Shown here: positions 1 through 64,000 of the stretch, one piece after another | Layout of the letters: each line of letters starts with the position of its first letter | How positions within the stretch are numbered: position 1 is the first letter of the stretch | Assembly: GCA_964016885.1 (NCBI GenBank) | Contig: OZ024740.1 | Coordinates: 431,396,001 to 431,460,000, forward strand | DNA from: Eledone cirrhosa | Taxonomy: Eukaryota | DNA: 64,000 bases | Direction: 5' to 3' | Notes under the pieces: generated by a model | What the model saw: the letters and a program-made list of their open reading frames with translations, nothing else | Databases searched by the model: none | What the model was told of the DNA's origin: nothing | Program-made: the position numbers and the translations under genes

Positions 1-1600
1 TGGAGTTAGGGATAAATCCGAATTGCGAGGGCCGGATGAGGCTGTGAGAGTTCCAGAAGTTCCAAAGTGTTTCTCTGACACAGGATTCCATCATTTTGGC
101 AATACAGCTAATAAGACTGACTGGACGATAGTTGACAGGTGACGTGCGGTCGCCCTTTTTGAACAGGGGAATGACACTGGCAGTTTTCCACTGCTCCGGA
201 GTAGCACCATTGTTAAGACAGTATTGGAAGAAGAAAGAAAGCTAGTGCAAAAAAGAAGTACCTGCTACGTTTGAGAAGCAGGTATGTAACACCATCAAGA
301 CCAGGGGAGGCATAGTTGCGCTTATTCTTAAGGTGACGTCACAACATTGCAGGTGTAAATTCCATAGTTGTTATGGAATTTGATGTTAGAGATGAGATGG
401 TACATTCTGGTTTTCAACTGTAAAAATGCTTGCATAGCACTCAACAATGAGTTCTATGCATTCTTTGGGATCGTCAGTGATCTGGTTTGTGTGGGGATTG
501 CGAAGAGGACGAACTGGAGAGTGAGGTCTCTGCTTTGAATGTACATATTTCTAGAACACTTTACTGTCAGGATTGGTTGTTATGTACTGTTCAAATTCAA
601 GCACTGCCTTTTTTGTCACTTGCTTGAGATGATTGGAAGATTTATTCTGCTTTTTTCTGTTGGCATCTGATTTATGCAGTTTATATTCCCGTTCAGCGTT
701 CCAACGTTCTTTCCTGGCAAGTCGGACCGCCTAAGTTTCCCAAATTGCACTTTTGGGGTGGGTTTTTTTCTGCTTACATGGCACTGGTGCTGCACATGCT
801 ATCCATATTGAGTCCAGGATGCTCTGGAGTATAGTGTTCACATCTCCAGAGTTATACATCTCATGCCAGTTTGGGCGCTGTAGCTCAGTGCTGTAAAAGT
901 TCCAATCTGCTTTCTTCCAATCAAAGCAAGCAGATTGGAGATGGTTCTGGTTTTTGTTGCTGCCCACAAGAGCCAGATTGGCAATGATCATAGCATGATC
1001 AGAGTCGCCTAGAGGTTCCTCAGTAGTACAACTGATAACCACTTCAGGAGTAGTGGTGAAGATCAGGTCCAAAGTGTTGTCACCTCTTGTTGGAAAGGTG
1101 ACTACTTGTGACCAGTTTGAGTCCAGAACTAGCTCAAGGAAATCATTTTCACTTTGTGGCCAACGAAAGGTTTCCTATTCGATCTCAGGATGATTGAAGT
1201 CACCTGCAATAAACACATAAGTGGCTGTTTACCTGGCAGCAGCACTGAGGATATCGCAACGCTGTGTGTCCTGATGGTAGTTTGGGGGGGGGGGGGCGAT
1301 AAACAACACCAAGTAGAAGTGTTGACATGATCATACGTATGTCACAGAAAAAAACTTCTTGTGATTCATTCAAATCAACGCAAGGAATTATGAAAAATTT
1401 GAACGAACGTAGACCATCACACCACCACCACGGTGATTAATGTTGTACCCAGTAATGCTGAAAACACCATCACAGAGTAAGGAATGTGCTTATGTTTCCG
1501 TGACTGTGATGAAGTCAGGGCCGATGCTTCTGACGTAGGAGTTAAACAAATGTATCTTGTATAAACTGCGAGCATTTAAGGACAACAATTTGTACCCTGC
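1..1600 (-). pseudogene. CR1-type ORF2 (AP endonuclease plus start of reverse transcriptase), disrupted
   Basis: Same APE and RT motifs as above. Only fragments stay open (e.g. ORF 731..1072 with DLIF...SDH), and there is an in-frame stop after TVTET. Confidence 0.85.
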
Positions 1601-1644
1601 TTGCAGTTTATAATGGTGTGTAGAGGAGGGCAGGTTGTTCTGGT

Positions 1645-2482
1645 TTAGTTTCCCAGAGTTGTTGCAGTTTTTTCATTGCCAGTTATTGTGGGTAGAGCGC
1701 ACTCAGACCAGCTGGTATCTCTCTTCCACATTTCACCAGCCTTAACAAACCTCCAGATCTGCCCATCATCACACAGACTAAAACTTTCATGTTGTGCTGA
1801 GTTCCGATTCAAGGAAGCTGCAGCATGTAGCTTTGGACATACATCAGGTGGTAGGCCTGGGCGTGTTCGGAAGGTAATCCGATTTTCACGCCCAGCTTTA
1901 ACAGAGGCTAGATGATATGAAATTGCCTCAGTGGGGTCCGAAAAAGACAGCCTGATGAGTCTGGGTTTTGGACCAGGTCGACCAAGGCGGAGAGCACCCT
2001 TTTGGGGAACACAGCCAAGGTCTTTGGATGAGCTGGCAGCAAATGCCTGAAGATCAGCCTTGTCTTCTGGTAGCCCAATAGCAATTACTTCATGGGTAGC
2101 ACATTCCGCGGTCTTCTCAGTGTGCCCAGATACGGCAAGAGGTACAGGGAGATTCTTTATAAGACCCCTCATTGTGGGATCCTACCCGAATGCTTGCGTT
2201 TATTCCTGTTACTTCCCTTCTTAAAGCAGAAATCATTTGTTGCAATTCTGCAAAATCTGTACTGGTCGATTGTTGTTGTTGTTGTTGTTGTTGCTGCTGT
2301 TGCTGTTGTTGTTGTTGTTGTTGTTCTTGTTGCTGTCGCTGTTGTTGTTGTTGCTGTTGTTGATGATGATGATGATGATGTTCCTCCACGAGAATGGTAG
2401 GGGAAGACACAGTCGTTGGTTGTTGGTGTCGAAATGTACTGGGAGCGGAAGACATGGGTTGTTGTTTCTGATGTTCTTCCAC
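1645..2482 (-). pseudogene. CR1-type ORF1, split between ORFs 2117..2482 (His/Gln-rich, then short coiled-coil-like segment) and 1645..2172
   Basis: It lies directly upstream of the APE domain. RLGRPGPKPRLIRLSF resembles the RLG....RPR..(L/V)F motif common in CR1/L2 ORF1 proteins. A frameshift is inferred near 2120-2170. Confidence 0.6.
2270..2381 (+). repeat. Compound trinucleotide microsatellite (TTG/CTG)n-(GAT)n inside CR1 ORF1
   Basis: Directly visible. It reads as poly-His/poly-Gln in the putative ORF1 frame. Confidence 0.95.
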
Positions 2483-2499
2483 AGGAATAGCAGCAGAAG

Positions 2500-2600
2500 C
2501 AGAAGCAATGCTTCATTGTGCAATATAAATGTGAGAGCAAGGCAGAGATTGGATGAACTGAGGGAGAAACTGGTGTTAATAGGAATCTGAGGTGGTGTGC
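2500..2600 (+). mobile_element. RTE-clade LINE fragment (C-terminal ORF region)
   Basis: Translates ..CNINVRARQRLDELREKLVLIGI, matching the WMCNVSV..LREKL segment of the RTE copies at 3663 and ~16030-16080. Confidence 0.6.
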
Positions 2601-3142
2601 ATATATGTCAGGTCACGTTTCAGCGCTACTGGTTCCATGTAACCCAGCACAACCTGTGCATGGTCGGGTTAGTAGTGACTAAACTGGCCACCCCACCAAG
2701 CTTGCTTGGTGAGGAGGGTGATTTTGGACACCCTGCGGGATGTAAAATAAAACCCGTGAAAGGGCAGAGGAACTCAGGAGGCTCAATGGCCATCTCGTAA
2801 CGTTTTTTGAGCGAGAAACCCCTAGTCTTCATTAAGACATCTCTCTAGAAGGTCACACTGATATAAAACCTGTGACTTTCTTTGTATCCAATGATGCAGA
2901 CCAGTTCTACTTTTTGGGTAAATACATTCAATGTTCAGAGAGTGGGATTGGCTCCGTGCAAAGACTTTCCTTACTTAAAACAGCTTCAAGGACAGGCATC
3001 GCTTGATATGACATTTTTTTGTGATGCAAGTTATTGCTAGCCATAGGCAAGTCCCTAGCAGGACTGAAAAGCCATGTCCATGATGCTTATGCTTAAGTAT
3101 CAAGCGATGGCATATATGATAGTTTATATATATATATATATA

Positions 3143-3538
3143 TCATCATCATCATTCATCATCATCATTTCATTTTACGTCCGCTTTTCCCTGCTTGCAA
3201 GGGTGGGACGGGAACTGATTCTGGCTTGATTTCTACAGCTGGATGCTCTTCCAACCTCATTTACAGTGAGTGCTGGGTGCTTTTTTCCGTGGTGCCTACA
3301 CGTCCACTTTACAGTGTGGGCTGGGTGATTTTTTGCTGTGGCACCTCCACGACCACTTTGCAGTGGAATGATAGGGACCCCAGTCCCTATCATCTCATTT
3401 CTACAGCTGAATGAACTGGAGCAATGTAAAATAAAGTGTCTTGCTCAGGGAAACAACACATCACCCGGTCTGAGTATTGAACTCACAACCTTTCGATTGC
3501 AAGGCCAATGCTCTAACCACTAAGCCATGTACCTCCAC
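3143..3538 (-). mobile_element. tRNA-derived SINE with CORE-like middle, internal ~48-bp sub-repeats and RTE-derived 3' tail
   Basis: Minus strand shows A box TGGCTTAGTGG (3527-3517) and B box GAGTTCAATAC (3484-3474). A CORE-like segment follows (tttccctgagcaagacactttatttt...ctccagttcattcagctgtagaaatg). The tail is cccacccttgcaagcagggaaaagcggacgtaaaatg followed by (ATG)n. It resembles octopus tRNA/CORE SINEs (from memory, not searched). Confidence 0.85.
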
Positions 3539-3542
3539 ATAT

Positions 3543-3577
3543 ATCATCATAATTTTACGTCCGCTCTTCCCTGCTGA
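3543..3577 (-). mobile_element. Second, truncated SINE/RTE 3' tail
   Basis: atcatcataattttacgtccgctcttccctgct is nearly identical to the tail at ~3160-3195. Confidence 0.7.
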
Positions 3578-3579
3578 TA

Positions 3580-3975
3580 TGGATGAACTGAGGGAGAAAC
3601 TACTAGGTGTATGAGGAATCCGAGGTGGTCTGTTTTGGTGTATATGAGAGAGAGAGAGAGAGAAACTGAGGGAGAAACTAGATGTAAGAGGAATTCAAAA
3701 TGTTGTGCAAGAGAGAAGACTGTATTGGTATGGACATGTGAAGTTTATGGATGATGATCACTGGGGGAAAATGTACCAGGAAATGCCAGTGGAAGGAAGC
3801 CGTAGAAGAGGTAGACTAAGGAAGACATGAGCAGAGATGGTGAGAGCTGATCTCAAATTGCTGAGACTCACAGAAGAGATGACGAAGGAATGCAATGAGT
3901 GGAGAGATGCTGTGCTGAAAAGGACCCATCCCACCCATGCAATCATGAAAGAACAGACATAAAATTGCTGATGAA
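3580..3975 (+). mobile_element. RTE-clade LINE 3' end (5'-truncated), with a duplicated LREKL segment and a short (GA)n
   Basis: 3665 onward translates LREKLDVRGIQNVVQERRLYWYGHVKFMDDDHWGK..VEGSRRRGRLRKT*AEMVRADLK..EWRDAV, the typical RTE C-terminus (RL.W.GHV.RM; RRRGR..KTW). It ends cccacccatgcaatcatgaaagaacagacataaaattgctgatga. Confidence 0.85.
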
Positions 3976-4118
3976 CATACACAGAGCACCACTACTAATA
4001 TCCAAAACTTTGGAGAAAGAAACTGTTTTATAACCTATTTTAAACTCCAGTAAATATGATACAATTCAGTTCAGTTTACTTTATTTATTTTGTTTACAGC
4101 AAATTATAAACAATCATA

Positions 4119-4148
4119 CAGGGTGGAAAATGTACAGACAGACAGACA
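4119..4148 (+). repeat. Left-hand unit of composite minisatellite GGGTGGAAAATGTA(CAGA)n
   Basis: gggtggaaaatgtacagacagacagaca is the same unit as the array at 9503-9820 on the other side of the Tx1 element. Confidence 0.9.
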
Positions 4149-4371
4149 AATTTCTGTTTATTTGCCACGAGGGCACAAAAGAAAGGGACATGTACATGGG
4201 GGGGGGGGGGGAGTCCATATAAATCGAGTAAAAATGTAATAAATAAAATTGTAACAAGAAGGTCCTCAATAGGGAGGGATCGTTTTGGGGTCACACACAC
4301 CCCCGAAAAAAAATGTGCGATCCTTCTCCACGGGAGCACAAAGAGAGGGTGATCCCTTCTTCCTTTTCCAC

Positions 4372-7300
4372 CTACAGGCTGAGGTAGAGAGAAGGCCCAT
4401 TCACACGGGCCATTCTCGCAACTTTCACCCACCTTTCATAAAACTGGCTGGGGTGGAGCACCTCTCTCTCCATCCTGATCCTTCTTCCGAAATGGTATCG
4501 GAAGAAAAGGACCAGTTGTTGGCCGGAAAGAAAGGTGTCCGACCTCAGCCCTTTTAGACGCGTCCACCATATAACCTCTTTTACACAGAGGAAGACCGCC
4601 TCTCCTTCATTTTTGAAGGGGAGAGGCGGCTTGATCGTTACAATGGACTCGGTGGTCAACCTAATTGGTCCCACCCGTGACAGCAGTTGTTCGACATAGC
4701 CCCACAGATCGGTAACGCCCGGGCAGTGCACCAATGCGTGCGCGACGGTTTCTTCGTCGCGCACGCATCTGGGACAGATCTTTTTCAAGGGGTCCCTACC
4801 CGGGCGCCCGTGTCTGTAGAGCTTATCCCGAACGGGCAGAGCCCCTAGGTAGCACTGCCAGGCCAAGGACTTCTGGAAGTTGTCCATAGGTCCCGGGCCG
4901 AAAGTCCTACCGAATAGGCTGGCCAGTTCGTCCTCCTCCATGCCTAGGGTTTCTCCGAGGGCGTCATCGCACCTGCTAACCACCAGCCCTCTATAGAATG
5001 ACGAGGTGGAGTCTCCACCGATAGCCGGGTCCGCCTGCCAGAGAGCCGTGAGCGCCTGGGCACACTCGGTGTGCCAGTCGCCCAGTTTTCTCGGCCTTTG
5101 TTTCACCCAGGACTGCAGCTCGGTGAGCGAGACGAGCCTCGGGAAGGCTCTCCTCACAAATGGGTCCCACACCGGTTGACCGGTGAGGAATACCTGGAGG
5201 TGCCGTAGCCTCAATGCGTGTTTACGCATTTTTAGCCACAGCATCCCCAGCCCTCCTTTCAAAGGGTGTTGACAGCAGATGGATCTCCTCACCAGGGGAG
5301 ACCTCTTCTTCCAAAGGAAGTGAAAGAGAGTGCGCTCCATATTGGCGAGGATCTCACCCGGGCAAGGCACGACAGTCAAGCGGTAATAGATGATGGACGC
5401 TATGTAAGCGTTCGCCACCTCCGCCCAACCTTTCAGGGATAGTTTGCACTCGGCTCACTTCTGGGTCAGTGCAAACACCCTATTCGTCACCTCACCCCAG
5501 TTTTTCTCCACCTGGAGGTCCGGTCCGAACCAGACCCCAAGCGACTTTACTGGGCTCCATCCGATGATACCGTCGCACGACATCGGTTTGCACCTCCACT
5601 CGCCGAGTTGCAAAGCGACTGACTTGTCCCGGTTCAGCTTAGCCTCTGTCAACCTTTCGTACTCCTCCAGTAAGGTGCCGATTGCCTCGATTTCCGCGGT
5701 GGTCGACACCATTACTGTTACGTCATCGGCGTAGGCCGACACCGCTTTGCGCAATCCCGGTTCCAAAGGGATGCCCTGCAACAACTCCAACTTCCGCAGT
5801 AGTGGCTCGAGAGCCAATACATACAGAAGGGAGGAGAGAGGGCACCCCTGTCGGATGGAACGGGTGATTTCGAATGGCTCCGAGAGGTAGCCGTTCACCT
5901 TGACTCTAGAGCAGATGCGGCTGCTGTGCATGGCAGTGATCCAGCCCCTGAAAACGGGTCCGAAACCAGCCGCCGCTAGCACCGCATCCAGGTAACCATG
6001 GTCCACCCTATCGAAAGCTTTAGACTGATCTAAATTTATCAGGGCCCCACCAAAGCCGGGTTCGTTCCCAACCCTCTCTATGATGTATCGTATGAGGTGG
6101 AGGTTGTCGTGGATGGACCTGGATGGGATAGCGCATGTCTGCACACCTCCCACTAGGCCCCCCCCACGACAAGCGACAACCTCTTCGCTAACACCTTGGC
6201 CAAAATCGCAGGACCTCGCCTCCTTGTCTGAAAGACGCGGCAGGCCGTCGAGGTATGGACCTAAATCCACATCTCCAACCGGCCTCCCGCCCCTCCCGAA
6301 CAATCGGGCAAAGTGCCTTTGAAAGGCCTCGCACATTTGCTTAGGTTCAAGGATCACCCGTCCATCCTAGTCTTGCAAAGACCGGATAGTGGGTCTAATC
6401 CCACTTTTGGCTTCAGTCACGTGGGCCCAGCTAACAGATTTGGTCCCCTCGTTTCCCAGAGCACGTATTTTGCTTCGGACAACGCAGCCTTCGTGTTTCG
6501 CGTCGAAGAACTGGCTCAAGGCCGTTCTCGACGCTTGCACTCTGGCCACGTTGCCGCTTCTCATTGCCTCTTCAACATTAACTACCAACTCCCTTTCCTT
6601 CCTATTTCTATCTGAGGCTAGCTCCTTACAAACTCCTATTGAAACTACTCTAATCTCTCTTTTTAGAGAGCCCCACCACCTGCTGTTGACGATGGCGCCC
6701 GTCAACCGCTCCTTAACTAAGGTTCTAATCCGGTCCCTGTAAGCTCTACTTGCCGGTAAGGACAAGTTGAGCTTCCATTAACCGGGTCCCTGCCTATGCG
6801 TTCTATCAAGGTGGACTACACAGGTCACTAACTTGTGATCTGAATAGCCCACCATGAGCATTTCTGGACAACTTAAAAAGTCCCTATCCTTAATTCTAAC
6901 TAAGAACCTATCTAGGTACGATCTAGATTGACCGCTATGATTTGTCCAAGTCCAGGTTGGCACAGTCGAAAAATCTAGTCGATATCTATCGGCCAGGTCA
7001 AATCGGTCGATTAACCCCTTGAGGTTGTTACATCCCCCTCTATCGGGACATGCCCTACATAGTCCCAACGTGCATCTAGGATACCATTCCAGTCCCCCAC
7101 TAAAAGCAAGGAGCGAGACGTCCCTAGAAAAGTCTCCAGACGATAGAAGAAGTCCGACCGCATTGCCCCAAAGGGGGCGTAAACGGCGACAAGCCTAAAG
7201 GCTTCACCTTCACCACTGCCAAGGTCCAGAACCACGAGTCGACCCTCCGGGTCCAAGTGTACCGTCTGTGTAGCGAGACCCAGATGTTTTTGCAGCAGAA

Positions 7301-7514
7301 CGACAACCCCAGCCCCACCTCCGGGCTGACAGAGAGATGCGTGCATCTCAAAGTCATCAAAGGTGGGGGCTAGTTGTCGCATGCTGCTGATCCGGGCCTC
7401 GCAAATAACCATCACATTTATACATCGTGACCTGAGGTCATTTAGAAGTTTAGCTTGCTCTCAAGGTGAGCCCAGGCCACGCGCATTTAGACAACCTACT
7501 CTTAACACAGCCAT
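4372..7514 (-). pseudogene. Tx1 ORF2 (AP endonuclease, reverse transcriptase, C-terminal zinc finger), disrupted
   Basis: Starts MAVLRVGCLNARGL at 7514. APE motifs: VYAP, GDWN, TWT, SYLDRFLV, SDH. RT motifs: LDQSKAFDRVDH, IRQGCPLS, AYADD, SLGV. Zinc finger: CPRC..EETVAHALVHC. In-frame stops at ~7461, 6778, 6367 and 5455, a frameshift at ~7060, and an internal deletion at ~6208. Confidence 0.93.
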
Positions 7515-9327
7515 GTTGGTGGTAAAGAAAGAGGCACTTACCTCTCTGCGTCCCGGGGTCCGGGCTGTTCAGTTTCCATGGGGGTGGTGGAGGGGTTGTT
7601 GGGTGGGTGGTGGTTTGTGGTGGTGTGGGGGTATTATTGTGTGGAGGGGTTGGGGTGTTTGGAATTGTGTGGGTGTTTGAGGAGGGGAGGGGAAAACCTT
7701 TCAGGAGGACGCGGTTGAGTGGCCTGGTGCAGGGTGGCCCCACGTCCTCAGGGTAAATGTTTTTCAATGTTTTGAAAATGTCAAGTGGGACTTTTACCAT
7801 TTTCAGGTTAGGGAGTCCCGTTGCCATTGCAAAATTCGGCCCTTCGGTTTGTACCGAAGGGTTGTTGTTTATTTTGTCTGTTAAGTTTTTATTGTTTTTG
7901 TTTATGTATGTGTAGAGTTTTTGTGTTGTGTTTGTTTTTGCTTGTTGTTCTTGAGTGAGCTTGCGTTTTGTTGTCTGTGTTGTGTTGTCAGGTGGGGTTA
8001 TTTTTGTTTGCGTGGTGTGTGTACGTTTTTTCCTTTTGACTTTTTGGAAGGGAGCCCCTTCGTCTTCCGAGGATATGAGCTTCACTTCCGTATTGGAGGG
8101 GAGGGGTATATTGCCAGGTTGTGTTTGCTCTGCGTGTGTTTTTGTATTTGTGTTCTGTGGGGAGGGGCTGGGTGGGACCGTGTTTTGGGTTGTTTTCTTG
8201 AGCTGTTGTTGTTGATGTTGTTGTTGTGGTGGTGGTGGTGGAGGTGGTGTTGTTGGTTTTTGTTGTCGTTGTGGTGGTGGTGGTGATGGTGGTGTATTTT
8301 GTTGTTTTTGTGGTGGTGGTGCTGGTTGTTTTTGTTGTTGTTGTGGTGTTTGTAGCAGTGGTTTTTTGTTGTTAGTAGAGGGCAGGCAGTCCTCAGGTGA
8401 CCTCTGCCAGCGCAGTGGTAACATAAGGGCCTCCTGCCTTCCACCGTAATATTAATAAAGGTTCGACCATCCAGTAGTACTCGGTCGGGTATTCCGGCGA
8501 TTCTCTCAGGTGTCATCTGTATGAGAACCTCCAGACTTTCCCCCCCGAACAGTCCACTGGTGGACTCACCTGCTGATATTAGGATGTCCTTTTCTAGGTC
8601 CGTGAATCCTGTCAGGACGGACTAGATGTTTACTTCTGGCGTTGAGCTCCACATTCTTAGTCTTTGTGTTCTTCTTCCTTTATATGTGGGGAAGAAGGTG
8701 TATTGTGGTGACACTATAGGTGCCACCGAGCATTTTTGAGCCAGCATTTCGTCCTTCATTCGGACCATAATGCTGGCATACAGCTTTCCTCTTTCAATAA
8801 AGAGTATGTCTTTTTTTATGTCTTTCAGCACCAGCTCAATTTGACTTTCTGTCAATTGAGCTGGCTTTCTTGTTGCGTTGGATATAGTCCTGAAGGTTAT
8901 GGTATTCCTATATACCTGTTGACGAACTTCTTCTGGGGAGTTGATCGTAAAAGAACCATCCTCCCCAAAAGATACGTATTTTCTGACATTTAGCAAGTTC
9001 TGCTTAGCGTTAGTAATATCTATGGGCTTGTATTCGATAGCTTTCCTGACCGTTTGGGCAAAAGAAACTTTGCTGTCTTTGTTGCTTTCGCTTCGTTCAT
9101 TGTTGCTTGTTGTTGCAATGTTGTTGGTTCCATCTTTTGTGGTATTTGTTTCCCTGTTATTTTTTTCAAAATTTAGGTTTTCACTCGAATTAACAGTCTT
9201 TTTTTCCATTCGAGAGGAGGGGTTGTTCAACAGTTTGAATTGTTGTTCCCTCTTTCTCACTTTTTTTGGTGGGCGTGGCGTTAGCTTGCAATATGGCTTC
9301 CTCGTTTTTAACGATATCGATAAACAT
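7450..9327 (-). pseudogene. Tx1 ORF1 (gag-like, zinc knuckle CYHCAGRGHLRTAC, Pro/Gln/Thr-rich C-terminal half with basic KVKRKKR), disrupted
   Basis: ORFs 8622..9260 and 8082..8516 are in one frame, separated by a single TAG at 8624-8622. A frameshift after the knuckle into ORF 7450..8424 is inferred. The probable ATG at 9327 is offset by 1 nt in the homopolymer at 9261-9267. Both ends are approximate. Confidence 0.75.
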
Positions 9328-9502
9328 TTTAAAATTAAAGATTTTCACCCCAAAAGGGGCGAAAATATATTTACCCTACGTCTACAGTCCCAGACGAGGG
9401 GTTAGAGTCAACAATAGTAACAAAATTCAAATAATACACTCACAAATAACCAAGTAGTGATTCAAAATCGAAGAGCCGATGTGAAAGACGTCTACTATCA
9501 AC

Positions 9503-9707
9503 GACAGACTGACTGACAGAGAGACTGACAGACAGACAGACAAGGTGGAAAATGTACAGACAGGCAGACAGACAGACAGACAGACAGAGAGACAGAGAGG
9601 GTGGAAAATGTACAGACAGACAGACAGACAGAGAGACAGAGAGGGTGGAAAATGTACAGACAGAGAGACAGACAGACAGACAAACAGACAGAGAGGGTGG
9701 AAAATGT

Positions 9708-9744
<37 letters not shown>

Positions 9745-9820
9745 GAGGGTGGAAAATGTAGAGACAGACAGACAAACAGATAGACAGGGTGAGGAAATGT
9801 AGAGACAGACAGACAGGGTA
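9503..9820 (+). repeat. Composite minisatellite (GGGTGGAAAATGTA)(CAGA/GAGA)n, about 6 units
   Basis: The core motif occurs at ~9544, 9599, 9643, 9695, 9747 and 9787 (diverged), separated by GACA tracts. Confidence 0.95.
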
Positions 9821-10605
9821 GAATCATTATAGTTGAGGAGGCTCTATAATAGGCAGCAGGTATGTCTTTCCTTGGTCCACACAATAACATAAACCACGTT
9901 TATTGAGTGTTTGATATGTTTGTAAAATTTACTAAATGCAAAGACAATATATCCATATTTTCTTTATATCTAAAGGGGAGAATGTCTCCTCAGTTTACAG
10001 CACTCATTTCAAATATTCTAAAAAGCAAAACTCTACATGTCACCCTATCCAAGAATAAAAAAATTAAATAATTAAAATAAAAATAAAAACATCTTGTCAG
10101 TCACTTTATACTGTATAATCTTTATCATATCGACATATTTGGTAGTTCCTATTGTGTTCCAGTCTTAACAGATCTTAGTCATTCTCATACACAGTTACTG
10201 AGTTATATATATCTCCACACATTATACAGAAATAAACAATATGACACCAGTAGAGTATATCTGTGATTATCAGACATAAGTATTGTGATCCAATATATAC
10301 TTACTGTTGTTAGTGGTAAGAAGCTCTCAGGAGAGCTGGACAGCAGAATGTCTTCAGAGAAGAAACACCCACCTCAAGTGAGACTTTCAGCCCTTAACTT
10401 CTTACACTCTAAGGAGGCCAGGGCCACATCAGGACTCCTGGGTGCCCTTCTGCTGACATTTAGCCATTCAGAAATCAGAGACTTGCTGTGTATTTAAACT
10501 GTATGGAGATTTAGTTGACAGGATCTAGCTGGAACTACTTTCCGTTTGCGTCAGCTTTCAAACTTTTAAATGGATTAATGTTATTATAAGTGGATAAATG
10601 AAAGA

Positions 10606-12136
10606 TTCATACATATTTTACAAATATCTTCAGACATATTTTACAAATATCTTCAGACATATTTTACAAATATCTTCAGACATATTTTACAAATATCTTC
10701 AGACATATTTTACAAATATCTTCATTCATATTTTACAAATATCTTCAGACATATTTTACAAATATCTTCAGACATATTTTACAAATATCTTCATACATAT
10801 TTTACAAATATCTTCAGACATATTTTACAAATATCTTCATACATATTTTACAAATATCTTCAGACATATTTTACAAATATGTTCATACATATTTTACAAA
10901 TATCTTCAGACATATTTTACAAATATCTTCAGACATATTTTACAAATATCTTCAGACATATTTTACAAATATCTTCATACATATTTTACAAATATCTTCA
11001 GACATATTTTACAAATATCTTCATACATATTTTACAAATATCTTCAGACATATTTTACAAATATCTTCATACATATTTTACAAATATCTTCAGACATATT
11101 TTACAAATATCTTCATACATATTTTACAAATATCTTCAGACATATTTTACAAATATCTTCATACATATTTTACAAATATCTTCAGACATATTTTACAAAT
11201 ATCTTCATACATATTTTACAAATATCTTCAGACATATTTTACAAATATCTTCAGACATATTTTACAAATATCTTCATACATATTTTACAAATATCTTCAG
11301 ACATATTTTACAAATATGTTCATACATATTTTACAAATATCTTCAGACATATTTTACAAATATCTTCAGACATATTTTACAAATATCTTCATACATATTT
11401 TACAAATATCTTCAGACATATTTTACAAATATCTTCAGACATATTTTACAAATATCTTCATACATATTTTACAAATATCTTCAGACATATTTTACAAATA
11501 TCTTCATACATATTTTACAAATATCTTCAGACATATTTTACAAATATCTTCATACATATTTTACAAATATCTTCAGACATATTTTACAAATATCTTCATA
11601 CATATTTTACAAATATCTTCAGACATATTTTACAAATATCTTCAGACATATTTTACAAATATCTTCAGACATATTTTACAAATATCTTCATACATATTTT
11701 ACAAATATCTTCAGACATATTTTACAAATATGTTCATACATATTTTACAAATATCTTCAGACATATTTTACAAATATCTTCAGACATATTTTACAAATAT
11801 CTTCATACATATTTTACAAATATCTTCAGACATATTTTACAAATATCTTCAGACATATTTTACAAATATCTTCATACATATTTTACAAATATCTTCAGAC
11901 ATATTTTACAAATATCTTCAGACATATTTTACAAATATCTTCAGACATATTTTACAAATATCTTCAGACATATTTTACAAATATCTTCATACATATTTTA
12001 CAAATATCTTCAGACATATTTTACAAATATCTTCAGACATATTTTACAAATATCTTCATACATATTTTACAAATATCTTCAGACATATTTTACAAATATC
12101 TTCAGACATATTTTACAAATATCTTCATTCATATTT
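10606..12136 (+). repeat. 23-bp tandem repeat CA(G/T)ACATATTTTACAAATATCTT, ~66 copies
   Basis: Directly visible and very homogeneous, with mainly one G/T dimorphism. Confidence 0.98.
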
Positions 12137-12421
12137 TTTTTAAACACATTTTCTAAAAAAATGTTTACTAAAATCTGGAAAACATTTGGTGTCCCTGTAA
12201 AGAGAAAAATATAACATAGAATTATAATTTATCCAGAAAGTATTAAAAATATTTGTAAAATTATAAATTTCTTGTAACTAGATTGGGAGAAGTATCATCA
12301 AGGAATTGATCCAAAAATATGACTAGTACTGGTGATGGAATTTAGTTTAGTGGTCTGTTACCATCTATATATATGAAAACATTAATATTCACTTACATGC
12401 TTGATATTCTTGGAAGAAAAC

Positions 12422-15400
12422 TAATGTAAAGTGGTTGTGTAGGTGACACAACAAAAAGCACCCAGTCCACACTGTAAAATGGTTGTGTTGGTGACACAAC
12501 AAAAAGCACCCAGTCCACACTGTAAAGTGGTTGTGTAGGTGATACAACAAAAAGCACCCAGTCCACACTGTAAAGTGGTTGTGTAGGTGACACAACAAAA
12601 AGCACCCAGTCCACACAGTAAAATGGTTGTGTAGGTGACACAACAAAAAGCACCCAGTCCACACTGTAAAATGGTTGTGTAGGTGACACAACATAAAAGA
12701 ACCCAGTCCACACTGTAAAATGGTTGTGTAGGTGTCGCAACAAAAAGCACCCAGTCAACACTGTAAAATGCTTGTGTAGGTGACACAACAAAAAGCACCC
12801 AGTCCACACTGTAAAGTGGTTGTGTAGGTGACACAACAAAAAGCACCCAGTTCCACTGTAAAGTGGTTGTGTAGGTGACACAAAAAAAGCACCCAGTCCA
12901 CACTGTAAAATGGTTGTGTAGGTGACACAACAAAAAGCACCCAGTCCACACTGTAAAGTGGTTGTGTAGGTGTTGCAACAAAAAGCACCCAGTCCACACT
13001 GTAAAGTGGTTGTGTAGGTGACACAACAAAAAGCACCCAGTCCACACTGTAAAATGGTTGTGTAGGTGACACAACAAAAAGCACCCAGTCCACACTGTAA
13101 AATGGTTGTGTAGGTGTTGCAACAAAAAGCACCCAGTCCACACTGTAAAATGGTTGTGTAGGTGACACAACAAAAAGCACCCAGTCCACACTGTAAAATG
13201 GTTGTGTAGGTGACACAACAAAAAGCACCCAATCCACACTGTAAAATGGTTGTGTAGGTGTCGCAACAAAAAGCACCCAGTCAACACTGTAAAATGCTTG
13301 TGTAGGTGACACAACAAAAAGCACCCAGTCCACACTGTAAAGTGGTTGTGTAGGTGACACAAAAAAAGCACCCAGTCCACACTGTAAAATGGTTGTGTAG
13401 GTGACACAACAAAAAGCACCCAGTCCACACTGTAAAATGGTTGTGTAGGTGTTGCAACAAAAAGCACCCAGTCCACACTGTAAAGTGGTTGTGTAGGTGA
13501 CACAACAAAAAGCACCCAGTCCACACTGTAAAATGGTTGTGTAGGTGACACAACAAAAAGCACCCAGTCCACACTGTAAAATGGTTGTGTAGGTGTTGCA
13601 ACAAAAAGCACCCAGTCCACACTGTAAAATGGTTGTGTAGGTGACACAACAAAAAGCACCCAGTCCACACTGTAAAATGGTTGTGTAGGTGACACAACAA
13701 AAAGCACCCAATCCACACTGTAAAATGGTTGTGTAGGTGTCGCAACAAAAAGCACCCAGTCCCCACTGTAAAATGGTTGTGTAGGTGTCGCAACAAAAAG
13801 CACCCAGTCCACACTGTAAAGTGGTTGTGTAGGTGACACAACAAAAAGCACCCAATCCACACTGTAAAATGGTTGTGTAGTTGTTGCAACAAAAAGCACC
13901 CAGTCCACACTGTAAAATGGTTGTGACACTGTAAAATGGTAGGTGACACAACAAAAAGCACCCAGTCCACACTGTAAAGTGGTTATGTAAGTGTTGCAAA
14001 AAAAAACACCCAGTCCACACTGTAAAATGGTTGTGTAGGTGACACAACAAAAAGCACCCAGTCCACACTGTAAAATGGTTGTGTAGGTGACACAACAAAA
14101 ATCACCCAGTCCACACTGTAAAGTCGTTGTGTAGGTGACACAACAAAAAGCACCCAGTCCCCACTGTAAAATGGTTGTGTACGTGACGCAACAAAAAGCA
14201 CCCAGTCCACACAGTAAAATGGTTGTGTAGGTGTTGCAACAAAAAGCACCCAGTCCACACTGTAAAATGGTCATGTAGGTGTTGCAACAAAAAGCACTCA
14301 GTCCACACTGTAATATGGTTGTGTAGGTGAAACAACAAAAAGCACCCAGTCCACACTGTAAAATGGTTGTGTAGGTGACACAACAAAAAGCACCCAGTCC
14401 ACACTGTAAAATGGTTGTGTAGGTGTCGCAACAAAAAGCATCCAGTCCACACTGTAAAGTGGTTGTCTAGGTGACACAACAAAAAGCACCCAGTCCACAC
14501 TGTAAAATGGTTGTGTAGGTGACGCAACAAAAAGCACCCAGTCCACACTGTAAAATGGTTGTGACACTGTAAAATGGTAGGTGACACAACAAAAAGCACC
14601 CAGTCCACACTGTAAAATGGTTGTGTAGGTGTTGCAACAAAAAGCACCCAGTCCACACAGTAAAATGGTTGTGTAGGTGACACAACAAAAAGCACCCAGT
14701 CCACACTGTAAAATGGTTGTGTAGGTGACACAACAAAAAGCACCCAGTCCACAATGTAAAGTGGTTGTGTAGGTGACACAACAAAAAGCACCCAGTCCAC
14801 ACTGTAAAATGGTTGTGTAGGTGACACAACAAAAAGCACCCAGTCCACACTGTAAAATGGTTGTGTAGGTGACACAACAAAAAGCACCCAGTCCACACTG
14901 TAAAATGGTTGTGTAGGTGACACAACAAAAAGCACCCAGTCCACACTGTAAAGTGGTTGTGTAGGTGACACAAAAAAAGCACCCAGTCCACACTGTAAAA
15001 TGGTTGTGTAGGTGACACAACAAAAAGCACCCAGTCCACACTGTAAAATGGTTGTGTAGGTGACACAACAAAAAGCACCCAGTCCACACTGTAAAGTGGT
15101 TGTGTAGGTGACACAACAAAAACCACCTGGTCCACACTGTAAAGTGGTCATGTAGGTGTCACGACAAAAAGCACCCAGTCCACACTGTAAAGTGGTTGTG
15201 TAGCTGATACAACAAAAAGCACCCAGTCCACACTGTAAAGTGGTCATGTAGGTGTCACGACAAAAAGCACCCAGTCCACACTGTAAAGTGGTTGTGTAGG
15301 TGACACAACAAAAAGCACCAGTCCACACTGTAAATTGATCATGTAGGTGACACAACAAAAAGCACCCAGTCCACACTGTAAAGTGGTCATGTAGGTGTCA

Positions 15401-15521
15401 CGACAAAAAGCACCCAGTCCACACTGTAAAGTGATCATGTAGGTGACACAACAAAAAGCACCCAGTCCACACTGTAAAGTGGTTGTGTAGGTGACACAAC
15501 AAAAGTTACCCAGTCCACACT
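12422..15521 (+). repeat. 48-bp tandem repeat AAAATGGTTGTGTAGGTGACACAACAAAAAGCACCCAGTCCACACTGT, ~64 copies, SINE-related
   Basis: Directly visible. The 16-aa period in the ORF track confirms the unit length. Confidence 0.98.
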
Positions 15522-15769
15522 AGATGCTATTCATATCACCTACAACTTTACAGAGTGTCCTGTGTGTATTTATCATGTAGATCACCATTTGTCATGCCCT
15601 TGATATGGCTGAAGGGTCCTCCCGACCCCTTGTTTGTTTACTTGGCAAGCACTCCATGGCCGGGAGCCATTTCTATCACCAACAATTTCATGAGGGGGTG
15701 GGGGTTGAAGAAGTGAAGTTGAGAATAACTGCTAGTGTGTGGTAGTGGGAGGGGACACAGGGTAGGTGA

Positions 15770-16200
15770 GGTCACATTGTATATTGCAGGTCGCGTATTC
15801 TTCAGCACCACATACTACCAGTCCTTGCGATCTGTAGTCATTTCTGTTGTTTAGCTTTCTAAGGTCAGTCCTTACAACCTCGTCCCATCTCTTCTGGGTC
15901 TGCCTCATCCATGGGTCCCAGCCACTGGGGTTTCCCTTCTTTTCTTTATGCAGCTGCCATTTTCCATACACATCAATGACCATACCAGGTCAGTCTTCTC
16001 TCTCGCACACTACAATCAACTCCTCTTATGCCAAGTTTTTCCCGCAGTTTGCTTACACTAACATTACACATCCATTGGAGCACTCTGATTTCTTTCCAGC
16101 TTCCGCAGGTCTTCTACAGTCAATGCCCATGTTTTACTGCCATATAACATTTCCGTCTGTACACAGGCATCATACAGTCTTCTCTTTAATCTGAAAGAAA
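15770..16200 (-). mobile_element. Degenerate RTE-clade LINE C-terminal fragment
   Basis: Minus strand reads FSFRLKRRLYDACVQTEMLYGSKTWALTVEDLRKLERN / LQWMCNVSVSKLREKLGIRGVDCSVRERRLTWYGH* ... QKRWDEVVRTDLRKL. Same family type as 3663-3975. Confidence 0.85.
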
Positions 16201-19200
16201 AGTAGGTTGTGGTGTTGAACTCTGTTAAAGTCATCCCAGGAGTAGGTTGTGGTGTTGAACTCTGTTAAAGACATCCCAGAAGTAGGTTGTGGTGTTGAAC
16301 TCTGTTAAAGACATCCCAGAAGTAGGTTGTGGTGTTGAACTCTGTTAAAGACATCCCAGGAGTAGGTTGTGGTGTTGAACTCTGTTAAAGACATCCCAGA
16401 AGTAGGTTGTGGTGTTGAACTCTGTTAAAGACATCCCAGAAGTAGGTTGTGGTGTTGAACTCTGATAAAGACCTCCCAGGAGTAGGTTGTGGTGTTGAAC
16501 TCCGTTAAAGACATCCCAGGAGTAGGTTATGGTGTTGGAACTCTGTTAAAGACATCCCAGAAGTAGGTTGTGGTGTTGAACTCTGATAAAGACCTCCCAG
16601 GAGTAGGTTGTGGTGTTGAACTCCATTAAAGACATCCCAGGAGTAGGTTATGGTGTTGGAACTCTGTTAAAGACATCCCAGAAGTAGGTTGTGGTGTTGA
16701 ACTCTGTTAAAGACATCCCAGGAGTAGGTTATGGTGTTGGAACTCTGTTAAAGACATCCCAGAAGTAGGTTGTGGTATTGAACTCTGTTAAAGACATCCC
16801 AGAAGTAGGTTGTGGTGTTGAACTCTGTTAAAGACATCCCAAAAGTAGGTTGTGGAGTTGAACTTTGTTAACGACATCCCAGAAGTAGGTTGTGGTGTTG
16901 AACTTTGTTAAAGAGATCCCAGAAGTAGGTTGTGGTGTTGAACTCTGTTAAAGACCTCCCAGGAGTAGGTTGTGGTGTTGAACTCTGTTAAAGACCTCCC
17001 AGGAGTAGGTTGTGGTGTTAGAACTCTGTTAAAGACATCCCAGAGTAGGTCGTGGTATTGAACTCTGTTAAAGACATCCCAGAAGTAGGTTGTGGTATTG
17101 AACTTTGTTAAAGACATCCCAGGAGTAGGTTGTGGTGTTGAACTCTGTTAAAGACATCCCAGAAGTAGGTTGGGGTATTGAACTTTGTTAAAGACATCCC
17201 AGAAGTAGGTTGTGGTATTGAACTCTGTTAAAGACATCCCAGAAGTAGGTTGTGGTGTTGAACTCTGTTAAAGACATCCCAGAAGTAGGTTGTGGTGTTG
17301 AACTCGGTTAAAGACATCCCAGGAGTAGGTTGTGGTGTTGAACTCTGTTAAAGACATCCCAGAAGTAGGTTGTGGTGTTAAACTCTGTTAAAGACATCCC
17401 AGAAGTAGGTTGTGGTGTTGAACTCTGTTAAAGACATCCCAGAAGTAGGTTGTGGTGTTGAACTCTGTTAAAGACATCCCAGAAGTAGGTTGTGGTGTTG
17501 AACTCTGTTAAAGACATCCCAGAAGTAGGTTGTGGTGTTGAACTCTGTTAAAGACCTCCCAGGAGTAGGTTGTGGTGTTGGAACTCTGTTAAAGACATCC
17601 TAGAAGTAGGTTGTGGTATTGAACTCTGTTAAAGACATCCCAAAAGTAGGTTGTGGAGTTGAACTTTGTTAAAGACATCCCAGAAGTAGGTTGTGGTATT
17701 GAACTCTGTTAAAGACATCCCAGGAGAAGATTGTGGTGTTGAACTCTGTTAAAGACATCCCAAAAGTAGGTTGTGGTGTTGAACTCTGTTAAAGACATCC
17801 CAGAAGTAGGTTGTGGAATTGAACTCTGTTAAAGACATCCCAAAAGTAGGTTGTGGAGTTGAACTTTGTTAAAGACATTCCAGAAGTAGGTTGTGGTATT
17901 GAACTCTGTTAAAGACATCCCAGGAGAAGATTGTGGAGTTGAACTTTGTTAAAGACATCCCAAAAGTAGGTTGTGGTGTTGAACTCTGTTAAAGACATCC
18001 CAGGAGTAGGTTGTGGTGTTGAACTCTGTTAAAGACATCCCAGGCGTAGGTTGTGGTTTTGAACTCTGTTAAAGACATCTCAGAAGTAGGTCGTGGTATT
18101 GAACTCTTATTATAGACATCCTACGAGTAGGTTGTGGTGTTGAACTCTGTTAAAGACATCCCAGGAGTAGGCTGTGGTGTTGAACTCTGTTAAAGACATC
18201 CCAGGAGTAGGTTGTGGTATTGAACTCTGTTAAAGACATCCCAGCAGTAGGTTGTGGTATTTAACTCTGTTAAAGACATCCCAGGAGTAGGCTGTGGTGT
18301 TGAACTTTGTTAAAGACATCCCAGGAGTAGGTTGTGGTATTGAACTCTGTTAAAGACATCCCTAAGGTAGGTTGTGGTGTTGAACTCTGTTAAAGACATC
18401 CCAGAAGTAGGTTGTGGTGTTGAACTCTGTTAAAGACATCCCAGGAGTAGGTTGTGGAGTTGAACTTTGTTAACGACATCCCAGAAGTAGGTTGTGGTAT
18501 TGAACTCTGTTAAAGACATCCCAGGAGAAGATTGTGGTGTTGAACTCTGTTGAAGACATCCCAAAAGTAGGTTGTGGAGTTGAACTTTGTTAAAGACATC
18601 CCAGAAGTAGGTTGTGGTGTTGAACTCTGTTATAGACATCCCAGAAGTAGGTTGTGGTGTTGAACTCTGTTAAAGACATCCCAGAAGTAGGTTGTGGTGT
18701 TGAACTCTGTTAAAGACATCCCAGAAGTAGGTTGTGGTGTTGAACTCTGTTATAGACATCCCAAAAGTAGGTTGTGGAGTTGAACTTTGTTCAAGACATC
18801 CCAGAAGTAGGTTGTGGTGTTGAACTCTGTTAAAGACATCCCAGAAGTAGGTTGTGGTGTTGAACTCTGTTAAAGACATCCCAGGAGTAGGTTGTGGTAT
18901 TGAACTCTGTTAAAGACATCCCAGAAGTAGGTTGTGGTATTGAACTCTGTTAAAGACATCCCAGGAGAAGATTGTGGTGTTGAACTCCGTTGAAGACATC
19001 CCAAAGGTAGGCTGTGGTGTTGAACACTGTTAAAGACATCTCAGAAGTAGGCTGTGGTGTTGAACTCTGTTAAAGACATCCCAGAAGTAGGTTGTGGTGT
19101 TAAACTCTGTTAAAGACATCCCAGAAGTAGGTTGTGGTGTTGAACTCTGTTAAAGACATCCCAGGAGTAGGTTGTGGTATTGAACTCTGTTAAAGACATC

Positions 19201-22200
19201 CCTAAGGTAGGTTGTGGTGTTGAACTCTGTTAAAGACATCCCAGAAGTAGGTTGTGGTGTTGAACTCTGTTAAAGACATCCCAGGAGTAGGTTGTGGAGT
19301 TGAACTTTGTTAACGACATCCCAGAAGTAGGTTGTGGTATTGAACTCTGTTAAAGACATCCCAGGAGAAGATTGTGGTGTTGAACTCTGTTGAAGACATC
19401 CCAAAAGTAGGTTGTGGAGTTGAACTTTGTTAAAGACATCCCAGAAGTAGGTTGTGGTGTTGAACTCTGTTATAGACATCCCAGAAGTAGGTTGTGGTGT
19501 TGAACTCTGTTAAAGACATCCCAGAAGTAGGTTGTGGTGTTGAACTCTGTTAAAGACATCCCAGAAGTAGGTTGTGGTGTTGAACTCTGTTATAGACATC
19601 CCAAAAGTAGGTTGTGGAGTTGAACTTTGTTCAAGACATCCCAGAAGTAGGTTGTGGTGTTGAACTCTGTTAAAGACATCCCAGAAGTAGGTTGTGGTGT
19701 TGAACTCTGTTAAAGACATCCCAGGAGTAGGTTGTGGTATTGAACTCTGTTAAAGACATCCCAGAAGTAGGTTGTGGTATTGAACTCTGTTAAAGACATC
19801 CCAGGAGAAGATTGTGGTGTTGAACTCCGTTGAAGACATCCCAAAGGTAGGCTGTGGTGTTGAACACTGTTAAAGACATCTCAGAAGTAGGCTGTGGTGT
19901 TGAACTCTGTTAAAGACATCCCAGAAGTAGGTTGTGGTGTTAAACTCTGTTAAAGACATCCCAGAAGTAGGTTGTGGTGTTGAACTCTGTTAAAGACATC
20001 CCAGGAGTAGGTTGTGGTATTGAACTCTGTTAAAGACATCCCAGAAGTAGGTTGTGGTGTTGAACTCTGTTAAAGACATCCCAGGAGTAGGTTGTGGTGT
20101 TGAACTCTGTTAAAGACATCCCAGAAGTAGGTTGTGGTATTGAACTCTGTTAAAGACATCCCAGAAGTAGGTTGTGGTGTTGAACTCTGTTAAAGACCTC
20201 CCAGGAGTAGGTTGTGGTGTTGAACTCTGTTAAAGACATCCCAGGAGTAGGTTGTGGTATTGAACTCTGTTAAAGACATCCCAGCAGTAGGTTGTGGTAT
20301 TTAACTCTGTTAAAGACATCCCAGGAGTAGGCTGTGGTGTTTAACTTTGTTAAAGACATCCCAGGAGTAGGTTGTGGTATTGAACTCTGTTAAAGACATC
20401 CCCAAGGTAGGTTGTGGTGTTGAACTCTGTTAAAGACATCTCAGGTGTAAGTTGTGGAGTTGAACTCTGTTAAAAACATCCCAGGAGTAGGTTGTGGTAT
20501 TGAACTCTGTTAAAGACATCCCAGGAGTAGGTTTTGGTGGTGAACTCTGTTAAAGACATCCCAGGAGTAGGTTGTTGTATTGAACTCTGTTAAAGGCATC
20601 CCAGGAGTAGGTTGTGGTGTTGAACTCTGTTAAAGACATCCCAGAAGTAGGTTGTGGTGTTGAACTCTGTTAAAGACATCCCAGGAGTAGGTTGAGGTAT
20701 TGAACTCTGTTAAAGAAATCCCAGGAGTAGGTTGTGGTATTGAACACTGTTAAAGACATATCAGAAGTAGGTTGTGGTGTTGAACTCTGTTAAAGACATC
20801 TCAGAAGTAGGTCGTGGTATTGAACTCTTATTATAGACATCCTACGAGTAGGTTGTGGTGTTGAACTCTGTTAAAGACATCCCAGGAGTAGGCTGTGGTG
20901 TTGAACTCTGTTAAAGACATCCCAGGAGTAGGTTGTGGTATTGAACTCTGTTAAAGACATCCCAGCAGTAGGTTGTGGTATTTAACTCTGTTAAAAACAT
21001 CCCAGGAGTAGGCTGTGGTGTTGAACTTTGTTAAAGACATCCCAGGAGTAGGTTGTGGTATTGAACTCTGTTAAAGACATCCCTAAGGTAGGTTGTGGTG
21101 TTGAACTCTGTTAAAGACATCCCAGAAGTAGGCTGTGGTGTTGAACTCTGTTAAAGACATCCCAGAAGTAGGTTGTGGTGTTGAACTCTGTTAAAGACAT
21201 CCCAGAAGTAGGTTGTGGTGTTGAACTCTGTTAAAGACATCCCAGGAGTAGGTTGTGGAGTTGAACTTTGTTAACGACATCCCAGAAGTAGGTTGTGGTA
21301 TTGAACTCTGTTAAAGACATCCCAGGAGAAGATTGTGGTGTTGAACTCTGTTGAAGACATCCCAAAAGTAGGTTGTGGAGTTGAACTTTGTTAAAGACAT
21401 CCCAGAAGTAGGTTGTGGTGTTGAACTCTGTTATAGACATCCCAGAAGTAGGTTGTGGTGTTGAACTCTGTTAAAGACATCCCAGAAGTAGGTTGTGGTG
21501 TTGAACTCTGTTAAAGACATCCCAGAAGTAGGTTGTGGTGTTGAACTCTGTTATAGACATCCCAAAAGTAGGTTGTGGAGTTGAACTCTGTTAAAGAAAT
21601 CCCAGGAGTAGGTTGTGGTATTGAACACTGTTAAAGACATATCAGAAGTAGGTTGTGGTGTTGAACTCTGTTAAAGACATCCCAGAGGTAGGTGGTGGTG
21701 TTGAACTCCGTTAAAGACATCTCAGGAGTAGGTTGTGGTATTGAACTCTATGAAAGACATCCTAGAAGTAGGTTGTGATATTGAACTCTGTTAAAGACAT
21801 CCCAGGAGTAGATTGTGGTGTTGAACTCTGTTAAAGACATCTCAGGAGTAGGTTGTGGTGTTGAACTCTGTTAAAGACATCTCAGGAGTAGGTTGTCGTG
21901 GTGAACTCTGTTAAAGACATCCCAGAAGTAGTTTGTGGTGTTGAACTCTGTTAAAGACATCCCAGGAGTAGGTTGTGGTGTTGAACTCTGTTAAAGACAT
22001 CCCAGGAGTAGGTTGTGGTGTTGAACTCTGTTAAAGACATCTCAGGAGTAGGTTGTGGTGGTGAACTCTGTTAAAGACATCCCAGGAGTAGGTTGTGGTA
22101 TTGAACTCTGTTAAAGACATCCCAGGAGTAGGTTGTGGTGTTGAACTCTGTTAAAGACATCCCAGAAGTAGGTTGTGGTGTTGAACTGTGTTAAAGATAT

Positions 22201-25200
22201 CCCAGGAGTAGGTTGTGATGTTGAACTCTGTTAAAGACATCCCAGAAGTAGGATGTGGTGTTGAACTCTGTTAAAGACACCCCAGAAGTAGGTTGTGGTG
22301 TTGAACTCTGTTAAAGACATCCCAGGAGTAGGCTGTGGTGGTGAACTTTGTTAAAGACATCCCAGGAGTAGGTTATGGTATTGAACTCTGTTAAAGACAT
22401 CCCTAAGGTAGGTTGTGGTGTTGAACTCTGTTAAAGACATCACAGGAGTAGGTTGTGGTGTTGAACTCTGTTAAAGACATCCTAGAAGTAGGTTGTGTTA
22501 TTGAACTCTGTTAAAGACATCGCAGGAGTAGGTTGTGGTATTGAACTCTGTTAAAGACATCCCATTAGTAGGTTGTGGTGTTGAACTCTGTTAAAGACAT
22601 CCCATTAGTAGGTTGTGGTGTTGAACTCTGTTAAAGACATCACAGGAGTAGGTTGTGGTGTTGAACTCTGTTAAAGACATCCTAGAAGTAGGTTGTGTTA
22701 TTGAATTCTGTTAACGATATCCCAGGACTAGGTTGTGGTGTTGAACTCTGCTAAAGAGATCCCAGAAGTAGGTTGTGGTGTTGAACTCTGTTAAAGACAT
22801 CCCAGGAGTAGGTTGTTGTGTTGAACTTTGTTAAAGAGATCCCAGCAGTAGGTTGTGGTGTTGAACTCTGTTAAAGACATCCCAGAAGTAGGTTGTGGTG
22901 TTGAACTTTGTTAAAGAGATCCCAGAAGTAGCTTGTGGTGTTGAACTTTGTTAAAGAGATCCCAGAAGTAGGTTGTGGTGTTGAACTCTGTTAAAGACAT
23001 CCCAGAAGTAGGTTGTGGTGTTGAACTTTGTTAAAGAGATCCGAGAAGTAGGTTGTGGTATTGAACTTTGGTAAAGAGATCCCAGAAGTAGGTTGTGGTG
23101 TTGAACTTTGTTAAAGAGATCCCAAAAGTAGGTTGTGGTGTTGAACTCTGTTAAAGACATCCCAGAACTAGGTTGTGGTGTTGAACTTTTTAAAGACATC
23201 CCAGGAGTAGGTTGTGGTGTTGAACTCTGTTAAAGACATTCCAGAAGTAGGTTGTAGTGTTGAACTCTGTTAAAGACATCCCAGAGGTAGGTTGTGGTGT
23301 TGAACTTTGTTAAAGACATCCAAGAAGTAGGTTGTGGTGTTGAACTCTGTTAAAGACATCCCAGGAGTAGGTTGTGGTATTGAACTCTGTTAAAGACATC
23401 CCAAAAGTAGGTTGTGGTGTTGAACTTTGTTAAAGACATCCCAGGAGTAGGTTGTGGTATTGAACTCTGTTAAAGACATCCCAGAAGTAGGTTGTGGTGT
23501 TGAACTCTGTTAAAGACATCTCAGTTGTAGGTTGTGGTATTGAACTCTGTTAACGACATCCCAGGACTAGGTTGGGGTGTTGAACTCTGTTAAAGACATC
23601 CCAGAAGTAGGTTGTGGTGTTGAACTCTGTTAAAGACATCCCAGAAGTAGGTTGTGGTGTTGAACTCTGTTATAGACATCCCAAAAGTAGGTTGTGGAGT
23701 TGAACTTTGTTCAAGACATCCCAGAAGTAGGTTGTGGTGTTGAACTCTGTTAAAGACATCCCAGAAGTAGGTTGTGGTGTTGAACTCTGTTAAAGACATC
23801 CCAGGAGTAGGTTGTGGTATTGAACTCTGTTAAAGACATCCCAGAAGTAGGTTGTGGTATTGAACTCTGTTAAAGACATCCCAGGAGAAGATTGTGGTGT
23901 TGAACTCCGTTGAAGACATCCCAAAGGTAGGCTGTGGTGTTGAACACTGTTAAAGACATCTCAGAAGTAGGCTGTGGTGTTGAACTCTGTTAAAGACATC
24001 CCAGAAGTAGGTTGTGGTGTTAAACTCTGTTAAAGACATCCCAGAAGTAGGTTGTGGTGTTGAACTCTGTTAAAGACATCCCAGGAGTAGGTTGTGGTAT
24101 TGAACTCTGTTAAAGACATCCCAGAAGTAGGTTGTGGTGTTGAACTCTGTTAAAGACATCCCAGGAGTAGGTTGTGGTGTTGAACTCTGTTAAAGACATC
24201 CCAGAAGTAGGTTGTGGTATTGAACTCTGTTAAAGACATCCCAGAAGTAGGTTGTGGTGTTGAACTCTGTTAAAGACCTCCCAGGAGTAGTTTGTGGTGT
24301 TGAACTCTGTTAAAGACATCCCAGGAGTAGGTTGTGGTATTGAACTCTGTTAAAGACATCCCAGCAGTAGGTTGTGGTATTTAACTCTGTTAAAGACATC
24401 CCAGGAGTAGGCTGTGGTGTTTAACTTTGTTAAAGACATCCCAGGAGTAGGTTGTGGTATTGAACTCTGTTAAAGACATCCCTAAGGTAGGTTGTGGTGT
24501 TGAACTCTGTTAAAGACATCTCAGGTGTAAGTTGTGGAGTTGAACTCTGTTAAAAACATCCCAGGAGTAGGTTGTGGTATTGAACTCTGTTAAAGACATC
24601 CCAGGAGTAGGTTTTGGTGGTGAACTCTGTTAAAGACATCCCAGGAGTAGGTTGTTGTATTGAACTCTGTTAAAGGCATCCCAGGAGTAGGTTGTGGTGT
24701 TGAACTCTGTTAAAGACATCCCAGAAGTAGGTTGTGGTGTTGAACTCTGTTAAAGACATCCCAGGAGTAGGTTGAGGTATTGAACTCTGTTAAAGAAATC
24801 CCAGGAGTAGGTTGTGGTATTGAACACTGTTAAAGACATATCAGAAGTAGGTTGTGGTGTTGAACTCTGTTAAAGACATCTCAGAAGTAGGTTGTGGTGT
24901 TGAACTCTGTTAAAGACATCCCAGGAGTAGGTTGTGGTATTGAACTCTGTTAAAGACATCCCAGCAGTAGGTTGTGGTATTTAACTCTGTTAAAAACATC
25001 CCAGGAGTAGGCTGTGGTGTTGAACTTTGTTAAAGACATCCCAGGAGTAGGTTGTGGTATTGAACTCTGTTAAAGACATCCCTAAGGTAGGTTGTGGTGT
25101 TGAACTCTGTTAAAGACATCCCAGAAGTAGGCTGTGGTGTTGAACTCTGTTAAAGACATCCCAGAAGTAGGTTGTGGTGTTGAACTCTGTTAAAGACATC

Positions 25201-28200
25201 CCAGAAGTAGGTTGTGGTGTTGAACTCTGTTAAAGACATCCCAGGAGTAGGTTGTGGAGTTGAACTTTGTTAACGACATCCCAGAAGTAGGTTGTGGTAT
25301 TGAACTCTGTTTAAGACATCCCAGGAGAAGATTGTGGTGTTGAACTCTGTTGAAGACATCCCAAAAGTAGGTTGTGGAGTTGAACTTTGTTAAAGACATC
25401 CCAGAAGTAGGTTGTGGTGTTGAACTCTGTTATAGACATCCCAGAAGTAGGTTGTGGTGTTGAACTCTGTTAAAGACATCCCAGAAGTAGGTTGTGGTGT
25501 TGAACTCTGTTATAGACATCCCAAAAGTAGGTTGTGGAGTTGAACTCTGTTAAAGAAATCCCAGGAGTAGGTTGTGGTATTGAACACTGTTAAAGACATA
25601 TCAGAAGTAGGTTGTGGTGTTGAACTCTGTTAAAGACATCCCAGAGGTAGGTGGTGGTGTTGAACTCCGTTAAAGACATCTCAGGAGTAGGTTGTGGTAT
25701 TGAACTCTATGAAAGACATCCTAGAAGTAGGTTGTGATATTGAACTCTGTTAAAGACATCCCAGGAGTAGGTTGTGGTGTTGAACTCTGTTAAAGACATC
25801 TCAGGAGTAGGTTGTGGTGTTGAACTCTGTTAAAGACATCTCAGGAGTAGGTTGTCGTGGTGAACTCTGTTAAAGACATCCCAGAAGTAGTTTGTGGTGT
25901 TGAACTCTGTTAAAGACATCCCAGGAGTAGGTTGTGGTGTTGAACTCTGTTAAAGACATCCCAGGAGTAGGTTGTGGTGTTGAACTCTGTTAAAGACATC
26001 TCAGGAGTAGGTTGTGGTGGTGAACTCTGTTAAAGACATCCCAGGAGTAGGTTGTGGTATTGAACTCTGTTAAAGACATCCCAGGAGTAGGTTGTGGTGT
26101 TGAACTGTGTTAAAGATATCCCAGGAGTAGGTTGTGATGTTGAACTCTGTTAAAGACATCCCAGAAGTAGGATGTGGTGTTGAACTCTGTTAAAGACACC
26201 CCAGAAGTAGGTTGTGGTGTTGAACTCTGTTAAAGACATCCCAGGAGTAGGCTGTGGTGGTGAACTTTGTTAAAGACATCCCAGGAGTAGGTTATGGTAT
26301 TGAACTCTGTTAAAGACATCCCATTAGTAGGTTGTGGTGTTGAACTCTGTTAAAGACATCACAGGAGTAGGTTGTGGTGTTGAACTCTGTTAAAGACATC
26401 CTAGAAGTAGGTTGTGTTATTGAATTCTGTTAAAGACATCCCAGGAGTAGGTTGTGGTATTGAACTCTGTTAAAGACATCCCAGAAGTAGGTTGTGGTAT
26501 TGAACTCTGTTAAAGACATCCCAGGAGTAGGTTGTGGTATTGAACTCTGTTAACGACATCCCAGGACTAGGTTGTGGTGTTGAACTCTGTTAAAGAGATC
26601 CCAGAAGTAGGTTGTGGTGTTGAACTCTGTTAAAGACATCCCAGGAGTAGGTTGTTGTGTTGAACTTTGTTAAAGAGATCCCAGCAGTAGGTTGTGGTGT
26701 TGAACTCTGTTAAAGACATCCCAGAAGTAGGTTGTGGTGTTGAACTTTGTTAAAGAGATCCCAGAAGTAGCTTGTGGTGTTGAACTTTGTAAAAGAGATC
26801 CCAGAAGTAGGTTGTGGTGTTGAACTCTGTTAAAGACATCCCAGAAGTAGGTTGTGGTGTTGAACTTTGTTAAAGAGATCCGAGAAGTAGGTTGTGGTAT
26901 TGAACTTTGGTAAAGAGATCCCAGAAGTAGGTTGTGGTGTTGAACTTTGTTAAAGAGATCCCAAAAGTAGGTTGTGGTGTTGAACTCTGTTAAAGACATC
27001 CCAGAACTAGGTTGTGGTGTTGAACTTTTTAAAGACATCCCAGGAGTAGGTTGTGGTGTTGAACTCTGTTAAAGACATTCCAGAAGTAGGTTGTAGTGTT
27101 GAACTCTGTTAAAGACATCCCAGAGGTAGGTTGTGGTGTTGAACTTTGTTAAAGACATCCAAGAAGTAGGTTGTGGTGTTGAACTCTGTTAAAGACATCC
27201 CAGGAGTAGGTTGTGGTATTGAACTCTGTTAAAGACATCCCAAAAGTAGGTTGTGGTGTTGAACTTTGTTAAAGACATCCCAGGAGTAGGTTGTGGTATT
27301 GAACTCTGTAAAAGACATCCCAGAAGTAGGTTGTGGTGTTGAACTCTGTTAAAGACATCTCAGGTGTAGGTTGTGGTATTGAACTCTGTTAAAGACATCC
27401 CAGAAGTAGGTTGTGGTGTTTAACTCTGTTAAAGACATCTCAGTTGTAGGTTGTGGTATTGAACTCTGTTAACGACATCCCAGGACTAGGTTGGGGTGTT
27501 GAACTCTGTTAAAGAGATCCCAGAAGTAGGTTGTGGTGTTGAACTTTGTTAAAGAGATCCCAGAAGTAGGTTGTGGTATTGAACTTTGTTAAAGAGATCC
27601 CAGAAGTAGGTTGTGGTGTTGAACTCTGTTAAAGACATCCCAGGCGTAGGTTGTGGTTTTGAACTCTGTTAAAGACATCTCAGAAGTAGGTCGTGGTATT
27701 GAACTCTTATTATAGACATCCTACTAGTAGGTTGTGGTGTTGAACTCTGTTAAAGACATCCCAGGAGTAGGCTGTGGTGTTGAACTCTGTTAAAGACATC
27801 CCAGGAGTAGGTTGTGGTATTGAACTCTGTTAAAGACATCCCAGCAGTAGGTTGTGGTATTTAACTCTGTTAAAGACATCCCAGGAGTAGGCTGTGGTGT
27901 TGAACTTTGTTAAAGACATCCCAGGAGTAGGTTGTGGTATTGAACTCTGTTAAAGACATCCCTAAGGTAGGTTGTGGTGTTGAACTCTGTTAAAGACATC
28001 TCAGGTGTAAGTTGTGGAGTTGAACTCTGTTAAAAACATCCCAGCAGTAGGTTGAGGTATTGAACTCTGTTAAAGACATCCCAGGAGTAGGTTTTGGTGG
28101 TGAACTCTGTTAAAGACATCCCATTAGTAGGTTGTGGTGTTGAACTCTGTTAAAGACATCCCAGAAGTAGGTTGTGGTGTTGATCTCTGTTAAAGACATC

Positions 28201-31200
28201 CCAGAAGTAGGTTGTGGAGTAGAACTCTGTTAAAGACATCCCAGAAGTAGGTTGTGGTATTGAACTCTGTTAAAGACATCCCAGGAGTAGGTTTTGGTGG
28301 TGAACTCTGTTAAAGACATCCCAGGTGTAGGTTGTTGTATTGAACTCTGTTAAAGGCATCCCAGGAGTAGGTTGTGGTGTTGAACTCTGTTAAAGACATC
28401 CCAGAAGTAGGTTGTGGTGTTGAACTCTGTTAAAGACATCCCAGGAGTAGGTTGAGGTATTGAACTCTGTTAAAGAAATCCCAGGAGTAGGTTGTGGTAT
28501 TGAACACTGTTAAAGACATATCAGAAGTAGGTTGTGGTGTTGAACTCTGTTAAAGACATCCCAGAGGTAGGTGGTGGTGTTGAACTCCGCTAAAGACATC
28601 TCAGGAGTAGGTTGTGGTATTGAACTCTATGAAAGACATCCTAGAAGTAGGTTGTGATATTGAACTCTGTTAAAGACATCCCAGGAGTAGGTTGTGGTGT
28701 TGAACTCTGTTAAAGACATCTCAGGAGTAGGTTGTGGTGTTGAACTCTGTTAAAGACATCTCAGGAGTAGGTTGTCGTGGTGAACTCTGTTAAAGACATC
28801 CCAGAAGTAGTTTGTGGTGTTGAACTCTGTTAAAGACATCCCAGGAGTAGGTTGTGGTGTTGAACTCTGTTAAAGACATCCCAGGAGTAGGTTGTGGTGT
28901 TGAACTCTGTTATAGACATCTCAGGAGTAGGTTGTGGTGGTGAACTCTGATAAAGACATCCCAGGAGTAGGTTGTGGTATTGAACTCTGTTAAAGACATC
29001 CCAGGAGTAGGTTGTGGTGTTGAACTCTGTTAAAGACATCCCAGAAGTAGGTTGTGGTGTTGAACTGTGTTAAAGATATCCCAGGAGTAGGTTGTGATGT
29101 TGAACTCTGTTAAAGACATCCCAGAAGTAGGATGTGGTGTTGAACTCTGTTAAAGACACCCCAGAAGTAGGTTGTGGTGTTGAACTCTGTTAAAGACATC
29201 CCAGGAGTAGGCTGTGGTGTTGAACTTTGTTAAAGACATCCCAGGAGTAGGTTATGGTATTGAACTCTGTTAAAGACATCCCTAAGGTAGGTTGTGGTGT
29301 TGAACTCCGTTAAAGACATCTCAGGTGTAAGTTGTGGAGTTGAACTCTGTTAAAAACATCCCCGGAGTAGGTTGTGGTATTGAACTCTGTTAAAGACATC
29401 CTAGAAGTAGGTTGTGGTGTTGAACTCCGTTAAAGACATCCCAGAAGTAGGTGTGGTGTTGAACTCTCTTAAAGACATCCCAGGCGTAGGTTGTGGTGTT
29501 GAACTCTGTTAAAGACATCTCAGAAGTAGGTCGTGGTATTGAACTCTTATTATAGACATCCTACGAGTAGGTTGTGGTGTTGAACTCTTTTAAAGACATC
29601 CCAGGAGTAGGTTGTGGTGTTGAACTCTGTTAAAGACATCCTAGAAGTAGGTTGTGTTATTGAACTCTGTTAAAGACATCTCAGAAGTAGGTCATGGTAT
29701 TGAACTCTTATTATAGACATCCTACTAGTAGGTTGTGGTGTTGAACTCTGTTAAAGACATCCCAGGAGTAGGTTGTGGTATTGAACTCTGTTAAAGACAT
29801 CTCAGCAGTAGGTTGTGGTATTTAACTTTGTTAAAGACATCCCAGGAGTAGGTTGTGGTATTGAACTCTGTTAAAGACATCCCTAAGGTAGGTTGTGGTG
29901 TTGAACTCTGTTAAAGACATCTCAGGTGTAAGTTGTGGAGTTGAACTCTGTTAAAAACATCCCAGCAGTAGGTTGAGGTATTGAACTCTGTTAAAGACAT
30001 CCCAGGAGTAGGTTTTGGTGGTGAACTCTGTTAAAGACATCCCATTAGTAGGTTGTGGTGTTGAACTCTGTTAAAGACATCCCAGAAGTAGGTTGTGGTG
30101 TTGATCTCTGTTAAAGACATCCCAGAAGTAGGTTGTGGAGTAGAACTCTGTTAAAGACATCCCAGATGTAGGTTGTGGTATTGAACACTGTTAAAGACAT
30201 CCCAGGAGTAGGTTTTGGTGGTGAACTCTGTTAAAGACATCCCAGGTGTAGGTTGTTGTATTGAACTCTGTTAAAGGCATCCCAGGAGTAGGTTGTGGTG
30301 TTGAACTCTGTTAAAGACATCCCAGAAGTAGGTTGTGGTATTGAACTCTGTTAAAGACATCCCAGAAGTAGGTTGTGGTGTTGAACTGTGTTAAAGATAT
30401 CCCAGGAGTAGGTTGTGATGTTGAACTCTGTTAAAGACATCCCAGAAGTAGGATGTGGTGTTGAACTCTGTTAAAGACACCCCAGAAGTAGGTTGTGGTG
30501 TTGAACTCTGTTAAAGACATCCCAGGAGTAGGCTGTGGTGTTGAACTTTGTTAAAGACATCCCAGGAGTAGGTTATGGTATTGAACTCTGTTAAAGACAT
30601 CCCTAAGGTAGGTTGTGGTGTTGAACTCTGTTAAAGACATCCCAGGCGTAGGTTGTGGTGTTGAACCCTGTTAAAGACATCTCAGAAGTAGGTCGTGGTA
30701 TTGAACTCTTATTATAGACATCCTACGAGTAGGTTGTGGTGTTGAACTCTGTTAAAGACATCCCAGGAGTAGGTTGTGGTATTGAACTCTGTTAAAGACA
30801 TCCCAGAAGTAGGTTGTGGTGTTGAACTCTCTTAAAGTCATCCCAGAAGTAGGTTGTAGTATTGAACTCTGTTAAAGACATCCCAAGAGTAGGTTGTGGT
30901 CTTGAACTTTGTTAAAGTGATCCCAGAAGTAGGTTGTGGTGTTGAACTCTGTTAAAGACATCCCAGGCGTAGGTTGTGGTTTTGAACTCTGTTAAAGACA
31001 TCTCAGAAGTAGGTCGTGGTATTGAACTCTTATTATAGACATCCTACGAGTAGGTTGTGGTGTTGAACTCTTTTAAAGACATCCCAGGAGCAGGCTGTGG
31101 TGTTGAACTTTGTTAAAGACATCCCTAAGGTAGGTTGTGGTGTTGAACTATGTTAAAGACATCTCAGGTGTAAGTTGTGGAGTTGAACTCTGTTAAAAAC

Positions 31201-34200
31201 ATCCCAGAAGTAGGTTGTGGTGTTGAACTGTGTTAAAGATATCCCAGGAGTAGGTTGTGATGTTGTACTCTGTTAAAGACATCCCAGAAGTAGGTTGTGG
31301 TGTTGAACTCTGTTAAAGACATCCCAGAAGTAGGTTGTGGTGTTGAACTCTGTTAAAGACATCCCAGGAGTAGGTTGAGGTATTGAACTCTGTTAAAGAA
31401 ATCCCAGGAGTAGGTTGTGGTATTGAACACTGTTAAAGACATATCAGAAGTAGGTTGTGGTGTTGAACTCTGTTAAAGACATCCCAGAGGTAGGTGGTGG
31501 TGTTGAACTCCGTTAAAGACATCTCAGGAGTAGGTTGTGGTATTGAACTCTATGAAAGACATCCTAGAAGTAGGTTGTGATATTGAACTCTGTTAAAGAC
31601 ATCCCAGGAGTAGGTTGTGGTGTTGAACTCTATTAAAGACATCTCAGGAGTAGGTTGTGGTGTTGAACTCTGTTAAAGACATCTCAGGAGTAGGTTGTCG
31701 TGGTGAACTCTGTTAAAGACATCCCAGAAGTAGTTTGTGGTGTTGAACTCTGTTAAAGTCATCCCAGGAGTAGGTTGTGGTGTTGAACTCTGTTAAAGAC
31801 ATCTCAGAAGTAGGTCGTGGTATTGAACTCTTATTATAGACATCCTACGAGTAGGTTGTGGTGTTGAACTCTTTTAAAGACATCCCAGGAGTAGGTTGTG
31901 GTGTTGAACTCTGTTAAAGACATCCTAGAAGTAGGTTGTGTTATTGAACTCTGTTAAAGACATCTCAGAAGTAGGTCGTGGTATTGAACTCTTATTATAG
32001 ACATTCTACTAGTAGGTTGTGGTGTTGAACTCTGTTAAAGACATCCCAGGAGTAGGCTGTGGTGTTGAACTCTGTTAAAGACATCCCAGGAGTAGGTTGT
32101 GGTATTGAACTCTGTTAAAGACATCTCAGCAGTAGGTTGTGGTATTTAACTTTGTTAAAGACATCCCAGGAGTAGGTTGTGGTATTGAACTCTGTTAAAG
32201 ACATCCCTAAGGTAGGTTGTGGTGTTGAACTCTGTTAAAGACATCTCAGGTGTAAGTTGTGGAGTTGAACTCTGTTAAAAACATCCCAGCAGTAGGTTGA
32301 GGTATTGAACTCTGTTAAAGACATCCCAGGAGTAGGTTTTGGTGGTGAACTCTGTTAAAGACATCCCATTAGTAGGTTGTGGTGTTGAACTCTGTTAAAG
32401 ACATCCCAGAAGTAGGTTGTGGTGTTGATCTCTGTTAAAGACATCCCAGAAGTAGGTTGTGGAGTAGAACTCTGTTAAAAACATCCCAGATGTAGGTTGT
32501 GGTATTGAACACTGTTAAAGACATCCCAGGAGTAGGTTTTGGTGGTGAACTCTGTTAAAGACATCCCAGGTGTAGGTTGTTGTATTGAACTCTGTTAAAG
32601 GCATCCCAGGAGTAGGTTGTGGTGTTGAACTCTGTTATAGACATCTCAGGAGTAGGTTGTGGTGGTGAACTCTGTTAAAGACATCCCAGGAGTAGGTTGT
32701 GGTATTGAACTCTGTTAAAGACATCCCAGGAGTAGGTTGTGGTGTTGAACTCTGTTAAAGACATCCCAGGAGTAGGTTGTGGTGTTGAACTCTGTTATAG
32801 ACATCTCAGGAGTAGGTTGTGGTGGTGAACTCTGTTAAAGACATCCCAGGAGTAGGTTGTGGTATTGAACTCTGTTAAAGACATCCCAGGAGTAGGTTGT
32901 GGTGTTGAACTCTGTTAAAGACATCCCAGGAGTAGGTTGTGGTGTTGAACTCTGTTATAGACATCTCAGGAGTAGGTTGTGGTGGTGAACTCTGTTAAAG
33001 ACATCCCAGGAGTAGGTTGTGGTATTGAACTCTGTTAAAGACATCCCAGGAGTAGGTTGTGGTGTTGAACTCTGTTAAAGACATCCCAGAAGTAGGTTGT
33101 GGTGTTGAACTGTGTTAAAGATATTCCAGGAGTAGGTTGTGATGTTGAACTCTGTTAAAGACATCCCAGAAGTAGGATGTGGTGTTGAACTCTGTTAAAG
33201 ACACCCCAGAAGTAGGTTGTGGTGTTGAACTCTGTTAAAGACATCCCAGGAGTAGGCTGTGGTGGTGAACTTTGTTAAAGACATCCCAGGAGTAGGTTAT
33301 GGTATTGAACTCTGTTAAAGACATCCCTAAGGTAGGTTGTGGTGTTGAACCCTGTTAAAGACATCTCAGAAGTAGGTTGTGGTGTTGAACTCTCTTAAAG
33401 TCATCCCAGAAGTAGGTTGTAGTGTTGAACTCTGTTAAAGACATCCCAAGAGTAGGTTGTGGTCTTGAACTTTGTTAAAGTGATCCCAGAAGTAGGTTGT
33501 GGTGTTGAACTCTGTTAAAGACATCCCAGGCGTAGGTTGTGGTTTTGAACTCTGTTAAAGACATCTCAGAAGTAGGTCGTGGTATTGAACTCTTATTATA
33601 GACATCCTACGAGTAGGTTGTGGTGTTGAACTCTTTTAAAGACATCCCAGGAGCAGGCTGTGGTGTTGAACTTTGTTAAAGACATCCCTAAGGTAGGTTG
33701 TGGTGTTGAACTCTGTTAAAGACATCTCAGGTATAAGTTGTGGAGTTGAACTCTGTTAAAAACATCCCAGAAGTAGGTTGTGGTGTTGAACTGTGTTAAA
33801 GATATCCCAGGAGTAGGTTGTGATGTTGTACTCTGTTAAAGACATCCCAGAAGTAGGTTGTGGTGTTGAACTCTGTTAAAGACATCCCAGGAGTAGGTTG
33901 AGGTATTGAACTCTGTTAAAGAAATCCCAGGAGTAGGTTGTGGTATTGAACACTGTTAAAGACATATCAGAAGTAGGTTGTGGTGTTGAACTCTGTTAAA
34001 GACATCCCAGAGGGAGGTGGTGGTGTTGAACTCCGTTAAAGACATCTCAGGAGTAGGTTGTGGTATTGAACTCTATGAAAGACATCCTAGAAGTAGGTTG
34101 TGATATTGAACTCTGTTAAAGACATCTCAGGAGTAGGTTGTCGTGGTGAACTCTGTTAAAGACATCCCAGAAGTAGTTTGTGGTGTTGAACTCTGTTAAA

Positions 34201-37200
34201 GTCATCCCAGGAGTAGGTTGTGGTGTTGAACTCTGTAAAAGACATCTCAGGAGTAGGTTGTGGTGCTGAACTCTGTTAAAGACATCCCAGGAGTAGGCTG
34301 TGGTGTTGAACTTTGTTAAAGACATCCCAGGAGTAGGTTATGGTATTGAACTCTGTTAAAGACATCCCTAAGGTAGGTTGTGGTGTTGAACTCTGTTAAA
34401 GACATCTCAGGTGTAAGTTGTGGAGTTGAACTCTGTTAAAAACATCCCCGGAGTAGTTGTGGTATTGAACTCTGTTAAAGACATCCTAGAAGTAGGTTGT
34501 GGTGTTGAACTCCGTTAAAGACATCCCAGAAGTAGGTGTGGTGTTGAACTCTCTTAAAGGCATCCCAGGCGTAGGTTGTGGTGTTGAACCCTGTTAAAGA
34601 CATCTCAGAAGTAGGTCGAGGTATTGAACTCTTATTATAGACATCCTACGAGTAGGTTGTGGTGTTGAACTCTGTTAAAGACATCCCAGGAGTAGGTTGT
34701 GGTGTTGAACTCTGTTAAAGACATCCTAGAAGTAGGTTGCGTTATTGAACTCTGTTAAAGACATCGCAGGAGTAGGTTGTGGTATTGAACTCTGTTAAAG
34801 ACATCCCATTAGTAGGTTGTGGTGTTGAACTCTGTTAAAGACATCCCAGGCATAGGTTGTGGTGTTGAACTCTGTTAAAGACATCCTAGAAGTAGGTTGT
34901 GTTATTGAACTCTGTTAAAGACATCGCAGGAGTAGGTTGTGGTATTGAACTCTGTTAAAGACATCCCATTAGTAGGTTGTGGTGTTGAACTCTGTTAAAG
35001 ACATCCCATTAGTAGGTTGTGGGGTTGAACTCTGTTAAAGACATCCCAGAAGTAGGTTGTGGAGTAGAACTCTGTTAAAGACATCCTAGAAGTAGGTTGT
35101 GTTATTGAATTCTGTTAAAGACATCCCAGGAGTAGGTTGTGGTATTGAACTCTGTTAAAGACATCCAAGGAGTAGCTTGTGGTGTTGAACTCTGTTAAAG
35201 ACATCCCAGAAGTAGGTTGTGGTGTTGAACTCTGTTAAATACATTCCAGCAGTAGGTTGTGGTGTTGAACTCTGTTAAAGACATCCCAGAAGTAGGTTGT
35301 GGTATTGAACTCTGTTAAAGACATCCCAGGAGTAGGTTGTGGTATTGAACTCTGTTAACGACATCCCAGGACTAGGTTGTGGTGTTGAACTCTGTTAAAG
35401 AGATCCCAGAAGTAGGTTGTGGTGTTGAACTCTGTTAATGACATCCCAGGAGTAGGTTGTGGTGTTGAACTTTGTTAAAGAGATCCCAGCAGTAGGTTGT
35501 GGTGTTGAACTCTGTTAAAGACATCCCAGAAGTAGGTTGTGGTGTTGAACTCTGTTAAAGACATCCCAGAAGTAGGTTGTGGTATTGAACTCTGTTAAAG
35601 ACATCCCAGGAGTAGGTTGTGGTGTTGAACTCTGTTAAAGACATCCCAGGAGTAGGTTGTGGTGTTGAACTCTGTTAAAGACATCCCAGGAGTAGGTTGT
35701 GGTGTTGAACTCTGTTAAAGACTTCCCAGAAGTAGGTTGTTGTATTGAACTCTGTTAAAGACATCCCAGAAGTAGGTTGTGGTGCTGAACTCTGTTATAG
35801 ACATCCCAGAAGTAGGTTGTGGTTTTGAACTCGGTTATAGACATCCCAGAAGTAGGTTGTGGTGTTGAACTCTGTTAAAGACATCCCAGAAGTAGGTTGT
35901 GGTGTTGAACTCTGTTAAAGAAATCTCAGGAGTAGGTTGTGGTGTTGAACTCTGTTAAAGACATTCGAGAGGTAGATTGTGGTGTTGAACTTTGTTAAAG
36001 AAATCCCAGAAGTAGGTTGGGGTATTGAACTCTGTTAAAGACATCCCAGGAGTAGGTTGTGGTATTGAACTCTGTTAAAGACATCCCAGAAGTAGGTTGT
36101 GGTGTTGAACTCTCTTAAAGACATCCCCAAAACAGGTTGTGGTGTTGAACTCTGTTAAAGACATCCCAGAAGTAGGTTGTAGTGTTGAACTCTGTTAAAG
36201 ACATACCAAGAGTAGGTTGTGGTCTTGAACTTTGTTAAAGTGATCCCAGAAGTAGGTTGTGGTGTTGAACTCTGTTAAAGACATCCCAGGCGTAGGTTGT
36301 GGTTTTGAACTCTGTTAAAGACATCTCAGAAGTAGGTCGTGGTATTGAACTGTTATTATAGACATCCTACGAGTAGGCTGTGGTGTTGAACTCTTTTAAA
36401 GACATCCCAGGAGCAGGCTGTGGTGTTGAACTTTGTTAAAGACATCCCTAAGGTAGGTTGTGGTGTTGAACTCTGTTAAAGACATCTCAGGTGTAAGTTG
36501 TGGAGTTGAACTCTGTTAAAAACATCCCAGAAGTAGGTTGTGGTGTTGAACTGTGTTAAAGATATCCCATGAGTAGGTTGTGATGTTGTACTCTGTTAAA
36601 GACATCCCAGAAGTAGGATCTGGTGTTGAACTCTGTTAAAGACATCCCAGGAGTAGGTTGCGGTGTTGAACTTTGTTAAAGATATCTCAGGAGTAGGTTG
36701 TGGTGGTGAACTCTGTTAAAGACATCCCAGGTGTAGGTTGTGGTATTGAACTCTGTTAAAGACATCCCAGGAGTAGGTTGTGGTGTTGAACTCTGTTAAA
36801 GACATCCCAGGAGTAGGTTGTGGTGTTGAACTGTGTTAAAGATATCCCAGGAGTAGGTTGTGATGTTGAACTCTGTTAAAGACATCCCAGGAGTAGGTTG
36901 TGTTGTTGAACTCTGTTAAAGACATCCCAGAAGTAGGTTATGGTGTTGAACCATGTTAAAGGCATCCCAGGAGTAGGTTGTGGTGTTGAACTCTGTTAAA
37001 GACATCCCAGAAGTAGGATGTGGTGTTGAACTCTGTTAAAGACACCCCAGAAGTAGGTTGTGGTGTTGAACTCTGTTAAAGACATCCCAGGAGTAGGCTG
37101 TGGTGTTGAACTTTGTTAAAGACATCCCAGGAGTAGGTTATGGTATTGAACTCTGTTAAAGACATCCTAGAAGTAGGTTGTGGTCTTGAACTCTGTTAAA

Positions 37201-40200
37201 GACATCCTAGAAGTAGGTTGTGGTCTTGAACTCTGTTAAAGACATCCTAGAAGTAGGTTGTGGTGTTGAACTCCGTTAAAGACATCCCAGAAGTAGGTTG
37301 TGGTATTGAACTCTGTTAAAGACATCCCAGGAGTAGGTTGTAGTGTTGAACTCTGTTAAATACATCCTAGAAGTAGGTTGTGGTCTTGAACTCTGTTAAA
37401 GACATCCCAGGAGTAGGTTGTGGTGTTGAACTCTGTTAAAGACATCCTAGAAGTAGGTTGTGGTGTTGAACTCTGTTAAAGACATCCTAGAAGTAGGTTG
37501 TGGTGTTGAACTCTGTTAAAGACATCCCAGGAGTAGGTTGTGGTCTTGAACTCCGTTAAAGACGTCCCAGAAGTAGGTTGTGGTATTGAACTCTGTTAAA
37601 GACATCCCAGGAGTAGGTTGTGGTGTTGAACTCTGTTAAAGACATCCCAGAAGTAGGTTGTGGAGTAGAACTCTGTTAAAGACATCCTAGAAGTAGGTTG
37701 TGGTCTTGAACTCTGTTAAAGACATCCTAGAAGTAGGTTGTGGTCTTGAACTCTGTTAAAGACATCCCAGGAGTATGTTGTGGTGTTGAACTCTGTTAAA
37801 GACATCCCAGGAGTAGGTTGTGGTGTTGAACTCTGTTAAAGATATCCTAGAAGTAGGTTGTGTTATTGAACTCTGTTAAAGACATCGCAGGAGGAGGTTG
37901 TGGTATTGAACTCTGTTAAAGACATCCCATTAGTAGGTTGTGGTGTTGAACTCTGTTAAAGACATCCCAGGCATAGGTTGTGGTGTTGAACTCTGTTAAA
38001 GACATCCTAGAAGTAGGTTGTGTTATTGAACTCTGTTAAAGACATCGCAGGAGTAGGTTGTGGTATTGAACTCTGTTAAAGAAATCCCAGGAGTAGGTTG
38101 TGGTATTGAACACTGTTAAAGACATATCAGAAGTAGGTTGTGGTGTTGAACTCTGTTAAAGACATCCCAGAGGGAGGTGGTGGTGTTGAACTCCGTTAAA
38201 GACATCTCAGGAGTAGGTTGTGGTATTGAACTCTATGAAAGACATCCTAGAAGTAGGTTGTGATATTGAACTCTGTTAAAGACATCTCAGGAGTAGGTTG
38301 TCGTGGTGAACTCTGTTAAAGACATCCCAGAAGTAGTTTGTGGTGTTGAACTCTGTTAAAGTCATCCCAGGAGTAGGTTGTGGTGTTGAACTCTGTAAAA
38401 GACATCTCAGGAGTAGGTTGTGGTGCTGAACTCTGTTAAAGACATCCCAGGAGTAGGCTGTGGTGTTGAACTTTGTTAAAGACATCCCAGGAGTAGGTTA
38501 TGGTATTGAACTCTGTTAAAGACATCCCTAAGGTAGGTTGTGGTGTTGAACTCTGTTAAAGACATCTCAGGTGTAAGTTGTGGAGTTGAACTCTGTTAAA
38601 AACATCCCCGGAGTAGTTGTGGTATTGAACTCTGTTAAAGACATCCTAGAAGTAGGTTGTGGTGTTGAACTCCGTTAAAGACATCCCAGAAGTAGGTGTG
38701 GTGTTGAACTCTCTTAAAGGCATCCCAGGCGTAGGTTGTGGTGTTGAACCCTGTTAAAGACATCTCAGAAGTAGGTCGAGGTATTGAACTCTTATTATAG
38801 ACATCCTACGAGTAGGTTGTGGTGTTGAACTCTGTTAAAGACATCCCAGGAGTAGGTTGTGGTGTTGAACTCTGTTAAAGACATCCTAGAAGTAGGTTGC
38901 GTTATTGAACTCTGTTAAAGACATCGCAGGAGTAGGTTGTGGTATTGAACTCTGTTAAAGACATCCCATTAGTAGGTTGTGGTGTTGAACTCTGTTAAAG
39001 ACATCCCAGGCATAGGTTGTGGTGTTGAACTCTGTTAAAGACATCCTAGAAGTAGGTTGTGTTATTGAACTCTGTTAAAGACATCGCAGGAGTAGGTTGT
39101 GGTATTGAACTCTGTTAAAGACATCCCATTAGTAGGTTGTGGTGTTGAACTCTGTTAAAGACATCCCATTAGTAGGTTGTGGGGTTGAATTCTGTTAAAG
39201 ACATCCCAGAAGTAGGTTGTGGAGTAGAACTCTGTTAAAGACATCCTAGAAGTAGGTTGTGTTATTGAATTCTGTTAAAGACATCCCAGGAGTAGGTTGT
39301 GGTATTGAACTCTGTTAAAGACATCCAAGGAGTAGCTTGTGGTGTTGAACTCTGTTAAAGACATCCCAGAAGTAGGTTGTGGTGTTGAACTCTGTTAAAT
39401 ACATTCCAGCAGTAGGTTGTGGTGTTGAACTCTGTTAAAGACATCCCAGAAGTAGGTTGTGGTATTGAACTCTGTTAAAGACATCCCAGGAGTAGGTTGT
39501 GGTATTGAACTCTGTTAACGACATCCCAGGACTAGGTTGTGGTGTTGAACTCTGTTAAAGAGATCCCAGAAGTAGGTTGTGGTGTTGAACTCTGTTAAAG
39601 ACATCCCAGAAGTAGGTTGTGGTGTTGAACTCTGTTAAAGACATCCCAGAAGTAGGTTGTGGTATTGAACTCTGTTAAAGACATCCCAGGAGTAGGTTGT
39701 GGTGTTGAACTCTGTTAAAGACATCCCAGGAGTAGGTTGTGGTGTTGAACTCTGTTAAAGACATCCCAGGAGTAGGTTGTGGTGTTGAACTCTGTTAAAG
39801 ACTTCCCAGAAGTAGGTTGTTGTATTGAACTCTGTTAAAGACATCCCAGAAGTAGGTTGTGGTGCTGAACTCTGTTATAGACATCCCAGAAGTAGGTTGT
39901 GGTTTTGAACTCGGTTATAGACATCCCAGAAGTAGGTTGTGGTGTTGAACTCTGTTAAAGACATCCCAGAAGTAGGTTGTGGTGTTGAACTCTGTTAAAG
40001 AAATCTCAGGAGTAGGTTGTGGTGTTGAACTCTGTTAAAGACATTCGAGAGGTAGATTGTGGTGTTGAACTTTGTTAAAGAAATCCCAGAAGTAGGTTGG
40101 GGTATTGAACTCTGTTAAAGACATCCCAGGAGTAGGTTGTGGTATTGAACTCTGTTAAAGACATCCCAGAAGTAGGTTGTGGTGTTGAACTCTCTTAAAG

Positions 40201-43200
40201 ACATCCCCAAAACAGGTTGTGGTGTTGAACTCTGTTAAAGACATCCCAGAAGTAGGTTGTAGTGTTGAACTCTGTTAAAGACATACCAAGAGTAGGTTGT
40301 GGTCTTGAACTTTGTTAAAGTGATCCCAGAAGTAGGTTGTGGTGTTGAACTCTGTTAAAGACATCCCAGGCGTAGGTTGTGGTTTTGAACTCTGTTAAAG
40401 ACATCTCAGAAGTAGGTCGTGGTATTGAACTGTTATTATAGACATCCTACGAGTAGGCTGTGGTGTTGAACTCTTTTAAAGACATCCCAGGAGCAGGCTG
40501 TGGTGTTGAACTTTGTTAAAGACATCCCTAAGGTAGGTTGTGGTGTTGAACTCTGTTAAAGACATCTCAGGTGTAAGTTGTGGAGTTGAACTCTGTTAAA
40601 AACATCCCAGAAGTAGGTTGTGGTGTTGAACTGTGTTAAAGATATCCCATGAGTAGGTTGTGATGTTGTACTCTGTTAAAGACATCCCAGAAGTAGGATC
40701 TGGTGTTGAACTCTGTTAAAGACATCCCAGGAGTAGGTTGCGGTGTTGAACTTTGTTAAAGATATCTCAGGAGTAGGTTGTGGTGGTGAACTCTGTTAAA
40801 GACATCCCAGGTGTAGGTTGTGGTATTGAACTCTGTTAAAGACATCCCAGGAGTAGGTTGTGGTGTTGAACTCTGTTAAAGACATCCCAGAAGTAGGTTG
40901 TGGTGTTGAACTGTGTTAAAGATATCCCAGGAGTAGGTTGTGATGTTGAACTCTGTTAAAGACATCCCAGGAGTAGGTTGTGTTGTTGAACTCTGTTAAA
41001 GACATCCCAGAAGTAGGTTATGGTGTTGAACCATGTTAAAGGCATCCCAGGAGTAGGTTGTGGTGTTGAACTCTGTTAAAGACATCCCAGAAGTAGGATG
41101 TGGTGTTGAACTCTGTTAAAGACACCCCAGAAGTAGGTTGTGGTGTTGAACTCTGTTAAAGACATCCCAGGAGTAGGCTGTGGTGTTGAACTTTGTTAAA
41201 GACATCCCAGGAGTAGGTTATGGTATTGAACTCTGTTAAAGACATCCTAGAAGTAGGTTGTGGTCTTGAACTCTGTTAAAGACATCCTAGAAGTAGGTTG
41301 TGGTCTTGAACTCTGTTAAAGACATCCTAGAAGTAGGTTGTGGTGTTGAACTCCGTTAAAGACATCCCAGAAGTAGGTTGTGGTATTGAACTCTGTTAAA
41401 GACATCCCAGGAGTAGGTTGTAGTGTTGAACTCTGTTAAATACATCCTAGAAGTAGGTTGTGGTCTTGAACTCTGTTAAAGACATCCCAGGAGTAGGTTG
41501 TGGTGTTGAACTCTGTTAAAGACATCCTAGAAGTAGGTTGTGGTGTTGAACTCTGTTAAAGACATCCTAGAAGTAGGTTGTGGTGTTGAACTCTGTTAAA
41601 GACATCCCAGGAGTAGGTTGTGGTCTTGAACTCCGTTAAAGACGTCCCAGAAGTAGGTTGTGGTATTGAACTCTGTTAAAGACATCCCAGGAGTAGGTTG
41701 TGGTGTTGAACTCTGTTAAAGACATCCCAGAAGTAGGTTGTGGAGTAGAACTCTGTTAAAGACATCCTAGAAGTAGGTTGTGGTCTTGAACTCTGTTAAA
41801 GACATCCTAGAAGTAGGTTGTGGTCTTGAACTCTGTTAAAGACATCCCAGGAGTATGTTGTGGTGTTGAACTCTGTTAAAGACATCCCAGGAGTAGGTTG
41901 TGGTGTTGAACTCTGTTAAAGATATCCTAGAAGTAGGTTGTGTTATTGAACTCTGTTAAAGACATCGCAGGAGGAGGTTGTGGTATTGAACTCTGTTAAA
42001 GACATCCCATTAGTAGGTTGTGGTGTTGAACTCTGTTAAAGACATCCCAGGCATAGGTTGTGGTGTTGAACTCTGTTAAAGACATCCTAGAAGTAGGTTG
42101 TGTTATTGAACTCTGTTAAAGACATCGCAGGAGTAGGTTGTGGTATTGAACTCTGTTAAAGACATCCCATTAGTAGGTTGTGGTGTTGAACTCTGTTAAA
42201 GACATCCCATTAGTAGGTTGTGGGGTTGAACTCTGTTAAAGACATCCCAGAAGTAGGTTGTGGAGTAGAACTCTGTTAAAGACATCCTAGAAGTAGGTTG
42301 TGTTATTGAATTCTGTTAAAGACAACCCAGGAGTAGGTTGTGGTATTGAACTCTGTTAAAGACATCCAAGGAGTAGCTTGTGGTGTTGAACTCTGTTAAA
42401 GACATCCCAGAAGTAGGTTGTGGTGTTGAACTCTGTTAAATACATTCCAGCAGTAGGTTGTGGTGTTGAACTCTGTTAAAGACATCCCAGAAGTAGGTTG
42501 TGGTATTGAACTCTGTTAAAGACATCCCAGGAGTAGGTTGTGGTATTGAACTCTGTTAACGACATCCCAGGACTAGGTTGTGGTGTTGAACTCTGTTAAA
42601 GAGATCCCAGAAGTAGGTTGTGGTGTTGAACTCTGTTAAAGACATCCCAGGAGTAGGTTGTGGTGTTGAACTTTGTTAAAGAGATCCCAGCAGTAGGTTG
42701 TGGTGTTGAACTCTGTTAAAGACATCCCAGAAGTAGGTTGTGGTGTTGAACTCTGTTAAAGACATCCCAGGAGTAGGTTGTGGTGTTGAACTCTGTTAAA
42801 GACATCCCAGGAGTAGGTTGTGGTGTTGAACTCTGTTAAAGACTTCCCAGAAGTAGGTTGTTGTATTGAACTCTGTTAAAGACATCCCAGAAGTAGGTTG
42901 TGGTGCTGAACTCTGTTATAGACATCCCAGAAGTAGGTTGTGGTTTTGAACTCGGTTATAGACATCCCAGAAGTAGGTTGTGGTGTTGAACTCTGTTAAA
43001 GACATCCCAGAAGTAGGTTGTGGTGTTGAACTCTGTTAAAGAAATCTCAGGAGTAGGTTGTGGTGTTGAACTCTGTTAAAGACATTCGAGAGGTAGATTG
43101 TGGTGTTGAACTTTGTTAAAGAAATCCCAGAAGTAGGTTGGGGTATTGAACTCTGTTAAAGACATCCCAGGAGTAGGTTGTGGTATTGAACTCTGTTAAA

Positions 43201-46200
43201 GACATCCCAGAAGTAGGTTGTGGTGTTGAACTCTCTTAAAGACATCCCCAAAACAGGTTGTGGTGTTGAACTCTGTTAAAGACATCCCAGAAGTAGGTTG
43301 TAGTGTTGAACTCTGTTAAAGACATACCAAGAGTAGGTTGTGGTCTTGAACTTTGTTAAAGTGATCCCAGAAGTAGGTTGTGGTGTTGAACTCTGTTAAA
43401 GACATCCCAGGCGTAGGTTGTGGTTTTGAACTCTGTTAAAGACATCTCAGAAGTAGGTCGTGGTATTGAACTGTTATTATAGACATCCTACGAGTAGGTT
43501 GTGGTGTTGAACTCTTTTAAAGACATCCCAGGAGCAGGCTGTGGTGTTGAACTTTGTTAAAGACATCCCTAAGGTAGGTTGTGGTGTTGAACTCTGTTAA
43601 AGACATCTCAGGTGTAAGTTGTGGAGTTGAACTCTGTTAAAAACATCCCAGAAGTAGGTCGTGGTGTTGAACTGTGTTAAAGATATCCCAGGAGTAGGTT
43701 GTGATGTGTAACTCTGTTAAAGACATCCCAGAAGTAGGATCTGGTGTTGAACTCTGTTAAAGACATCCCAGGAGTAGGCTGCGGTGTTGAACTTTGTTAA
43801 ATATATCTCAGGAGTAGGTTGTGGTGGTGAACTCTGTTAAAGACATCCCAGGTGTAGGTTGTGGTATTGAACTCTGTTAAAGACATCCCAGGAGTAGGTT
43901 GTGGTGTTGAACTCTGTTAAAGACATCCCAGAAGTAGGTTGTGGTGTTGAACTGTGTTAAAGATATCCCAGGAGTAGGTTGTGATGTTGAACTCTGTTAA
44001 AGACATCCCAGGAGTAGGTTGTGTTGTTGAACTCTGTTAAAGACATCCCAGAAATAGGTTATGGTGTTGAACTCTGTTAAAGACATCCCAGGAGTAGGTT
44101 GTGGTGTTGAACTCTGTTAAAGACATCCCAGAAGTATGTTGTGGTATTGAACTCTGTTAAAGACATCCCAGAAGTAGGCTGTGGTGTTGAACTCTGTTAA
44201 AGACATCTCAGAAGTAGGTTGTGGTATTGAACTCTGTTAAAGACATCCCAGAAGTAGGATGTGGTGTTGAACTCTGTTAAAGACACCCCAGAAGTAGGTT
44301 GTGGTGTTGAACTCTGTTAAAGACATCCCAGGAGTAGGCTGTGGTGTTGAACTTTGTTAAAGACATCCCAGGAGTAGGTTATGGTATTGAACTCTGTTAA
44401 AGACATCCTAGAAGTAGGTTGTGGTCTTGAACTCTGTTAAAGACATCCTAGAAGTAGGTTGTGGTCTTGAACTCTGTTAAAGACATCCTAGAAGTAGGTT
44501 GTGGTGTTGAACTCCGTTAAAGACATCCCAGAAGTAGGTTGTGGTATTGAACTCTGTTAAAGACATCCCAGGAGTAGGTTGTAGTGTTGAACTCTGTTAA
44601 AGACATCCTAGAAGTAGGTTGTGGTCTTGAACTCTGTTAAAGACATCCCAGGAGTAGGTTGTGGTGTTGAACTCTGTTAAAGACATCCTAGAAGTAGGTT
44701 GTGGTGTTGAACTCTGTTAAAGACATCCTAGAAGTAGGTTGTGGTGTTGTACTCTGTTAAAGACATCCCAGGAGTAGGTTGTGGTCTTGAACTCCGTTAA
44801 AGACATCCCAGAAGTAGGTTGTGGTATTGAACTCTGTTAAAGACATCCCAGGAGTAGGTTGTGGTGTTGAACTCTGTTAAAGACATCCCAGAAGTAGGTT
44901 GTGGAGTAGAACTCTGTTAAAGACATCCTAGAAGTAGGTTGTGGTCTTGAACTCTGTTAAAGACATCCTAGAAGTAGGTTGTGGTCTTGACCTCTGTTAA
45001 AGACATCCCAGGAGTAGGTTGTGGTGTTGAACTCTGTTAAAGACATCCTAGAAGTAGGTTGTGGTGTTGAACTCTGTTAAAGACATCCTAGAAGTAGGTT
45101 GTGGTGTTGAACTCTGTTAAAGACATCGCAGGAGTAGGTTGTGGTGTTGAACTCTGTTAAAGACATCCCAGGAGTAGGTTGTGGTGTTGAACTCTGTTAA
45201 AGACATCCCAGAAGTAGGTTGTGGTGTTGAACTGTGTTAAAGATATCCCAGTAGTAGGTTGTGATGTTGAACTCTGTTAAAGACATCCCAGAAGTAGGGT
45301 GTGGTGTTGAACTCTGTTAAAGACACCCCAGAAGTAGGTTGTGGTGTTGAACTCTGTTAAGGACATCCCAGGAGTAGGCTGTGGTGTTGAACTTTGTTAA
45401 AGACATCCCAGGAGTAGGTTATGGTATTGAACTCTGTTAAAGACATCCCTAATGTAGGTTGTGGAGTTGAACTCTGTTAAAAACATCCCCGGAGTAGGTT
45501 GTGGTATTGAACTCTGTTAAAGACATCCTAGAAGTAGGTTGTGGTGTTGAACTCCGTTAAAGACATCCCAGAAGTAGGTTGTGGTATTGAACTCTGTTAA
45601 AGACATCTCAGGAGTAGGTTGTGGTGTTGAACTCTGTTAAAGACATCCCAAAAGTAGGTTGTGGTGTTGAACTCTGTTAAAGATATCCCAGAAGTAGGTT
45701 GTGGTGTTGAACTCTGTTAAAGACATCCCAGGCGTAGGTTGTGGTTTTGAACTCTGTTAAAGACAACTCAGAAGTAGGTCGTGGTATTGAACTCTTATTA
45801 TAGACATCCTACGAGTAGGTTGTGGTGTTGAACTCTTATAAAGACATCCCAGGAGCAGGCTGTGGTGTTGAACTTTGTTAAAGACATCCCTAAGGTAGGT
45901 TGTGGTGTTGAACTCTGTTAAAGACATCTCAGGTGTAAGTTGTGGAGTTGAACTCTGTTAAAAACATCCCAGAAGTAGGTTGTGGTGTTGAACTGTGTTA
46001 AAGATATCCCAGGAGTAGGTTGTGATGTTGTACTCTGTTAAAGACATCCCAGAAGTAGGATGTGGTGTTGAACTCTGTTAAAGACACCCCAGAAGTAGAA
46101 TGTGGTGTTGAACTCTGTTAAAGACATCCCAGGAGTAGGCTGCGGTGTTGAACTTTGTTAAAGATATCTCAGGAGTAGGTTGTGGTGGTGAACTCTGTTA

Positions 46201-49200
46201 AAGACATCCCAGGAGTAGGTTGTGGTATTGAACTCTGTTAAAGACATCCCAGGAGTAGGTTGTGGTGTTGAACTCTGTTAAAGACATCCCAGAAGTAGGA
46301 TGTGGTGTTGAACTCTGTTAAAGACACCCCAGAAGTAGGTTGTGGGGTTGAACTCTGTTAAAGACATCCCAGGAGTAGGCTGTGGTGTTGAACTTTGTTA
46401 AAGACATCCCAGGAGTAGGTTATGGTATTGAACTCTGTTAAAGACATCCTAGAAGTAGGTTGTGGTCTTGAACTCTGTTAAAGACATCCTAGAAGTAGGT
46501 TGTGGTCTTGAACTCTGTTAAAGACATCCTAGAAGTAGGTTGTGGTCTTGAACTCCGTTAAAGACATCCCAGAAGTAGGTTGTGGTATTGAACTCTGTTA
46601 AAGACATCCCAGGAGTAGGTTGTGGTGTTGAACTCTGTTAAAGACATCCTAGAAGTAGGTTGTGGTCTTGAACTCTGTTAAAGACATCCTAGAAGTAGGT
46701 TGTGGTCTTGAACTCTGTTAAAGACATCCCAGGAGTAGGTTGTGGTGTTGAACTCTGTTAAAGACATCCTAGAAGTAGGTTGTGGTGTTGAACTCTGTTA
46801 AAGACATCCTAGAAGTAGGTTGTGGTGTTGAACTCTGTTAAAGACATCCCAGGAGTAGGTTGTGGTCTTGAACTCCGTTAAAGACATCCCAGAAGTAGGT
46901 TGTGGTATTGAACTCTGTTAAAGACATCCCAGGAGTAGGTTGTGGTGTTGAACTCTGTTAAAGACATCCTAGAAGTAGGTTGTGGTGTTGAACTCTGTTA
47001 AAGACATCCTAGAAGTAGGTTGTGGTGTTGAACTCCGTTAAAGACATCCCAGAAGTAGGTTGTGGTATTGAACTCTGTTAAAGACATCTCAGGAGTAGGT
47101 TGTGGTGTTGAACTCTGTTAAAGACATCCCAAAAGTAGGTTGTGGTGTTAAACTCTGTTAAAGACATCCCAGAAGTAGGTTGTGGTGTTGAACTCTGTTA
47201 AAGACATCCCAGGCGTAGGTTGTGGTGCTGAACTCTGTTAAAGACATCACAGAAGTAGGTCGTGGTATTGACCTCTTATTATAGACATCCTACGAGTAGG
47301 TTGTGGTGTTGAACTCTGTTAAAGACATCCCAGGAGTAGGTTGTGGTGTTGAACTCTGTTAAAGACATCCCAGGAGTAGGTTGTGGTATTGAACTCTATT
47401 AAAGACATCCTAGAAGTAGGTTGTGTTATTGAACTCTGTTAAAGACATCGCAGGAGTAGGTTGTGGTATTGAACTCTGTTAAAGACATCCCATTAGTAGG
47501 TTGTGGTGTTGAACTCTGTTAAAGACATCCCAGAAGTAGGTTGTGGTGTCGAACTCTGTTAAAGACATCCCAGAAGTAGGTTGTGGAGTAGAACTCTGTT
47601 AAAGACATCCTAGAAGTAGGTTGTGTTATTGAATTCTGTTAAAGACATCCCAGGAGTAGGTTGTGGTATTGAACTCTGTAAAAGACATCCAAGGAGTAGC
47701 TTGTGGTGTTGAACTCTGTTAAAGACATCCCAGAAGTAGGTTGTGGTATTGAACTCTGTTAAAGACATCCCAGGAGTAGGTTGTGGTATTGAACTCTTTG
47801 AACGACATCCCAGGACCAGGTTGTGGTGTTGAACTCTGTTAAAGAGATCCCAGAAGTAGGTTGTGGTGTTGAACTCTGTTAAAGACATCCCAGGAGTAGG
47901 TTGTGGTGTTGAACACTGTTAAAGACATCCCAGAAGTAGGTTGTGGTATTGAACTCTGTTAAAGACATCCCAGGAGTAGGTTGAGGTGTTGAACTCTGTT
48001 AAAGACATCCCAGGAGTAGGTTGTAGTATTGAACTCTGTTAAAGACATCCCAGGAGTAGGTTGTGGTGTTGAACTCTGTTAAAGACATCCCAGGAGTAGG
48101 TTGTGGTGTTGAACTCTGTGAAAGACATCCCAGGAGTAGGCTGTGGTGTTGAACTCTGTTAAAGACTTCCCAGAAGTAGGTTGTTGTATTGAACTCTGTT
48201 AAAGACATCCCAGAAGTAGGTTGTGGTGCTGAACTCTGTTATAGACATCCCAGAAGTAGGTTGTGGTGTTGAACTCTGTTATAGACATCCCAGAAGTAGG
48301 TTGTGGTGTTGAACTCTGTTAAAGACATCCCAGAAGTAGGTTGTGGTATTGAACTCTGTTAAAGACATCTCAGGAGTAGGTTGTGGTGTTGAACTCTGTT
48401 AAAGACATTCGAGAGGTAGGTTGTGGTGTTGAACTCTGTTAAAGACATCCTAGAAGTAGGTTGTGGTGTTGAACTCTGTTAAAGACATCCCAGGAGTAGG
48501 TTGTGGTCTTGAACTCCGTTAAAGACATCCCAGAAGTAGGTTGTGGTATTGAACTCTGTTAAAGACATCCCAGGAGTAGGTTGTGGAGTAGAACTCTGTT
48601 AAAGACATCCTAGAAGTAGGTTGTGTTATTGAATTCTGTTAAAGACATCCCAGGAGTAGGTTGTGGTATTGAACTCTGTTAAAGACATCCAAGGAGTAGC
48701 TTGTGGTGTTGAACTCTGTTAAATACATTCCAGCAGTAGGTTGTGGTGTTGAACTCTGTTAAAGACATCCCAGAAGTAGGTTGTGGTATTGAACTCTGTT
48801 AAAGACATCCCAGAAGTAGGTTGTGGTTTTGAACTCTGTTAAAGACATCTCAGAAGTAGGTCGTGGTATTGAACTCTTATTATAGACATCCTACGAGTAG
48901 GTTGTGGTGTTGAACTCTTATAAAGACATCCCAGGAGCAGGCTGTGGTGTTGAACTTTGTTAAAGACATCCCTAAGGTAGGTTGTGGTGTTGAACTCTGT
49001 TAAAGACATCTCAGGTGTAAGTTGTGGAGTTGAACTCTGTTAAAAACATCCCAGAAGTAGGTTGTGGTGTTGAACTGTGTTAAAGATATCCCAGGAGTAG
49101 GTTGTGATGTTGTACTCTGTTAAAGACATCCCAGAAGTAGGATGTGGTGTTGAACTCTGTTAAAGACACCCCAGAAGTAGAATGTGGTGTTGAACTCTGT

Positions 49201-52200
49201 TAAAGACATCCCAGGAGTAGGCTGCGGTGTTGAACTTTGTTAAAGATATCTCAGGAGTAGGTTGTGGTGGTGAACTCTGTTAAAGACATCCCAGGAGTAG
49301 GTTGTGGTATTGAACTCTGTTAAAGACATCCCAGGAGTAGGTTGTGGTGTTGAACTCTGTTAAAGACATCCCAGAAGTAGGATGTGGTGTTGAACTCTGT
49401 TAAAGACACCCCAGAAGTAGGTTGTGGGGTTGAACTCTGTTAAAGACATCCCAGGAGTAGGCTGTGGTGTTGAACTTTGTTAAAGACATCCCAGGAGTAG
49501 GTTATGGTATTGAACTCTGTTAAAGACATCCTAGAAGTAGGTTGTGGTCTTGAACTCTGTTAAAGACATCCTAGAAGTAGGTTGTGGTCTTGAACTCTGT
49601 TAAAGACATCCTAGAAGTAGGTTGTGGTCTTGAACTCCGTTAAAGACATCCCAGAAGTAGGTTGTGGTATTGAACTCTGTTAAAGACATCCCAGGAGTAG
49701 GTTGTGGTGTTGAACTCTGTTAAAGACATCCTAGAAGTAGGTTGTGGTCTTGAACTCCGTTAAAGACATCCCAGAAGTAGGTTGTGGTATTGAACTCTGT
49801 TAAAGACATCCCAGGAGTAGGTTGTGGTGTTGAACTCTGTTAAAGACATCCTAGAAGTAGGTTGTGGTCTTGAACTCTGTTAAAGACATCCTAGAAGTAG
49901 GTTGTGGTCTTGAACTCTGTTAAAGACATCCCAGGAGTAGGTTGTGGTGTTGAACTCTGTTAAAGACATCCTAGAAGTAGGTTGTGGTGTTGAACTCTGT
50001 TAAAGACATCCTAGAAGTAGGTTGTGGTGTTGAACTCTGTTAAAGACATCCCAGGAGTAGGTTGTGGTCTTGAACTCCGTTAAAGACATCCCAGAAGTAG
50101 GTTGTGGTATTGAACTATGTTAAAGACATCCCAGGAGTAGGTTGTGGTGTTGAACTCTGTTAAAGACATCCTAGAAGTAGGTTGTGGTGTTGAACTCTGT
50201 TAAAGACATCCTAGAAGTAGGTTGTGGTGTTGAACTCCGTTAAAGACATCCCAGAAGTAGGTTGTGGTATTGAACTCTGTTAAAGACATCTCAGGAGTAG
50301 GTTGTGGTGTTGAACTCTGTTAAAGACATCCCAAAAGTAGGTTGTGGTGTTAAACTCTGTTAAAGACATCCCAGAAGTAGGTTGTGGTGTTGAACTCTGT
50401 TAAAGACATCCCAGGCGTAGGTTGTGGTGCTGAACTCTGTTAAAGACATCACAGAAGTAGGTCGTGGTATTGACCTCTTATTATAGACATCCTACGAGTA
50501 GGTTGTGGTGTTGAACTCTGTTAAAGACATCCCAGGAGTAGGTTGTGGTGTTGAACTCTGTTAAAGACATCCCAGGAGTAGGTTGTGGTATTGAACTCTA
50601 TTAAAGACATCCTAGAAGTAGGTTGTGTTATTGAACTCTGTTAAAGACATCGCAGGAGTAGGTTGTGGTATTGAACTCTGTTAAAGACATCCCATTAGTA
50701 GGTTGTGGTGTTGAACTCTGTTAAAGACATCCCAGAAGTAGGTTGTGGTGTCGAACTCTGTTAAAGACATCCCAGAAGTAGGTTGTGGAGTAGAACTCTG
50801 TTAAAGACATCCTAGAAGTAGGTTGTGTTATTGAATTCTGTTAAAGACATCCCAGGAGTAGGTTGTGGTATTGAACTCTGTAAAAGACATCCAAGGAGTA
50901 GCTTGTGGTGTTGAACTCTGTTAAAGACATCCCAGAAGTAGGTTGTGGTATTGAACTCTGTTAAAGACATCCCAGGAGTAGGTTGTGGTATTGAACTCTT
51001 TGAACGACATCCCAGGACCAGGTTGTGGTGTTGAACTCTGTTAAAGAGATCCCAGAAGTAGGTTGTGGTGTTGAACTCTGTTAAAGACATCCCAGGAGTA
51101 GGTTGTGGTGTTGAACACTGTTAAAGACATCCCAGAAGTAGGTTGTGGTATTGAACTCTGTTAAAGACATCCCAGGAGTAGGTTGAGGTGTTGAACTCTG
51201 TTAAAGACATCCCAGGAGTAGGTTGTAGTATTGAACTCTGTTAAAGACATCCCAGGAGTAGGTTGTGGTGTTGAACTCTGTTAAAGACATCCCAGGAGTA
51301 GGTTGTGGTGTTGAACTCTGTTAAAGACATCCCAGGAGTAGGTTGTGGTGCTGAACTCTGTTATAGACATCCCAGAAGTAGGTTGTGGTGTTGAACTCTG
51401 TTATAGACATCCCAGAAGTAGGTTGTGGTGTTGAACTCTGTTAAAGACATCCCAGAAGTAGGTTGTGGTATTGAACTCTGTTAAAGACATCTCAGGAGTA
51501 GGTTGTGGTGTTGAACTCTGTTAAAGACATTCGAGAGGTAGGTTGTGGTGTTGAACTCTGTTAAAGACATCCTAGAAGTAGGTTGTGGTGTTGAACTCTG
51601 TTAAAGACATCCCAGGAGTAGGTTGTGGTCTTGAACTCCGTTAAAGACATCCCAGAAGTAGGTTGTGGTATTGAACTCTGTTAAAGACATCCCAGGAGTA
51701 GGTTGTGGAGTAGAACTCTGTTAAAGACATCCTAGAAGTAGGTTGTGTTATTGAATTCTGTAAAAGACATCCCAGGAGTAGGTTGTGGTATTGAACTCTG
51801 TTAAAGACATCCAAGGAGTAGCTTGTGGTGTTGAACTCTGTTAAATACATTCCAGCAGTAGGTTGTGGTGTTGAACTCTGTTAAAGACATCCCAGAAGTA
51901 GGTTGTGGTATTGAACTCTGTTAAAGACATCCCAGAAGTAGGTTGTGGTTTTGAACTCTGTTAAAGACATCTCAGAAGTAGGTCGTGGTATTGAACTCTT
52001 ATTATAGACATCCTACGAGTAGGTTGTGGTGTTGAACTCTTATAAAGACATCCCAGGAGCAGGCTGTGGTGTTGAACTTTGTTAAAGACATCCCTAAGGT
52101 AGGTTGTGGTGTTGAACTCTGTTAAAGACATCTCAGGTGTAAGTTGTGGAGTTGAACTCTGTTAAAAACATCCCAGAAGTAGGTTGTGGTGTTGAACTGT

Positions 52201-55200
52201 GTTAAAGATATCCCAGGAGTAGGTTGTGATGTTGTACTCTGTTAAAGACATCCCAGAAGTAGGATGTGGTGTTGAACTCTGTTAAAGACACCCCAGAAGT
52301 AGAATGTGGTGTTGAACTCTGTTAAAGACATCCCAGGAGTAGGCTGCGGTGTTGAACTTTGTTAAAGATATCTCAGGAGTAGGTTGTGGTGGTGAACTCT
52401 GTTAAAGACATCCCAGGAGTAGGTTGTGGTATTGAACTCTGTTAAAGACATCCCAGGAGTAGGTTGTGGTGTTGAACTCTGTTAAAGACATCCCAGAAGT
52501 AGGATGTGGTGTTGAACTCTGTTAAAGACACCCCAGAAGTAGGTTGTGGTGTTGAACTCTGTTAAAGACATCCCAGGAGTAGGCTGTGGTGTTGAACTTT
52601 GTTAAAGACATCCCAGGAGTAGGTTATGGTATTGAACTCTGTTAAAGACATCCTAGAAGTAGGTTGTGGTCTTGAACTCTGTTAAAGACATCCTAGAAGT
52701 AGGTTGTGGTCTTGAACTCTGTTAAAGACATCCTAGAAGTAGGTTGTGGTCTTGAACTCCGTTAAAGACATCCCAGAAGTAGGTTGTGGTATTGAACTCT
52801 GTTAAAGACATCCCAGGAGTAGGTTGTGGTGTTGAACTCTGTTAAAGACATCCTAGAAGTAGGTTGTGGTCTTGAACTCTGTTAAAGACATCCTAGAAGT
52901 AGGTTGTGGTCTTGAACTCTGTTAAAGACATCCCAGGAGTAGGTTGTGGTGTTGAACTCTGTTAAAGACATCCTAGAAGTAGGTTGTGGTGTTGAACTCT
53001 GTTAAAGACATCCTAGAAGTAGGTTGTGGTGTTGAACTCTGTTAAAGACATCCCAGGAGTAGGTTGTGGTCTTGAACTCCGTTAAAGACATCCCAGAAGT
53101 AGGTTGTGGTATTGAACTCTGTTAAAGACATCCCAGGAGTAGGTTGTGGTGTTGAACTCTGTTAAAGACATCCTAGAAGTAGGTTGTGGTGTTGAACTCT
53201 GTTAAAGACATCCTAGAAGTAGGTTGTGGTGTTGAACTCCGTTAAAGACATCCCAGAAGTAGGTTGTGGTATTGAACTCTGTTAAAGACATCCCAGGAGT
53301 AGGTTGTGGTGTTGAACTCTGTTAAAGACATCCCAGGAGTAGGTTGTGGTGTTGAACTCTGTTAAAGACTTCCCAGAAGTAGGTTGTTGTATTGAACTCT
53401 GTTAAAGACATCCCAGAAGTAGGTTGTGGTGCTGAACTCTGTTATAGACATCCCAGAAGTAGGTTGTGGTGTTGAACTCTGTTATAGACATCTCAGAAGT
53501 AGGTTGTGGTGTTGAACTCTGTTAAAGACATCCCAGAAGTAGGTTGTGGTATTGAACTCTTATTATAGACATCCTACGAGTAGGTTGTGGTGTTGAACTC
53601 TGTTAAAGACATCGCAGGAGTAGGTTGTGGTGTTGAACTCTGTAAAAGACATCCCAGAAGTAGGTTGTGGTGTTGAACTCTGTTAAAGACATCCCAGAAG
53701 TAGGTTGTGGAGTAGAACTCTGTTAAAGACATCCTAGAAGTAGGTTGTGTTATTGAATTCTGTTAAAGACATCCCAGGAGTAGGTTGTGGTATTGAACTC
53801 TGTAAAAGACATCCAAGGAGTAGCTTGTGGTGTTGAACTCTGTTAAAGACATCCCAGAAGTAGGTTGTGGTATTGAACTCTGTTAAAGACATCCCAGAAG
53901 TAGGTTGTGGTATTGAACTCTGTTAAAGACATCTCAGGAGTAGGTTGTGGTGTTGAACTCTGTTAAAGACATCCCAGGAGTAGGTTGTGGTATTGAACTC
54001 TTTGAACGACATCCCAGGACCAGGTTGTGGTGTTGAACTCTGTTAAAGAGATCCCAGAAGTAGGTTGTGGTGTTGAACTCTGTTAAAGACATCCCAGGAG
54101 TAGGTTGTGGTGTTGAACTTTGTTAAAGAGATCCCAGCAGTAGGTTGTGGTGTTGAACTCTGTTAAAGACATCCCAGAAGTAGGTTGTGGTGTTGAACTC
54201 TGTTAAAGACATCTCAGAAGTAGTTGTGGTATTGAACTCTGTTAAAGACATCCCAGGAGTAGGTTGAGGTGTTGAACTCTGTTAAAGACATCCCAGGAGT
54301 AGGTTGTGGTGTTGAACTCTGTTAAAGACATCCCAGAAGTAGGTTGTGGAGTAGAACTCTGTTAAAGACATCCTAGAAGTAGGTTGTGTTATTGAATTCT
54401 GTTAAAGACATCCCAGGAGTAGGTTGTGGTATTGAACTCTGTAAAAGACATCCAAGGAGTAGCTTGTGGTGTTGAACTCTTTGAACGACATCCCAGGACC
54501 AGGTTGTGGTGTTGAACTCCGTTAAAGAGATCCCAGAAGTAGGTTGTGGTGTTGAACTCTGTTAAAGACATCCCAGGAGTAGGTTGTGGTGTTGAACTTT
54601 GTTAAAGAGATCCCAGCAGTAGGTTGTGGTGTTGAACTCTGTTAAAGAGATCCCAGAAGTAGGTTGTGGTGTTGAACTCTGTTAAAGACATCCCAGAAGT
54701 AGGTTGTGGTATTGAACTCTGTTAAAGACATCCCAGGAGTAGGTTGAGGTGTTGAACTCTGTTAAAGACATCCCAGGAGTAGGTTGTAGTATTGAACTCT
54801 GTTAAAGACATCCCAGGAGTAGGTTGTGGTGTTGAACTCTGTTAAAGACATCCCAGGAGTAGGTTGTGGTGTTGAACTCTGTTAAAGACTTCCAAGAAGT
54901 AGGTTGTTGTATTGAACTCTGTTAAAGACATCCCAGAAGTAGGTTGTGGTGCTGAACCCTGTTATAGACATCCCAGAAGTAGGTTGTGGTGTTGAACTCT
55001 GTTATAGACATCCCAGAAGTAGGTTGTGGTGTTGAACTCTGTTAAAGACATCCCAGAAGTAGGTTGTGGTATTGAACTCTGTTAAAGACATCTCAGGAGT
55101 AGGTTGTGGTGTTGAACTCTGTTAAAGACATTCGAGAGGTAGGTTGTGGTGTTGAACTCTGTTAAAGACATCCTAGAAATAGGTTGTGGTGTTGAACTCT

Positions 55201-58200
55201 GTTAAAGACATCCCAGGAGTAGGTTGTGGTCTTGAACTCCGTTAAAGACATCCCAGAAGTAGGTTGTGGTATTGAACTCTGTTAAAGACATCCAAGGAGT
55301 AGCTTGTGGTGTTGAACTCTGTTAAAGACATCCCAGAAGTAGGTTGTGGTATTGAACTCTGTTAAAGACATCCCAGAAGTAGGTTGTGGTATTGAACTCT
55401 GTTAAAGACATCACAGGAGTAGGTTGTGGTGTTGAACTCTGTTAAAGACATCCCAGGAGTAGGTTGTGGTATTGAACTCTGTGAACGACATCCCAGGACC
55501 AGGTTGTGGTGATGAACTCTGTTAAAGAGATCCCAGAAGTAGGTTGTGGTGTTGAACTCTGTTAAAGACATCCCAGGAGTAGGTTGTGGTGTTGAACCTT
55601 GTTAAAGAGATCCCAGCAGTAGGTTGTGGTGTTGAACTCTGTTAAAGACATCCCAGAAGTAGGTTGTGGTGTTGAACTCTGTTAAAGACATCCCAGAAGT
55701 AGGTTGTGGTATTGAACTCTGTTAAAGACATCCCAGGAGTAGGTTGAGGTGTTGAACTCTGTTAAAGACATCCCAGGAGTAGGTTGTAGTATTGAACTCT
55801 GTTAAAGACATCCCAGGAGTAGGTTGTGGTGTTGAACTCTGTTAAAGACATCCCAGGAATAGGTTGTGGTGTTGAACTCTGTTAAAGACTTCCCAGAAGT
55901 AGGTTGTTGTATTGAACTCTGTTAAAGACATCCCAGAAGTAGGTTGTGGTGCTGAACTCTGTTATAGACATCCCAGAAGTAGGTTGTGGTGTTGAACTCT
56001 GTTATAGACATCTCAGAAGTAGGTTGTGGTGTTGAACTCTGTTAAAGACATCCCAGAAGTAGGTTGTGGTATTGAACTCTTATTATAGACATCCTACGAG
56101 TAGGTTGTGGTGTTGAACTCTGTTAAAGACATCCCAGGAGTAGGTTGTGGTGTTGAACTCTGTTAAAGACATCCCAGGAGTAGGTTGTGGTATTGAACTC
56201 TATTAAAGACATCCTAGAAGTAGGTTGTGTTATTGAACTCTGTTAAAGACATCGCAGGAGTAGGTTGTGGTGTTGAACTCTGTTAAAGACATCCCAGAAG
56301 TAGGTTGTGGAGTAGAACTCTGTTAAAGACATCCTAGAAGTAGGTTGTGTTATTGAATTCTGTTAAAGACATCCCAGGAGTAGGTTGTGGTATTGAACTC
56401 TGTAAAAGACATCCAAGGAGTAGCTTGTGGTGTTGAACTCTGTTAAAGACATCCCAGGAGTAGGTTGTGGTGTTGAACTCTGTTAAAGACATCCTAGAAG
56501 TAGGTTGTGGTGTTGAACTCTGTTAAAGACATCCTAGAAGTAGGTTGTGGTCTTGAACTCTGTTAAAGACATCCTAGAAGTAGGTTGTGGTCTTGAACTC
56601 TGTTAAAGACATCCCAGGAGTAGGTTGTGGTGTTGAACTCTGTTAAAGACATCCTAGAAGTAGGTTGTGGTGTTGAACTCTGTTAAAGACATCCTAGAAG
56701 TAGGTTGTGGTGTTGAACTCTGTTAAAGACATCCCAGGAGTAGGTTGTGGTCTTGAACTCCGTTAAAGACATCCCAGAAGTAGGTTGTGGTATTGAACTC
56801 TGTTAAAGACATCCCAGGAGTAGGTTGTGGTGTTGAACTCTGTTAAAGACATCCTAGAAGTAGGTTGTGGTCTTGAACTCTGTTAAAGACATCCTAGAAG
56901 TAGGTTGTGGTCTTGAACTCTGTTAAAGACATCCCAGGAGTAGGTTGTGGTGTTGAACTCTGTTAAAGACATCCTAGAAGTAGGTTGTGGTGTTGAACTC
57001 TGTTAAAGACATCCTAGAAGTAGGTTGTGGTGTTGAACTCTGTTAAAGACATCCCAGGAGTAGGTTGTGGTCTTGAACTCCGTTAAAGACATCCCAGAAG
57101 TAGGTTGTGGTATTGAACTCTGTTAAAGACATCCCAGGAGTAGGTTGTGGTGTTGAACTCTGTTAAAGACATCCTAGAAGTAGGTTGTGGTGTTGAACTC
57201 TGTTAAAGACATCCTAGAAGTAGGTTGTGGTGTTGAACTCCGTTAAAGACATCCCAGAAGTAGGTTGTGGTATTGAACTCTGTTAAAGACATCCCAGGAG
57301 TAGGTTGTGGTGTTGAACTCTGTTAAAGACATCCCAGGAGTAGGTTGTGGTGTTGAACTCTGTTAAAGACTTCCCAGAAGTAGGTTGTTGTATTGAACTC
57401 TGTTAAAGACATCCCAGAAGTAGGTTGTGGTGCTGAACTCTGTTATAGACATCCCAGAAGTAGGTTGTGGTGTTGAACTCTGTTATAGACATCTCAGAAG
57501 TAGGTTGTGGTGTTGAACTCTGTTAAAGACATCCCAGAAGTAGGTTGTGGTATTGAACTCTTATTATAGACATCCTACGAGTAGGTTGTGGTGTTGAACT
57601 CTGTTAAAGACATCGCAGGAGTAGGTTGTGGTGTTGAACTCTGTAAAAGACATCCCAGAAGTAGGTTGTGGTGTTGAACTCTGTTAAAGACATCCCAGAA
57701 GTAGGTTGTGGAGTAGAACTCTGTTAAAGACATCCTAGAAGTAGGTTGTGTTATTGAATTCTGTTAAAGACATCCCAGGAGTAGGTTGTGGTATTGAACT
57801 CTGTAAAAGACATCCAAGGAGTAGCTTGTGGTGTTGAACTCTGTTAAAGACATCCCAGAAGTAGGTTGTGGTATTGAACTCTGTTAAAGACATCCCAGAA
57901 GTAGGTTGTGGTATTGAACTCTGTTAAAGACATCTCAGGAGTAGGTTGTGGTGTTGAACTCTGTTAAAGACATCCCAGGAGTAGGTTGTGGTATTGAACT
58001 CTTTGAACGACATCCCAGGACCAGGTTGTGGTGTTGAACTCTGTTAAAGAGATCCCAGAAGTAGGTTGTGGTGTTGAACTCTGTTAAAGACATCCCAGGA
58101 GTAGGTTGTGGTGTTGAACTTTGTTAAAGAGATCCCAGCAGTAGGTTGTGGTGTTGAACTCTGTTAAAGACATCCCAGAAGTAGGTTGTGGTGTTGAACT

Positions 58201-61200
58201 CTGTTAAAGACATCTCAGAAGTAGTTGTGGTATTGAACTCTGTTAAAGACATCCCAGGAGTAGGTTGAGGTGTTGAACTCTGTTAAAGACATCCCAGGAG
58301 TAGGTTGTGGTGTTGAACTCTGTTAAAGACATCCCAGAAGTAGGTTGTGGAGTAGAACTCTGTTAAAGACATCCTAGAAGTAGGTTGTGTTATTGAATTC
58401 TGTTAAAGACATCCCAGGAGTAGGTTGTGGTATTGAACTCTGTAAAAGACATCCAAGGAGTAGCTTGTGGTGTTGAACTCTGTTAAAGACATCCCAGAAG
58501 TAGGTTGTGGTATTGAACTCTGTTAAAGACATCCCAGGAGTAGGTTGTGGTATTGAACTCTTTGAACGACATCCCAGGACCAGGTTGTGGTGTTGAACTC
58601 CGTTAAAGAGATCCCAGAAGTAGGTTGTGGTGTTGAACTCTGTTAAAGACATCCCAGGAGTAGGTTGTGGTGTTGAACTTTGTTAAAGAGATCCCAGCAG
58701 TAGGTTGTGGTGTTGAACTCTGTTAAAGAGATCCCAGAAGTAGGTTGTGGTGTTGAACTCTGTTAAAGACATCCCAGAAGTAGGTTGTGGTATTGAACTC
58801 TGTTAAAGACATCCCAGGAGTAGGTTGAGGTGTTGAACTCTGTTAAAGACATCCCAGGAGTAGGTTGTAGTATTGAACTCTGTTAAAGACATCCCAGGAG
58901 TAGGTTGTGGTGTTGAACTCTGTTAAAGACATCCCAGGAGTAGGTTGTGGTGTTGAACTCTGTTAAAGACTTCCAAGAAGTAGGTTGTTGTATTGAACTC
59001 TGTTAAAGACATCCCAGAAGTAGGTTGTGGTGCTGAACCCTGTTATAGACATCCCAGAAGTAGGTTGTGGTGTTGAACTCTGTTATAGACATCCCAGAAG
59101 TAGGTTGTGGTGTTGAACTCTGTTAAAGACATCCCAGAAGTAGGTTGTGGTATTGAACTCTGTTAAAGACATCTCAGGAGTAGGTTGTGGTGTTGAACTC
59201 TGTTAAAGACATTCGAGAGGTAGGTTGTGGTGTTGAACTCTGTTAAAGACATCCTAGAAATAGGTTGTGGTGTTGAACTCTGTTAAAGACATCCCAGGAG
59301 TAGGTTGTGGTCTTGAACTCCGTTAAAGACATCCCAGAAGTAGGTTGTGGTATTGAACTCTGTTAAAGACATCCAAGGAGTAGCTTGTGGTGTTGAACTC
59401 TGTTAAAGACATCCCAGAAGTAGGTTGTGGTATTGAACTCTGTTAAAGACATCCCAGAAGTAGGTTGTGGTATTGAACTCTGTTAAAGACATCACAGGAG
59501 TAGGTTGTGGTGTTGAACTCTGTTAAAGACATCCCAGGAGTAGGTTGTGGTATTGAACTCTGTGAACGACATCCCAGGACCAGGTTGTGGTGATGAACTC
59601 TGTTAAAGAGATCCCAGAAGTAGGTTGTGGTGTTGAACTCTGTTAAAGACATCCCAGGAGTAGGTTGTGGTGTTGAACCTTGTTAAAGAGATCCCAGCAG
59701 TAGGTTGTGGTGTTGAACTCTGTTAAAGACATCCCAGAAGTAGGTTGTGGTGTTGAACTCTGTTAAAGACATCCCAGAAGTAGGTTGTGGTATTGAACTC
59801 TGTTAAAGACATCCCAGGAGTAGGTTGAGGTGTTGAACTCTGTTAAAGACATCCCAGGAGTAGGTTGTAGTATTGAACTCTGTTAAAGACATCCCAGGAG
59901 TAGGTTGTGGTGTTGAACTCTGTTAAAGACATCCCAGGAATAGGTTGTGGTGTTGAACTCTGTTAAAGACTTCCCAGAAGTAGGTTGTTGTATTGAACTC
60001 TGTTAAAGACATCCCAGAAGTAGGTTGTGGTGCTGAACTCTGTTATAGACATCCCAGAAGTAGGTTGTGGTGTTGAACTCTGTTATAGACATCTCAGAAG
60101 TAGGTTGTGGTGTTGAACTCTGTTAAAGACATCCCAGAAGTAGGTTGTGGTATTGAACTCTTATTATAGACATCCTACGAGTAGGTTGTGGTGTTGAACT
60201 CTGTTAAAGACATCCCAGGAGTAGGTTGTGGTGTTGAACTCTGTTAAAGACATCCCAGGAGTAGGTTGTGGTATTGAACTCTATTAAAGACATCCTAGAA
60301 GTAGGTTGTGTTATTGAACTCTGTTAAAGACATCGCAGGAGTAGGTTGTGGTGTTGAACTCTGTTAAAGACATCCCAGAAGTAGGTTGTGGAGTAGAACT
60401 CTGTTAAAGACATCCTAGAAGTAGGTTGTGTTATTGAATTCTGTAAAAGACATCCCAGGAGTAGGTTGTGGTATTGAACTCTGTAAAAGACATCCAAGGA
60501 GTAGCTTGTGGTGTTGAACTCTGTTAAAGACATCCCAGAAGTAGGTTGTGGTATTGAACTCTGTTAAAGACATCCCAGAAGTAGGTTGTGGTATTGAACT
60601 CTGTTAAAGACATCTCAGGAGTAGGTTGTGGTGTTGAACTCTGTTAAAGACATCCCAGGAGTAGGTTGTGGTATTGAACTCTTTGAACGACATCCCAGGA
60701 CCAGGTTGTGGTGTTGAACTCTGTTAAAGAGATCCCAGAAGTAGGTTGTGGTGTTGAACTCTGTTAAAGACATCCCAGGAGTAGGTTGTGGTGTTGAACT
60801 TTGTTAAAGAGATCCCAGCAGTAGGTTGTGGTGTTGAACTCTGTTAAAGACATCCCAGAAGTAGGTTGTGGTGTTGAACTCTGTTAAAGACATCTCAGAA
60901 GTAGTTGTGGTATTGAACTCTGTTAAAGACATCCCAGGAGTAGGTTGAGGTGTTGAACTCTGTTAAAGACATCCCAGGAGTAGGTTGTGGTGTTGAACTC
61001 TGTTAAAGACATCCCAGAAGTAGGTTGTGGAGTAGAACTCTGTTAAAGACATCCTAGAAGTAGGTTGTGTTATTGAATTCTGTTAAAGACATCCCAGGAG
61101 TAGGTTGTGGTATTGAACTCTGTAAAAGACATCCAAGGAGTTGCTTGTGGTGTTGAACTCTGTTAAAGACATCCCAGAAGTAGGTTGTGGTATTGAACTC

Positions 61201-64000
61201 TGTTAAAGTCATCCCAGGAGTAGGTTGTGGTATTGAACTCTTTGAACGACATCCCAGGACCAGGTTGTGGTGTTGAACTCTGTTAAAGAGATCCCAGAAG
61301 TAGGTTGTGGTGTTGAACTCTGTTAAAGACATCCCAGGAGTAGGTTGTGGTGTTGAACTTTGTTAAAGACATCTCAGGAGTAGGTTGTGGTGTTGAACTC
61401 TGTTAAAGACATCCCAGGAGTAGGTTGTGGTATTGAACTCTTTGAACGACATCCCAGGACCAGGTTGTGGTGTTGAACTCTGTTAAAGAGATCCCAGAAG
61501 TAGGTTGTGGTGTTGAACTCTGTTAAAGACATCCCAGGAGTAGGTTGTGGTGTTGAACTTTGTTAAAGAGATCCCAGCAGTAGGTTGTGGTGTTGAACTC
61601 TGTTAAAGACATCCCAGAAGTAGGTTGTGGTGTTGAACTCTGTTAAAGACATCTCAGAAGTAGTTGTGGTATTGAACTCTGTTAAAGACATCCCAGGAGT
61701 AGGTTGAGGTGTTGAACTCTGTTAAAGACATCCCAGGAGTAGGTTGTGGTGTTGAACTCTGTTAAAGACATCCCAGAAGTAGGTTGTGGAGTAGAACTCT
61801 GTTAAAGACATCCTAGAAGTAGGTTGTGTTATTGAATTCTGTTAAAGACATCCCAGGAGTAGGTTGTGGTATTGAACTCTGTAAAAGACATCCAAGGAGT
61901 AGCTTGTGGTGTTGAACTCTGTTAAAGACATCCCAGAAGTAGGTTGTGGTATTGAACTCTGTTAAAGACATCCCAGGAGTAGGTTGTGGTATTGAACTCT
62001 TTGAACGACATCCCAGGACCAGGTTGTGGTGTTGAACTCCGTTAAAGAGATCCCAGAAGTAGGTTGTGGTGTTGAACTCTGTTAAAGACATCCCAGGAGT
62101 AGGTTGTGGTGTTGAACTTTGTTAAAGAGATCCCAGCAGTAGGTTGTGGTGTTGAACTCTGTTAAAGAGATCCCAGAAGTAGGTTGTGGTGTTGAACTCT
62201 GTTAAAGACATCCCAGAAGTAGGTTGTGGTATTGAACTCTGTTAAAGACATCCCAGGAGTAGGTTGAGGTGTTGAACTCTGTTAAAGACATCCCAGGAGT
62301 AGGTTGTAGTATTGAACTCTGTTAAAGACATCCCAGGAGTAGGTTGTGGTGTTGAACTCTGTTAAAGACATCCCAGGAGTAGGTTGTGGTGTTGAACTCT
62401 GTTAAAGACTTCCAAGAAGTAGGTTGTTGTATTGAACTCTGTTAAAGACATCCCAGAAGTAGGTTGTGGTGCTGAACTCTGTTATAGACATCCCAGAAGT
62501 AGGTTGTGGTGTTGAACTCTGTTATAGACATCCCAGAAGTAGGTTGTGGTGTTGAACTCTGTTAAAGACATCCCAGAAGTAGGTTGTGGTATTGAACTCT
62601 GTTAAAGACATCTCAGGAGTAGGTTGTGGTGTTGAACTCTGTTAAAGACATTCGAGAGGTAGGTTGTGGTGTTGAACTCTGTTAAAGACATCCTAGAAGT
62701 AGGTTGTGGTGTTGAACTCTGTTAAAGACATCCCAGGAGTAGGTTGTGGTCTTGAACTCCGTTAAAGACATCCCAGAAGTAGGTTGTGGTATTGAACTCT
62801 GTTAAAGACATCCAAGGAGTAGCTTGTGGTGTTGAACTCTGTTAAAGACATCCCAGAAGTAGGTTGTGGTATTGAACTCTGTTAAAGACATCCCAGAAGT
62901 AGGTTGTGGTATTGAACTCTGTTAAAGACATCACAGGAGTAGGTTGTGGTGTTGAACTCTGTTAAAGACATCCCAGGAGTAGGTTGTGGTATTGAACTCT
63001 GTGAACGACATCCCAGGACCAGGTTGTGGTGATGAACTCTGTTAAAGAGATCCCAGAAGTAGGTTGTGGTGTTGAACTCTGTTAAAGACATCCCAGGAGT
63101 AGGTTGTGGTGTTGAACCTTGTTAAAGAGATCCCAGCAGTAGGTTGTGGTGTTGAACTCTGTTAAAGACATCCCAGAAGTAGGTTGTGGTGTTGAACTCT
63201 GTTAAAGACATCCCAGAAGTAGGTTGTGGTATTGAACTCTGTTAAAGACATCCCAGGAGTAGGTTGAGGTGTTGAACTCTGTTAAAGACATCCCAGGAGT
63301 AGGTTGTAGTATTGAACTCTGTTAAAGACATCCCAGGAGTAGGTAGTGGTGTTGAACTCTGTTAAAGACATCCCAGGAATAGGTTGTGGTGTTGAACTCT
63401 GTTAAAGACTTCCCAGAAGTAGGTTGTTGTATTGAACTCTGTTAAAGACATCCCAGAAGTAGGTTGTGGTGCTGAACTCTGTTATAGACATCCCAGAAGT
63501 AGGTTGTGGTGTTGAACTCTGTTATAGACATCTCAGAAGTAGGTTGTGGTGTTGAACTCTGTTAAAGACATCCCAGAAGTAGGTTGTGGTATTGAACTCT
63601 TATTATAGACATCCTACGAGTAGGTTGTGGTGTTGAACTCTGTTAAAGACATCCCAGGAGTAGGTTGTGGTGTTGAACTCTGTTAAAGACATCCCAGGAG
63701 TAGGTTGTGGTATTGAACTCTATTAAAGACATCCTAGAAGTAGGTTGTGTTATTGAACTCTGTTAAAGACATCGCAGGAGTAGGTTGTGGTATTGAACTC
63801 TGTTAAAGACATCCCATTAGTAGGTTGTGGTGTTGAACTCTGTAAAAGACATCCCAGAAGTAGGTTGTGGTGTTGAACTCTGTTAAAGACATCCCAGAAG
63901 TAGGTTGTGGAGTAGAACTCTGTTAAAGACATCCTAGAAGTAGGTTGTGTTATTGAATTCTGTTAAAGACATCCCAGGAGTAGGTTGTGGTATTGAACTC
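16200..64000 (+). repeat. Large 40-bp satellite array AGTAGGTTGTGGT(G/A)TTGAACTCTGTTAAAGACATCCCAG(A/G), ~1,195 units, extends beyond the window
   Basis: Uninterrupted head-to-tail units in one orientation, with occasional 39- and 41-bp variants. No insertions or inversions were seen by eye. Confidence 0.99.

Follow-up and report, generated by a model that had tools for sequence, protein, structure and literature searches.

Junctions of an L1-clade, likely Tx1, retrotransposon family in Eledone cirrhosa point to a preference for T[G>A]TCT sites, mostly within (GACA/TGTC)n microsatellites

A family of non-LTR retrotransposons in Eledone cirrhosa prefers T[G>A]TCT sites, which lie mostly within (TGTC)n tracts; this preference is read from the junctions of its copies in the 3.0 Gb of genome that was searched. 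One copy lies in the stretch of 64,000 nucleotides analysed here (the window). An earlier note on this copy had suggested that its family targets GACA microsatellites, and the junctions of its relatives support that suggestion. In the mechanism that we favor, to which we assign a probability of roughly 0.7, the APE endonuclease of the element would nick (GACA)n, and an RNA bearing repeat at both of its ends would site the new copy at T[G>A]TCT without a poly(A) tail. The junction statistics behind this proposal are counted directly in the genome; from them we infer the nick and all of the RNA steps.

The window copy, whose features are collected in Table 1, is 90-95% identical to intact young copies of the family. 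As the earlier note described, it splits a composite minisatellite: the left unit reads GGGTGGAAAATGTA(CAGA)n, and the remainder, to the right of the element, is detected as a 48-52-nt array. The claim that the 3' end runs straight into (GTCT)n is likewise verified on the minus strand, which reads AATAAA, CAGAAAT(T), and then directly TGTCTGTC; an A-tail is absent. At its 5' end the element reads GTTGATAG, with GTCTGTC adjoining at 9503. The window copy is compatible with either of two readings of its target duplication. One is the 7-nt match reported earlier (GACAGAC at 4141-4147 and at 9503-9509), which is a minimum length; the other is a duplication of 15 nt (4134-4148 and 9528-9542) accompanied by 25 additional bases at 9503-9527. 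These 25 bases contain three GACT variants, which occur nowhere else in the right array, and by analogy with the copies L296, L085, and L265 (see below) they are possibly a 5' leader derived from the donor.

Table 1. Features of the element and its flanks (positions are those of the window)
Feature	Position	Strand	Remark
Non-LTR retrotransposon, L1-clade (likely Tx1), full-length but defective, 5354 nt	4149..9502	-	
Left split unit of GGTGGAAAATGTA(CAGA)n minisatellite, flanking the element on its 3' side	4121..4148	+	
Right part of composite (CAGA)n minisatellite, 6-7 units	9503..9820	+	
3' terminus GGCAAATAAACAGAAAT(T), with AATAAA at 4157-4162 and without poly(A)	4149..4166	-	
Target (ACAG)n tract, 3' copy of likely duplication	4134..4148	+	
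Likely 5' copy of 15-nt target duplication (second reading)	9528..9542	+	
25 nt with GACT variants	9503..9527	+	possibly donor-derived 5' leader
ORF2 remnant: APE endonuclease, RT, zf-RVT	4372..7514	-	
ORF1 remnant: one CX2CX4HX4C knuckle, Q/P/T-rich tail	7541..9344	-	

The window copy is dead. Its ORF2 has four stops, one frameshift near 7014-7053, and a deletion of 273 nt near 6205 (scored relative to other copies of the family), and its ORF1 remnant is disrupted by stops and frameshifts. In a domain search the ORF2 pieces match Exo_endo_phos (weakly), RVT_1, and zf-RVT. No empty allele of the locus is present among the contigs of four sequencing runs over 3680-4400. (The X1 contig on 3903-4163 extends 14 nt into the element, which is too short for bridging, and its sample may be the source of the genome itself. 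Contigs of X2, X7, and X10 on the last 50 nt of the element have loose ends that are mostly GATA-type, come from remoter relatives, and are not informative for GACA; X5 contigs have zero loose ends against these 50 nt.)

To describe the junctions of the family, queries without repeat were taken from each end of the element, and the best 30 of 40 listed matches per end were inspected. N[TA][GA]TCT continues 28 of the 30 nearest 3' ends, and T[GA]TC precedes 27 of the 30 nearest 5' ends; the chance levels per base, obtained from 20 arbitrary 10-kb stretches, are 0.6% and 0.8%, respectively. The exact terminal 19-mer of the element occurs 272 times genome-wide, a count that takes in array members and some duplicated loci, so that the copies are not independent, and that misses changed ends. 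NWRTCT follows 252 of these ends (232 with G and 20 with A; background 0.6%), and the remaining 20 do not fit the motif. According to Kojima, a microsatellite-specific LINE is one with the same flank type in >20% of its copies (PMC4494074); here NWGTCT flanks 232 of the 272. The target proposed earlier, a GACA microsatellite, thus holds for the most part, but the motif T[G>A]TCT suffices, and ~7% of the ends continue with TATCT. In particular, the insertion site of L296 is a single isolated TTGTCT and that of L071 is TGTATG, which argues that a short motif is enough as a target, and some 3' tracts (L006, L296) have only 1-2 repeat units.

Sister lineages are distinguished by a single base near the 3' end. 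At 4156, the lineage with TGTC flanks is marked by C, and lineages with TATC flanks have T. The T-type end has 1135 copies genome-wide, of which 671 continue with NWATCT and 0 with NWGTCT. Because the G:A counts at the junction (232:20 versus 0:671) may be templated by RNA, we rely instead on the counts at +8 to +37. There, the first 30 matches of the TGTC family on C1 contain 84 TCTG and 9 TCTA, where ~3.5 of each would be expected. Among the first 30 T-type ends, 11 belong to another subfamily (TATATC-type or other repeat surrounds 10 of these), and the other 19 contain 84 TCTA and 6 TCTG in the same interval. These numbers bear on the idea that insertion is random and that copies survive only in repeats, through selection or low recombination, much as passive accumulation has been invoked for Waldo-A/B of Drosophila (PMC3812793). 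Survival bias can generate neither the one orientation and one phase seen at 252 of 272 ends nor the split in TCTG:TCTA between the sisters (84:9 versus 6:84), and copies ~99% identical to one another already have the same junction pattern. We regard this explanation as scarcely credible.

Both junctions were paired for 110 of 118 loci (7 were unresolved and 1 duplicate was dropped), with usable upstream sequence for 107 of the 110. An A-rich tail, defined as at least 5 A in the first 8 nt, is found at none of the 110 paired junctions. Random flanks and poly(A) tails, the features of other copies to which the earlier note had looked as evidence against a target, are therefore not what is seen. 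The three bases following AGAAAT are TTG in 66 cases, CTG in 12, TTA in 6, TAG in 6, GTG in 4, and others in 7, and the bases past AGAAAT(T) track variants of the local repeat, such as TAGTC, CTGTC, and GTGTC. The candidate (GUCU)n RNA tail that was suggested earlier has indirect support, and these local variants indicate that it is probably read-through flank rather than an encoded tail.

The repeat is also found upstream of the element. At least two TCTR lie within the 30 nt upstream of 14 of 27 truncated copies (background 3.1%), or of 12 of 25 under a stricter count that omits the near-full-length L066 and L175, which argues that the target predates the insertion; for full-length copies, repeat is present 31-60 nt upstream in 49 of 80. 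(The 13 copies scored as truncated in which upstream repeat is missing by the same rule include an off-target insertion, and several of them look like later insertions or disruptions or like broken alignment chains.) These upstream tracts must be weighed against the possibility that there is no targeting, and that an element carrying a (TGTC)n tail inserts at random and seeds microsatellites that then expand on both sides. Such seeding would fit the 3' tracts of one or two units in L006 and L296, and the extra repeat bases at some 5' ends indicate that the element is able to add repeat. However, seeding does not account for repeat upstream of truncated copies, which have no 5' leader, or at 31-60 nt from full-length ones, nor for the bases after AGAAAT that follow local variants, for the pre-existing minisatellite unit split by the window copy, or for the site-specific variants that lie inside the duplications of L205, L202, and L296. 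It is already largely refuted, and we consider it highly improbable.

Readable duplications measure 21 nt in L095, 19-20 nt in L296, 19 nt in L085, 18 nt in L205, and 15 nt in L202; that of L071 is ~17 nt with a mismatch, and that of L265, a member of the TATC sister, is ~21 nt. The duplication of at least 7 nt in the earlier note is present as a match, but the readable duplications of the family are longer, at 15-21 nt. Informative duplications of at least 15 nt are found at 4 of 107 loci, versus 0.11-0.15 expected from cross-pairs, and 46 of 57 informative full-length copies have no long duplication. At the 5' side, additional bases that contain repeat follow several of the duplications. In L296, the 19-20-nt duplication is followed by 14 extra nt ending in AAATTTGTCTGTC, which matches the 3' end of the family itself followed by two units of the repeat. 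(Copying of the L296 front end from its downstream neighbor was considered and rejected, as the 5' type of L296, TTTGATAG, differs from the TGAGGATAG of L297.) The extra 5' bases could alternatively arise from local template switches or non-templated addition. The 5' flank ends in TC in 76 of 80 full-length copies versus 1 of 27 truncated ones, given a 5' start placed by a fixed offset per subfamily, and the TC could also be assigned to the element.

In the mechanism that we favor, the APE domain would nick the GAYA strand. Transcription of a donor copy would start in the upstream repeat and continue beyond AAUAAA; since cleavage usually occurs 10-30 nt after AAUAAA, the end of the RNA would fall inside the downstream (UGUC)n. 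The read-through repeat tail could then pair with the nicked primer, and consequently copying would begin at ...AAAUU and poly(A) would be skipped. At the other end, the 5' repeat leader would anneal to the upstream repeat, so that the junction is precise and hardly any duplication, or none, can be read; alternatively, it would end up behind a duplication of 15-21 nt as extra bases. Every insertion would leave targets at both ends, so that arrays would grow by insertion, and some array units would later be duplicated as DNA. The terminal A[C/U]AGA is able to base-pair with the UCU[G/A]U next to it. A hairpin formed by the last 18 nt and (UGUC)n was also evaluated; its predicted pair probability of 0.74-0.8 is weak relative to controls (top 8-9% of windows; shuffle p ~0.06), and because it is not significant, the hairpin is not counted as support.

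Arrays were read, head-to-tail, at 8 places, the largest having 9 copies (C3:358.73-358.78 Mb). The young subfamily begins TGAGGATAG and has an ORF1 of 584 codons and an ORF2 of 1163 codons (stop to stop), both of which are open in 16 of 26 array units. Identity among the units is 98-100%, and their identity to the window copy is ~92%; 22 of 23 spacers consist of 9-169 nt of repeat. The varied spacers suggest serial insertion, and the presence of some adjacent units that are 99.9-100% identical, with identical spacers, suggests some DNA duplication.

Elements of this scheme have precedents. For melanogaster-type R1A of Drosophila, Stage and Eickbush inferred that the full-length RNA includes upstream target, 6-27 nt long; the 5' ends of full-length copies are mostly precise, with a duplication and extra upstream target in a minority, and truncated copies carry duplications (PMC2718515). 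The mixture of junctions in the GACA family is that of melanogaster-type R1A. In addition, tandem arrays of ancestral-type R1 arise when new copies insert into the duplication (PMC2718515). However, R1 belongs to the R1 clade and targets 28S rDNA, whereas here the leader pattern and long arrays are combined in an L1-clade element at a dispersed microsatellite. In SART1, which targets (TTAGG)n, RNA bases that resemble the target are able to pair with the nicked strand, which can start reverse transcription internally; SART1 normally starts at its poly(A) tail (PMC7265360), whereas copies of the GACA family lack poly(A).

The sister lineages also allow one to ask what sets the choice between G and A. 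In one explanation, which is the assumption made for Kibi and Koshi, the endonuclease alone selects the site, the RNA ends at AGAAAU(U) without repeat, and the G/A difference comes from differences between enzymes. An exchange of EN domains does alter the target in SART1/TRAS1 (PMC7265360). Between the young TGTC and young TATC families, the endonuclease (80.6% identity) has diverged more than the RT (91.4%), as enzyme-set targeting predicts, and the endonuclease hairpin loop is SNN in the former versus ANR in the latter; furthermore L182, which combines an ANR enzyme with a C-type end, is nevertheless located in TATC. The older lineages argue otherwise. One older sublineage with TATC flanks diverges from the window copy by no more than ~5% and has the same loop (TNH); it differs by 10 diagnostic bases, only two of which alter the endonuclease (C31G, R46Q). 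In a sample of 12 copies of this sublineage (10 of 11 exact matches plus 2 near matches), 10 have the 3' end. Eight of these are T-type: seven run into TATC at their 3' end (for two of them the tract mixes TATC and TGTC), and the eighth has TATC upstream and (TA)n downstream. The other two are mosaics with the G31/Q46 enzyme and a C-type end; they sit in TGTC, so that the flank matches the 3' end and not the enzyme, although few copies are involved and the mosaics could stem from gene conversion that followed insertion. Nor does selection by the enzyme alone account for the lack of poly(A) in an element that has AATAAA, the contrast between in-phase 5' ends of full-length copies and out-of-phase ends of truncated ones, or the extra AAATTTGTCTGTC in L296. 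We judge it unlikely. A tentative suggestion is that the G/A choice is set by the RNA: the enzyme would nick either repeat, and the read-through tail, possibly with help from the terminal A[C/U]AGA, would pair with the repeat that it matches. In that case a lineage could switch its target, and inherit the new one, with almost no change in protein. A scheme in which the terminal C or T is copied from the flank by snap-back at each insertion was rejected, since C-type ends also precede TGTCTATC, TGTCTCTC, and pure TATC.

Sequence comparison places the family in the L1 clade. An intact relative (P0001), which is 92-94% identical to most of the window ORF2 pieces, contains Exo_endo_phos, RVT_1, and zf-RVT and has the layout of that clade, namely an N-terminal APE, an RT, and a C-terminal Cys-rich zinc region. 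The endonuclease motifs LNARG, ICEAR, VYAP, GDWN, LDRF, and SDH, which are presumably catalytic, align with those of L1. The best match among solved structures is human L1 ORF2p (PDB 8sxt; residues 24-876, E 6e-51, 176 bits); R2 scores 67 bits, and L1 and R2 are the only retrotransposon ORFs among the 10 matches, with CR1, RTE, and R1 absent from these. Human L1 ORF2p has the same APE-RT layout, but L1 has a poly(A) tail and a Transposase_22 ORF1, and it inserts at TT/AAAA (PMC6007223). The ORF1 of the family (P0002) has one CX2CX4HX4C motif; in a domain search its match to zf-CCHC is weak (E 0.067, below the cut-off), and it has no match to Transposase_22 or RRM. Tx1 has a Type I ORF1, with a CCHC knuckle and no Transposase_22 (PMC5203782), and the ORF1 of the family is of this type; judging from the knuckle, the family likely belongs to the Tx1 subgroup. 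In an RT tree of 28 rows, built without a named Tx1 or an L1 outgroup, the family groups with a protein of Argonauta hians (100/99), the species from which its closest named homologue (67%) also comes; zebrafish BAC82613 (335 bits) is not its sister in this tree.

Other LINEs insert into simple repeats. Kibi and Koshi of teleosts target (TC)n and (TTC)n, and crocodilian Tx1 families target (TTCC)n/(TTTC)n (PMC4494074, PMC3812793). These are likewise APE-RT LINEs of the L1 clade at microsatellites, but the flanks here are TGTC and, in the sister, TATC, rather than (TC)n or (TTC)n, and the host is a mollusc; neither TGTC nor TATC figures among the targets listed in these papers. Waldo, Mino, and Dong target (ACAY)n, (AC)n, and (TAA)n, respectively (PMC3812793); for these and SART1 the clades and motifs differ. 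An annotation of O. vulgaris lists, for L1-Tx1, 13 families with recent activity; its main text does not use the word "target" (PMC13282606). No GACA-targeting LINE was found in the literature that was searched; Repbase and Dfam, which lay outside the search, may already record the target. Within the limits of the literature search, GACA is an added target in a known class, the microsatellite-specific LINEs.

How APE-type elements choose microsatellites is poorly understood (PMC3812793). The ~95% identical GACA and GATA lineages differ at just two residues of the endonuclease and at one terminal base, and consequently enzyme-set and RNA-set targeting could be separated by a small swap, which is relevant to the retargeting of LINEs for gene insertion. 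If the RNA does set the choice, the family would be an L1-clade LINE whose landing site is set by RNA and propagates itself. The family is still young, with intact copies present; it appears to add repeat units and to build arrays of ~50 kb, and it may shape the microsatellite content of the genome.

Three quarters of the window is occupied by a 40-bp satellite; two shorter tandem arrays and other LINE-like remnants lie elsewhere in it. At the left edge of the satellite, a short ORF reading SFRLKRRLYDACVQTEMLYGS is continuous in frame with the repeat; it looks like a fragment of what we take to be an RTE-type LINE. The minus-strand ORF pieces at the start of the window resemble a decayed LINE of what we take to be the CR1/L2 type.

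Tandem arrays and LINE-like remnants in the window
Feature	Position	Strand	Copies or sequence
40-bp satellite	16200-64000		~1195 copies
23-bp tandem array	10606-12137		67 copies
48-bp tandem array	12425-15521		64 copies
Short ORF	left edge of the satellite		SFRLKRRLYDACVQTEMLYGS
ORF pieces	1-2200	minus	PTRGDNTLDLIFT...SDH

Within the (TGTC)n-associated family itself, full-length copies account for an unusually high share of the paired junctions (80 of 107, although 20 of the loci were picked by their 5' end). At five loci (L062, L066, L070, L094, and L099), the 5' UTR and the start of ORF1 differ (GACGGAGGTAGAC, ~64% identity), whereas ORF2 and the 3' end are unchanged relative to the family; despite the different 5' module, the TGTC flanks are retained. 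These copies thus show 5'-module swapping.

Among the T-end copies, in which T replaces C at 4156, one subfamily has GATGCCCTG preceding the terminal 19-mer (L239, L247, and L249-L258). These copies are inserted at TATATC or TACTCT within another dispersed repeat, which has numerous matches on C1. More distant relatives whose sequence ends GGCTAATAAAGAAA carry a (TATC)n tail, and family copies are frequently found immediately within that tail (L033, L040, L043, L058, L179, L220, L229, and L268), an arrangement that produces chains of mixed families.
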